Below, piece after piece: positions 1-64,000 of a DNA stretch of 64,000 nucleotides. A model generated the notes under the pieces. It did not search any database. It was not told where the DNA came from and saw nothing but the letters and a program-made list of their open reading frames with translations. Every line of letters starts with the position of its first letter. Positions within the stretch are counted from its first letter, which is position 1. The position numbers and the translations under genes are program-made. Source of the stretch: Asterionella formosa (lineage: Eukaryota); assembly GCA_002256025.1 (NCBI GenBank), contig NKIB01013053.1, forward strand, positions 1-64,000. The letters are read 5' to 3'.

Positions 1-1750
1 TACCATCCTTGGCCATGGCCACCATGTGTCGGCCGCTACCCTTCATCATGAATGCCCCCCCACACTGGCCCGGGCCCTCCTTCCCACCTCTCCCGACCGC
101 CTCGTCTGGTTGGACTCCTACCGTGAAGAATACGACTCCCTCTGTGACCAGCAAACGTTCTCCGTCATCACTCAGGCTGATCTATCCCTCCTGTCCTGCA
201 AGGTTCTCCCCTGTATGACCGTCCTCACTGTTAAACGCGATGAACTTGGCCACCCCGTCCGCGCGAAATCACGCATCGTGGTCCTTGGCAACCTCGAGGA
301 GACCTACTGGTCCAAATCCGACACCTACGCCCCTGTCCTCAGTCAGGTTTCTCTTCGGCTCCTCCTCTCCCTGGCCATTGAGCGTCGTTGTGTCCTCCAC
401 CAGGGCGACTGCAAAAACGCGTTTTGTCACCCTACTCTCCCCCCTCATGAGGTTGTGGTTGTCCGACCCCCCAAAGGTTGCCCCTTCTCCCCTCCAGACA
501 CCTTCTGGCGCCTGAACAAGACCTTGTACGGCCTCCGTCGGAGTCCCCGTCATTGGTACACTTGCTTCCGGGATGTCCTTCTGGGCATGGGTCTCACCCC
601 GTGTCCCCATGAGCCCTGCCTTTTTACTGGCATCCTCATTGTTGGTTCCCCCCCTCTCTACTTGGGTATCTACGTCGATGATTTCGCTTATTTCTCTGTC
701 AGTTCAGATGTGGAACAATGGTTTGAAGCTGCCCTTGCTGCCCAACTTCGCGTCGATTTTCTTGGCCCTCTTTCCTGGTTCCTTGGAATTTCATTCGTCT
801 GGTATCCCACTCCCCACAATCACCTCACCGTCCATCTTTCGCAGGAGGCATACCTCCGTAACCTCCTCGAGCGTTTCGATATGCTTGATTGCCGCACCGC
901 CCCTACTCCCTACCGTTCCGGCCTCGTCTATGACCGCATTGTTCCTGATGGGGATACCCTTTCCCCCGCTGCTCAGACTGCCATTGTCACACAGTACCAG
1001 TCCCTCATTGGGGCCCTCAACTGGATGGCTGTGAGTACCCGGCCTGATCTATCCGTCTCTGTCACCCTTCTAGCCCAGTACAATACTACTGCCACCCCAG
1101 CTCACCTCCTTGGCGCTAAATATGTTTTACGCTACCTTGCCGGTACGCTCACTCATGGCTTGGCCTTTACCTCCCAGTCTGCCTCTGCTTACTTATCTAC
1201 CACCTTTGGCTGGCCCACCGCGGACCCCCTCCTTAACACCTACACCGATGCCAACTGGGGCCCCCAAGATGCCTCCAAACCCAACCCCTCTGATTCCATC
1301 TCCATCCTGGAATGCTGTTCCCTCCTTGGCTCAATCAGTACCCGCACTGGTGGCCCCCTAGCCTGGCATGTTCTCCGCGAGCCCCGTGTCAGCCGTAGTA
1401 CTTGTGAATCCGAAATTAAATCCGCTGATGAGGGCACCAAGATGACTCAATTTCTCCGACATCTTCTGACCGACCTTCACATGCCTGATGTTAATCATCC
1501 TACCCCCTTATGGAATGACAATAAAGGTGCCGTCGAGTGGTCCCATAACTGCGCTAACAAGAAAATGCGCCACATCAATATCCGCAATATGGCTGTCCGG
1601 GATGCTCAACGCTCCTCTGAAATTCTCGTTACCCATCTCCCGGGCACCTCTAACGTCGCCGACCTGTTCACCAAAGAACACAAAGACGATGCTCACTTCC
1701 TCCGCCTCCGCAACATTGTTGTCCCGCCCCGCGGGAACTTCCACACTTAA
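1..1750 (+). mobile_element. Ty1/copia retrotransposon pol 3' part (reverse transcriptase + RNase H), uninterrupted, truncated by the window edge
   Basis: Frame is open from position 2 to the stop at 1750. Copia RT motifs: KSRIVVLGN, GDCKNAF, LNKTLYGLRRSPRHW, IYVDDF. RNaseH motifs: YTDANWG, STCESEI, WNDNKGA, NVADLFTK. Confidence 0.95.
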
Positions 1751-1932
1751 GGGGGGTGTTAGTACTGCATACCAGTTACTTCAGTATACTCTACTAATAT
1801 CCACGTAAGTGCGCAGATCCCGGTATATCCGATACACAACAGAAATAGATAATCTAATTAAACCCTCAGTTACTTGTAATTACGTTGTCCTCAACCCGAT
1901 TGCACGAACTCGTCACCCATCTCTCCTCCACA
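1749..1932 (+). repeat. Polypurine tract (AAGGGGGG, 1749-1756) followed by probable 3' LTR (TGTTAG... starting 1757, ending ...CCACA ~1932)
   Basis: The purine run overlaps the pol stop codon and is directly followed by TG. The right boundary is inferred from a CA and a change in composition; the 5' LTR is outside the window. Confidence 0.65.
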
Positions 1933-2399
1933 AGGATATTCATGAAACTGCTTTACGGTTGATTCGTACCACCCGGTAGTGGAGGGAGAATTCTTTGTTT
2001 GAATGTCATACACCAGTACCGGTACAAAGATAGTGTTGAAGATTGTTGTTCGGATAAAATATAAGAATCGCCATTATGGAGATGACTAATTCTCTTATCA
2101 AACAGGCGATGGGGAGAATACTGAACCTGATGTTGCAATCAGCGCTATTGAAGGGTACCACATAAAAAAAGTGATCACAAAGCAATATCCAACACAACTT
2201 GTTGGATGAGAAAAACTCGACATATTCCAGACAAGGATTACCCACTCAAGGATGACCAAAATGCACGCTGGTCCTACAGGCGGTAGTACCAGGCACCTGC
2301 ATGTCATAAGACAGACCTAGTAGCAGGACTACACCTAGCTAACGGTTTTCTCCATTGAGCATATGCCCAAGACACCCTGAGGTATACCCAGAATTTACC

Positions 2400-5300
2400 A
2401 GTCCCCCCACAGTGGTAACCATCCCAGATGCCACCGTGAAACGCTCCTCCATTTCAACAATAACGACTGGTTCTGGCAGTGATCTTCATCACTCAGTCCA
2501 TTTTGGGCTGTACCATGTATTCCGATTCGCAACCCACTGTCTTCCTATTCCGTTTTGGAAAAGAACAGTAGTTATTGAACCTTGTTCTGTATCAAACATC
2601 ACTTAATATCGCTCTCAAGCAATGTTCCAATAGATAACAGAAACAACTTAATATAAAACACTCCTGGCAAAATGATAAAACGGCACTCCAGTGAGTATTT
2701 TCGTTAGACCATCAGAGCAGTTAGCCTTACCAGGTTCATGTGCAACACGCGCTGACCCGCATGGCTGCACAAGCCTCACGACACTTGTGGTGATAAGCAA
2801 TCGCATTATGCCTTTTATTTAATGTTGACTCAGGCCTAGTCACATTCTTTACCACACTTGCGTTGTCTCCAAACACATTGCTTTGCGGCACCATCAATGG
2901 CTGGGCACTCCCATCATATGTAACTTGTATCTGAGGGCGTCATTCATTTCAATAGCAATTTTCATCGCCACGAACTCACTCCCAAAAGTTGACGTTTCGA
3001 CAGTATTTTGCCTTTTGGAATGATACCACCTCACAGCAGCACCATTTAAGAATATCAATACCCCTGTTGTCGATCTACAGGTAGCAAGGCAAGTCGCATG
3101 CACAGCATCACAAAAGATGTTGATTTGTACCTCATTACCAAGAGCCTCTGGTGCACCTGGTGGAATCAACTCAACAGCATCAGGGTAGAATTCTTTCCAA
3201 TCAGCAATGTCATACCAATTGACTGTAGTCCAATCCCTATATGCTGGATCAAAGACAAGCCGAGACCGCAGATGCCCTTTCACATAACCAAATATACGGA
3301 GCACTGCCTCCATGTGTCCCTCACACGGAGCATTCCTAAATCTCGACATGAGCGTCACCGAATGCATCAAATCAATTCGCGCTAGCTAAATCAGTCGCCC
3401 ATTGTAGGATTACAATATGACTAGCGTACAAGGATACATCATCCTCACTCAATAGGAGGCTGACATCAATCTCAGGATGGTATCCAGCTGGTAGGGGTGA
3501 GGACGCCTTTCGGCATAATTTTTCATCCCAAGCTTCCTCAATAGTAGTCGGAATAGCCTTGGTGAGATAATCCTCTGCTGACATGGACTATGCCAATGAC
3601 CCATCACCAAATTGATTCTGGCCAACCATTGCGCCTAGATAGCGACAAGGTGCAGTCCCTGGATCTTCAACAACCTTAAGTGTAAAGTAACAAGCTAATT
3701 CCTTGACTAACTCACCAGCTGCCGCTGAAATGAGCATAACATCATCGACGTAGACCAATGCATATTCATAGTATGCTGAGCCATCTAGTTTTGTTGCTTT
3801 CCTCAACCACAGATCTGGATCAGCCTCACAAGCATAGAAATGCAAGTGATCACGTAACACAGAAGCCAGATGTGCCCGGAAGGCGTCACCAGCAGACTTG
3901 AGACTGTAAAGAGCACGAACGATCTTCAGCACACGACCTTTCAGCGGGCCAAATTCGTCCCCTGTCACAAAATAATAACGCTCTGTCACAGGCGCTGTCA
4001 AATAAGCATTCCCAATATCTGCCAGCCATAGATTTAACAAGGCAATGCGAATTGTCTCCCTAGAAATGACACTTGAATATGTGATTGCCTTGGGTTGTCA
4101 GTCCTAGCTATGACCTCCTGCCACATACCTAGCCTTGCGCATGAAGTCCATCTTGACATACCAGACTATATGTCCCGGAATCTTCTTGTATCCAGGAACA
4201 TGGGTTGCCTTTTCTGACTGAACTTCAAAAGCTATCATCACTGCAGACATCTCCTTGCGGAGAGCATCCATCCAAAGTGTATTACCATTTTCATGGTCCA
4301 ACCTTGCTGCATCGGGAATGCTACTTGGCATGCATTTGAACCCCAAATTTAAAACCAGCTCGGTGGTGTCTACTCTGTGTTGCCTTGATGATTCGTTTCT
4401 TGCGTTTTAAGACCATTGGAACCCACCAATCAAAAGCAGGCTCGGTTTCGATTTGGTTCGCTTTGGCATATTCAGCAACTTCAATCGGATTTGTTTCCTT
4501 CAGATGATGTAGATCCGTCCCTCCATTCGACTTGTTCTAGATCCCAACCAGTTGTTGTCTTCTTCTTATAATGTTTCCCGTTTCGCTGGAAGTATTGATC
4601 ACTCTTCTCCACAGCCTTCCTTGGATCACGACGATGGTCCACAATTCCTTTGAAGAGTTGGTACTGTCTGCCTAGACTACCTTCCTCGTCTACCTGACTG
4701 AGAAGATGCTCTGCCAATATATTGTATGCGATTTTCTGTCGCTCACCATCTAAGAATTCGACCTCATAAACCCTGGAATCTAACCTTGGAAACCTGTGCT
4801 TTCGCCCAACCAGGTTCCCGTTCGCATCCCGCTTTCGTTTAATGTCCACCGCTATCATCATATCGCCGTCCTTATGTGGAATTAGCTACGACCTGAGCCT
4901 TACTAATCAGTGGATCGAAACTTGGACCATTAGGATCTTCTTCCAGATCTTCATCTGTAGGGAGAATGCCATCAGGGGTATTCTCGAAGATCTCTTGGCC
5001 TTCTTCAGGCTCATCTACCTCAGACTGGAGGATAGCATCATTATCATGAACCCCAACATGCTCCTTTATTCTAGTCTCAAATTCTTTCATTTCATCTCTC
5101 AGCGTTGGATACTTTAAATAATCATCATCGACAATCGGCATCACAGTTGACCAAGCGATGTACCGCCCATTCGCCTTAAGTACATAGTAACGTAAAGCTT
5201 GCCCAACGCTCTTGGAGGGGCCAAGCCATCTCCCAAGTTTCCGTCGGCCCAGGCCACTCTTGTCCATATCATTGGGGTCATAGTAAATCACAAACTGATA

Positions 5301-8120
5301 GAAATCGAAATCTGTATACTCCGAAATGTCGTGAGTCTCACCTGTCATCACTTCGTATGGAGATCGACCCTCAAGTGCAGGTCTAGACATGAGCTCACGG
5401 ATGTTGGAGGTATATTCCGCTGCAAAACACCATAGCATGTCTGGACATCTGTACCTATTCATGATACGACGCCAATGCGTCTTGAATTGTCCAATCTCGC
5501 TCTCAGCTCTGTTCATCCAGGGACTGTGAGGCTCTGTTGTTGTGCGAGGAACCAAGTGGGTCTTCCGGACTCTCTCGAACTCTGTGAAGTCCCCCGTTTC
5601 CGCAGCTGTATAGTCTGAGTGGATACCTAGTTCTGGAATTCCATATTGCCGGATGGCTTCATTGGTTCTGTCCCCACAATCTGCCTCAGAACGCATTGGA
5701 TACACCTTGGCCCAACACTGATCATTACAGAAAATTTGTGCACATGTGTGTCCCCTCACCGACTTCACTTTGTCCTTGGGAAACATGGTATCAGTATACC
5801 ACCTAGTACGAAGGTGAGGGTATCGTAACTGTCCTTGACGCGTACAAAACCAGCGGGTGTGCTCTTCCATTTCTGGGTAAAAAGTACTGCTCTTGTTGCT
5901 TGTAGATGCCTGCAGGGTACTCGCTGCAGTTGCCAAACTTGTCCCCCATTGTCGGGCCAGTGTGGCTGCGTCCTCAGTTGAGCGGCGATCACAGTGCACA
6001 ATGTCGCCATGTGTGCTAAAGAACTCCCCAGTTGTATCTCCACGAGCAGCATTATCATAAACCTTCTCGAGGTTGGCAAAGGACTGCGAATAAGGGTCCC
6101 ATGCTGCCTCGGAAGTAAATGTGATGTGCCAACAGTTGACTAGCTAGTTCATTGTCGGTAGGGTGGTGAGTAGTGAGATAGCTGATGCATCCATGCATCT
6201 TGAATGGGAAGAAAAGGTCTTGTTCTGGAACGTAAATTCCGTGCAAAGAATTTCCTTGGGAACATTGCTTGGGGCAGGTGTCGACTAGCACAATACCATA
6301 TGCTCGACACTGATTAGTAGGGTTGAGGAGTGAATCGTCTAAATGCTTGCCAAAGGCAAGTAAAGGCCTTCGTTCCAGACACCAATTATGGTTTCCTGTA
6401 CCCCTGTTAGGTCTATTGCTGTTGCACATGCTGTGCCAATTGGAACATCCGAAAAGGATCAGAGCTCCCCAGAGAAGCCCTGAATATCTGCCACTCGATC
6501 ACTTTGCTCTAGTAGGCGGAATGTTTTCCCGAAGCAGCATGTGTCGGCTCTGGAATCCACTTCCAGACGAGCTGTGACCTTAAAGTCATTAGGATGCTGT
6601 ATGAATAGTGCCTTTCCAACTTTGTAGCCCACTTTACAGTGATTCACCACTCCAGCGAGCTCCCTACGGGTGCTGCTTGTTGAGCTGACATTTTGCTTCT
6701 TGGTTGGGTTCTCAGAATGCCTATTCTGAGAGTCGCGGCCAAATGATGCGGAAGCAGCATCACTTGGCATGTGGCTGGGACCTTCAGTTGCATCATCTTC
6801 AGAATCGGCTTGCTCATTGTCATGTCCTTCAATCGATACCAATTTAACAACACGACCTCCCTCTTTATTTCGACCCCTGAGCAGATAGCTCACATATTTT
6901 GCTCCCAAGTTTCCCTCCAGCTTTCTTCACTGCCTCAATTACATTATCTGGAATATAATTGTTCTCGCCCTGTTGTTTCTTATCGCCTATCCCTTTTCCT
7001 TTCTCGGAATCCTTTCTCTTTAATGCTTTGATTTTTGATTTTAGTTTCTTGATTTGCCGATTTAGGGTGCTATTTTGACCATCATCACCTGTCTGAGTTA
7101 ATGTGCCAGTCCAAGTCTTTTCTTTGCCTTTTTGTCAGTAGCAACAATCTCAGCTGCTATGCCTTTGGTCGTTTCATGGAGAATCATGCTGACAAGGTCA
7201 CGAACTGCTTGGATCATATCATGCTTGTCCACTCCAGCCTTCATGCTTTCAAGTTCTTGGTGATAACTCAACAAGGTATTGCTGAACTTATCCCAGGGGA
7301 AGTTTTTCGTTGCCCTATCATACTGTAACGTTTTGAGTTTGTTCCTCACTTCTTGAACCCTGGTTTCATTTTTGGAAGTACTCTGATATTGAGAATGCAT
7401 GCTCTAATATGCAGACCGCCCATCCCCGGGGAACTTCCTTCAGTGTACTGATGCACCGCCATCAGCAAGGGCCATTTCTAACATCTGACTGACCTTGAAG
7501 GTATCGCGGTCAAATCTTTTGCCCGAGTGTGGTACCCTTGATCTGACGTCTAATAGACAACTCTTCTTTCCTTGCTCTAACAATAACATAGAGTAGGGGA
7601 TATCCTCCTTCATTTCTAGAGTTAGAGAAATAAGCTCTCCACTTTATATTGAAGGTCTTATAAGAAATCTGATTGCCATTAAAAGTAGGCAGGGTTTGCC
7701 CATCCTTGGCAACCCCCAGCACAGATCTCCCTTTAGCTGTGCCCTCTCTTTCTTCCTGATCAAGTAAAGATGCGAGAGCGTCATCATCAAACTTGGTGAG
7801 GTTTGCTCATGAGGCCAAGGTTCCTACCTGCCTCTTGTTGCTGTCGAAGCCATCGATGGAAAACCCTAATACGTTGAATAACCAGGACCCGAAGTCCTGT
7901 CAACCCTTTATAATGAAAGAGTTTGTCCAAGGCATCTTTATCGAAAAGGCGTGCAAATGATTTCGCTGAGACCACCCCATTCTCTATCACGATATCTGCT
8001 TGGGTTGGGGTGAGTCCAAAGGTGATCAATTTCTCTCGAAATTGCGGCTCTGCCAACACACCATTAAACTCAATGAACACTTGCGCCATGGCAAGTTGAT
8101 CACCAACTGAAACGACCAAT
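2400..8120 (-). mobile_element. Decayed Ty1/copia (CoDi-like) retrotransposon: gag-PR-IN-RT-RNaseH fragmented by many frameshifts and stops
   Basis: Minus-strand fragments in copia order: gag-like (8119-7100), protease LEVDSRADTCC (~6570-6530), integrase WYTDTMF...TEPHSPWMNRAE (5999-4872), VEWRDGSTS segment, RT (KARYVAGGH, ADIGNAYL, LVYVDDV), RNaseH (IFCDAVHA, VETSTFGSEF, ending ~2700). Possible PPT (CCCCCC on +) at ~2403. Confidence 0.92.
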
Positions 8121-8456
8121 GGATCGTCATCGTCATTGTCGTTTTCGTTGCCTCCACTATCGCCTGAGCTATCTCTGGGGTTGTCTGCCGGTCCAGAGGA
8201 ACTGTCACTCTGACTCCAATCGCTTGCTTGCAGGTCTGGTGCGGGGATTCGGACCTAAAAATGGAGATTATGACGAGTACATGCAATAACAAGGTTGGGT
8301 GCTGTGCATGAATTGAATACATGCCACCAGCACACACGATGAGACTTTGGTCCAATGCATTTGGGGTCCAAGGAGGTTCCTTGCTTGCTTGCTTTTTTGT
8401 TGGTTGCTCACAACTACATATTATATCATATATACTATGCTAATCTATAAAATAGA

Positions 8457-8883
8457 CTGCTCCCAAGGGATTAAGATTCGGACTGGAAAGTCCGAATCCA
8501 ACATTGGTAAGTACTATATGATTAAAACAACACTGAGAGTCGGAAAGTAAATGAAGCAAGCAACTATATTGTATTTTCTGTGGCATTTCTTTAGTCTACT
8601 AATCTCTCTCTTGTTGATGGATACATGCACATGCACCAAATACTTCGCAGCTATCACCATCAACGACAAGGCCGCCGTTATTTTCGGAGGATCTGATGCT
8701 CCAGTTGCCTTGGGATGTTTTTATTCGATTGGAGTCATTTCCAGGGAAAGCAATGAAGCCATCACATCATATGTTACGAATTTGCAACAAGAGTTTGGAA
8801 TCCAGGAAAATAGGATTTATATCAATTTCTTTGACATCCCCAGAGCCAATGTAACTTGCTCGAGAAATAGATTTGCGGGTTAG
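8457..8883 (+). pseudogene. MIF/tautomerase-family gene, 3' exons only (8457-8506, 8651-8883); N-terminal exon not found intact
   Basis: Spliced translation CSQGIKIRTGKSESNIA-ITINDKAAVIFGGSDAPVALGCFYSIG...ENRIYINFFDIPRANV resembles MIF (TGKPE, FGGSxxP, SIG, RIYINFFD). GTAAGT...GCAG intron at 8507-8650. Confidence 0.7.
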
Positions 8884-8986
8884 GAAATGCAGTAGGTCTA
8901 GTAATGTCGGTAGACTAGAGTATACTTAATACTACGTAATATGTAAGATGATTGCAACTGTGCAAAGAAGAAAAGAGCAAACAATC

Positions 8987-11243
8987 TTAGGAGCTTTGGA
9001 ATTCTCCCTTGACCATTCGATTTCCTCGAGGCACCAAATTCTCCAGTCGCTCAATGATCCGGCGCTGGAGCCCCATTTTACTATCCACAGACCCAAGCAT
9101 GGAAGGATCTACCGTTTGAGTAATATCACCCGCAAACGCATACATGAGCATGTTCCGGGCGGTCGCTTGACTCAAACCACGAGATCTCAAGTAAAAGAGT
9201 TCTTCGTCGGACAAGTCGGAAACGGTCGCTCCATGCGTGCAACTTACATCATCCGCAACAATTTCCAACGATGGGACAGCCCATGCTCGGCAACGGTCAC
9301 TCAACAGGACTGTTCGAGAAATCTGTTGACTCTCTGTCTGCTGCGCACTTTGTTCCACACGGATGCGGCCTCGGAAGGAACCCGTCGCTCGACCTCCAAT
9401 CATATTCTTTTGCAGCTGTCGACTGATTGTTCTCTGGCCCATGTGATGTATGTTTGTCTTCATGTCTGTTCTCTGTGCTCCACCAGTCAAGGCAAAGCCA
9501 TTCACTCCAGCATACGCACCAGGGCGTAACAGCGAAACCGATAAGGCGACACGGACTCGGCCTGATCCACCAATGGAAATCATGGTGCTAGTAAATGATC
9601 CTTCGTTTCCCATCACTTGCGCATCAATCGCTTCCAAATGTGTATCTTTCAAGGCAGGGCGAGCGGCTTCCAGAGTGCGAGGAGCAATGTCGCCATCGGC
9701 CAAATCTTCGTCGCTAACTTCTGTACCTCCAATCACTATTCCACCAGTCTCTTCCAAGTATGCGTGAGTGACATTGGCATTACCATGGATAAAGAATTGA
9801 GTATATCCATTGTACAACTTTGGAATGGCAGTCACACTCTCATTGTCTAGATCCACAATGGATTGAACAACAGACAATCGCGAGTCTTCTTCCGCCACAA
9901 TCAAAGCCCGTGGATGACAAGTGACACCAACGCCTGGCGCCACGGTTTCGTCAGCTCCACAGTCCTTCGTAATGGCATTAACCAACAACAGTGGCAATGG
10001 AAATTCTACTCCACTATCTGTACCTTTTGGATATTGAACGTACGCCACAGCACCAGTTTTGATTGTATTCAATGCTGCAAAGCATGCAGTTCCCTGTTGT
10101 CCATTAATTGCGAATTGACTCGTAGCTTCACCGACACAGTGATTCGGCTTTGACAAGGCCTTGAACGATGTCAACTCATCTGATTTTCCACTCGGTACCC
10201 CAACTGCTAGTTCATCAGTAAAGCCATCCGTCAATCGAGACAGCTTTTTGATAATTTCAGGATTGTTCAAGTCGTGTGCTTCCATATTCTTGCAAAAGGA
10301 CGTGGTCTTGGAAAGTTGAGGAGCAAAACGGCCATTGACATATACCAATCTAGCCACACACGCATCATCGTCTAACCAGCCACCTTTAGCCATTAACGTT
10401 TCCTTGTACTGTTGTACATGTTCATCTGTAAGTTCTAGATTGGTTCCTAAGAAATATGTAAAATAGGTACCGTTGTTAGCGTCAACCAAAGGTTTGGTAT
10501 TGTTCATACACAACAACAATAGCAATACATACACATGTATAAAGCACTTTTGCTAGTACAAAAATGAAGCAAACAAACGTACCATATCCTTGAATGGTTC
10601 CTGAATAGTTTTGACCAATCATCCCCACCATGTCAAAATGTCTCCAAGCTTCTGCATTTCTTCGGGGTGTAGGAATACCAAATTGTTCTAATCCAAATGC
10701 TGGTACCAATGGAGTCCAAGGTAATTTGGTATTCACATAGGGTGTATAATTTTCATCACCAATGGCAAGTCGGACCTATGTATATATATATTTATGTATG
10801 AAAGGGGAATCGATTAGTAATTGTCGAATTGAAACAAAGTAAAGTAAAAACACCCAACCCCCCAAATAACGTACCTCATTCACAAGTTCCACAGGTGCTA
10901 GTAAACGTTCTTTCATAGCAATAGCTACATGTCCCAACATTCCAATGTCATTATTTTTTTCTCCCAACAATTGTTGAAACCATTCATCCGCTTGTTCATC
11001 CAATTTGGTCAATCTAGAACGACGATATTCTTCATGATTTGGTACTTGATAATCAATCCCTTCCACCAAGGTGGCATCATTCTCTTCTTTTTTATTCGTT
11101 CCAGGACCCAAACCAATACTAACATGCAAATGTGTGGATGCAGAAGTGGACGAGCAGTGTGGAAGGACAAATGCATCCGAGTATGTAATAAAAATAGTAG
11201 TAGTCATTACCATGATGGTAATCACAATGAGGGGAAATGTCAT
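8987..11243 (-). CDS. sufD: Plastid-targeted SufD-like Fe-S cluster assembly protein (exons 11243-10875, 10775-10583, 10446-8987)
   Basis: Motifs PTPRRNAEAWRHFD, RLVYVNGRF, FAALN, SFRGRIRV, VPSLEIVADDVSCTHGATVSDLSDEELFYLRSRGL. Two GT-AG introns keep the frame. Signal peptide followed by SDA-FVLP (ASAFAP-like). Confidence 0.9.
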
Positions 11244-11644
11244 GATGAATTTTGGTTTCTTGTGGGAGAGTTTAGTTTGTTTGTGATTATGGTAGCTTGT
11301 TTGACCGTAAAACTTGAAGCAAAAAGCAAGTTTGAGTACAAGGACACCAGCAATAGTAAGAAATTGTTCCTAAACTGGAGGACAACGAAAGGAATGAATA
11401 CGAGTCGTTTGATGGGCAATCAATACTATATTCTGCAGTCACAACAACAGTCCATCATTTCGACGCCAGCTTCATTAACATAATAAGGAAACTCAACGTT
11501 TGATCCGTCGCGCCTCTCGTTGCAAACAAACACATGCTCGTAATGGAATGGACTTACTCGGTGTTCAAGGAGAACTTGACGGAACCACCAATCAACGTAA
11601 AGCCGTAATTAACAATATGTACTGTTGTTGTTATTGCTGTGCCG

Positions 11645-11648
11645 TTGC

Positions 11649-11679
<31 letters not shown>
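11645..11679. repeat. (GTT)n microsatellite
   Basis: Direct run of GTT units. Confidence 0.9.
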
Positions 11680-14600
11680 AATGGATACAAATACCGGTAA
11701 TAGTACTCGGAGTACTTGTGATTAACTAGGGGTTTCTGTTTTATGATCAATGAGCGAAAAGTAGGTTGACATAAATAATTGTACCAGCATCAAATGCAAG
11801 TGGATCATTTCACCATACCGGTAGATGAACGCCGCAGCCATCATCCTGATTGTTGTGAGTTTTTGTCGTTCGCCATACTATGCGTACATCATACTTGTAC
11901 CCTATGTACTTACTAACTTACCAGGTAGGTGGTACCCTGGTACCAGGTACCTGGCAGCTCAAGAGTACCAGACACCCAGGTACCGGTACATAATAATCTA
12001 CAGTATACCGGGGAAACGGTACCAGGGTAGTACGTACGCCTACATACATGAACATTACAGCAAAAACACGTGTCCATCCTTCCAGACCAATCAACGACGA
12101 GATGATTACTGGTAGCTGGTACGCTTCGTACCAGTAGAAACAATAATTAATATGTGCAAGTACCGGTATAAACAGGCATGTATAATAACCTGATAAAAGA
12201 CGTTAACTTGATGCCACTTGTCAGCATCATCATGACGTGGCTGTTGGATACCAAACGTCTTAGATCAGCAGCCCGCATGCTGGTACGACACCAGGGCAGT
12301 AAATGCTTTCTTTCACAGAATTCCTCCATTTAAGATTCTGTCGGCCGACCTTGGCTGTGCGTTGTGTTCTTGTCTGTGTCTCAGAGGCAATCAAATGAAA
12401 AGCAGCACCAGGAGCCAGTGAACATTCCGGTACATGTACTGGAAAACCGATAGTACATGTTTCATGCGCACTTTTTCAGTTTCGACTCACTCCCAATGAT
12501 TCGTCCACACCTACCGGAAGGTTAGGCTGGCTTTCCATTCCAAACTCTGTTAAGGAACTTTCTATGTCTTTAAATTATCATTCATTAAATAGAAGTCGTC
12601 TTCTCATCATTAAAATCGTATTCAACTACTTCTACAGGTGATAGTATCATTCAGGAAATGGAAGACAGTTTGGTTATAGAGTTCACAAATCACTCAGTAA
12701 CTTCTATTTGCAGTCAGCAAATTCTATTTGTATTCAGCAAATTCTATTTGTATTCAGCAAGTTCTAGTCATTGTCAGCAAATTTCACACAACTACACATG
12801 TACCTATAGAGTTAGGGTTACATCGATTATATCAGAACTATATCACCAGGAGAGAACTTGACTAACGCCTATTGAATACTTTAGTGTCAACCTAGCTACT
12901 AGTAGGAGAACAAGTTGCACACAGGTATTAGCTAACTAATAAGCTCATATGTTCAACAAATACTACTACTTCTGGTCAGATATGACTTCACATGGAATTG
13001 AAAAAGAGTAAAATTAGAAATAACAGTGTTAATGTCCCAGTGGTCCCAGTGGTCCCAATGATCAAGGATTTCAACCTTCTAAACATCAAGAATAGCATCT
13101 TTCATGCATTCCTGTCATTTCGACATCTTGAGCCTTTCAACCAAGATGAGATTAATGGCAGCTCATTGGAAGCTTTGTTGCTTTCTGTGAGTTAATTCTA
13201 TGACATTGCTTGCCTAACCTCTAGCAAGAAATACCTTGTTCTACTCCAAAGGCGCCTTACAGAAATCGTCTTGTCTGAAGGATGATTGTTGAAGTACTCC
13301 CAGATGATCAGCCCAATAACAGTTTTGATGATTCCACGGTGGCTGATCTGCATGATTGGAAGGCTTTCTTCTTCAGGATAGCTTTCAGTGTCAGCATCAG
13401 TGGATACTCTGATTCTTGACAAAACCATTCAGCATTGTTTTTTGGACTTCAGATCCCATATCAAGACCAGAAATTGACTCCTCAAGCTTGTGTATCATCC
13501 AGATGATCAAGAATCCTTATCAAAGAGGAACATTTGATTGTGATTGTAAGTTGCTCTAAGCCCAATGCGTGGCAGCAAGTTTTTGAATTGTAGAAAGAAA
13601 ACTTCCCACACCAATCGATTTGCTCGGTTGCTTTTGACTTACTTCGAGAGTCAACAATCATCCAAAGATCTCAAGCATATCCCCTAACATGGATTCTACC
13701 ATCATACAAAATTGTCTTTTCACCTGGCCTACTGAAGATAATCATGTTAAGTATTAAGAAAGTGCGCATCATGTCTGGTGTAATTTTTATCACAAGATCA
13801 TCTTTGCATTGCTGAAGACAATCATGTGATGCATCCTCAAGAAAACAAGCATGTCAGTCGAAAATTTGTACACCAGGTACCGAAATCATGTTGTAGCAGA
13901 TTGCTGTGTCGTTTTCAAATATCGCAACATTTTAGCGCTGCTGTCTGGCTATATCAAATGTTATGATCTTTTTGTACATTGCTCATGTCCATAGTGCCTC
14001 TGTTTTTCCTTAGGCCCTGTATCGCTTCACCGAGAAAGTTGTGTTCCTCTTCTCTGCCAATCATGCAACATCCCCTTTCAGAAACAGGTTGTAGTAGTCA
14101 GCTTCGAAAATATGAAATATTTGGAGTCTACTTATTTTCTAATTCCCCTTGTCTTTTTTACAACAGTAATGCTGCTGCCTGTTGCCATGTTTTGGGGAAA
14201 ACCCCAGTTGTACAGGAATATTGAGCATAATTTTACACTCAGTGGTTCTGGCAGGGTGTCAGCAGGGCACATGCAATAATGATTGCAGTCAGCCATATGT
14301 GCAATTGTGAAACAACATTCAAACAGAAGACCCCTCAAGCTATCATACTAACACAACGCACTACCAGGTACTGGTAATTCATTTTCTGCTCCTCTTGCGT
14401 GGAAATTCTACGCAGAGCGAATTATCATATTGACCCACCAGCTAATAACCCAGTTCATGTTTTTCTTGTTGTGTGGATGTTTTCTACAAAACCATGGGTT
14501 AGCTAAGAACCCTAAGTACTACTATGATGCTGTCATCCCTGCTGATTGATAAGGATCAATCTACGTGCAGTCTACCTGGTACAGGGTACCACCAGGGTAT

Positions 14601-14738
14601 CTGGTACGAACTACCAACGGGACATGCTCCTACATAGGAGTAACAATAGTGGGAGTACCTGGTACCAGGTACCTGGTACGAGTATTTACGTACTTGGCTG
14701 ACAGGGGTAGATTTATAATTTCAGTTCATTTCAAGACC

Positions 14739-16159
14739 ATGTCCACGACAGCTCCTCCTTCTTCGCCGTCGACACCACTGTCATTTGATCTTGAAGCCTA
14801 CATTGGTCGATACCCCACCCAGTCAGAAACTCGCTTGCAGCGTCTCGTGTTTATTTATCGAAAAGCAATCGCTGAGAATGATTCGGAACTTGCCCAACAG
14901 GCCAAGAATTTGGCAAGCGAGCAAATCAGAGCCACGAGCAATACGAAGCGATACAAGGAACTATTCGTCGAACAGCAGCAAGATGCAGCATGGATATCTC
15001 AGGTAGAGCAAGAATCTATGGCCTTACAAGAGGCACTTGAGGGACGATTGTCAGCGGCACAAGCTCATCTCAACAAGGAAGCCATTCGAATGGCTTATTT
15101 GGCCTTTTGCGACTTTTATAGGCCTAGAGGAGATTTGAGAGAGGCGATGCGTGCGGCATTGCGGTCAAGGGATTATTGTACGAATAGGAATCAGACAGCA
15201 CATGTGTGTTTGCTTATTATGGAGCTTGCGATGGATATGCGTGAGTTCTTTCGTCTCCTGAAGCTACATAAATTTACAAGCTTTGGAAAGAATAATATTC
15301 TCAATTTTCACATTGCCCATTTTCGTTTCCCTCCACAGAAAACTATTCACAAGTGCATGATTATGTTGCTAAGGCAGAGCATTCCATCATTCCTGGAGAC
15401 ATCTCTTTCCCAGTCAAGCTCAAGGTGGCCTCAGGATTGGCATACCTTGCTGAGGGACGTTTCGAACCGTCGGCCGAGGCCTTGACATCTCTAGGGATTG
15501 TGGATGATTTAGGAAATCTGTGTGCCCCGGAAGACGTGGCATTATATGGTGGTCTTTTGGGTCTCGCTACACTACCCCGTTCCAGGTTGTTGACTGTCAT
15601 GGATTCGCCATTGCTAGAACTTGTTCCGAAAATACGAGAGTGTTTGAGTATGTACTGTCGAGCAGAGTATCGTGGAGCCATTGACATTTTGGTAGAACTA
15701 CAACCCTTGCTTGCATTGGACATGCATCTAGCACCCCATGTATCTCAATTGATGCAAAACATTAGAGAGAAGGCCCTTGTTGATTATTTGAGACCCTACA
15801 AACGAGTGTCCTTATCTTCCATGGCCGACAACTTTTCCATTCCCGTATCTGAACTCATCACTACCTTGGCTACCTTGATTGGAAGTGGCAAGATTGTGGG
15901 TAGTCGCATCAATTGTGCATCGCAAACCCTCGAAAAGTCCAAGAGTGTCCCTCGGACGAACATTGTTTCTTTGCAAGATCGTGTACTCAATGATAGCTAT
16001 GCTTGCCTGATCCGATTGGCGTGTATCCAATTTGACCTAATAGTGGATCGACAGCAAATGTCGTCTCCAGCAGAATATTCTGCATCGAGTGAGGAGGACG
16101 ACGATAATGATGATCAAGTCATGCAACAGATAGTGGAACCACCAGATGACTATTATTAA
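14739..16159 (+). CDS. CSN1: COP9 signalosome subunit 1 (RPN7 + PCI domains); intron 15241-15338
   Basis: Motifs FDLEAYIGRY, RLQRLVFI, LNKEAIRMAY, RSRDYCT, PEDVALYGGLLGLAT, DMHLAPHV, IREKALVDYLRPY. The GTGAGT...ACAG intron joins ORFs 14565-15485 and 15353-16159 in frame. Confidence 0.9.
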
Positions 16160-16300
16160 GTTGTACTAAGAACTGAAATGAATTCGTTCACCAGAACATG
16201 CATAAGAAGCTCGATTTGTTTCGACATGCATGACGACGTAGCTGTGGTAAATGCCTCGCAGTACTTCATGTAAAAAGTACCTGTACTCCGAGTACCGGTT

Positions 16301-16356
16301 TAATATAGGATAAAGACAGCTAAAGTTTTAGCTTCCGGACAATTAGCGCAACTTGC
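16301..16356. mobile_element. Partial copy of an ~90-bp TIR mini-element
   Basis: GATAAAGACAGCTAAAGTTTTAGC...AATTAGCGCAACTTGC matches the copies at 18084, 45205 and 53041. Confidence 0.55.
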
Positions 16357-17779
16357 AGGTACCTGGTTCCAGTACCTGGCCCCTGCGACAGGTTACAAAA
16401 AAGGCGCAATAGACCATGTAAGCTGTATTTGCCCTTTCATGTCATGAATATGATTTGTCGTCCCTCCTTAAGATCGAGCTCGATTTTAAGAACTCACTGT
16501 TTCTAAGGGCCAATCTTAACAGTGATACATACAAAAATCAAAAAATGTTTCTCATGGCTATTCTTATCATTCTGCTGTCATTAGAGTATCATCTCAGAAA
16601 TATGATACAAAAATGGCGGTTTGGGTTTTTTGTGTTTCACCAATGGTTTCATTGGTCTGATCACCGGTGCATCATGGGTGTATCACTGATACACTTTTTG
16701 GACCCCTGACCAATGCTGTATCAGTGAAACAGCCATTGATTGCTGTGTATCACGTCTGTTGCACTGACAAAATAACTGTAGACATGCCAGCGCCAACTAT
16801 ATCATTTATTTTGTGCATGGAAAATCAACATCAGCAACACAGCGCAACATGAAAGCGCCACTGGTGAAATCGATTGATCTAATGGCGTCTACAATTCAAA
16901 TTTATTAGCAGTCATAGCTTTAGTCATTGCTGTAACAAATCAATAGTTCTATTTGCAATCCTATAAATTGACGAATGTTCTTCTACATTGTAGCTAGATT
17001 CGTAATTTCTTATGCAATTTTAAAGATGTCTCTATATTTTCTTTTCTATTGTATCGTTCATACAATGATATCTTAGACCGCAAAGGCACAACGACTCCTT
17101 TGCCATTTTGATGGAGAAATAGCCGATTATCAACATGGTCAATGTGTTGACAACAACATGTTGACGAGTCGCTCAATACCTGGTACCAGGGTACTAGTAG
17201 CATGTACACACAGGCTCCGTAAGATGATATGATATTTGTTGTTTTATTCCGGTTATTTTTATTTAGGCTACGCATATGCATATTACTGCTCAGATATATG
17301 TAGATGTTCATAGCTGGCCTATCATATATGTAGATGTTTGTAGCTGGCCTGCTGCTGTCACCGTTAACAATCATCTGCAAATAAGCAAAAACTATCATGA
17401 ATATAGGATCAAGGGTATCGTAAGCTAAGTGGCACAGGATTTTTACGTATATGATAGTTTTTGGATGAAAAATATGATCAATGTATCATATAATTATGAT
17501 CATGCAGTAAACTTTCACCGAGCTTGAAGTAATGATACTATCATAGTTATAATACCATTGCATCATATAATTAGTTAAACATGCTGGTCCTATGACATGT
17601 ATACTTTTGTCATTTATCTATCTTAGCATGATCGTAATTCTCATCGATATCACTGTCTAAAATAGGATGAAATGAATCGGAATTTAGAACTATGTTTAAG
17701 AATGGTTTTATGTTGCTTTCTATATCTTGAGTGGCTATGGTTTTTCACTTTGGCCAGAAAAGACTAATTTTGGAGACTT

Positions 17780-17925
17780 AAGGAAATTCCATGCATTTCC
17801 TGAAATTTCCTTACGCATTTCCTTACGTTTCCTGACATTTCCTGAGTTTCCTTAAGTTTTCCTGAAAGGCATGGTCATTTCCTGAAATTTATAGGAATTT
17901 CCTGAAAGTCATAATGCTTCCTGAA
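17780..17925. repeat. Degenerate ~11-bp tandem repeat with a TTTCCT(G/T)A core
   Basis: About ten recurrences of TTTCCTGA/TTTCCTTA. Confidence 0.75.
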
Positions 17926-18083
17926 TGTCATAGTCATATGCGGTTTGTTCTCGTTTTTGCAATTAGAAGAATTCCGCAATTTATTTCGCTGAATCGTGCT
18001 ATGAATAGAAGATGTTCTTTATACGTTAGAAATATGTCAATGTCCGTTTCAGGAAAATGACCGCTGGTTGAAGGTGCAACAAC

Positions 18084-18172
18084 GAGAGAAGCAGTCAATT
18101 TTCTTAAATAACCAATTCGATATGGGATAAAAGCAGCTAAATCCTTAGTTCAGCAAAATTACCGCAACTTGC
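18084..18172. mobile_element. ~90-bp TIR mini-element (MITE-like) copy
   Basis: Aligns along its length to the reverse complement of 53041-53130 and ends in CAAAATTACCGCAACTTGC. Confidence 0.65.
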
Positions 18173-18330
18173 AGGTACGCAAATGATTGTATGATGTCTA
18201 GTGATGATTACACAATATACCGGTCACCACGAGGAAAGGAACAAAAATTATTACCGTAGTCACCTACCGGTAAACAGCAACCAGCCTCTATTACCTATTC
18301 GTATATACAACTGTTGAGGGTAACAAAGAG

Positions 18331-19026
18331 ATGAACGTTTTCCTCCTGCGATTGTCATGCTTTCATGTCCTTTGTTCTTTGGCACTTCCAGTGTCAACAC
18401 AAGCCTTTGCATATCTTCCCTCCGTCATCTCAGTGCCACGGTCTGCCTTATCAGTGCAACGGGCCGCTTTTGGCGCAACAACTGCTCTGTTTTCCGCTAG
18501 CAGCAATAACAGACAAGACAATAGCGATGAATACATTCCCAGCAAACGGGCTCCACCCCAGGGTGGGGATATGGCCTATATCCAAACCAACATTCAACGA
18601 CAAATGAACACCTATCAACAAATTCGACAAGTATCACTTGATTCCATTCGGGATGTCTATGTCCGACAACCACGGACAAGAACATTTTGGTACATTGGCA
18701 AAGTTGCCATGGCTGGTGTTTCTCTCGAACAAGCCATGGGCCGACAAGCTAATTTAATGGAAGAACATGCGACAAGATTGCGACCAGTAGAATTGGGTCG
18801 ATCGTTTGGGAATCTGGAGTACTTTGTTGCACCAGGAGATTCAGAACTGGCTTGTACCAAGGGGACAGTGGATTTGATACCAGTACTGATAACCAAGGAT
18901 GAGGAGGGATTTAAAACTGTACCATTAAAGGCTGTAGGATTTTATTGTGAAGTTGTGACAAATCAAGGTATTGGATTGCATATTGAACGAGAGATGGATG
19001 GGACAGTTGCAAAGCCTTATCAGTAA
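18331..19026 (+). CDS. Hypothetical protein with bipartite (plastid-type) targeting sequence
   Basis: 231-aa ORF. Hydrophobic signal ends TQA-FAYLP, followed by a Ser/Ala-rich transit-like segment and a globular-looking remainder. Confidence 0.75.
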   Translation: MNVFLLRLSCFHVLCSLALPVSTQAFAYLPSVISVPRSALSVQRAAFGATTALFSASSNNRQDNSDEYIPSKRAPPQGGDMAYIQTNIQRQMNTYQQIRQVSLDSIRDVYVRQPRTRTFWYIGKVAMAGVSLEQAMGRQANLMEEHATRLRPVELGRSFGNLEYFVAPGDSELACTKGTVDLIPVLITKDEEGFKTVPLKAVGFYCEVVTNQGIGLHIEREMDGTVAKPYQ

Positions 19027-19601
19027 TGCACACACAACCTGGCAAGTCTACTTTGGCAAACGACAGGAACCTTCTTCGAGAGCTTGTCTCATGTCTGGAA
19101 AAAGTTCGTAGGCTATGCTTCATAAAGTATTGTTTGCAGAGAAATAAAGGGCATTTAGTAGGAACATGTTCCTTTCAAAAGTATGAGATTTTCAGCTCAG
19201 CTTGCTTTTCTTGAATATATATAAGGGCTATCCATAGTCAGTCTTGAGATTTTCATGTCTGTAAAGGGAGAGTTTCGACCACAAATGGAACACTGGGCCT
19301 ATAATGGAATGCTGGAAATTTTGGACTCAAAGTGGGAATCTGATTTTGACCAGGACTCAGCGTAATTTTGAGTCAGCCAACTCGCGTCCTCGTAATTTTA
19401 CCTATAAATAGCTAATAAAAATATATGACTCATACAAGTTGCTACATATAGACACCACAAGCAACAATGACCATGATGATTGTTATTTTTTCTTTATTAT
19501 ATAATTATAATTTTTTTATTTCTGTTATCGTTGCAAAGAGTTAAAGTAAACTATACCCGGTAGACTTCTCTTCTTTATACGAATCCATCTATTATCCATC
19601 C

Positions 19602-20075
19602 ATGAGGATGATGCTGGTGCACTTCCAAAAACCATGCCGCCGATTAGCTGTGGAGACTATCCGCCCCCTTTCAACTAAAGTCAGTAGTGCTGTTACTACC
19701 GGTAGGAATACAAGCAGTCCTCCTCCACTAAGCAATCAGCCGTTATCGACAAGCTACGTCTTTGTCAAGGCCGGTTTGCCCATGATTCTCTTTGCTGTTG
19801 GCGCCACGTGGGTACTTCAATCTGCCATTGAAGGGAAGAATAAGGAACGTCAGGTTGCGCAAGGACAAATATCCAAATCAGAACGGCAAGCAAAGATGGA
19901 AGTGGAACATGACAAAATGTTGCAAAAAATATCCAAGGTCGTGACGACTGACTTTGATAACACCAAACGGATTGAACGACCAGAAGAGGTGTTAGAGCGA
20001 CGAAGAAAGGAACGAGCGAGAAGGAATGTGTGGTACCGTAGATGGGGCAGGTGGATTACGGGTCAGAAAGTGTAA
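19602..20075 (+). CDS. COX16-like mitochondrial cytochrome c oxidase assembly protein
   Basis: Basic Ser/Thr-rich presequence, single TM GLPMILFAVGATWVL, and C-terminal DFDNTKRIERP resembling the COX16 family. Confidence 0.6.
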   Translation: MRMMLVHFQKPCRRLAVETIRPLSTKVSSAVTTGRNTSSPPPLSNQPLSTSYVFVKAGLPMILFAVGATWVLQSAIEGKNKERQVAQGQISKSERQAKMEVEHDKMLQKISKVVTTDFDNTKRIERPEEVLERRRKERARRNVWYRRWGRWITGQKV

Positions 20076-20179
20076 ATGTTACTACCGGTACCGGTAAAAT
20101 GAAAATGCTTACCCCTAGATATCGAGCTGTCATGACTCGTTTCACTTTTATATTAGCTACTAAAACAAAAATTGCACAC

Positions 20180-23100
20180 TCAATGCATTTCCAACCCTGT
20201 TCGCTTTTCCATAAATTCGGGCAAAAAGTTGCTTCGAGTAATCATACCCACGACTTCTCCATTCCGTCCCAAGACAGGCATGTGCCGCAATCCCATAGCC
20301 GTAAACAGGGTATAGGCCTTGGAAATTGGACAGTTTTGATTCACCGTATATGCCCCCATGTTCATAGCTGCAGCACAATCCAGATGATACCCACGTTCCT
20401 CCGTCGACGACACATGCACAACGAGATTACCGTCCTCATTGTACTCCACCACAGGAGCTTCCTGTTGATCCACAATTCCATTAGGCAAGTTTGTTGCTTG
20501 GGATAGCAGGATAGATTTGCCATCCTCGGCTCGAATCACATTGTCTTCTAGCCAACTATTCCTATTGTGAAAAATTGTACTCTGCGAACATTTGCTGTCA
20601 TTGACATTGCTGTCGTGATTGGCGTCCACCTGCTTCACTATTGATGTTCTTGAACCCTGGACAAAAACATTTTTCTCCACATCCACAGTCAGTGTTTCCA
20701 AGAAAATCCCACATTCGATGCATGCCACCAATTGGTCTCGTCGGATCACTCCCACATATTGCCGAGTTTTCTGATCGAGGACCGGAAACCCTTGGAATTT
20801 TGTGGTTTTCAATAGCTCTTCGACATGCCCGACCTCTTCCACTCCATCGAGTGTTACAACAGGACTGGACATTACATCCGAAACAGTGCAAATGTCAAAA
20901 CTCTCTTTGATGGAGTGCTCCAGGTAGGGATATTCTTTCAATTCCATGTTGATCTGTAAAACGATATTATTGATGACAACGAAGATATATTGAATTAAAA
21001 AAAAGTAATAATAATAAAAATAATAGTAAGCGAATTGATGATTTTCTTGGATTGAGTATAGGCAAGTGACGACTTACATGGTAAAACCCCTCAGTAAATA
21101 TATCCGCTACATATCGGGCAACAACAACACTGATTATCAAGGGAATGAGAATCTTTACTTGTCCTGTCGCTTCCATCATGATGACACACAAACTGACTGT
21201 TGTCCGTTGAATGCCAGCTAACAATGCCGTAGCACCCAGCAATGACAAGTGAGCGGGATTTATGGAGCTCATAACATGTTTCTGCAATATAATACCTGCC
21301 CAGCCACCGAGCATGGCTCCACTCAATAGACTAGGCATGAAGAGACCACATGGGAGCTTTACACCAAAAGTAACAATCATCAAGAAAATAAAAGCTAATC
21401 CGCACGACAAGAGAGTCGTTGATTGAAACTGAGTTGGATCAGTAAGGATAGCGTCGAGTGCTTCGTCTCGTGATCCTAGCAGGATAGCGGCAAACTCGTT
21501 AAACTGGCCATTTGGGCAATTGTACTGATGCTCAAACCAATCACCGGACTCATTCTTGTATGAATAGTGACTTTCACTGTCAGTGCAGACCCAGGCCTGA
21601 GGAAGATAAACAGGCATGGCAAACGTCACTGTAGATGTTATCAGGCTTACAAGTGCGACTTCGAAAAGATTCCAAAAGTTAGCAACAGTGGAATTTTTAA
21701 CATTCGAGTAAAACTTGATACGTCGTGTATTCGTCCAAATGTAGCACGAATTAAAGAACGATCCAATGAGTCCACCACCTATACCAATGAGAATGTAAAT
21801 AGGTAGTTCAGCAAACTTTCTGTGAATTTCTACATCTGCTTCTCCTTCTTTTACAGGATTTCCAAGAGACAAAATGCTATACTGTGCAATATCTCCATAG
21901 TACATTGCAATGACAAATGTTCCAATCGCTGTGGCAGCCAAAGTCCGCCACATGAGAGGTATCGAATAGTAGCTCGAAGCCTCTTCAAAACTATAGAGCA
22001 AACCTCCTACTGGAGCTCCAAATGCAGCGGCAAATCCAGTTGCCACTCCGATTGAGATTAAATCACGTCGGTCCGTGTCATTGCGGAAGCGAGAAAGGTC
22101 CGCTGTGAACTGGGAGATAAAGATCCAATTTGGAGACCAGCCGCTTTGCTGGTTGCTCGAACCCTGATCGTCGTCGTCCTTCGTTTCGAGAACAGACGTC
22201 AAAAGTCCATTCGGAGCGAGAACGATGGAGTGCCTGGGATCATGTGGTACATTGTGAACATGCATCATTCGTTGAAACGTCTTGGGCTTCTTCTTGCCCT
22301 CAATACGACTAACCCGCTTAGTGATGTTCCGAAGTGACATGTCACCATCCAGTTTTGCACGTGTTTCCCCAGGACCGTGCAATGGAGCCATCCCCAGTAA
22401 ACCAGCCAGTCCGGGCCAATTTCGTTGCATTGTTCGAATCGCCGCGTCCAGTCTAGTTGTCTTTGTTACGCCTTGACCGATGATAGCTCCCAGGTGCACC
22501 AATGGACCTTCTGGGCCCACAATTAAGCCAGATGATACTGACAAAATAGTGGCGACAATTTTTGTCAAAAAGACATTCATATCAGCAAAGGACTCAACAC
22601 ATACTCCATTCAAATATGCCTTGACTTCTGGTATGCCACTTCCAACTGCATTTGGCGCAAAATAAATACACAACACAGCACTGGCCAAGGCCAAGAAAGC
22701 ATTGTACGATGCATACATGGCGAAGACGTAGATGTATCCCTGACTGGCAAAATGATACCCATAAGAATGAGCTAACCCCCACCAAAAGCCCTTGTAGTTG
22801 TACCGAGTATTGACATTGTTCCAGTCGGATGTCCCAGCAGCAACAGCTAGATGCCAGTTCAACCGTATCGCTCGAAACGTTCCGATGCGAGTTACTCCAT
22901 AGACAATGAGGATGGCTACTACAGCACACATAATTCCCGTCAACAAGGTCAAGAACCATCGAGTCATTGCCTTGTCCTTTGGAGTTTGTAGAAGCTCACG
23001 GTCTTCCTCCTGTTGGTTTCCAAAGGTATCGTATCCATTCTCCTTCGATCTGTGTCGAACAAGCATTTCTTGATGCCTGTGATGTACATCGTTTTGTTGA

Positions 23101-23429
23101 GTTAGCCGCTTTTTGACTGCCATGATGGAAAAGGCGTTGACAACTCGGTCGAAATCAAGGGATGGCAGTGTCGCTTTCGGAGCTGGGTTGTCAGTGTCAA
23201 TCGGAATCTTGTCCATAGTGGGGACAATGGACACTCGCCTTTCTGGTCCTTCGCGAATACTATCAGCTCTTGGGATACTCTCTCGAAGGCTGCTGCTGTA
23301 GTTTCCAATAGAAGCAGATCCGATGCTACTTGTAAGACTACTTCGCTCCTCTGTGATGGCTGATAAATCATCGGGATCAAAGTTTTGCAAGCGGCTGATG
23401 GATTCAGCCAGTGCCGCGAAGGACGCCAT
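20180..23429 (-). CDS. CLC-family chloride/proton exchanger with CBS domains (CLC-6/7-like); intron 21077-20954
   Basis: Motifs GSGIPEVKAYLNG, GPEGPLVHLG, GFAAAFGAPVGGLLYSFEE, GLFMP, RTTVSLCVIMME. The C-terminal exon has CBS motifs (DVMSSPVVTL, FQGFPV, GLRHMPVL, GMITR). Confidence 0.93.
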
Positions 23430-24698
23430 GACTCTGTTATTATGAACACGGCAACAAGTATTGAAATCACTACAATCACTTTTGTCGGCACCGAGTGTGA
23501 AGTGAATGTTGGGCAACCTCCTCCGGACGCTCGTCAGAGCCGTCAGAGAATCACACTTTCAGTAGTATCTAGCTACCAGTTACCGTAACACAATGATATG
23601 TTTCCTTATGTGTATGGAGCTACCGGGTACTTGTTTCCAATGATACTTAATTTTTTTGATTTTAGTTGCTCTGGGGGTTGCATGATGTGATGGCACATGT
23701 TGAGAGTGAAAGAATCGCTTACCATACATATTGTACTACCGGCACATACCGCGGTCAACCAATATACCGGTACCACTATAAAACGAAGCCAGAACAAAAG
23801 GATCTGCCTCACAATGATACTGAGAGCAACGACAAGAACGAGGTTACTTACTACCGGTATTTCTTTCTACATGAATATTTCTGTGTAATAAGATGCACAT
23901 CATGAAAAGATTCCGATGATAGGATTCATTCATGAATTAATATATCCATAAATGTGGATATGTTTAAAGTAAAGTGTGTACCGGTATCAGTTTTCTTGCG
24001 CGTATTTCTTGGATATGAAATACCGGTACCGGTACCGGTAGTTAAATCAATAGGAGGTATATCGGTAATATTAGGTGCAAAGAACGGGGGTTACCGGTAT
24101 CATGTTTGAGCATAGCGGTACAGGCATTCCGGTAAACCAATTCGATTTTTCGCGAAACTGGGTGCCAGTCAGTACCAGATACCGCCACGCGCGGCAGAGC
24201 ATACCTTCATATTATTTATTTTTATCACCCTCTATCTCAGTATGGTGGCACTGCTCACTAACGAATAAGGGATGATGAAAGAACAAGTGCTGGAATCTTC
24301 GATCGTGATACGAAGATGTCGCTTGTTCAACACTTTTTTGTTTCATTGTCATTATATTCATATATTACTACCGGTGGTACACATTGTCATGGCATAACTA
24401 TTGAGTATTCTACGTACAATATCTATATTGAATATAAGCATACCAAAAGGACTCCTAATATAATAACATATTTAAATACCGGTATATAATACGTACGAGC
24501 AAAGTAGGGTTGTTGGCAGAGTCTTACCGGTAGATGGTTGAGTTTTTAAATAATCGAGTCAAGAGTCCTGTAGGACTCCCCCTAAGTAATTCATGATTCA
24601 GTCTTGGTTGTCCGAACACACACCAACATTTGCTCAGGGTTTTGTTCCCTGTGATCGGTTTCCATTTCCATTTAGTTTGCTTCTTCTCTCCACGAACC

Positions 24699-25893
24699 AT
24701 GTCAAGACGAACACGAACAACACCGAAAGGACGACGTCGTATCAAGTACAACACGGGCACATGGTCTGATGCTGAGAGACGACTCTTTCTAAAAGGATTA
24801 CTAACATTTGGCAAAGGCAAATGGAAGGATGTTGGAACGGTACTGACCACGAGGTACGTATTGTCTGCCACATAGATATCTATCGTTTGCGAATACAAAG
24901 CGTCCCATCGATTTTGGGTGAATTATGTTGCATTGGTAAGCACCACCACTATTCCTGACGGCCTTGGGCAACAAGGATTCCATGCAGAAAATTCCCGTGG
25001 AAACAAAAGATCCCGTTTTAGGATACCTTCCAAATTGTTCATGCCGAATCCAGGAACTGATAAATAAGGAGGCCCAATGAATGGTAAATTTAGAGATGGG
25101 AGCTTGAATTGATGAGAAAACCGTAACTCATTAGCGAGAGAGTCCATTGTCTCATCCTGAGCTTTTCCGTTCCGTTCAGCGCAATGCACTCACAAGCACT
25201 TTGATTTCTTGTCCTGTTGCTATTATTAGATCTCCAGTTCAGATCAAGAGTCATGGGCAAAAGCTCATGAAGAGAGCCGAGCAAGGAGAAGATATCTTTG
25301 CCGAGTTCGGTCACCTCCAACACCTGGAATCGATCAGCGATGACGAATCTTTCAATGAGCCTTCGTCGCGACAGTCCGATGGCGGTACTTTCACCCGATA
25401 TGATCATCCGGGAAGTAAGATTTCTTTGGATTTTTATCATTCCACGGGCTTTAACCCCGGGCTAGTGACACCAAAGTTGTCGGGGACTACAATGCGGAAG
25501 ATTGTGAGCGCCGTCAAGGCTCCTGTGAAGCGACCCATTCCTCGCCTGGCTTTGGCGAAGTCTGTCGTCTTGCCTATGACTAGCATCAGTACTACAATCT
25601 CTATGACACTCAGAAGTGATTCGTCAAAATCATCTAGCTCTCCGAATGACCTTGATGCAGCTATTTCCTTGATGTCACTCGCATCTGTTGCTCATTCCCA
25701 CTTGCTATCTAGTAACCGACCTCAATTCCCCATTTTCCTCGCTGGCGCTTCCAGTGCATTTGAAAAGTTCAGGAATCGAAGAATCATTCGTGTGATGACT
25801 GGCGGTACCCTTGAACTTGCATGCCTCGAGTTGCGAATCCAATCACCTCGCAAAGGCATTGCGATGGTGACACCTCCAATGCCATGGAAGTGA
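24699..25893 (+). CDS. Single-repeat Myb (SHAQKYF-class) transcription factor; intron 24854-25229
   Basis: Spliced sequence NTGTWSDAERRLFLKGLLTFGKGKWKDVGTVLTTR/SPVQIKSHGQKL. C-terminal DAAISLMSL motif. Confidence 0.85.
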
Positions 25894-26084
25894 ACTTCTA
25901 AGGTCCAGATATGTACAACTGTAGTATATTTGCACATCAAATGCACACATTCGTTTTCTTTTTTTTGAAGACTTTAAAGTGCTTTTTACCTTCCCAAAAT
26001 ACTAGATAAACTGTACTGTAGTAGGTCAGGAATTTGAATGACACTCTGGTGCGTTTCCATTGAGAGCTTCATATAAAATGCTCA

Positions 26085-27800
26085 TCACACGGTGCTAACG
26101 CAAGGAGACATACAGCAGTCGCAACAGCTACACACGACACTGCCTGTTTTCGCACAGTCCGTGGATAAAAAAATATCCAAGAGGCAAATGTCTTTAGGCA
26201 TGGTTCCGTTCAGCATATTGTCTTCCGTCTGAAAGACGATCAAATCCAGCAGATTTGTCATTTCCGTTGGGATTTTTCCTGTTAAAGTGTTGTTGAAAAG
26301 CCACAGTTGCTGCATGTAGAACATTGTTCCAAGTTCGGTTGGAAGTGAACCATGAAAGGAACAGGATGTAAGAGAGAGACTACCCAAGGTGGAGGCCTTT
26401 GCGATTTCAGTTGGAATCGTTCCTCCAAGTAACTCATTGTCGTCCAGCCATAGTTCAAAGATAGAAGACATGTTGGCAATGAATGATAGATCACCTTCAA
26501 TATTAGATTGCGACGCATAGAGTCGTTCCAAAGCCGGCAAAGCCGCGAGTTGGGAAGGGATAGAGCCCATGTTTCCATTTTCCGAAATATCAAGGTACGT
26601 TAATTTGTTCAAATGGGGCCACACATCTGCAGCAGTATCTTCAAGAGGCCCAACAATAGCGGTAAAGCGAATGTCCATGTACACCAAGTTGACGAGCTTA
26701 CCAAAAAATGTTGGAATGCCGTCGTATTCGAAGTAGGAACCTTGTAGGTCCAAAGAAGCTGAAATTGGTGTTGTTCATAATAAACTAAGGTGAGCAATTT
26801 TGTACAAATCATATAGTGCTACCGTGAAAAATTCTGACAACAGGAACTTACTGAGTTTGGTCAACTTTCCCAAAAACGACATCTCATCTCCAAAGTTGTA
26901 GACAGTATCATATCCAACATTGAATTCAGTGAGTGATTTTGACAGTAAGATAACTTCGTCGGGAAACCGGCCTGAGAGTGCGTTGTTAGAAAGGCGAATG
27001 CTTCTGACTGTTCCATTGCCGGTGCAATTAAGTCCGAACCATAAACACTCGTCAATGTCGGACATCCAACCTGTCTTATTAGTCCATTCCACAGCGGGAC
27101 TTGTAGTGTGTTGGTTAAGGACTGCGTTTGTGCTGTAAAAGATACATCCAAGGGCGTATCGCTGAATAATTTTGCTGTTACTGTACGAGTCAATATTTGC
27201 GTTCGTTTGGAGCCAAACGAAAGCCTTGGATTGATATGACTCTGAATCCGAAAGTTCACTTCCACCTTGTAGTGCTATTCCAGAAATCAGATCATATATT
27301 TTCGAAGAAGTCGAGGAAGGAGTTAGGGAAGGTGTGAACATGGGAGCATTTGTAACAACGCTGACAGAGGTATTTGTATTTAAGGCTGGCACCTGAGTAG
27401 GAGTAATTGAGGGTGGCACACCGGAAGGAATGCTGGCAACCGGAGTAGATGGTCTAGTTGTAACAGCAGCATCGCCTTGATTAGACGGAGTGACGGTCGC
27501 TGTAGCAGTAGGACCAGTAGGAACGAGATCAACAGAACCTGGAGAAGCCGACGGAATCGGTGGTGCAATTGGTTCACTAGATGGACGATTCGTCTCGACT
27601 GTCGCGAGCGCAGTGCCGGTGTTTCCACTGACTTGGCTTTCGCTACTTGATGGTTTGATGGCAAAGTAAATGCCAACGCCTGCACCCGCAATGCCAATGA
27701 GCAACACCACAAATGCGCCAATGCGAAGATATGATCTTCTTGAGGTCCGGGCTGAGTTGCCCTCGCTTAAGAAGGGCGGCGTCTCCGTACTTCCGTCCAT
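26085..27800 (-). CDS. Membrane-anchored leucine-rich-repeat protein; intron 26851-26759
   Basis: N-terminal TM, Pro/Ser/Thr stalk, cap motif QRYALGCIFYST...ECLWFGLNC, LxxLxLxxNxxxGxIPxE repeats, C-terminal CSCCDCC. Confidence 0.88.
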
Positions 27801-29105
27801 TTTCTACTCGAATCCAAGTCAAATGATAATCAAAAGTGAAAAACGACGGAGTCTCGCTATTGTGATTACATTTTGATTGATTTTCTAGATGTTCATACAT
27901 AGTGAGGGCGATGACGATGTGCTCTTGTTTATACATGGGTTCAACAGGTCTTCACTCACCAGCCCATAAAGAAAAATACTTAAGCGAAATCATAAAATCT
28001 ATAGCTAAGTAACTACCAAATTGAAGGCGTTGAAAATTGAATCGAACGCATACCATGACTGAAATTTCTTTAGGCTGTACCAGTATTTGTCGTAGACAAT
28101 CTGACGGTTGCGTTTGTTGGACTCGCTTGCACCTTGGACCAAACGTTTACCTAGGTACCACCCCGAAGGTATGAATGGGCGGGCGGGGCCGGGCCGGCAA
28201 CAAAAACAAAGGATACACATCAATCTTTATGACCAGGTTACCCGTATGGCTGGTTGCAACTTAAAGATCAAAATAGAAGGACAAGCTTAGACCTTAGTAC
28301 AGCTTTTTTGCGTTTAATAAATAATTAATAATTAAGAGTACTTTCCATGAAGATATTCCTTGAATTGATCAACTGGCAATGAAAAACAATGAATGGCACT
28401 ATTGCTTTGAAACACTACTTGCATTACCTCTCCATCAAGGACAAATTTTGTCAATTGGGGGAGAAGAGTTAATGCAATGTCTGACTGCCAGGCAGATGTA
28501 GTATATGAAAATGAAGGAAAGAGAGGAGCCAGTTCTTTTTGGGTGGCATGGAGTGAAGGAGTGGCACAGTTTTCCCTGAGGTCTTGTAGTATTCATGGCA
28601 AAAAGGGTTGATAGTTATACCACTTTCGATCATCTTTGTATACCTTGTTGCTGACATTTCACTATAAACCATGTTCACTAGCTACTACCTGCATTGTCCT
28701 TTCCTTGTCCAATGCAAGATCACATAAGGAGATGATGATGCACTCAACAAGCAAGCTTGTCAAGATGACTCTTCCATTGCTGGTCATGTACTAGGCAACA
28801 AGGATCTGCCATTGTTCCCCACACAAAACAGTTCATAGGTAAACCAAGTTGTGTGCAGCCATGCCGCTTGATGTGGTATTTATGGGTACTAGTGCTGCTC
28901 ATGGTGGAGATATGGCTATTTCAAGCAGCATGGCAGGTTTTTCTGGTGTTATTGGATCAGGAGCAACAGGGTAATACCTTGTTTGAAGGCCCGCAAAATA
29001 CTACAGTCAATACAGTTAGGATTTACGCTAATACTAGGCATATGGGTTCTACCTGGTGGCCCCAAAAATTGCAGCAAGCCATATATATAAATCACTCATA
29101 GCTCA

Positions 29106-29172
29106 AGGGGAGTGACCAAGTGGTTAGCATGCCTTCTGTGGTGGTTTGTTCAATTCCTGCACTCGCTCTCCA
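29106..29172 (+). other. tRNA-like / pseudo-tRNA sequence
   Basis: A-box-like GTGACCAAGTGGTTAG and B-box-like GTTCAATTCC. The ends GGGGAG...CTCTCC can pair, but there is no proper anticodon arm. Confidence 0.35.
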
Positions 29173-29211
29173 CCTGCCTTGTTTAGGTAGTCCCTAAGTC
29201 CCTAGGGTTCT

Positions 29212-29254
29212 GGGGGGGGGGGGGGGGTGTTGGGGGTGGGGGGGGGGGGGGGGG
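29212..29254 (+). repeat. Poly-G tract (G-quadruplex-capable)
   Basis: Long G runs interrupted only by TGTT and T. Confidence 0.85.
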
Positions 29255-30055
29255 CGCGCCACAGCACAATTGTTGAGTCCTTTAACAAGAATGATGGAGT
29301 GTATTATATATTTTTAAATTATTTTATTTTATCACTTGCTCATGATCATCATTGCTCAAACTTTTTATTCCCCATGCTCAAACTCTACATAACAGGTGCT
29401 ATGTTAACTACAGTACTGGCAGATATATTCAATGAAATACCGGTATTCGAAACTTGGCCATACATAGTAGTGTTCGGCCAAGATGATGTACGCGCACTTA
29501 CTGATCAAAGAACGCTCACTTCTCAGCACATCAAACGTGTTTGTTGCAGATTTAGAATGCAACCAGATTGCTTTATTTAGGGAACACAGCGAGGTCTGTG
29601 CACGATGTCCAACAGTTATGTCGTAGCGGGGTGGAAAGTGTACGGGAGTTTACAGGACGATAGTCCCATGCGATGGCTGACGTAAATATTCAAATTTTCA
29701 TGTAGCATTCTACACACGACAGACGGTTTATTAAATTATGTCTGTCAAACGACATCATCAGCATTGGCGGCAGTTTTACTACTGCCTTATTACCACTATC
29801 GAGCTCTATAATTTATAAAATGAAATACCGGTACTTTGTTGTCTATGTAGTACAGGTCACAGCTGTTGAGGAATCCAATATTCAGGTATAAACAAACATA
29901 TACACCGGTAGCTATACATAAATTTTTAAATACCGGTATATATTCCCTAATGTTAACACCAAACACGCACATTTGTTGAAGGTCATGAAACAATTGACCG
30001 CAATCTTGATCAAGTACTTTTGTTTCATCTTGTTTGACAGCTGCAGCACTCGACA

Positions 30056-31417
30056 ATGAGTACAGCAATCAAAGATAGTCCTATGTGAGTGCTTCTAGTC
30101 TACGAAAGGGCGAATGGAACGGACAGGATTCCGCGATGCTGCTTCGGAGATTCGATATTTTGTTGTTGTTTCTGCTGAGCCTGCCTGCCTGCCTGTTCTT
30201 GGTTTGAACTCCTTTGGGCTGAGCGACTGTTCTATATATTCCCGTAGTTGTGTTAACCCGCTTGGACTAACTGGCGCAAGATGAAACAAAACTCCTAATA
30301 CAGACTATGGCTGCTGCTTTGGACTGCCAACAACATCGGGGTGACGCTGATGAACAAGTGGGCCTTCCAACAAGTCAATTTCAAATTTCCTTATTTCTTG
30401 AGTTTCGTGCACATGTTCTGCAACTACTTGGGGAGCGAGATGGTCTTTTACAGCATCAAACGAGACAATTTCCGCATCAAGCAGAACTCGTCGGCACAAC
30501 CCGGCTTATTTCAGCAGCTTCTAGGACAGATATCCAGAAAGGAACTCGACCGCAAGGGCAAGAACCTCATTTTGGGATTCTCCGTCATTTTCTCTCTAAA
30601 CATTGCCATTGGCAACGTCAGTCTACGATATGTTTCTGTTAACTTTAATCAAGTTATGAGATCGCTGGTACCTGCCTTGACCATTGCCATGGGGCTCTGT
30701 TTGGGGAGGAAGATCAGTCTAAGGCGGCAGCTGGCTGTCTTGCCCATTGTCGTCGGCGTTGCCATGGCATGCTTTGGAGACTTGTCATACACGGCGCTTG
30801 GATTCTTTTATACAGTATGCTGTATTTCGTTGGCGGCACTCAAAGTTGTGGCAAGTGGGGAGATGTTGACAGGATCCATTAAACTGCATCCTGTGGATTT
30901 GTTGGGGCACATGGCGCCTCTGGCCATGATACAATGCTTGATATTATCCATTTCCACGGGGGAACTGACGGAAATTTTGAAACGACAAGACTTGAGAGAA
31001 TCCTACTATCCATCAGCAGTGATTATAATGTCAGGCATGATCTCCTTTACTCTCAACATTTCGTCGCTCATGGCCAACAAGCTGACCTCACCACTTACGC
31101 TATGTATTGCGGCCAATGTCAAACAAGTGGTCATGTTGGTTATATCGACCATCGTCTTTGATGTGGTCATTACACCATTGAATGGAGCTGGGGTTATTGT
31201 TGTGTTAATAGGATCTGCCCGGTATTCCTATGTAAGTGTGTTGGAAAAACAGCAGTCCAATGCGAAGGAACAAAACGATATTGAAAAACGGCTAGCAGAC
31301 GAGGAAGAAATCAATACCAAGAATGAAGAAATGGTGCAACTACTGACACCCAAACGAGACTCAGAAACGAGGGCCAAACGGTTGCCATCTGGTGATAGAG
31401 GGGACAGGTCTGGATGA
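30056..31417 (+). CDS. Triose-phosphate/nucleotide-sugar transporter family (TPT/SLC35E) protein; intron 30085-30303
   Basis: Spliced N-terminus [28 protein letters not shown]. Motifs [49 protein letters not shown]. About 10 TM segments. Confidence 0.9.
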
Positions 31418-31683
31418 TATAGCGTTCATGAGTGCGCTGAATCGGATTTGTAGTTACTCTCAAGTGTTTTGGGACGAAAGCAAAAGGGGATGGAAAGGAC
31501 CTTTGAGAACCATAAGTCGCTTAATTTCATTTTATATATTCGACGTAGATGTACTTCTTCCTTCGTTTTATCTCTCCTTTACAAATATTGGGTTACAACT
31601 AATACTCCGATGTTATTCATCCAGGTTTCTTTCAGTTTGTCTCATATTCCACAGGTCTCGCCATGATTCTTTATCAAAATCAT

Positions 31684-32148
31684 TCACCACCAACAATCGT
31701 TGAAACCCTCATTTGTCATGCTGGCAGTTGTGGCTGGACAATTGCCAGTCCCATTTGCATGAAACTGGTTGATGGCCTCTACCACCTTGAGGCGTTTTTC
31801 TATGGAAATTTCACGTTGGAGCTTGGACAACCGATCACTGGAAGGAATTATTTTGGACCGAGGCGAGGAATGACCCTTCTGATTTTGACCCATAGACGAG
31901 TCAGCACTATCAAGGGTGAATTGTTTCGTTTGGTTCAAAATGGCAGCATCATCATGTGGATGCTGAAGGATGGTGGTGGTTTCTTCTTGTTTCATGGTGA
32001 ACAAAGCCGATTGTCTATACAACAAAGAACGCAACAAACGCGAGCGTGAGGCAATTTTGTGACGAGAGAAAGACGACGACGACGGCAAGGATCTAGAAAA
32101 TTCCTGTTTTGTAGCACTTTGAAATAGTTGCGCAAAATAGAACGACAT
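31684..32148 (-). CDS. Possible small hypothetical protein
   Basis: 154-aa ORF with no recognisable motif; overlaps an antisense ORF. Confidence 0.3.
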   Translation of the reverse strand: MSFYFAQLFQSATKQEFSRSLPSSSSFSRHKIASRSRLLRSLLYRQSALFTMKQEETTTILQHPHDDAAILNQTKQFTLDSADSSMGQNQKGHSSPRSKIIPSSDRLSKLQREISIEKRLKVVEAINQFHANGTGNCPATTASMTNEGFNDCWW

Positions 32149-32325
32149 AAAGTGATGGAAATGAGTGAATCGTACATTCGAAACTTGAAATATATTGAAA
32201 ATGACAGAACAATTATTTCGAAACTGAAAGAAGTCAGTGACGATCGATAGTCATCACTCCATCAATTATGGATCATGTATCATATATTAAACATTCATAA
32301 AAAGAGACTCAATCATTTGAACAAT

Positions 32326-32916
32326 CTAGACCACTGATGGCAGAACATTATACATAGCATCAGGATGTCCACGATCCGGAGGGAACGCTCCATACCAACC
32401 TGTTTCTTTACATCCAACCACATATCCCGCAAAGATGGTAAACACAGCAGTGTACGTCATCATGGACACTAACCAGGGATTGGCTTGATGAGGCTCATTT
32501 CCACCATTGTCAATAGCCATGATCAACATCATGGCAACACCCAATAATGGGAGCATCCACCAAAAACTGAGAAGGATCGCACAGACTCCAAACGTGATTT
32601 CGCCCAAGGTTGTAGGCCACACACGATGAGTGACAAGTTGGTGTTCATAACTACTTAACCCGTACCATAAGAAGTACCGTCCCACCCAACGAAATCCACG
32701 AACAAGTGATGCACCCGCCAAAGGCATGACAATGACAGAGAGCGAGATTCGAACGCGAAGAAAAAAGTCGGAGTTCCTATTGTTTACTCCTCCATTTAGG
32801 CCGGTGAGGATCACTACACTGACAAGTACCATGACAGCGAATATGAGAAGTACCAGCAGGTTAGCGATGAAGGAAGCAGTATATTACCAAGGCCAAGGAA
32901 TCGTCAGAGATAGCAT
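32326..32916 (-). pseudogene. Multi-TM protein paralog of 34547-35155 carrying a premature stop
   Basis: Reads IPWPW* (TAA at 32886-32884) where the paralog has IPWPWQ. Shares LWYGLSS..QLVTHRVWPTT and GKETGWYGAFPPD-like motifs with it. Confidence 0.65.
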
Positions 32917-33876
32917 GATGTGATGCTTGTCGTGAAAAGTTTCCTAATATATACTGAGGACGACGTTATGAATGTGAGTAGTGATTCAAATAGTACTGCC
33001 AGTGGTTCACTATTTCGAGCAACGATCTTCTAGACACTGAATAGCTTTAAGCACTCTTATTATCTTGACAATGATGGTTTTTTGGTGGAACAAATAATTC
33101 GTTTTTCTTTTGCGTTTGAATAAAGTGTGATAGACCAGCATCAGTAGCTGGCTGCTTGAAGAATTTCAATTACAAACCAATGTGCATTTAGACTATTATC
33201 AGTCTCTACCAACCACGACTGGATGATGATCATGACATCCACAAGGATTCGTAAATCCTTTTTATGTAGCAAACGTTAGTGTTATTCGTGTGGATTCGTG
33301 CGGATTCGTGCCAATATACTCTGCACACGATGATCATCATGCATGATGTGGTATACAGGTAGTTTATATACCACTCGACATCACATTCTTGTGTTCCGAT
33401 GTGCATTTTTCTTATGATTTTGATTTGTGCTGATGATGAGGTATTAGCAAAAGCACATCAGTCCATGAGATTGCTAAATGAAGTTGTTGAATTAAGTTGT
33501 TTCCTCCTTTTCATCACAGCACGAAGCTCGAATTCCAACTTAACAATTGTCCTCATTTTCGATTCCCTGCAACTGTCCCCTGCTTACTCACATGCAGGCC
33601 AATCTACTGTTTCAAAAGTACTGGAGTTGTTTGAAATCCTCATGGCATATAGATTTCGAGGACAGCCATAGGACAAAAGGAAGCAAGTTATGAACTTCCC
33701 TTCATTGCAGTAGTGGCCGGCTGCTGGTAGAATGATGCCCCCTGGTTGAGGAAAAACATTAACTGGGAATATTGTGGTGGCTAGCTATGAACCCTTCATT
33801 TCTTAGGCTCCACAACTTATCATGAAGAGAAACTTCAAAGCCGAAAAAGGATTATGGACTCAGCTTTGATGACGAG

Positions 33877-34010
33877 AGCAAGAAGCATTGTTGTCTTTGG
33901 TATGCCATTGGGATTGATGGGTATTCAGATTTTAGCAATACATGACCCCATTTGGTACCATTCATGCCTTTGATTGTACAATTACGGAAAAAAGTCAACA
34001 GCTAAGGATC
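33877..34010 (+). pseudogene. Fragment of a methyltransferase (Methyltransf_22/FkbM-like) pseudogene
   Basis: CLWYAIGIDGYSDF, then a stop and frameshift, then GTIHAFDCTI. This resembles the family's 'C-vYsfGi...F...vHAFDcT' motif. Confidence 0.45.
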
Positions 34011-34546
34011 AGGACTTTGAATGTCATCAAATCCAATGGTGCTTTGATTGACACATCATGGGTGAGGGGAAATCAAGCAACCCTGTTGATCAATCCCTAG
34101 AAACAAGTTATGAATGATCTTTGTCATTACCCAATCGCTGCTACTGATGTCTGTCCCATCTGTGTTTCAAGCGCTACAGCTGGAGCATTCTCAATTCCTG
34201 CCTTGTTATAGGATGAGCCCAAGAAGAGATTGAAAAGATGGTGTTTTGGAAGGGTTGCAAAGTTCGTTTGCAATTGTAGTCGATCGACGATTCTTATCAG
34301 GGGGAATCGATGGGCCAAGATGACATTGAAATGGAGTGTATCTAACCATCTACCTTCGCTCTTAAATACTTATCAACTACCATAGGTATACCCCTTTTAG
34401 TTCTTTACCTGTTAGCAAGAAGAGTGTTTTCACACAGACACATCATACAGCATTCCTGAAGTGGACACAGTCACCTATACTACCCGTATTAATATTCCTG
34501 GTTATGTTTGTATCATTGATACGAATCAGCGAAATTTCAGAGATAG

Positions 34547-35155
34547 TTACACCACTTGAAGAGATTCATACAGTACATCAGCATGTTCATAGTCAGGGGG
34601 AAATGCCCCATACCATCCTGTTTCCTTGCCTCCCAGCACATATCCAGCAAATATGGTAACTACAGCAGTACATGTCATGATTAATACCATCGTGGTGTTG
34701 CCTTGTTGAGGATCATTTCCACAACTATCCACTCCCATGATCAATACAAATCCACAGATCAACAATGGAATTATCCATAATACACTGAGCAGGATCACAC
34801 AGATAGTAAACAAGATTTCGCCAAAGGTTGTAGGCCAAACACGATGAGTGACAAGTTGCTGTTGATGGCTACTCAACCCATACCATAAAAAGTGCCTTCC
34901 CACGCAACGAAATCCAAGCAGAAGCGCTACACTAGTCGAAGGCATGACGACAACAGCAATCAAGATTCGAACACGAAGGAAGAAGGTGGAGTTTCCATTT
35001 TTCCCTCGGCCATTTATGTTGATGTGAAGAAAAAGACTGAAAATGACCGTGGCAGTGAGTATGAGAAGGGCCAGCATGTTTGCGAGGAAGGAAGCAGCAA
35101 ATTGCCACGGCCAAGGAATGGCCATGCTTATGAAAATGATGTTAACGGCATGCAT
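34547..35155 (-). CDS. Hypothetical 4-TM membrane protein
   Basis: 202-aa ORF with hydrophobic helices; conserved with the adjacent paralog. Confidence 0.75.
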   Translation of the reverse strand: MHAVNIIFISMAIPWPWQFAASFLANMLALLILTATVIFSLFLHININGRGKNGNSTFFLRVRILIAVVVMPSTSVALLLGFRCVGRHFLWYGLSSHQQQLVTHRVWPTTFGEILFTICVILLSVLWIIPLLICGFVLIMGVDSCGNDPQQGNTTMVLIMTCTAVVTIFAGYVLGGKETGWYGAFPPDYEHADVLYESLQVV

Positions 35156-35928
35156 CGCCTTGAATTTGTTGGAGAGAGTTAGTATGAAGTGATGACAGCG
35201 AATAAATCGATTGACGCGGCCTTTCTTGAGGACGCACCTTACCTGCTAGATGAGGATGCTTTGCGTTGTTGAATAGAAGAATGCACATGTGTTCGCTCCA
35301 TTATGTTCAATCAAGAATTTCTAAATAAGATTATATAAATGAGTGAAGCATACATAACGGTAGCAGATTTCGTATTTTGCAGGAATGCATTATTATGTAA
35401 CGATAAATGTATTACCGCATTTATGTCGATTCTCAGTACCAGTATTCATATATACAAAATTTCGTAAAGAAAGTGTTCCCATTTTATATCTCCAATAGAG
35501 GGAGTACCATGATAAAGGCCGCATTTGTACATTTAACAGCTATTCTATATCATCACGCACGACTGAAAAGATGGGTAGAATACTAATATATATATATTTT
35601 TTAGCTTTAAATATAATATATTATAATTAGTTGGGGACAGGCATAACCAAAACTACTATTAAACACCATCCATAGTTGCGATAGCCACCATGTTCCTTGG
35701 GGAGATTATATATAAGTGAAGGGGAGGCTAAACTAAATTAGATCAATTGTGATGATCTTGGCATGGTCTAAAAAACCAAAATCATAACACACACTGTCCT
35801 AAAATCCCAACAACGTTGCTAGCGAGAAAGAGGTCATGCAGGACTCCCACAAGCTACCCAAAGTCATTATCTTGACACCTGGTGGATCAATCATTTCTTA
35901 GTCAAGGAATGCAGTCGTCTTTTACACT

Positions 35929-37158
35929 TTAGCACTCACGAGCATCGGGAGTCACATCAACCATGGTAGTACAGTTGTTGCATCTTGGATCCAAAATTCC
36001 CTTCCGCAGTTCATTCATTAGGCGACTCCAATTGCTCATCGTAGAAAGAATAAAAATATTTGCCTCCATGGCCACCAATAAGGACCCAAGAGTCCAAAGT
36101 CCTCCTTTCCCTTTTAACAGTCCCATAGATATCTCCCCTATGTCATTGTAAGTAGTGTTTTCAGGTCGGTTGGGTCGCACGGAAGAGTAAAATTTAGCTC
36201 GGTAGGGTAGCATTTTCGTGTAAAACTGATCAAAGTACACATTCCATTCCTTTGGTTTCTGCTCCATAAAAGCATCAACTGCATTGGCATCTTCAGTACA
36301 AAGCAAAATGTTGACGACACGGATCTTTTTCTCTTTTACAATCTGCTTCGTAGCATTAATGAAACTTTCAATAGGTACAAGATCACGCTCCCATTTCTTG
36401 TCTCCCCATCGTACATGAATGGTAATTAGATTGGCTGGTACTTTACCATTTGGAAATACAGAGGTTAATTGATGTACGGCTTCTTCCACCACCAATGGTG
36501 ACACGCTGCTGAATAGATATTCGGTCACTGCCATGCGCTCTTCCGACGTTGACAATCCGTGTTGTGGACCACAGGATTGTTTTGATTTCGAATTAAAATT
36601 AATGCTAGAATTGAAGCGTTCATCAGTACAGTTGGATGTTTCTGCATTAGGAAAATAACACGCCAGGAGTGACGACGAATCAGTTCCGGTGCACTGATCT
36701 TGGTCCCACCACGCCCAATGCAAATTGGGAGTACTTCGTAGACGATACCCTTCTTTCATCGCTTTCAACAAGAAAAACCCATACACATGCAGATCACTCC
36801 CCAATCCAATATTTTGTGAACGGTTCTCTTTGTTGATGGTCAATGGTACCTGTTGCCCTTTCCCAGATCGAAACATGTGAGTAGCGACTGGAACAGAACA
36901 CTCATGTTGATGAGCATCAAGAGCCTTGGCTAGATTTGAATGCAACTCCAAGTTGGTCCATTGGAATCTAAGAGTCGGCGGATGATTCCGTACAGATAAG
37001 GGGTTGGTGCCGTCAGCAATGGCGAGGAGTGGTGCTGCTAGGCGGTCACCATCAGGGTCAAAGTGCATCAACGTTGCAAGGGATAGAATAAGTGCCAAGA
37101 CCATGATCAAATGTGCGGCCCTCACCCTTGTTATCGCCCCAGCGTGATGTTTCTTCAT
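35929..37158 (-). CDS. Type II membrane glycosyltransferase, alpha-1,6-fucosyltransferase (GT23)-like
   Basis: N-terminal anchor; motifs GLGSDLH, ITIHVRWGDK, ILLCTED, AMEANIFILSTMSNWSRLMNEL. Confidence 0.8.
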   Translation of the reverse strand: MKKHHAGAITRVRAAHLIMVLALILSLATLMHFDPDGDRLAAPLLAIADGTNPLSVRNHPPTLRFQWTNLELHSNLAKALDAHQHECSVPVATHMFRSGKGQQVPLTINKENRSQNIGLGSDLHVYGFFLLKAMKEGYRLRSTPNLHWAWWDQDQCTGTDSSSLLACYFPNAETSNCTDERFNSSINFNSKSKQSCGPQHGLSTSEERMAVTEYLFSSVSPLVVEEAVHQLTSVFPNGKVPANLITIHVRWGDKKWERDLVPIESFINATKQIVKEKKIRVVNILLCTEDANAVDAFMEQKPKEWNVYFDQFYTKMLPYRAKFYSSVRPNRPENTTYNDIGEISMGLLKGKGGLWTLGSLLVAMEANIFILSTMSNWSRLMNELRKGILDPRCNNCTTMVDVTPDAREC

Positions 37159-37661
37159 ATTTCCTCAGGTAGCAGTTCAAACGGGGTATATTCTAGATAG
37201 CAGTAATAGTAACAACAACATGTAAATTGAAGATGAGTTCATTTCTTTCTCGTCATTTTTGTGGGCTCGCGCTGTGACGATGATGGGTCTGGCATGGCAT
37301 GATTAACCTTAATGTAGGATATATTTAGCTTCGCACAAAATAGCAGGTCATTTCTTAGCCTCATGACGGATATACCGCATGCTGGTACCGGTACCACACT
37401 AACAGAGTACCACCGGTATAACAATTTGACCTTCCAACCTGGTAACTAAATAAAATATAGGAATTCGATTCCCAAATTGTTGGTAAACAGTTTGGGGATT
37501 ATTGATACCAATATGGAAAACAAATTGGTACAAATGATTGAGTAATAGATAGGTTGGAAAGCCCTCTCACTCTCTTTCATGTATATTGGGGTACATTGTC
37601 TTCCATGTCCCCCATAAGAAAATACCTGGAACAATACCCAAAATGTCACACTATTGTTACC

Positions 37662-39215
37662 TTAAGGTTGGTTTTTGTGATGCGACAATATCTCCAGCTG
37701 TGCATCAAACTCTTCTTGGCTGGGAAAATCTTGCTCATAATACGCATTCTTCTTCCGACGGACATTTGCAAAGGGTTCCAATGTAGTTGTCAGCAATGTT
37801 TGAAGTGGTGGTTTACCAATACCAAAACGCCCTCGAAACACGTTATCCAAGGCCCCTTGAAGTTTGTATAAAAGGCCCAAAAGGCCTGTTGGATTTGGTC
37901 CAAAGGATAATTCATACAGTGCTTTTCCTTCCGGTACTTGTCGTTTGGAATAGGATAACAATCTCTCCTTCAGACTTATGCTGCTATTTGTTGCTTGCGT
38001 AGTCAAACAATCTGCCAACACCATGGCATCTACCAAGGCTGAATTAAGACCTTGACCAGAAACCCCACCTGTAGCATGGGCAGCATCTCCCACCAAAACG
38101 GCAGTTCCTTGATAATTGTGATAGGTATTGCATGTTATGGACGTCGCCGATCCTGTTGCTTGGTTCATCAGCTGTTTGGCCAATTCTAAAAAGTCAGCTC
38201 CAGCCAATGTAGGGAAGGACTCCTCAATTGCGAGAGCTGTTTCTTCGATGGACACTGGATTTAGAATTGGATCGTCCTTATAACGAGCAGCAAATAGGAT
38301 ACATGAGCCATTGGCTGTTGGTTCAACAAATGCTGTGGTGGATCCTGACTTTGGAAGGATGAGACACACCGATGTTGGGTCCACCTTGGGTGGCGCGCAT
38401 TCCAGTCGACACACTTTGTAATCACCAGGAAGGGGCGTTTTTGTGAAAGAAAAATCTGGCCATGCCGATGCAATGGAATCTCGTACTATTGAGTTGACGC
38501 CATCACAACCAACAATCAAATCAAATGGACCTGCTGTGGCTTGGGTCGTCTTCATGTCACTAGTACTGGACGTAGTTACAATGGTTCCCTTTTCCACATT
38601 GCAAGAAATTACCTTGGTATCAAATGCAACGGAAAACCTGTCGTCACGTTTGTACCTGGCTTCCAATTCATCCAACAGAGCCGCACATAAATCGCTTTGA
38701 TACATGAGTACAGACGGTTCCGTCGCTCCATCGCCATCCGTGCCGTCCCTCAATTGGATTGGCACTCCAGCAATGTACAGTGTAAATCGTTCACTTTCAT
38801 ACCCCCTTGCCTTGACAGCTTCCCACAAGGCATCGTCTACACTCTGAATGGAAGTTCGTCCTCGAGTCCCTACTCCAAGAGCGTAAGCTCGTCCTTCCAG
38901 AACGTTCCATCCTCGTGGATCAGCTCGACTTTCAACTATAGAAACTTTCGTCCCTTTTGCCAACAACAATCGATGAGCGAGCAGTAGTCCAGAAGGACCA
39001 CCCCCAACAATGGCAATGTGACTCTTTTCAAGTAGAAACGAAGACGATGAGTCCGACGAGGGAGCCATTAACAGAAAGGTGCCATCCGTTGCTGTTGAAC
39101 GGATCTGGAGATGCTGTTGATGCTGCGGTATCACAGTAAAGGCGCTTGAGAATAATAGTAAGCTACACTGATGCCAAAGCAGCAAAGAAGAGAGCAAGAG
39201 GGAAGTCATCATCAT
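37662..39215 (-). CDS. FAD-dependent monooxygenase (kynurenine 3-monooxygenase-like), plastid-type targeting
   Basis: Motifs IAIVGGGPSGL, DLIVGCDGVNSIVR, VLVGDAAHATGGVSGQGLNSALVD. Signal peptide followed by SSA-FTVIP. Confidence 0.88.
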   Translation of the reverse strand: MMMTSLLLSSLLLWHQCSLLLFSSAFTVIPQHQQHLQIRSTATDGTFLLMAPSSDSSSSFLLEKSHIAIVGGGPSGLLLAHRLLLAKGTKVSIVESRADPRGWNVLEGRAYALGVGTRGRTSIQSVDDALWEAVKARGYESERFTLYIAGVPIQLRDGTDGDGATEPSVLMYQSDLCAALLDELEARYKRDDRFSVAFDTKVISCNVEKGTIVTTSSTSDMKTTQATAGPFDLIVGCDGVNSIVRDSIASAWPDFSFTKTPLPGDYKVCRLECAPPKVDPTSVCLILPKSGSTTAFVEPTANGSCILFAARYKDDPILNPVSIEETALAIEESFPTLAGADFLELAKQLMNQATGSATSITCNTYHNYQGTAVLVGDAAHATGGVSGQGLNSALVDAMVLADCLTTQATNSSISLKERLLSYSKRQVPEGKALYELSFGPNPTGLLGLLYKLQGALDNVFRGRFGIGKPPLQTLLTTTLEPFANVRRKKNAYYEQDFPSQEEFDAQLEILSHHKNQP

Positions 39216-39839
39216 GGTCAAAAGAAACAGCTGTTGCAAAACAAGCGATTCGTTGGCTGTGGAATGTGTTTTTGTGAACAACTGTAATCAATTACCGGTA
39301 TATAGTCACTGACATAACTGATCACTCCATCAGTCAAGGAGTGGTATATTTAATACCAGCAGTTAATAATAAAATATGTATACCGGTACTGGTACCGTAA
39401 TCTATTCGGTAAAACTCATTTTGTATATGTATTAGATATCATTTTATTATATCCAAGACAGAGATGATGTCAACATCATGAGCCATGATTTGATCATAAT
39501 GGCTGATGTTCGCAATAAAATATTTCAAAATTGATCATCAGGAGGATGAGGTAAGATATTAACACGTCACATACAATAGATTCTACACACGAGTGTACCA
39601 CAGGACGGAATCCAGAATCCGTTTGTATGCCATACTTGATGTCGAAATAGGGCAACAAGCAGCAAATTGTAAAATACACAAATGCATGTCGTATGAAATC
39701 GTGCATGGATTTGTACGGTAGACCCGCTTGTACATTGTTATTGTACTGGTACCAGGTACCAGGTTCTCAATGCACCACGTGACCAGTAATAGCAGTACAA
39801 ACATCACGCTATTTCGAGGTGTTGGATCTCTCTCTCATC

Positions 39840-40960
39840 ATGACAACAAATAGCAATTCAGATCGAAATTTCCAAATTCGGTTTGGGCCTGCTAATGATA
39901 TAAATGGCACCCTAATAGTCCAAAAAGCGCAACCACACTGGCTGTTTTGATCTACTAAGATTGTTATTCAATCATCATGACGAAGACTAATAATTCAAAT
40001 GGAACGCAAAATTCGGTTTGAGCCTGCTGACAGTTCAACTCGAAAAATATTATGATTTGCATTGATTTGTATGAACAAGGACCTGCTTAATGTTTTGAAT
40101 TGTTTAATAAAAGCCATCATAGGCAGTAGTAATGAAGAAGAATTCATATGCTGCATGGAAGAAAAGCGATAATTGATTTGGGGTTTGCTGACAGATAATG
40201 TAAAAATCAATTCTAGGTGGGTCGAGTTTTGTTTGAAAATAATCATGTGGAAATACAAACTCAATTGGATCCACTGATCATTCAATTGAAAACAAGCAAT
40301 TTGGTCAGGTTTGCGTCCACTAGTTTGAAAAGTGCATGCATACTGTTTGTTATGATTATATGATGAAGAATTATGATTCATATGGAAAGAAAAACGATTT
40401 GGGTCTGCTGATAAATGAACCAAATATAATAATTAGATTTCCGTAGACTAGGTTGAAAACTGCTTATTGCGTTGGACAATCAAAGATCATATGCTTAATG
40501 AAGGCTAATGATTCAAATTGAAAGCAAGACTTTGTGTGGGTCTGCTGAGAGTTCAACTCAATGAAACAATTCAATTTACGTCAAATGAATCATAAAATAC
40601 GTTATGCTGTTTTGATTCATTGAATAATTCCATCATCATGACAAAGTTTATTAATTTATAAATTAAAAGCGAAATTCAGAATGGGTCCACTGACAGCCAC
40701 TTCAACTCGAAAAACTTAATGTGATTTGATTTGCATCCACTTGTTAAAACAAGGACCAAGATAGCGAGTATTGAGTTGTTGGATAAATCCATAATCATAA
40801 GAAACAGATACTAGTAATGCATATGGAAAATGAAGATATATTTGGCTTAGTAACTGACAGATTAATTAAAAAACAAATTCTAATTGAGTCGAGTTTTGTT
40901 TGAAGAAGTGAAGGTTGGAACGGTAAGCTGTCAAACATTAAATGAGGTTCTGCTGACTGT
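39840..40960. repeat. Degenerate AT-rich tandem array (~135-165-bp units)
   Basis: Recurring core AATTCGGTTTGGGTCTGCTGACAGTTCAACTC at ~39874, 40009, 40171, 40391, 40531, 40671 and 40841. Confidence 0.7.
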
Positions 40961-41920
40961 AGCCAAGTTGTTGTGTTCGCGTGATGGAGGGAAAGATTTG
41001 TAACAAAAGAAATTAAATATAAGAAGCAAATCTAATGTCAAACATGCGTTGCTACTTAACTTGTTGAGAACCTGCATCAACTACTCAACGACTTCCTGCT
41101 AGGTCTCCCAAGCGCAACATGCATGCGCCAAGAGGCTGATACATAGGAACAGCCATCAAGTCATTTAGCCATGAAATGATGGAACATGGCTATGATGTGT
41201 GAGTGTGTTGATCGTGATGCAAGTATCAAAATTCTTTTCCAACCCACATGGACTGGCACTCACGGAAAACGTATCCATGTGCACAACACAGGATTCCATA
41301 AATTTATATAGCCTTAGGTAGGAAACTACTATGATCTAGTACCAGGCACCTGCCGAACAATCGTCTGGGAGAACGCCGTGTAGGTGATCTGCACTGTAAC
41401 TTGTTTATTAACCGGAAATCACTAGCTATACCGTATTCGTCGTGATGATCAACAGTTTCATCATTTTCTCAAATACCAGACAATTGTCCATTGGAGCTAC
41501 ATGGAATCCTGGTAGTTTGTCCGGTAGAACTGCATTGATGATGATATATTCTTACACAGATAATACTGTGGTGGTATAGTCAAGTATCGACAAAAATCGA
41601 TGCTACATTTAAAATAAACACATACATATATTATGGATAACATAAAACCCAAAGGATCAAGACAGCAAAATACTGGTACACACATAAAATCAAAAAAGGA
41701 TCGCACTCTCTCATCATCCATCCATGCCTCATGAAGTCATCGTTTGTAATTCCACAGAACTACTCCTGCAAATATTTGTCCCAAAATACATAACCAAATG
41801 GATCCATAATTTTATTCATAGGGCAGTAAATGCTTTGAACCTTAAATTCAACATTATTATTTATAAGGAAATTCAAATTTTATTCTCAATCACAAGGCTA
41901 TTATTATTTGGTTACTCTAG

Positions 41921-41992
41921 TAGGGAATGGCTCAGTGGTTTAGCACATTGCCTTTGATCTGAGGTTGTGAGGTTCGATTCCCGCAATTTTTT
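41921..41992 (+). other. tRNA-like (Gln-TTG-like) Pol III head / pseudo-tRNA
   Basis: A box TGGCTCAGTGG, TTAGCAC, loop CTTTGAT, B box GGTTCGATTCCC, then T6. The acceptor and anticodon stems do not pair. Confidence 0.5.
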
Positions 41993-42420
41993 CGAGAGGC
42001 AATTTTTTGGTTCAACTCCCACACTCTTTACCATCACACATGTTATTGCCTGATGAGCAAGAAATAGTGGGTTGCCCCCTACAAACAGCTTGTTCTGCCT
42101 TCCTAGGCGGTTGGAGTTTCCCCTAATGCTGCGGCTAAGAGAAATCAACTTTCGTGAAAGGTGGTTGGGGACTCACCTATTATGCTAACAAAACTAGGAA
42201 AGTACAGGTCTTGTTTGCAGGTAGCACAATCAAAGACTTGCCTATTGATAGGGGAGTGAAAATGGGCTATAAAACATACTATCCTTTTGATTATTTGGAA
42301 ACTATATACTATGTTACATTATAAAGCGTAGTGCACACAGTTGGAAAAGTTATTTTTCTCCATTGGACAAATATCATGACATAATTATAAATTGCATTTA
42401 TTGATTTTAGGCTGGAGATA

Positions 42421-43590
42421 TTATTCCATCAATCCAATTTTTTTCAAATAAGTAACATCCTTAACTGGCAATTCTGGGGCAGAGGGCACAACCAACTCCT
42501 GGAAACAAAATTCAACATCATGAGTGTTGTGAAAATTCTTCGAGAGATCCATGACACGAAATTCACGAACCAAGCGACGCTTTTGGAGCACCCACATGTG
42601 CCGTTCAAGGATACGTTGAATAACAACAACAGCAATAAAAACTCCAACAAACAGACCAATCACCGCAAGAATAATGGCGACGACAGCAAGAATGACAACA
42701 ATGACCGGGAGTCCATCATTACTATTGTCACCTATCTCACAACCATGACAACAATCACAAGTGCAATCCCCATCACAACCTGGACAATAGCAAGCATTAC
42801 CATTGCCACCGTAGTAGGAGTAATTTGGACAATAGTAGTAGTAGTAACCATCATGATATTCACGTCTAGCAGGATGTCGATGGATGGAAGTAGGTTGAGG
42901 ATGGATTTCAGGCGTTTCTTTTGTCACAACACTTCGTTCCCCCATTTCATTCATGGGCGGCACCATTGCGGCCGCCACCACAGCAGGGGCATTCATGTTC
43001 ACTTGAATATCCGTGTCGTGATTCTCTGGAACCTCCAGCATGACTTCCATGGCCTTTGACACAGAACAACTGTTACAGCACAACAAAAGGAGTCCATAAA
43101 ATCCAAGCCCAACGAGGACAAGAAACAAGCCACATGCATAGTACGTTCCAAACCTGCACCAATTGGTTTTACATGTCAGTGTAAGGGCTCCGTTCTCTCG
43201 ATCTATTAGCCACACGATTAATCCAGGAATCGCAATAACCAATTGCACCAAAAGGGTGGCAAAGCCAATGTCATGCGAGACGTAGAGGCAGTACTTGATC
43301 CGCTTGCCATGTGCTCCAGCCGCTGTTGCCTCCATGCGGTAGTTCGTCAAGCATTCCGTACACTTCGAAAAGGCAATCGAATCTGGATTGGTTGCTCTCC
43401 AATGATCGAGGCAGATACGATGTACCCATTTGGAAGAGCCCTTGCACGAGCACGGTGCGATCATCTCATTGGGCAAGTCGTCTTCAAGGCAAATTCGACA
43501 TACGCGTTCATGATCAGTAGAGCCATCGGCATGATCAGAGCATTCTTCCTTTGCCGCAACCGTTGAGTAGAGTGGACTAGATTGCATCAT
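42421..43590 (-). CDS. RING-CH (MARCH-type) membrane E3 ubiquitin ligase
   Basis: C4HC3 motif CRICLE...IAPCSCKGSSKWVHRICLDHW...CTEC, followed by TM helices and a Cys/Gly-rich segment. Confidence 0.9.
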   Translation of the reverse strand: MMQSSPLYSTVAAKEECSDHADGSTDHERVCRICLEDDLPNEMIAPCSCKGSSKWVHRICLDHWRATNPDSIAFSKCTECLTNYRMEATAAGAHGKRIKYCLYVSHDIGFATLLVQLVIAIPGLIVWLIDRENGALTLTCKTNWCRFGTYYACGLFLVLVGLGFYGLLLLCCNSCSVSKAMEVMLEVPENHDTDIQVNMNAPAVVAAAMVPPMNEMGERSVVTKETPEIHPQPTSIHRHPARREYHDGYYYYYCPNYSYYGGNGNACYCPGCDGDCTCDCCHGCEIGDNSNDGLPVIVVILAVVAIILAVIGLFVGVFIAVVVIQRILERHMWVLQKRRLVREFRVMDLSKNFHNTHDVEFCFQELVVPSAPELPVKDVTYLKKIGLME

Positions 43591-45204
43591 ATTCTATGAT
43601 TTGAGGAATCTTTAGAGAAGGTGTAGGCAAAGCACGTGACCCTGCCCCTGAAATCAATTCGAAGTAACAGCGAACATTTACCGTCTCGTCCGTTTCGTCT
43701 TTCTCCATACCGGTATTTAGACTAAATCGTCGCTTCGTGAGTACTTCGTTCGAAAATATTAGATCGGTTCATAGAATACTACAATAGCGAACAAGAAATG
43801 CTGAGTAGAAATAGGATAATGGTTTTTGAATTAGGTGCTAAGTAGGAAACGTGTCCCTTTCCCCCATCCGTGTTTAAATCCGGCTCCAATCTCTGGGTTC
43901 TGTGGCAGTCAAGTTGCGCTCTGCCGAGGGAGGGACTTAGGGTGGGTGGTTTGGACTGTAAATTGCATAAGGCTTGGCGATGCTTTAGACTGCTTCTCTG
44001 AAGCAATGCATAGTATTCAAAGAATTGTGCACTTCACCCCTGCACTAATTCACTGATGTTAACTTTGCATGGTTGCTATCTTCTTTCCTTGATTTAGCTG
44101 CTGATTCTTGTTGTTCGATTCAACACTAAAGCTAGAGCATAATAGTCGCATTGTTGCTATATTGATGTTTCAGCTTCGACTGGCGCCTCCTTCGATTTGC
44201 GTTGTGTGGTTTATTTAGTAGTCCAGTGCTTGCCTGGTATAACTCCATCGCGTCAATCCTTGTCCGTAACTGTTGTTCTTGTTGGTAATGGCAATGCTCA
44301 TGCAGCCTTGGAGAGTAGCAGAGAAATATTACAATGTAGCCCAGGTAAGCAAAGTCATTCAATAGTGAACAGGCACAGTACTATGGTGGAAATATGTATG
44401 ACCAATACATATGTATGTTGAACAACCCATGCATGGATTTATACCGGGCAGCCAACAGCTACCTGGCTGGTACCTGGTACCAGACAGCAGTAAAACCAAC
44501 AGGGTATGAAATTAATTATATAGCACTTATTAGTAGAATTAAACATTTGGTAAGTGTTTTTCTCTGTCCTGCAATGATTGGGTTTGTTGTGATTTGCAAT
44601 GCAGTTGTTTATATCGTGATCCATTTATCGTTTACTTAGAGAGGAAGGGAAACCCTCTTCGGTTGGTCTCCTTTGACCAGAAGAGGATGACAACATTGTT
44701 GAAATCTAAAAGAGATGATGATCAATCTTTTGAGGAGGAGATTGATTGATATGTAACAATATGCATACCTATTTTGGCATGAGAAAGCCATTTCGAATTT
44801 TAGCAAGCAAGTCTTGAAATATTCCGGGAAATTAAATTTAGTCTTTCATGAATAGTAGATATATTTTTATATATTGCACTGACTGTTATTTTTAACTGTA
44901 CAAAAATTTGGTCAACATAAACACAAATTTTGGGGTTATGAGTGCAACAATTTATGTTACAATACTCATGGTATAATATTTTTTTCTATCAGAGCGCGCC
45001 CACTAATAAAAAAACAAGAAACTGATATTTCTTCACCACAACCCTAAGCCCTAACCCTTCAGCATTGTTGCAATGTGGTTCTTGTGCGTTGGTCTCCGGG
45101 TTTCGGCGATCTTTTGTGGTCGTTTAAGGTCTTCTGCGGTCTTTTGCGAACCTTGCGTTCTTTTAAGGCCTTTTCGTTCGGTCTGATACTAACAGGGTAC
45201 CAGA

Positions 45205-45295
45205 GCCAAATTGCGCTAATCTTGCTGTAACTAAAGATTTAGCTTTTTAAATCTTAGATCGAAATGCTTTTTCTGCAAAATTACCGCGACTTGCC
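45205..45295. mobile_element. ~90-bp TIR mini-element copy with both inverted termini
   Basis: Left end GCCAAATTGCGCTAATCTTGCTG matches the reverse complement of the right end CTGCAAAATTACCGCGACTTGCC at 17/23 positions. Confidence 0.65.
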
Positions 45296-45841
45296 AGATA
45301 TACAATTTCTTGGGCTTTATTGGAAGGAATGTTCTTATTGCCCCTGGATGTTTAATGCTTCACCAGAGGTCAAATTTGCTTTCAAGAAATGAGAGTCGCG
45401 CGTACTTTTCAAGAAGTACGCGATCTTCTTAGAAGTACCAGGTAGTCGAACTGCCTTCGTAGAAGTATGCGCGACTAGAATTTCGAATGATATTTGGAAA
45501 ATTAATAGCGAGGTCTGTGCATGATACACATGAGAAATTTTCCAGATAACGAGGAAGCACGGAGTTTCTTTTACCTCCCAGTACCAGGAGTACCTCGGAC
45601 CTACCGTACAAAGGATCATGTTGAATCAACGTACCGGTAAGGGGGTTGTGGTCTTATTCTTTGCTTGCTTCCCTCTTCTCTTTTTAGCTGATTTAAGTAG
45701 ACGAGGAAATATTATCATATGTATGTATGGATGCAGCCGCCGATGTATATTACCTACCGGTGTATATGTAAAAAAAACACATTATTTCTGATTTACAAAA
45801 CTAAATCTGGTGGAAGCCTCTGGCCCTCGTCTGTGTCCACC

Positions 45842-48775
45842 ATGCCAGGCTCCTCAACTCATGATCACAGCTCCTTCAAGCCCAACAGCTTCGGAAGACT
45901 CGGCGCGCTGGGCACTCAATTCTCTTCGCACGACGTAGAGGTGAAGCGCCTTGGCGCATTTCTCAACCAGGGAGCCTTTGCAGGGTTAATCATTTGGATT
46001 ACACTTGTCTTCGTCGTCTTTTACGCATCTCCACCAGAATCCTATGAGTACCTTGAAGGCCACGAGCTCAAAGCAAACTTACTTCTCTTCGTATTGCTCT
46101 TTGTTACGAATGGCTCGCGATTGCTGCCGCTTTTTTTCAAGGAGCACTCCCAGTTCATGAACACTGGCGCCATGACTGGCTCTTTCACCATCCAGGGCAT
46201 TGCTCTCGCGTCTTGCGGGATCATGATATGTTTACCCACACCAGTTCTGATGGATACTATCACAAACCGACGGGTCCATCTGATGCGATGGGTGGAGTGG
46301 ATCCCCCTTGCCTTTCTCATGACCTTCCTCACGGAAGCCATTGACATGCCCAATCACGATCAAGCCGTAGAAGTGGCGTGGGGACATGCATGGGCCCTGG
46401 CCTTCAGTACCATGGCGGGGATTATATTTCCGTTCTGTACCACCCCGTGGCAGTGGATGGTGGTCTTTGTCATTTCTTGCATTCTTTTTTGTAGTTTGTA
46501 CGTCCGACTGTATCAACGAATGATGAGGTTTCGACGAACCCCCGTGGGAAATAGTGTCGATGAACAAGAATTGCACGACCGAGCCCGACTGAGTTTCAGG
46601 TTGCTTCAAGCATGCTCCATCATGTGGACGGGAATCATCGTAGCATTTGTTGCGTGCTGCGTTGCGGGAAAGTTTGCGCCAGAAGGGTCATGGTGGGCGA
46701 ATCCAGCCTTGCCACTAGTGGTTGAGTGTGCTTTTGAAATTGGATCCAAGATGTGGTATCTCTTGCTTATTGCGGATGTTCATGAAAGCATATTCGACGA
46801 AGGATTAAGGAGCATCCGTCGATTGAAAGAAATGCGGGATATGATGACCTGTGTGTGGGAATCATCGTCTGATGCAATTGCACTTTGTGTCAGGGGAAAG
46901 GAAACCATAAATGCCGTGGTGAGTCCAACTTTTTTGCGCCTGGGTACAGAAAATGCGGAAAGCGATTCCATGAAGTTGGCTCTTCTATTTGAAATTACTC
47001 TGCAACCCAATAGTCAAACCAAACCAGAACACAGAATCGCAACCATGGCTATGGCGAAGCTTGGCAAGAGCAAAAAACATAGCCCTAGCCCACCAAATTT
47101 GCTCTCAGAATTTTTTCACGATGACATGGACTCTTCAGATCAACGGAAAATTGCATCAATGGCGAAGCTGCTCGCCAAATCATGGCACTTTAATAGCCGA
47201 GAATCTCTTGTCATGCATGACTTGTACGGAGAAACACCGACAGGTGAACTACGAACGATTCGATGCGAAGCGAAGATTACCAAGTTAGCCAATGATGCAG
47301 CTGTGGTGGTGTTGCGCGACATTTCGGAAAGATTCCAACGATTTGAAACCGAGAAACAACTCGTTATCGCACTTACGGAGCGCAAGAAGGATTCTGAAGC
47401 GAATCGCTTTGCTCGTCACGAGGTCAAAAACAGTTTAATAGCCGCGCTTTGGATGGTCAATTCCATCAAGGATACCATGGAATCGCCGGATGGAATGGAA
47501 ACGAGCAGGGAAACAATGATCAACGTGAGGAGGGAAGCTGATCAGTCTGAAAGTCAAGCGCAGGGCAGTCTTACCCTGGGAAAGGCCGATATTCCTTTGA
47601 ATTTCCCGGGTTATATGCGAAAATTGGAAGAGAAGCTTCGCGAGGTCCTGGATACATTGGTGACGGAAGCCATAAGTCGTGAAGTCGTCAAAGAGATTTA
47701 CCAACCTCAAAATGAGGCAACCGACATTCGTAGCCTTTTGTCGAAAAATAACCACATGGCATCTTCTGCTGTTGATGATCGCTTTCCCATTTTCGAATCA
47801 AGGAATCCCTTTCCCAAAATCCTCATCGATCCTGATCTCGTATGTATTTTCCATCGTCACGCCGTTTCGAACGCAGTCAAATATGGCAAACAAGGTGGTG
47901 TGGTGCAAACATATCTCGCTTACGAAACTAAGAATAAGCAGTTGCTCATAAGTGTTACAAACCAGCCTGGTAAAAATCATGCAGTTTTGGTGGAAATGAA
48001 CGAGGATGAGACGGCGAAAATATTTTCCTCAGGAACCCGTCTCAACGTGAATAGTAGACCAGTAGACAAAGCAAGTGATGCCCTGTTTGCTATAAGTCCG
48101 GCAGGTGGCGGGGCTTGGATCATGCAAAAGTGTGCCGCGACCATGGGGGGACAGTGTACTATCAAATTTGAGAAAGACTCAACCATATTGTCTCTTTCCT
48201 GTCCTGCCGATGTTGCATCTGACGACTTGTATACATCTGGCGTTTTGGTAAGGGATTCAGCATCACATTTTGAAGTTCCCAAGAACACGTGGGGAATTGC
48301 TGTGGATGACTCTGGTATTCAGAGAAAATTTTTGGAGCGCTTCATGTCCTTGTCCGGAATCGAAAGTAGTAGACGAAGGATTCTGGGAGGATCAGATCAA
48401 GAGATTTTTGGATTCAATGAATATCTAGAGAAACTAATTGTTGAAAACCCTGATGACAAGTTTATGGTCATTGTCGACGAGAACCTAGTGGTTGAGGAGA
48501 AAAAGATTCAACAAACAATTTCCGGTTCCAAGTGTATTGAGACACTGCTGCATAATTTGAAGCCTGAAGATTCACTGCGTTTGCTCGCACTTGTGCGCAG
48601 TGAGGCGGATTCCAGCATAGATATCGCCATGTACAAGGCCCGCACTCACGGTTTTATTTCGAAATCACACATTCACAAAGATATGGTGCTACCGATCATT
48701 GAATGCTGGTGGAAACTGCGTTTTCCCACAGAGGCCGGGGTAGACCTTTCAAGGCAAAAATCGCTTCTTCAGTAA
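45842..48775 (+). CDS. Microbial-rhodopsin-like domain fused to PAS-like, hybrid histidine kinase and receiver domains
   Basis: About 8 TM helices, with helix C-like HLMRWVEWIPL and helix G-like FEIGSKMWY. PAS-like boundaries WESSSDAI...VVVLRDISER. H-box RFARHEVKN, N-box AVSNAVKYG, G2-like GGGAWIMQK. Receiver IAVDDS...VIVDENL...GFISK. Intronless; start taken as Met at 45842. Confidence 0.88.
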   Translation: MPGSSTHDHSSFKPNSFGRLGALGTQFSSHDVEVKRLGAFLNQGAFAGLIIWITLVFVVFYASPPESYEYLEGHELKANLLLFVLLFVTNGSRLLPLFFKEHSQFMNTGAMTGSFTIQGIALASCGIMICLPTPVLMDTITNRRVHLMRWVEWIPLAFLMTFLTEAIDMPNHDQAVEVAWGHAWALAFSTMAGIIFPFCTTPWQWMVVFVISCILFCSLYVRLYQRMMRFRRTPVGNSVDEQELHDRARLSFRLLQACSIMWTGIIVAFVACCVAGKFAPEGSWWANPALPLVVECAFEIGSKMWYLLLIADVHESIFDEGLRSIRRLKEMRDMMTCVWESSSDAIALCVRGKETINAVVSPTFLRLGTENAESDSMKLALLFEITLQPNSQTKPEHRIATMAMAKLGKSKKHSPSPPNLLSEFFHDDMDSSDQRKIASMAKLLAKSWHFNSRESLVMHDLYGETPTGELRTIRCEAKITKLANDAAVVVLRDISERFQRFETEKQLVIALTERKKDSEANRFARHEVKNSLIAALWMVNSIKDTMESPDGMETSRETMINVRREADQSESQAQGSLTLGKADIPLNFPGYMRKLEEKLREVLDTLVTEAISREVVKEIYQPQNEATDIRSLLSKNNHMASSAVDDRFPIFESRNPFPKILIDPDLVCIFHRHAVSNAVKYGKQGGVVQTYLAYETKNKQLLISVTNQPGKNHAVLVEMNEDETAKIFSSGTRLNVNSRPVDKASDALFAISPAGGGAWIMQKCAATMGGQCTIKFEKDSTILSLSCPADVASDDLYTSGVLVRDSASHFEVPKNTWGIAVDDSGIQRKFLERFMSLSGIESSRRRILGGSDQEIFGFNEYLEKLIVENPDDKFMVIVDENLVVEEKKIQQTISGSKCIETLLHNLKPEDSLRLLALVRSEADSSIDIAMYKARTHGFISKSHIHKDMVLPIIECWWKLRFPTEAGVDLSRQKSLLQ

Positions 48776-49279
48776 GAACTGTTAAAAATTTTATGTTTTC
48801 TTGTTCACAAAGAGTCGACAATATTCGGATGCAGATATCAAACAACCAGTTCTATGCGAGTGAGTTTGGCCGCACAACGAGGTATTTCGGATCAAAAAAT
48901 CAAGGACTGGAATCGACAATTTGTAAGAATGCCCTGTGAATCTAAACGAAAGCGTTATACCGAAAGTTGCTTAAAGACGAACCCAAATGAGCCTAATATC
49001 CAAATGTCAGCAAAGGTAGGCACAGGTTTTGTTACATTGCTTAATGTGAAAGCTCCGTGTGGGCGAGATATACAATTATGTAACAGGGAAACATGTACCT
49101 TTCCACAACGATTTAATTTGAACTACTATATATACAGAGACCATCATCTCAGAGTGATGAATTACGTACCATGCAACAAAATCTTTTTTCTTCAAGACTC
49201 TTCTCCGAATCGAGTTCTTCTAGCCGCGCCTTCATTTCGATGATTCTCTCCTTGTGCAAATAGTCATCAATCACGTCAC

Positions 49280-49930
49280 TGCTTCTTTCGGGTCTGAAAT
49301 CATGTCAAAGAACTGAGCAGAACCATAATCAGTGTACTCGATATACTTGTAGTCCATCCTGATCAACCCTCTTGCTGTTGGCCAGGAGGACTTCGGATCA
49401 AGTAAGTATTGAAATTTCGTAAGTAACTCTTTTCGCCAGTCAGTTGAGGTTGTTCGGAAAATTTAAGAAATGTCATGTCCACGTTTAAGGTGAAATTATC
49501 ATTTGGAAGCCCTCCTCCAGTGGAATCCACTTCCCTGCGAGACCGTGCAAGGCATGAACATATCCATTGTCAGTTGTGACCATGACCATTGTTTCGTTGA
49601 GAATTCCATGCCGTTCTAGTTCTTCGTAGACCTTGTCAGCAGCGCTGTCAACTTCAGCAATCAAACGATAGTACTTCTTGACCATTATCTGGTACTACTT
49701 GCATGGTTGGGTGTCAAAAGCGCAAATGATACTATCTTCGCCGACCTTCAAAGCCTCTGCAAAGGACCTGTTCTTGAGCATTTGCCAGCTCGAATCTCTT
49801 CCATTATTGGGATTCGGAATCGTATCGTTTATATAAAGCGCCATGGACTAGGGGATTGGGGCAGTAAATACTCCTTCATGGCATTCGTATCTGGGTTCTG
49901 GTCATAGTTTATAGCGCGAGGTGGATGTTG
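49280..49930 (-). pseudogene. Sulfatase-family pseudogene fragment
   Basis: YYRLIAEVD...LERHGILNETMVMVTTDNGY...HGLAGKW, with downstream RGLIRMDYKYIEY in a broken frame. Confidence 0.7.
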
Positions 49931-50729
49931 AATCACAATGGCAGGTCTGTTATACCGACTGTCGATGTGGCATTCACAATTGTAAATTCAACGAGGGCAT
50001 TGCTTCTTGCTTGCTGTTGTTGGATGATGGTCTGAAATCTTATTGATGAGTTCATTTCTTAACCCTAGCAACTCACTTTTATGCGCAATATTTGCCTTGC
50101 TAATTGCCAATCACCATGGTGCTCATTCATTGTTGCTTTTCTCGTGTTATCATTGCATTCATCTGCTTCTTCGAATGCAAGCATCCTTAATCTTGCAGTG
50201 ATGAGTAGAAATGTCAAGAGAATCAAACAGTAGTCCAATGCGAAGTTGCTGGTTCTGATATCACATACGTTACATTTGTTGGCACCAATACCTGCATCCA
50301 CCACTACACAAATTGCCAATACTATTATGAATAAATTCTCAGATGATTTTCACAACTTTTGTTTCATTTGCCAGCACTCATTTTATTGTTCTAGTCGTGA
50401 TACTTCCTTTGTTATGCAGCCAACTACTGTGAAAGTGTCAAATCTGCTTCTAGCATTGTCGTTTTGTATTTTACATCTCTACTATTTCATGAAAAAAAAT
50501 GGACCATGGGCAACTTCAATTCTTGTTGTCAATATTTTTGTTAATAGAATAATCCTTTTATGATAAATTCACCAAAAAGGGAAGTGTTGTTCTAAATTTT
50601 TGTGGAGATGTTCGCTAGTTACGTCATGATAGTCAAGGTTGGTATGACATGATGCAGTATTCTCCAGCTGCTCACAACGCCTACCAGTATTCATGCACAC
50701 CTAACCCTAAACCTTAATCAAATTCGCTT

Positions 50730-52300
50730 CTAGAAACTCCCAATTCCGAGGAAATTAGGTAACCCTAAGCAATACTTTCGTATTAATCGAACTGTGATAA
50801 TTTGCTCTGAAAGACAATGGCACACACTTGCGTTGAAGTTGTCTTTCCCCTTCTTCTCTTTCAAGCTCAAATTTTGGTATGCACCTTTGTTGGAACATGC
50901 CCACATGTACTCTATTTCTTCCTCTGCAAGTTTTGCATTACATTTTGGCATCAGGAGGATTGTGATGCCAATCTTGGTTGCAGTATATTGCAGCATTTCC
51001 TCTTCATAGCAAGTGTATTTTTGTTTAGGTTTGTGCTTTAAATGAAACGTCCCCTTTCTCAAATAACTTGCAGCAAACCCTTCGCTCTTCCTTCCCATCC
51101 TTCACGAAAATTTTCAACAGTCATGACTGTAAAATTTTTACGCAAAACACAAAGGTGAAATGACACCTTTTTTCTTTCCCTTGGTGCTGATCCCTTTTGT
51201 TTTCAGGTATAATTCCAAGGCTGAAAGATTTCTTTCATTGGTAGAGGTAGTTCTCAATTGAATGTCATGTCATGTTGCTTCCCTTAGTGTTGGAGACATA
51301 CATAATTGACCAAAATGGTCATTTGTTGTGTGTCTCCAACATTCAGTGTACATTGGCTGGAATGGGCCCAAAAATCCTTGATCGCTTTCAATGACCGTTT
51401 CTCTCATTGGAAAGTACCTTCCACCAAAAAAATTATTTATGTAGAGCTGATTGAGGCCATTAAATTGTTGCTTGAAGTTACCAGCACTGTGATCAAATAT
51501 AAAGTCAGTCTCAAATGTTGGGCATATCAAATGAAGAACATCAACAGTATCTTCGAACTGGAGCACCATGTGGGGATAGTTCCAGCATCCCTCTCTGTTT
51601 TCTCCATATTCAAACAAAACATCAAATGGAGACTTTTCTGCCTTCAATGGATTCTTTTGTCATCCACCATACACTTGAATTGCAGCTTTCTTGTCTGCAT
51701 AGTTCATTCCAAGGTGACCAGGGTTTATTTCAGCAAGAATATTCATTGATATCTGTTGGATTATCCCATGCTCATGACAGACAAATGCAGAAATCAGTTA
51801 GACTGCATCTTCATCCTTTGGAAGTAGTGGCTGCTCTCCCTAAGGAACAACCCATATCTTGGATAAAAGTAGAAAACTATTATACTTAGCCATTTCCAAT
51901 GATCACTTTACATGTCTAGATATGCTTGAAAGCTTTCCTCACACTTAAGCTGCAGCCAAATGAGAGCTCATTGATCTTGACTTTCAACTTGTAGCTTGCA
52001 TCAACATGGTACTCAACCATTTCAACTCCATCATTTAGTGTTAAAGTAAAAGCCACAATTATCTGCAATGCATATTTGGGTGCAGAACTCATGAGAGGAA
52101 GCACCTTGTTGACCACTCTTATCATCAAAGCGAAATTAAACTGTGCTGTATCCTCAATTGAGTATTTCTGGATCATGTATAGCTGCAATTGGGTTGCTGG
52201 AGGCCTGTAGCCAGTGGTCATGAAGCACACAATGTTTGCTTATGGCAGCCTTAAAACATGGGTGCATTGTTTGCAGTGTGCACCAATGTCTCTTTGTTTC
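50730..52300 (-). mobile_element. Decayed DDE-type (IS630/Tc1-mariner-like) transposase relic
   Basis: Frameshifted fragments FEYGENREGCWN, FIFDHSAG, LLMPKCNAKLAEEEIEYMWA (compare FLPKxHxELNPIExxW). Confidence 0.6.
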
Positions 52301-53040
52301 ATGAAGGTCACAATGGTCAGATGCAGCTATTGGTGCATTCAGGAGAAAAAGTAGATCTGGAGATTTTCACCACCATTGTTGGAGTGAACAAAGCACATGT
52401 AATGACATGATAGAATTTGCAACCCAAACGAAAGCTAAAAAATAATATACCAGCTCTACTATGACTACCCAAATTTTAGTCATTGTGCACCCATTGTCAG
52501 CCATAACTCCCCATGTCTTTTTCACCATTGGACACCCTACCCTGTTCATTAGCTTCGATATGGTGATTGGTCAAAAAAATATGGGTCTATAGGTCAACTC
52601 TATGCACGAACCTTAAATAGAAATGAAAAACTTTGTCGGATGCCTGAAGAGACATTATGAGCATTGCTGCGACATGGAAAATGTATAGGACCCAGCTGTC
52701 AATGACCTACCGGTGTTCAAGGAATTTCAAATGACTTTCTGGATTCATTCATTTGTCATTTGACAGATACACAATGACTATACCCGTTACAGTGTATTGT
52801 GAACGGCAATCAAAGTACATACCGGTATATCACCACATCCACAATGACTTGGGTTCACTGCACCTTGTAATTGACATAAATCATTTAAAAAGGATGTGAA
52901 TGCCATGACATGTTCAACACGGGTAAATTTTGGTAATCAAATGCCGGTATGTCTCTTCAGTTTATGATAGCTGGTTTACTAATGATAGCCATGACTTTCA
53001 CGATTACCAGACGACATGACTGTTGTGCCCATCATATATA

Positions 53041-53130
53041 AATTGATATGTCAATTTTGCTGAAACGAAAACTTTAGCTATCTTTGTCTAATCTTAGATT
53101 GTTTATTTAAGTAAAATGACCGCAACTTGC
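53041..53130. mobile_element. ~90-bp TIR mini-element copy
   Basis: Reverse complement aligns with 18084-18172; the copy ends AAAATGACCGCAACTTGC. Confidence 0.65.
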
Positions 53131-53534
53131 TTTTACCAGGTATTATGTTCTCGGAGTACATACCTGGTAGCGGTTGGAATGGTTACGAATTGCTTCACCA
53201 TCATTCGAGGTACTATTCCGTTGTTGTCCTCTATTAATTATTGCCCCATATTTATATCCTAGTTAGATATTTCCTTCAAACAGTCATCGCAACCCCGTTC
53301 AGATGGCTACGACAAGCCCTAAATGTAACTTTAGAATAAAAAGTTCGTTCACTATACAGCGTCAAAAGTCACTCTATTTTTTCATGATGAAGTGGTCAGA
53401 AGGTATTGCAAAACGCGACGCGAGTTGACGAGTTTTGTCACATTTGATTTCACATTATTTTTAGCATCACCCATATTATTGTTACACGCAAACCCCAAAA
53501 CACTAGCATTAAAAAAGCACACACAAAATTTACC

Positions 53535-54983
53535 ATGATGCCAAGAAGTTCTCAAGACCGTGCTTTCCAACATCTCACCCATAAACCTCACGGCTTTGAT
53601 GAGATGGACCCGTTTTGTGTTCATGCGATGTTCGAGGATCGGCGGCTCCAACAACACGCGATAGCAGCAGCTGCTGCTTCAGAGTGCAACCAAAAGAAAT
53701 TTCTTTCAAACATTTTGAACCCGAAAAAAGCAGGGATACCAAAAGTCATTCGTTTTCAACAAGAAGATGCGCCAGACAAGGAAGCAGAGAAGAAGCATTT
53801 CGAACCTTCTCCTTTTGTTGGGATGATCATTGAGGTTCAACAAGAACAACAAGTTGATGGACGTCGTACTCCTCCTCGAGGGAACTTGTCACTTGATCCA
53901 AATAATCGAAACAGATACTCAAGAAAATCTCAACCCTCCATGTCTCAAACACCACCCCGTACTCGTCAGCAATCTCTTTTTGATAATGCCATCTCCTCGG
54001 AACAATACCGACTAGGCAGGCAACATTCGGGTGAGTCGTCACATCCGCTATCAAGACGCCCGGGTGATCGATCACTAGTTAGAGATGTCAGAGATGAAAT
54101 CAATATCACAGGCGGACCGCTGTCCTCTGCATCTATTGCTACCAAGAAAAAAAGCTCCGTCAACGAGCGAAAAACTTTCACAACAAGACAAGAGGATTTG
54201 CAGTGGAAGAGCTCAGGAAATTGGACCCACGAAGTTAAAACACGTTCCAAGCGACCAAACTTACCACCGGAGCGTAGGTCAAAAACCGTCTTGGAGGTGG
54301 CCAATCATATCACTTCAAGGAGAAGCGAATTGCGGCAAAAGAGCTCAAGGGATAGCACTCATGGCGTTGCTCATTCTGCTGATAGACCTGCTTCCGGGTC
54401 CATTCGACCTTGCAAGCGACAAGAAACTGACACTTCAATTCACCCTGAAATGCAAAGACGAAACTTGGGGGATGGCAAAAGGCCTCCACATGAAATAATT
54501 ACTTCAGTGCTGGTGCGTCCGTCACATGTTCCGCTCGAAGCCATTGATCATCTCGCTTCATCCCGCCAAAAATTCTGCCAATCCCACTCCATGGGCACAG
54601 GCCAGGAACGAATCAACCTGGGATATGACAAATCCAAGTCTATCGTGGTCTCAACTGTGGGCCCTCATTGTGCCCGATCCTTGGGACTGAATACATCTGA
54701 ACGATCTGCTCAAAGATCTATAGGTTCCAAGATGTCTGCCACAAATTTAAGTTCCTCAGCTCCTGTTCACCTATCCCTCAAGAGTGAAGGTCATCGAGGG
54801 TTATTTCAAAGGCAGGAGCATAACCAAGTGGAACATCTCTCCCGGTTCATTGAGCAATCTTCAACTTCTAATAGATCTCCTCTAACACTGTCCATATCAC
54901 CAAAATCATATTCTCAACCAGGAATGGTAAAACTTGGCCCATTGTCCAAAACGAAGACTTTCTTTGGCAGCAAAGCAGCCTAG
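53535..54983 (+). CDS. Hypothetical Ser/Arg-rich, probably disordered protein
   Basis: Uninterrupted 482-aa ORF with no recognisable domain. Confidence 0.65.
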   Translation: MMPRSSQDRAFQHLTHKPHGFDEMDPFCVHAMFEDRRLQQHAIAAAAASECNQKKFLSNILNPKKAGIPKVIRFQQEDAPDKEAEKKHFEPSPFVGMIIEVQQEQQVDGRRTPPRGNLSLDPNNRNRYSRKSQPSMSQTPPRTRQQSLFDNAISSEQYRLGRQHSGESSHPLSRRPGDRSLVRDVRDEINITGGPLSSASIATKKKSSVNERKTFTTRQEDLQWKSSGNWTHEVKTRSKRPNLPPERRSKTVLEVANHITSRRSELRQKSSRDSTHGVAHSADRPASGSIRPCKRQETDTSIHPEMQRRNLGDGKRPPHEIITSVLVRPSHVPLEAIDHLASSRQKFCQSHSMGTGQERINLGYDKSKSIVVSTVGPHCARSLGLNTSERSAQRSIGSKMSATNLSSSAPVHLSLKSEGHRGLFQRQEHNQVEHLSRFIEQSSTSNRSPLTLSISPKSYSQPGMVKLGPLSKTKTFFGSKAA

Positions 54984-55169
54984 AAGTACATATTACTAAT
55001 AAAAAGAGATTAACTGATAATTAGAACCAATAATTCATGTCGATAATTTCATAAAAATGATTAAAAAACGAATTCTATTCCGTTTGTGACATCCGATGTA
55101 TCATATGAATCCTTTCATTTTCTATTCGCAAAAAGGAGTGTTTCGCACTACTATTTATATCAAGACATT

Positions 55170-56050
55170 TCTTCTATTGTTCATTTTCAGGTGCCGTTGT
55201 GCTCCGCAAGTGCAGCAGTCGGGTAATGAAACCTCCACTATGGAGCAAAGCGTATCTGAAGCCGTCCCATTGAAACCATTCTGACTCAAGTTTAGGTTTG
55301 CGCCTACGTGAAGGGCAGGCACAGTTCCCGTTAGAATTATTCGTAGTCAAATCCAAAGTTTCAATTTGCAAAAAATTGCAATATTCTTCTGGCAAGGGCC
55401 CATCAGTGAATGAATTCTTTGCATATATCGTAGGGTTGCAATTTCGGCTAGAACTCTTCCTTCCAAGATATTGTTCGATAGGATAAGTTCCATCAAGTCG
55501 GGAAAGAACCGAAAGACCGTGCCTGTTAGTTCTCCTATGAGTCCACTATCGTTTAGATTAATTCCAGTCACCTTAAGGATGGATTGCATGTCGTAAGTCC
55601 TTGCCAATCACATTCACTTCCACTTGATAGCTACTATGCCACTCTGATTGCCTTTCTGTCCAATGCAATCCTTGAAACTAAGGTGCAGTAACGCAAGGCC
55701 ATTTCTCTGTTGTAACGACTCGACCCATTGTGATGCTTTGTCAAATTTGATATCAAGTCCAAAATCTGCCATGTTCATGGCAGTCCACAAAGGAGAGCAA
55801 TATTATCAGGTCGACAGCCATCCTTGTCAGGACCAGCATTGTAGTCGGAAACCTTTCGACACGCTCGCAGTTGATTGTACAGCGTCAATACCGGAACGGA
55901 CGAGACGACAAGCGCATTGCAGAACCGGAGATGGATCTGGAGTACCTGATGGTATATATACCGGTAGTTTCCATCAACAGCCATTTTATTCATTCCATAT
56001 TTTTGTGTGAATTCGTCACTATTTTCATGGACTATGGCATGTAACAAGGA
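55170..56050 (-). pseudogene. Frameshifted tandem duplicate of the LRR gene at 56184-57929
   Basis: Fragments PDNIALL, QRNGLALLHLSF, ECDW, LKVTGINL..LIGELTGTVFRFFP parallel PENIALWW, QRFGLALLHLSL, ECEW, LKVSAINL..ELPSSIFRFFP of the neighbour. Confidence 0.8.
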
Positions 56051-56183
56051 GATCTATCAATATTTTTATCTTAGTAGGCTAGTTTAGTAAGAATGATAAT
56101 GAGGAATAAACACAAGACCTATATAGCATACATACCTTTACTTTGTGATATTAGTTTGGAGTGAAGCCTTTGCAGCATATCAT

Positions 56184-57929
56184 CTAGAAACATCCAGCTG
56201 TCGCAATACCTATTACACAACAGCTACATTGGACACTACAGGGAACTATAGCTTCGATGCTGGAACAATAGGAAGTGGGAGCAGTCCCAACAAAATTATT
56301 GCCTGACAAATCCAAATGATAACTGACTTGAAGGGACGGCAACGAACCAGTTAGTCTGTTTGATGATAAAGTCAAAACCTGAAGATTCAATAAATTGCCA
56401 AAAACTTCCGGTAGTGATCCCGTGAAACCATTGGCATCCAAACTGAGCACAGCAAGTTTGGTTAAAATTCCAATAGTTGTTTGAAGGGTCCCAGTAAGGT
56501 CATTGTAGCTCAAATCAATAGTTTTGAGGCTTTTGTCTAAGAGTCCAAGCTCAGATGGCAAAGTCCCAATGAAAGCATTTCCTCTCAAATCAATTTGAGT
56601 GAGTGCTGTTAGTAATCCCACAGATGAAGGTAGAGACCCAATTAAACCGGTATTTTTCATGGTGACTGACTTCAGATTTGAAAGGAGGCCTAATTCTTCG
56701 GAAAGGGTACCAGTAATGGAATTCGCAGAAAAGTCTAGTTCAACAAGCGATGTGAGACTGTATAAGCCTTCGGGAATGGTACTTGACAAGATGAGATTGT
56801 TGAGAATCAAAGACGTCAGCTTTGAAAGGCGGTGAATCCCTTCAGGAATGGACCCTTCGAAATTGTTCGAGGACAGATCGAGCACCTTCAACTTAGCCAA
56901 CTCCCACAACTCTACAGGAATGCGCCCGTACAACGAATTTACGGACAAGTTGAGGTACGTTAACGCAGGAAAAAAGCGAAAGATGGAGCTTGGCAGCTCT
57001 CCATTGAGCTTTTGACCCAACAAATTGATTGCTGAAACTTTTAACAAAGAATTGCATGTCACACCTTTCCATTCGCATTCACTTCCCGTTCCCAACCACT
57101 CAGTGGAGTACGTGGACGACCACCCTCCTAAGCTGAGATGCAGCAGTGCGAGCCCAAACCGCTGCTTAATTGTATCGTTGGTTGCGAAAATCCCCGAAAC
57201 ATCAGCCATATCTATGGCAGACCACCAAAGTGCAATGTTCTCCGGGCTGCATTCGTCATCTGGACCGCTATATTCTGAAAACAGCTGCGAGGCTCGAATG
57301 TCAGAGTAAATCGTCATGGTTGATTCAGACGAAATGGAAATTTTCGAAAAACAAGAGCATTGAAGGACTGGGGAAGGATCCGGTACGGGAAAAAAATCGC
57401 ATTCACCAGCTTGAGTGGCAGCACTTCCATGCGAGTTTCGATTCTCCTTGCTTGCAAAATAGGCCCCTAAGCCTCCTCCGATCATGGCAGCAACAACCAC
57501 TACAACGACAATCGCCACATGCCACCTTCGCTTGTTCGTCTCCTTCCTCAGAACGACATCAGCATCTATTGTTGGCACGATGCGAAGTGGTAGTGCTGCC
57601 GACGATCCGTGTGTCATTTCCTCTGGTGCGGGACCTGGACTAAAGTCCGTGTCCTCAGGCAATGAAGCTGTCGGATCCCAGGATCGTGTGCTGCTTCCCA
57701 ACAGTCCCGAAGTATCTTGCAGCATCCTTTGGGATCTGCGAATCAGTTGTACGGCATAGGCTCCAGGAGTGGTGGTGGTACCATCCGAAGACTCCATGTT
57801 TGCTTCTCTTCCTCGATTTATTGTCCTTGCAGATGTTGCAAGGAGCGCTTCTTCATTGGTAAGAGGACCTAGCGCGGCCTTTTCGCGGCGCTCCACAGTA
57901 ATAGACATTCCTCGGCTTGGACGACTCAT
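56184..57929 (-). CDS. Membrane-anchored LRR protein
   Basis: Cytoplasmic N-terminus with PGAYAV, TM helix, Cys cap, about 11 LRRs, C-terminal CSVQCSCC. Confidence 0.92.
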   Translation of the reverse strand: MSRPSRGMSITVERREKAALGPLTNEEALLATSARTINRGREANMESSDGTTTTPGAYAVQLIRRSQRMLQDTSGLLGSSTRSWDPTASLPEDTDFSPGPAPEEMTHGSSAALPLRIVPTIDADVVLRKETNKRRWHVAIVVVVVVAAMIGGGLGAYFASKENRNSHGSAATQAGECDFFPVPDPSPVLQCSCFSKISISSESTMTIYSDIRASQLFSEYSGPDDECSPENIALWWSAIDMADVSGIFATNDTIKQRFGLALLHLSLGGWSSTYSTEWLGTGSECEWKGVTCNSLLKVSAINLLGQKLNGELPSSIFRFFPALTYLNLSVNSLYGRIPVELWELAKLKVLDLSSNNFEGSIPEGIHRLSKLTSLILNNLILSSTIPEGLYSLTSLVELDFSANSITGTLSEELGLLSNLKSVTMKNTGLIGSLPSSVGLLTALTQIDLRGNAFIGTLPSELGLLDKSLKTIDLSYNDLTGTLQTTIGILTKLAVLSLDANGFTGSLPEVFGNLLNLQVLTLSSNRLTGSLPSLQVSYHLDLSGNNFVGTAPTSYCSSIEAIVPCSVQCSCCVIGIATAGCF

Positions 57930-58891
57930 GGTTGATACATGTTGTGTTCAAAAAGTCAATGGCAAGGAACAGAACATTAATTCTATGTGCGATGGGCCCC
58001 TTCGGAATATATGCACATGACCGCTGCTGTCAGAGAGAACTGCAAGTAATACTCTCTCTTTGCGGTCACAATATAATCATTAAGTACAACATTATGTACA
58101 AAATATCTTATTGCACCAGCCATTGCAGCATTGCAATAGCATCCTTTGACATCCTTCGCCCCTTCGGTTTTTACATACAATACAAACATCCCATATACTG
58201 TGGTGGATTCTTCAAATTGTTTACTTGGGACAGGTAAATTAATCACGTTTCTAAGCAATCCCAATTACGGTATCTGGTACAGGTAATTGGCGATGTACAT
58301 GGTACCTGATACCTGATTGCACCCCTAAATATCAATGCCTCCTTGGAGTTTTGTACATAGTCTTGAGTCATGTTATTTAGTATTACAGCACTGATGTATA
58401 GCCCATTCGTGACTAAATCCAAGACAAGGATATAGTTCACCACTTATACGCATATATAATATATGTACAACACACGAAGAAAAACTTTCTACCGGGACTG
58501 CAAGTTTGACGATGATCATTCATGAGTTCAATAAATGTTATCAAATCCTTATATATTTACATTTCTTATGAATATTCATACCGGTATATATGAATAGTTT
58601 TCCGGACAACACATAACGGAATCAAGTTTAGACATTTATTATTTCCGATGGTATTTTTTAACAGTACTTTAGATTGATGATATGACAATACATGTAACGG
58701 GGTTTTCTCTAATTTAACTTTATGGAATACTTTTAATTGTACACAGTAGCATCTCGACCCATACTTCGTCTCCAAAGGAGACATTTCGACGAGGAGAGTG
58801 ACTTCTTTCCGTTTTGTCGACAGGAACAGAGGATTGAATCTTACCTCAATATTTGTTGATCATCGCTCTATCGTATAGTCACTCGAGAATA

Positions 58892-60607
58892 ATGTCTGCA
58901 GGTAGCATCTCGTCAGGAAGGGGCAAAACGCGAAGGGATGATGCCGAAGAAACGGAGACTTGGGGCCAGCCCTTTCCGCTGGGAGGTTCCCTCGACCAAC
59001 TATCTAATCACACTCGGCAATTTGTCATGGACTCAGAAAGCCCTCCTTATAAGCCCCGACCGTCAATGACAAAGTTGGATAGTATGGGCTCATCCATGAT
59101 CTCCATCGCTCATTTTGATGACTCCCTCTCCGATCTTCGCGACAATCTCGAGAGATTTTCACAGGAAGGGACCAAGGCGCGAATGACCAACAAACCTTCC
59201 AAACAAACGAGGACTGCTTCTGTGCTTAGTAGTAGTCACAAAAAGATTCTGATTGCTTATTATATTTGGCTATTCACAGCTACAGCTGTGTTTACAGGTC
59301 TTGCCGTGAGCATGCACATGCAATCCAAAAACGCAGTCTACACCACCATTGGACAGTGCAACAATGTGTCTGGGAACCCTTACTTGCAATGTATCTGTGG
59401 CCAGAGTCAAGTCACTGGTGACGTCTCGGAAATTGTGGATCTTCGTTTCATGGAATTGAATATTCACTTTGGACTTGAAAGGGGTGCGATTTATGACACA
59501 AACTCTTGTCAGAACCCATACAATGTAGCCCTTTGGTGGCTGGCTATGAAGACTGAAAGTCTAGATGCCAAGAGACTGATGACTCTGTTTTCATTGGCGC
59601 TTTTGTACCTTAATTTAGATGGAACTAATTGGAACCATCAGACTGATTGGATGTACCATGAAGTGAACGAGTGTGATTGGGGAGGAGTCACTTGTTCCTA
59701 TGAGTTGCTCGCTGACCCGTCCACTACAAACGTTGATGCTGGTGTTGTGGTACAATTGGTTTTGGACAATATGAAGTTATCCGGGAGTTTGCCCAGCGAG
59801 ATTGGCTTGTTGACCGACTTGGAAACGCTGAGCTTGGGCAACAACGATTTCTGCGGCAAATTGCCAAAAGAAATTTTGGGTCTGACCAATCTTCAAGAGT
59901 TGTCATTGCAAGGAAACGCGTTTGAAGGCACAATACCCGATCCAACTATTTTCTCACATTTAAAAGTTTTGGTACTTGGGAACAACAAGTTCTCTGGAGT
60001 TCTTCCAGAGAATAGTCTCTATAAATGGACAGGACTACAGGAGCTCATTCTTGAGAGTAACTCTTTCTCGGGAAGTTTACCAAGCTCACTGGCAACGTTG
60101 ACACAGCTATCCAACCTTAATTTGGCCAAAAATACCTTCAAGGGGGCGATGCCGGACATTTTTGCACTGACAGATCTAAAATGGCTCATTGTGAATGATA
60201 ACGAACTGACCGGAACATTGAATAATTTCTTCCCTAATAGGTTGGAAACTCTTGATATGTCCAACAACATGTTCAACGGTACCCTACCAAACAACTATGG
60301 TAGCCTATCCAAACTCAGCATTTGCAACCTCGGTCACAACAAGAACTTAAGGGGAAAACTTCCGAGCGAATACGGTTCATTGTACAATCTCAATGTACTC
60401 GGACTCTCCTCGTGTCAACTGACAGGAATCATTCCATCGGAACTTGGAAACTTGGAAACGATATCAATATTGGATTTGGGAAATAACATGTTTAAGGGCA
60501 ATATGCCAATGGAGGTGTGTAAATTGAAAGTGACTGGGTTCTTACAAGAGCTGTTGGTGAATTGTGACGTGAATTGCACCTGTTGTCCCAACGACTGCGA
60601 TGCTTAA
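58892..60607 (+). CDS. Membrane-anchored LRR protein
   Basis: TM helix, NPYLQCIC, ALWWLA, ECDWGGVTC cap, LRRs, C-terminal CDVNCTCC. Confidence 0.92.
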   Translation: MSAGSISSGRGKTRRDDAEETETWGQPFPLGGSLDQLSNHTRQFVMDSESPPYKPRPSMTKLDSMGSSMISIAHFDDSLSDLRDNLERFSQEGTKARMTNKPSKQTRTASVLSSSHKKILIAYYIWLFTATAVFTGLAVSMHMQSKNAVYTTIGQCNNVSGNPYLQCICGQSQVTGDVSEIVDLRFMELNIHFGLERGAIYDTNSCQNPYNVALWWLAMKTESLDAKRLMTLFSLALLYLNLDGTNWNHQTDWMYHEVNECDWGGVTCSYELLADPSTTNVDAGVVVQLVLDNMKLSGSLPSEIGLLTDLETLSLGNNDFCGKLPKEILGLTNLQELSLQGNAFEGTIPDPTIFSHLKVLVLGNNKFSGVLPENSLYKWTGLQELILESNSFSGSLPSSLATLTQLSNLNLAKNTFKGAMPDIFALTDLKWLIVNDNELTGTLNNFFPNRLETLDMSNNMFNGTLPNNYGSLSKLSICNLGHNKNLRGKLPSEYGSLYNLNVLGLSSCQLTGIIPSELGNLETISILDLGNNMFKGNMPMEVCKLKVTGFLQELLVNCDVNCTCCPNDCDA

Positions 60608-61274
60608 CATCGTAGCAACTGAGGGAGTTGGTCGCCTCCTCTTCGAGGTGGAATTTGGAACCTGTGTCTCAATAACATTTCATCGATCTGTATGTGGCAA
60701 GGAATTCACAGAATTTAAGTTTGCAATTCTTTGTGGCATCCAAAATATGCATTCTAAAGTTAGAGATTGCTCCTACCTTTTAGGTTTTTCATTATTTCAT
60801 TTAAGATGCTGGTGTGCCGGTGGGTTCAACTTTCTCTATTATCTCAGAAGATGCTAGGGAATTGTTTCTAGTGACGTCTCAGTTTTGCCCTGGAACAATA
60901 TGGCAAACTACTTTTAGGTAGTGAACTGATAAGATCTATGTAATTTATGTAATGAAGGGGAAATCAGTTTTCAGAAGTTTGACCCCTGAAGTAGTTGCAT
61001 AGTCTTCATATCAAACTCTTATTGATCGCACGACACCCCACTATCACTCTCAACATCAAGTCACACCTACGATGATAGCTAGTTCCCTGATCCACATGAA
61101 AGGAGGAGAAAAATTATAGATACATACGACAACAAGCACTATTTTGTCTTTTTTATTTTTCAATTGCTGGTCGCGTTTCAGTCTAGTTTGCGCGCAATTT
61201 CGAACACGGTTGTATGCTTCTTGTTACGAGTTGGAAAATTCATCCATGATGGACCATATCCACCTATTCCAACT

Positions 61275-63177
61275 TTACGCAGCACACCATCCACCACTAG
61301 GAGGTCGGCAAGTTGTTTTACCACTGCTCACGTCAGCGGGTGCCACACAGCAGGTATAACCACCACTACAGGTGTCGACATTTCTTCTACAGTTATTCCA
61401 GTTGGGCACAGTCGAAGATGAAGCGCAATATGTAGCACTTTGGTTTGGTCGACAAGTGGCTTTGCCACTGGAAACATCAGCAGGTGCGACACAGCAAACC
61501 CAATTATTAGCGCAAGTGCTCGATCCACGTGTGCAGGTACTCCAGTTGGGAATTAGGGGCTGTGATTGCCCCACACTAATGCAGCTGCTACCAGCAAGGT
61601 AATTGCCAATGGCACTTCTTGACTGTGGGCTAAAGCCGTTGGCCCCACTGTTGACTGTCGGCTCCATGATCCATTCGACATTAGAAGTAAATGGATCATG
61701 GTTATAACCTGTTGTAGATAGTAGGCAGCAAAGGTTAAGTGCATGATGCAAGGTATTGCAGGTATTTGGGATGTGATTCGACAACGTACCAGCATTGTGT
61801 CCCAGTTCGTGGGCAAAGGAAACGGTTTGCGACTGTAGGTCTCGAGATGCAAAGTTATGTATAGCGTAAGAATTTGAATTACAAAGGTTTCTTGTCCATG
61901 CACATCCAACTATACTGGACTCGAACGAAGTCCCAGTGAACAAGTGAGCTGTGTCTCGATTCACTGAGCTTCTATTGGTATTAAAGTAATTTGTGAACCA
62001 ACGGAGCAGTCCATCTCCTGAACAGCCAGATTGTCTGCTTGCGGTACCGGCTCTGTATGGGTCTGTGCTGGGATCGCAAAAGCCCTCCATGTGAGTAATC
62101 TGGATCTTGGTGCAAAGATTACTCTGATAGATAGAGGAGGCACGAGCAACGATCTGCTGAGCAATGGCATTTGCATTGTTAGCGCCGCCAGCTTCCCTGC
62201 AGAATGAAGAATCGTACGCAATCGCAAGATCAATAACTCTGAGTGAACCACATCCTGACTGTAAGTTTCTTTCGTCCATTACTGACGAATCAGCTCCTCT
62301 CGCCATCAAGGTTCGCGACTCGTTTCCATTGCTACCATCTTTGCTCGGATCTGCATGCGCCAAAACGAATTGTTTCATTGCCTTTTTATCAAGAGCTTCA
62401 GGAAGCATAATAGCAAGTACTCCGTCTGAAATTTCATGCATTTGCATATTTGATCCATCCGTGTAGGTGATATCGACCGTTTCCACGTTTCCTCCAGGTC
62501 CTTTTGTTACCAGCATAGTACTATCAGATTCAACTTTCATGAAAGTGGCCGCTGTAGGACGTGCCTTCGCCTTTCCCTCAAACATATAAGTGGCATCATC
62601 AGAAAACACGTCCATAGGGATGAGACCTTCCAGTGAGTGTACGGCACCATTAACCTTAATTGTGTTACGCTTCGAAATCTTTTGCATGGGCAAGTCTACC
62701 CCCTTTTTCATGTGGTGACGTGACATGAACTTATCCATAATTTCAGTGGAAGGTACCTCGAACAAGGAATCATCATCATCTTGCTTCTGTTTCTTTGTCT
62801 TCTTCAGGACTCTGCTCACTCCTGCGCCCTTCATTCCCATCCCATTTGACCCTAAGACAGACGAAGGAGTTGCATTGATGCTGTGAGGCTCCTCTTCTTG
62901 AGACACACTCCTATGTCCGCGCAGTTCTCCCTGTACGGATGAGTTCCGAAAATTAACAAGTATTCAAAAAGAGAAGTTGTTAGAAACGTTAAAACAGAAT
63001 GTCGGGACATGTGTGTGTTCCTCAGTGTGTGTGTCATAAAATAATGAGAGGCCATTGGATCAAACGGAGGGGTGGTGATACTATGAAGATACCTACTTTT
63101 AGTCCCTCAATGTTAGTGATTGCCATGAGAGCCAATAAGACCGATAGAAGGATAGATTTCTTGTTGAGTTTAGTCAT
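61275..63177 (-). CDS. Secreted metzincin (M12B reprolysin-like) metalloprotease with two C-terminal Cys-rich repeats (exons 63177-63097, 62930-61790, 61708-61275)
   Basis: Exon 1 encodes a signal peptide (MTKLNKKSILLSVLLALMAITNIEG). Motifs IDLAIAYDSSFC, RDTAHLFTG, spliced HELGHNAGYNH, Met-turn WIMEP, FSPQS. Confidence 0.9.
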
Positions 63178-63708
63178 CTTGCTGGAAGTGTTGACTGAAA
63201 CGAGTGAATACAATGGTTTGCAATTTCTGGCCTCTTGCTATTTTGGATTTTATGAGACATTCATATCCACTTGTTATTTCGAATGAACTAATCGTTTTCA
63301 AAATTGCACAATCGAAGCATGACTTTTTGTTTGTACGATCATCCATGAGTTGGGTTCCGAGTTGATGCTTGTGTACCATGATCAGCATGGTGTCATGCAT
63401 GTTTGAATTGTGATGAGTCGATTATTTCGCTGTATGATTACTAGCAAAATGCATTGATGATTTAAGTCATGCATAATAATCCTATCCCGCAGTATATCGG
63501 AATTTTAATCTTGCTTCTTCTTCTTACTGGCTGGAATCATGATGCTCGTCAGGGTACCAGGTACCGTACCGTAATTGGTAAAATTAAACCCAAGTTGTAT
63601 TTTCCCGTCGGCCTCTGTTATGTGTCTACTGCGTCATTTTAATACTGGCACGGTATTGATCTAAAAATACTAGTGGAAGCACCGTGTTACAACAGTATTT
63701 GCCAGTAG

Positions 63709-63761
63709 AAAAATTAAACCCGGTTTAACTGGGGGTTTAATTTTTTGGTTTAATTAAACCA
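63709..63761. repeat. 13-bp inverted repeat hairpin followed by a 16-bp perfect palindrome
   Basis: AAAAATTAAACCC-11 nt-GGGTTTAATTTTT, then TGGTTTAATTAAACCA. Confidence 0.75.
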
Positions 63762-64000
63762 TAACTGTACGCACGATCATCGTAGGAATATACACTGTAC
63801 GAGTACATAAAATTAGCTATTACACTGTAGTACCTGGTACCTGGTACCGGTCGTACACACAAATTAAACCCCATCCTCATTCATGCACCGGTACCTGGTA
63901 CCTGGTACCAGGTACTCGGTATTTCGGTATGCAGCAGCGGTAAGGAGAGGAAGGTGTGACTGATGGGACACCAACAGCAGGTGAAGGAGGGAAGTATGAG

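Follow-up and report, generated by a model that had tools for sequence, protein, structure and literature searches.

Diatoms are major primary producers. In excerpts from recent reviews and surveys, the light-sensing proteins attributed to them are cryptochromes, aureochromes and phytochromes, with proton-pumping rhodopsins in some species. Among systems described elsewhere, the green-algal histidine kinase rhodopsins (HKRs) carry a rhodopsin, a histidine kinase and a response-regulator domain in one polypeptide, as set out in excerpted text of two papers (PMC12558739, PMC6798134), and the excerpted part of a third describes a "noncanonical HKR" cluster and an "uncharacterized" cluster (PMC13739731). 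In the excerpted part of an open-ocean survey, rhodopsin-histidine kinase transcripts went undetected (PMC8017926). Our search of the literature found no report of a rhodopsin-kinase from a diatom. Here we analyze an intronless, diatom-type gene that lies in the window, the 64,000-nucleotide stretch of Asterionella formosa DNA under study, and that joins a bacteriorhodopsin-like domain to a two-component kinase and a receiver, probably making a light sensor.

Results

An uninterrupted reading frame covered by RNA-library contigs

A single open frame occupies 45719..48775 on the + strand, and translation from the ATG at 45842 yields a protein of 977 aa followed by a stop codon (CDS, 45842..48775). 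RNA-library contigs from four runs belonging to two studies span 45796-49541 without joints and include the whole CDS, and contig depth is almost nil over 45000-45769. In three of the four runs, the contigs start at 45795, 45796 and 45802, which is 40-47 bases upstream of the ATG at 45842, and this codon is the sole ATG within 45796-45850. Because the contigs are joint-free and begin so close to the only available ATG, they support the original prediction that the open reading frame is intronless and starts at 45842. Together, the contigs outline a transcript-like unit (45796..49541, + strand) with a 5' leader of ~46 nt, the CDS and ~770 nt beyond the stop codon, although RNA-library contigs cannot prove transcription and neither the strand nor the true ends can be read from them. 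We also checked the codons of the residues named from the sequence and found each one correctly placed: R149 at 46286, E152 at 46295, K303 (AAG, 46748-46750, in "FEIGSK"), H526 (47417-47419, in "RFARHEVKN") and D879 (48476-48478, in "MVIVDENL").

A predicted rhodopsin fold with an extra N-terminal helix

The AlphaFold model of residues 1-335 (pLDDT 91.8, pTM 0.87) contains eight long helices within residues 27-317, matching the approximately eight hydrophobic helices counted previously, and takes the microbial-rhodopsin fold with one additional helix at the N terminus. This helix, TM0, is predicted at residues 27-62 (45920..46027, + strand) and precedes a seven-helix rhodopsin core at residues 74-317 (46061..46792, + strand), in which the model places a beta hairpin (residues 133-146) between core helices two and three. 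After the last membrane helix, the model continues into a helical linker at residues 320-334 (46799..46843, + strand).

Every match listed by Foldseek for the membrane model was a microbial rhodopsin, the first being Rh-PDE of Salpingoeca rosetta (PDB 7cj3 and 7d7q; E 3e-5). Rh-PDE was also the best match in VIA comparisons (7d7q_B; Z 21.6, rmsd 3.6, 270 residues aligned over model residues 36-335), alongside bacteriorhodopsin (BR; 1brr_C, Z 19.2, rmsd 2.8, 223/232 residues aligned) and bestrhodopsin (PDB 7pl9; Z 18.9 over 277 residues from model residue 28). The Rh-PDE alignment begins at model residue 36 (chain residue 45 onwards) and its "TM domain and linker" structure aligns through residue 335, whereas seven-helix rhodopsins align only from approximately residue 70. 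The seven-helix bundle has the helix packing of rhodopsins, to which it aligns over 213-270 residues at Z 19-21.6. When 48,161 chains were searched independently of Foldseek, the first 36 matches had Z scores of 21.3-14.7, with 34 named rhodopsins among them and two chains with uninformative titles; TMEM87A (Z 13.9) and GPCRs (Z <=10.9) came after the rhodopsins. Identity to solved rhodopsins in the structure alignments was 9-16%. The structure model proposed along with the original prediction therefore returned a type-1 rhodopsin fold for residues 1-335, and we conclude that the modeled membrane part is of this fold, with an extra N-terminal helix of the enzyme-rhodopsin type.

Sequence homology to rhodopsins and conservation of key residues

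Homology to rhodopsins emerged only when family profiles were compared with solved rhodopsins and not through the Pfam Bac_rhodopsin model. Against the PDB, the family profile from alignment A2 matched bestrhodopsin at E 8.2e-6 and Rh-PDE at E 1.7e-3, and the profile from alignment A3 matched bestrhodopsin at E 7.8e-9, in both of its rhodopsin domains, Rh-PDE at E 5e-6 and cruxrhodopsin-3 at E 0.087. As judged by these sequence profiles, the membrane domain is homologous to rhodopsins. Pfam Bac_rhodopsin (PF01036) had no match in the 977-aa protein even at E <= 10 and none in 21 + 15 relatives at E <= 0.01. A phmmer single-sequence search of the PDB returned nothing useful, with Rh-PDE appearing only at E 9.6, and a search of the ESM Atlas gave no usable match.

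The residue register to BR was taken from hhalign alignments with two sets of haloarchaeal bacteriorhodopsins (19 and 30 sequences), which were weak (E 0.31 and 0.044) and were used for register only. These profile-profile alignments equate R149 with R82, E152 with D85, W153 with W86, W262 with W182, E/D299 with D212 and K303 with K216. Both of them reproduced two pairings previously made by eye, that of RWVEW with BR R82-Y-A-D85-W86 and that of EIGSK with D212-x3-K216. In this register, R149-W-V-E152-W153 of the third core helix (46286..46300, + strand) would provide the arginine, a putative counter-ion Glu and a pocket Trp; W262 (46625..46627, + strand) lies in the sixth core helix; and E299-I-G-S-K303 of the last helix (46736..46750, + strand), aligned with the D-x-x-A-K of bacteriorhodopsin, would provide a second acidic residue and the candidate Schiff-base lysine. 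RWVEW likewise aligns with RYMEW of bestrhodopsin, RYAEW of Rh-PDE and RYADW of bacteriorhodopsins.

Among 76 relatives, the third-helix residues are conserved in 75 (R149), 72 (W150), 69 (E152) and 71 (W153) sequences, W262 is Trp in all 76, and the last helix keeps E/D299 in 75, S/A in 70 and K303 in 75. Because these residues are kept in 69-76 of the 76 relatives, the motif alignment made by eye represents more than chance. The lysine column holds Thr in one relative (P0036), and the positions of BR Y185 and P186 are Leu/Ile and Val/Ala in the family.

A PAS-like domain, a histidine kinase and a receiver behind the membrane domain

Residues 336-977 (pLDDT 83.3) were modeled as PAS-DHp-CA-receiver. 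Whole-length fold matches to the PAS/LOV histidine kinases 4gcz, 4i5s, 9a5d and 9eut began at the first residue of this model, and Foldseek matched it to WalK, YF1 and HK853 at E 1e-14 to 1e-9. The model and its fold matches bear out the PAS-like segment, H-box, N-box and receiver originally read from the sequence, and the arrangement is that of a hybrid kinase without a cyclase, as had been anticipated. The PAS-like domain is placed at residues 345-493 (46874..47320, + strand) by modeled strands and helices and by fold matches, and inspection by eye of the PAS segment did not reveal the LOV flavin-binding motif.

The DHp helical hairpin is placed at residues 495-616 (47324..47689, + strand), with a low-confidence loop at 554-585 in the model, and matches HK853 (2c2a) at Z 17.1 over 229/240 residues (VIA). 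Its putative phospho-accepting residue, H526, is His in 56 of 57 sequences, and the Glu that follows is found in all 57. The CA domain, the ATP-binding unit of Bergerat fold, is assigned to residues 625-788 (47714..48205, + strand) from alignment with YycG and from a fold match to the ThkA CA domain (VIA; Z 16.8, rmsd 2.3, 139/146). N-box residue N677 (47870-47872, + strand) is Asn in 57/57 sequences, and the F-box Phe and G2-box glycines G755 and G757 are each kept in 56/57.

The G1-box Asp is replaced by Asn across the family, a point absent from the original prediction. N707 (47960-47962, + strand), which aligns with the Asp of YycG, is Asn in 56 of 57 sequences and Asp in none. The G1-box Asp of canonical GHKL ATPases binds adenine, and Hsp90 and GyrB no longer bind ATP once it is changed to Asn. 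There are also active kinase subfamilies in which no canonical G1 box is present. With Asn in place of the adenine-binding Asp in 56/57 sequences, ATP-dependent autophosphorylation is not assured.

The receiver domain occupies residues 812-962 (48275..48727, + strand) and matches CheY (3chy) at Z 15.1, rmsd 2.0 and 127/128 residues (VIA). Its key columns are conserved in 55 (D822), 57 (D823), 56 (D879), 57 (S920) and 57 (K941) of 57 sequences, with D879 (48476-48478, + strand) as the putative phospho-acceptor. We assigned this domain by its CheY-like fold because an hhalign comparison with 24 haloarchaeal receivers covered just 19 columns, the D-D segment, at E 0.012.

The Pfam search suggested with the original prediction recovered little of this architecture. 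HATPase_c scored 15.5 bits in the 977-aa protein, below its cut-off of 26.4, and matched 13/21 family members (best E 3.3e-5), while HisKA and Response_reg, like Bac_rhodopsin, were negative; the former two matched neither this protein nor any of 36 family members scanned. Such poor recognition would explain why Pfam-based screens missed the family.

A large family whose named members are diatoms

Searches at E <= 1e-3 returned 761 cluster representatives, of which 289 remained at E <= 1e-30, giving a family of at least 289 clusters whose named members are diatoms. One protein, which comes from another assembly, is 99% identical, and there are relatives that are 88-95% identical. Relatives are annotated as "signal transduction histidine kinase," "hypothetical protein" or "expressed unknown protein," in keeping with an earlier expectation that homologues might exist as automatic annotations. 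In a word-filtered search of near-length proteins, a profile of the TM region produced 10 matches, all fragments of this family and none a stand-alone rhodopsin. The 56 matches among longer proteins all had the same kinase architecture, and none contained a cyclase, PDE or channel. Relatives of ~600 aa were considered as a shorter architecture and rejected as truncated gene models.

Most paralogues possess an additional C-terminal segment of ~100 aa that is absent from the 977-aa protein. L-K-G-D is invariant in this segment, and two residues ahead of it 7/8 aligned sequences have His, with Gln in P0013. When the segment was compared with HPt domains (four-helix bundle, H-x-x-K-G), Pfam Hpt matched only 2/8 sequences, weakly (E 0.062), and the PDB held no match to it. 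No missing HPt exon was seen downstream of the stop codon in the other frames at this locus. The 977-aa protein is also off-consensus at some conserved sites, such as H673 where 52/57 sequences have Asn.

Discussion

Our analysis covers the fold of each domain, homology to rhodopsins, conservation of key residues and presence in RNA libraries. The product of the gene is likely an enzyme rhodopsin of the histidine-kinase type, which would bind retinal and respond to light. In the mechanism that we infer, from the binding of retinal and the dependence on light to the sign of regulation and the downstream partner, signaling would begin in an eight-helix type-1 rhodopsin domain whose two ends are both cytoplasmic. 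Retinal would be held as a Schiff base on K303, and E152 and E299 would form its counter-ion pair, next to R149. Light would isomerize retinal and move the last helix, which continues as the linker helix, and the movement would pass through the PAS-like domain to the DHp helices of a dimeric kinase. The rate of H526 phosphorylation and of phosphoryl transfer to D879 of the fused receiver would then be altered, and the phosphoryl group may move onward from D879 to another protein, either a phosphotransfer protein or a response regulator.

A sensor kinase with a rhodopsin fold might no longer bind retinal and might instead respond to something else, for example pH, voltage, or a lipid, ion or other small ligand, and drive the same phosphorelay. 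We regard such a loss as unlikely. The lysine persists in 75/76 relatives, and the arginine, the acidic pair and two pocket tryptophans are likewise retained, all in BR register, whereas opsin relatives that have lost retinal usually lose the lysine as well. Retinal is also bound by the nearest solved relatives, Rh-PDE and bestrhodopsin. Consistent with loss are the lack of a Pfam Bac_rhodopsin match, the 9-16% identity to solved rhodopsins, the aliphatic residues at the BR Y185 and P186 positions and the Thr of P0036 (one of 76), and a common fold does not establish function. We give a similarly low probability to a photoactive rhodopsin coupled to a kinase module that does not autophosphorylate from ATP in the canonical way but chiefly serves the receiver as a phosphatase or phosphotransfer scaffold, or uses another nucleotide. 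The family-wide N707, the loss of ATP binding that the same substitution causes in Hsp90 and GyrB, and the HATPase_c scores, below cut-off here and at best E 3.3e-5 with 13/21 members matching, would fit this idea. However, one would not expect the H-box His, the N-box Asn, the F-box Phe and the G2 glycines to be kept in 56-57 of 57 sequences if the ATP site were dead. The CA fold is closely matched (Z 16.8, rmsd 2.3), and kinase subfamilies without a canonical G1 box can be active.

An ion-transporting rhodopsin, whether pump or channel, with a mere regulatory tail is far less probable. Its fold is common to pumps and channels (Z 15-19), but the best matches are eight-helix enzyme and regulatory rhodopsins, and a conserved kinase-receiver module takes up ~640 of the 977 residues. 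Least probable of all is a pseudogene or chance open frame: the missing C-terminal segment and off-consensus sites such as H673 might point that way, yet all key residues are intact across 977 codons, a 99% identical protein exists in another assembly beside relatives at 88-95% identity, and RNA-library contigs from two studies cover the gene.

If the preferred reading, a retinal-based histidine kinase, is true, it would add a new photoreceptor class for diatoms beyond the cryptochrome, aureochrome and phytochrome inputs, and possibly a new scaffold for optogenetics. On a broader proposal we are evenly divided: that diatoms possess a large, unrecognized family of sensory enzyme rhodopsins (eight-helix rhodopsin, PAS, histidine kinase and receiver, in most cases followed by one more C-terminal segment), missed by standard domain screens and transcribed in natural freshwater communities, that gives a phosphorelay its retinal-based input, is related to the Rh-PDE/bestrhodopsin lineage and may have arisen by a fusion independent of the green-algal HKRs. 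Domain-based censuses of rhodopsins and of eukaryotic histidine kinases should be read with caution, as they may overlook whole families.

Among known systems, the cytoplasmic part resembles PAS/LOV sensor and hybrid kinases (YF1 4gcz, WalK, HK853, ShkA), whose PAS, DHp and CA domains it matches (Foldseek E 1e-14 to 1e-9, Z 16-17), but its input is a membrane rhodopsin domain and its G1 Asp is Asn. With the green-algal HKRs (Chlamydomonas HKR1/2c-Cyclop and Ostreococcus Ot-HKR), compared by description, it shares a rhodopsin, a histidine kinase and a response regulator in one chain. Unlike them, it has no cyclase, a PAS-like domain between rhodopsin and DHp, Asn at the G1 site, rhodopsin, HisKA and receiver parts to which Pfam is blind, and a family whose named members are diatoms. 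No HKR structure was among the PDB matches of the family profiles, and on this comparison by description the diatom proteins could be a sister group of HKRs, could belong to the "noncanonical HKR" cluster (PMC13739731) or could have arisen by a separate fusion.

Bestrhodopsin, an algal protein with the motif RYMEW, is the best PDB match by sequence and similar over 277 residues, but its tandem rhodopsins gate a bestrophin channel and it lacks a kinase, whereas the diatom protein couples one rhodopsin domain to a phosphorelay. Rh-PDE is the best structural match, including the N-terminal and linker helices, and shares the helix-3 motif R-[YW]-A-E-W, in which Glu takes the place of BR D85, and a cytoplasmic enzyme fused behind the last helix. 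It differs in its phosphodiesterase output, where the diatom protein has PAS-histidine kinase-receiver, in its choanoflagellate source and in sequence (12-16% identity). Like the eight-helix enzyme rhodopsins of the Rh-PDE, Rh-GC and HKR type, the modeled diatom protein has an extra N-terminal helix (residues 27-62), a predicted cytoplasmic N terminus and an enzyme domain that would be attached C-terminally through a helical linker.

Gene structure and genomic context

The plus-strand reading frame is open from 45719 to 48775, and translation from the ATG at 45842 yields a protein of 977 residues. Checking codons placed each residue named in the original prediction where it had been reported, including K303 (46748-46750, within FEIGSK), H526 (47417-47419, within RFARHEVKN), and D879 (48476-48478, within VIVDENL), all on the plus strand, as are R149 and E152 within RWVEW. 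RNA contigs from four library runs in two studies (lake-water metatranscriptomes plus a single algal polyA library) covered 45796-49541 without joints, although the contigs give neither strand nor true ends. RNA depth over 45000-45769 was almost nil. Contigs in three runs started at 45795, 45796, and 45802, and the ATG at 45842 is the sole ATG between 45796 and 45850. The jointless contigs and the position of this ATG near their 5' ends support the earlier proposal of an intronless gene starting at 45842. A mechanically derived ORF and the gene call for P0002, a 99% identical relative, begin at ATGs within 45719-45841, upstream of the contig 5' ends; the 1003- and 1018-residue versions of the protein are probably over-extended. 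The contigs, which are strand-blind, also run about 770 bases beyond the stop codon (48776-49541), an extension that is an extended 3' UTR or else comes from an overlapping neighboring transcript.

Adjacent ORFs encode a copia-type reverse transcriptase, a SufBD-type protein, a CLC channel, a triose-phosphate translocator, and leucine-rich-repeat proteins, and the ORFs around the gene are ordinary nuclear eukaryotic genes. The reverse transcriptase frame (26-1747, plus strand; RVT_2, E 1.5e-34) is open to the window start, and GC content reaches 54% over the window's first 2 kb, versus ~43% elsewhere. An FAD-dependent monooxygenase (37665-39281, minus strand; FAD_binding_3, E 1.3e-21) lies 6.5 kb upstream of the rhodopsin-kinase gene and, if of the zeaxanthin-epoxidase type, would be linked to carotenoids. 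Two leucine-rich-repeat genes in divergent orientation (56187-57929, minus strand; 58853-60604, plus strand) adjoin a gene for an M12B reprolysin-like metalloprotease (61278-62906, minus strand).

Fold and homology of the membrane domain

Pfam detected only HATPase_c in the protein (E 0.024; 15.5 bits, below the 26.4-bit cut-off) and matched this domain in 13 of 21 relatives scanned. Bac_rhodopsin, HisKA, and Response_reg had no Pfam match in the protein or in any of the 21 relatives, with the same picture in 15 further relatives. A single-sequence search of the PDB was likewise empty, with the Salpingoeca rosetta rhodopsin phosphodiesterase (Rh-PDE) at E 9.6. With family profiles, homology of the membrane domain to rhodopsins is visible by sequence as well: one family alignment (A2) matched bestrhodopsin at E 8.2e-6 and Rh-PDE at E 1.7e-3, and another (A3) matched them at E 7.8e-9 and E 5e-6, followed by cruxrhodopsin-3 at E 0.087.

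An AlphaFold2 model of residues 1-335, built with a 76-sequence alignment (pLDDT 91.8, pTM 0.87), contains eight long helices, with a beta hairpin lying between core helices 2 and 3. Among the matches listed, Foldseek returned only microbial rhodopsins from the PDB, led by Rh-PDE (E 3e-5). VIA aligned the model with Rh-PDE (7d7q_B; Z 21.6, rmsd 3.6, 270 aligned over model residues 36-335), bacteriorhodopsin (1brr_C; Z 19.2, rmsd 2.8, 223/232), and bestrhodopsin (Z 18.9). When the model was compared with 48,161 representative chains independently of Foldseek, rhodopsins occupied rows 1-36 (Z 21.3 to 14.7; 34 titled as rhodopsins, two with uninformative titles), above TMEM87A (Z 13.9) and then GPCRs (Z ≤ 10.9). 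As modeled, the membrane domain is a rhodopsin by fold. Only Rh-PDE and bestrhodopsin aligned from the extra N-terminal helix onward, whereas alignment with seven-helix rhodopsins began at about residue 70; these two are the closest solved structures by both sequence and fold.

Conservation of the putative retinal site

Across the 76 sequences, R149 is kept in 75, W150 in 72, E152 in 69, W153 in 71, and W262 in all; residue 299 is acidic in 75, residue 302 is S or A in 70, and K303 is kept in 75. The single exception at the K303 column is a Thr in one relative (P0036), which may be misaligned or a retinal-free member. HMMER matched the family motif RW[AVC]EW to RYMEW in bestrhodopsin and to RYAEW in Rh-PDE. 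The bacteriorhodopsin register was examined by profile-profile alignments against fetched haloarchaeal rhodopsin genes, which were statistically weak (E 0.31 for the 170 columns of one, E 0.044 for the 197 columns of the other). In both, R149, E152, and W153 fall on R-Y-A-D-W, W262 falls on the Trp of helix F, and E299-x3-K303 matches D-x-x-A-K. We take the bacteriorhodopsin equivalents of R149, E152, W153, W262, E299, and K303 to be R82, D85, W86, W182, D212, and K216. Since both alignments give the same register, the original by-eye alignment of RWVEW and EIGSK to bacteriorhodopsin is correct. Family residues at the Y185 and P186 positions are aliphatic, and the W189 position holds F, Y, or W in 69/76.

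The predicted cytoplasmic phosphorelay modules

A model of residues 336-977 from a 57-sequence alignment (pLDDT 83.3) contains four modules. One is a PAS-like sheet and another a long helical hairpin that includes a disordered loop; the remaining two are an alpha/beta domain and a (beta-alpha)5 domain. Foldseek matched it to WalK, the LOV kinase YF1, HK853, and ShkA (E 1e-14 to 1e-9). VIA comparisons gave ShkA (Z 17.4), HK853 (Z 17.1, 229/240), the ThkA CA domain (Z 16.8, rmsd 2.3, 139/146), and, on residues 812-962, CheY (Z 15.1, rmsd 2.0, 127/128). The H-box H526 (56/57) and the following E527 (57/57), the N-box N677 (57/57), the F-box F728 (56/57), and G755 and G757 of the G2 box (56/57 each) are almost invariant. 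In the receiver, the acidic pair D822 (55/57) and D823 (57/57), the phospho-acceptor D879 (56/57), S920 (57/57), and K941 (57/57) are similarly kept. The G1-box site, which HMMER places on the YycG Asp, is N707 (47960-47962), with Asn in 56/57 and Asp in none. The G1-box Asp of kinases binds adenine, and its replacement by Asn abolishes ATP binding in other GHKL ATPases. Kinase chemistry is thus likely but not assured.

A family with named members in diatoms

The membrane-domain search found 27 relatives of ~1,100 residues, including a Seminavis robusta "expressed unknown protein" and an MMETSP transcript. An exhaustive search yielded 761, 551, and 289 cluster representatives at E ≤ 1e-3, 1e-10, and 1e-30, respectively. 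Among longer proteins, a TM-only profile found 56, all with identical kinase architecture, named "signal transduction histidine kinase" or "hypothetical protein" at source, and one from the centric diatom Cyclostephanos tholiformis. The Seminavis and Cyclostephanos entries indicate that named members are diatoms, both pennate and centric. Two paralogues (P0008 and P0023) are both listed with a 42,228-base longest contig and may share it.

Most paralogues extend ~100 residues further at the C-terminus. An L-K-G-D in this extension is invariant and follows a His in 7/8 sequences aligned. The segment (P0003, P0008, P0009, and others) is helical, and its invariant residues (W, L-K-G-D, T, and W) form an HPt-like pattern; Pfam Hpt matched 2/8 (E 0.062), and the PDB gave no match. 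Our protein and P0002 end before it, and no corresponding exon was visible downstream of 48772.

Proposed mechanism and alternatives

We consider it probable that the protein is a retinal-binding, eight-TM sensory rhodopsin signaling through its last helix to a predicted DHp/CA phosphorelay. Light would move the last helix, and this movement would reach a dimeric DHp/CA core by way of a linker helix and the PAS-like domain, altering H526 phosphorylation and transfer to D879. A rhodopsin-fold sensor working without retinal is unlikely; K303, kept in 75 of 76 sequences, speaks against it, and the aliphatic Y185 and P186 positions speak for it. We give the same low likelihood to a photoactive protein whose kinase core is non-canonical, for which the G1 Asn speaks and the near-invariant N, F, and G2 boxes do not. 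An ion transporter, a reading that the rhodopsin fold would allow, is very improbable given the shared kinase architecture, and a pseudogene is more improbable still for an open frame with RNA contig coverage and conserved motifs.

Comparison with known systems

In openly available full-text literature, no diatom rhodopsin-histidine kinase turned up, an earlier report being possible. A census of eukaryotic histidine kinases searched with HisKA and HATPase_c, and the types it names in diatoms include PAS/GAF, CHASE, and ethylene-receptor kinases (PMC6324907). An open-ocean survey states that rhodopsin-histidine kinase transcripts were not detected (PMC8017926), and the family may correspond to an uncharacterized or noncanonical HKR cluster of PMC13739731. 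Related literature includes PMC12558739, PMC13436692, PMC10627834, PMC6798134, and PMC6944256.

Codons, fold models, and conserved motifs confirm the rhodopsin-kinase-receiver ORF originally observed and support its reading as a rhodopsin sensory kinase without a cyclase, in which we infer retinal binding. Compared with green-algal histidine kinase rhodopsins as described, the protein has a PAS insertion, lacks a cyclase, carries Asn at the G1 site, and escapes Pfam detection, four points of difference; in predicted function, it would work like a histidine kinase rhodopsin.
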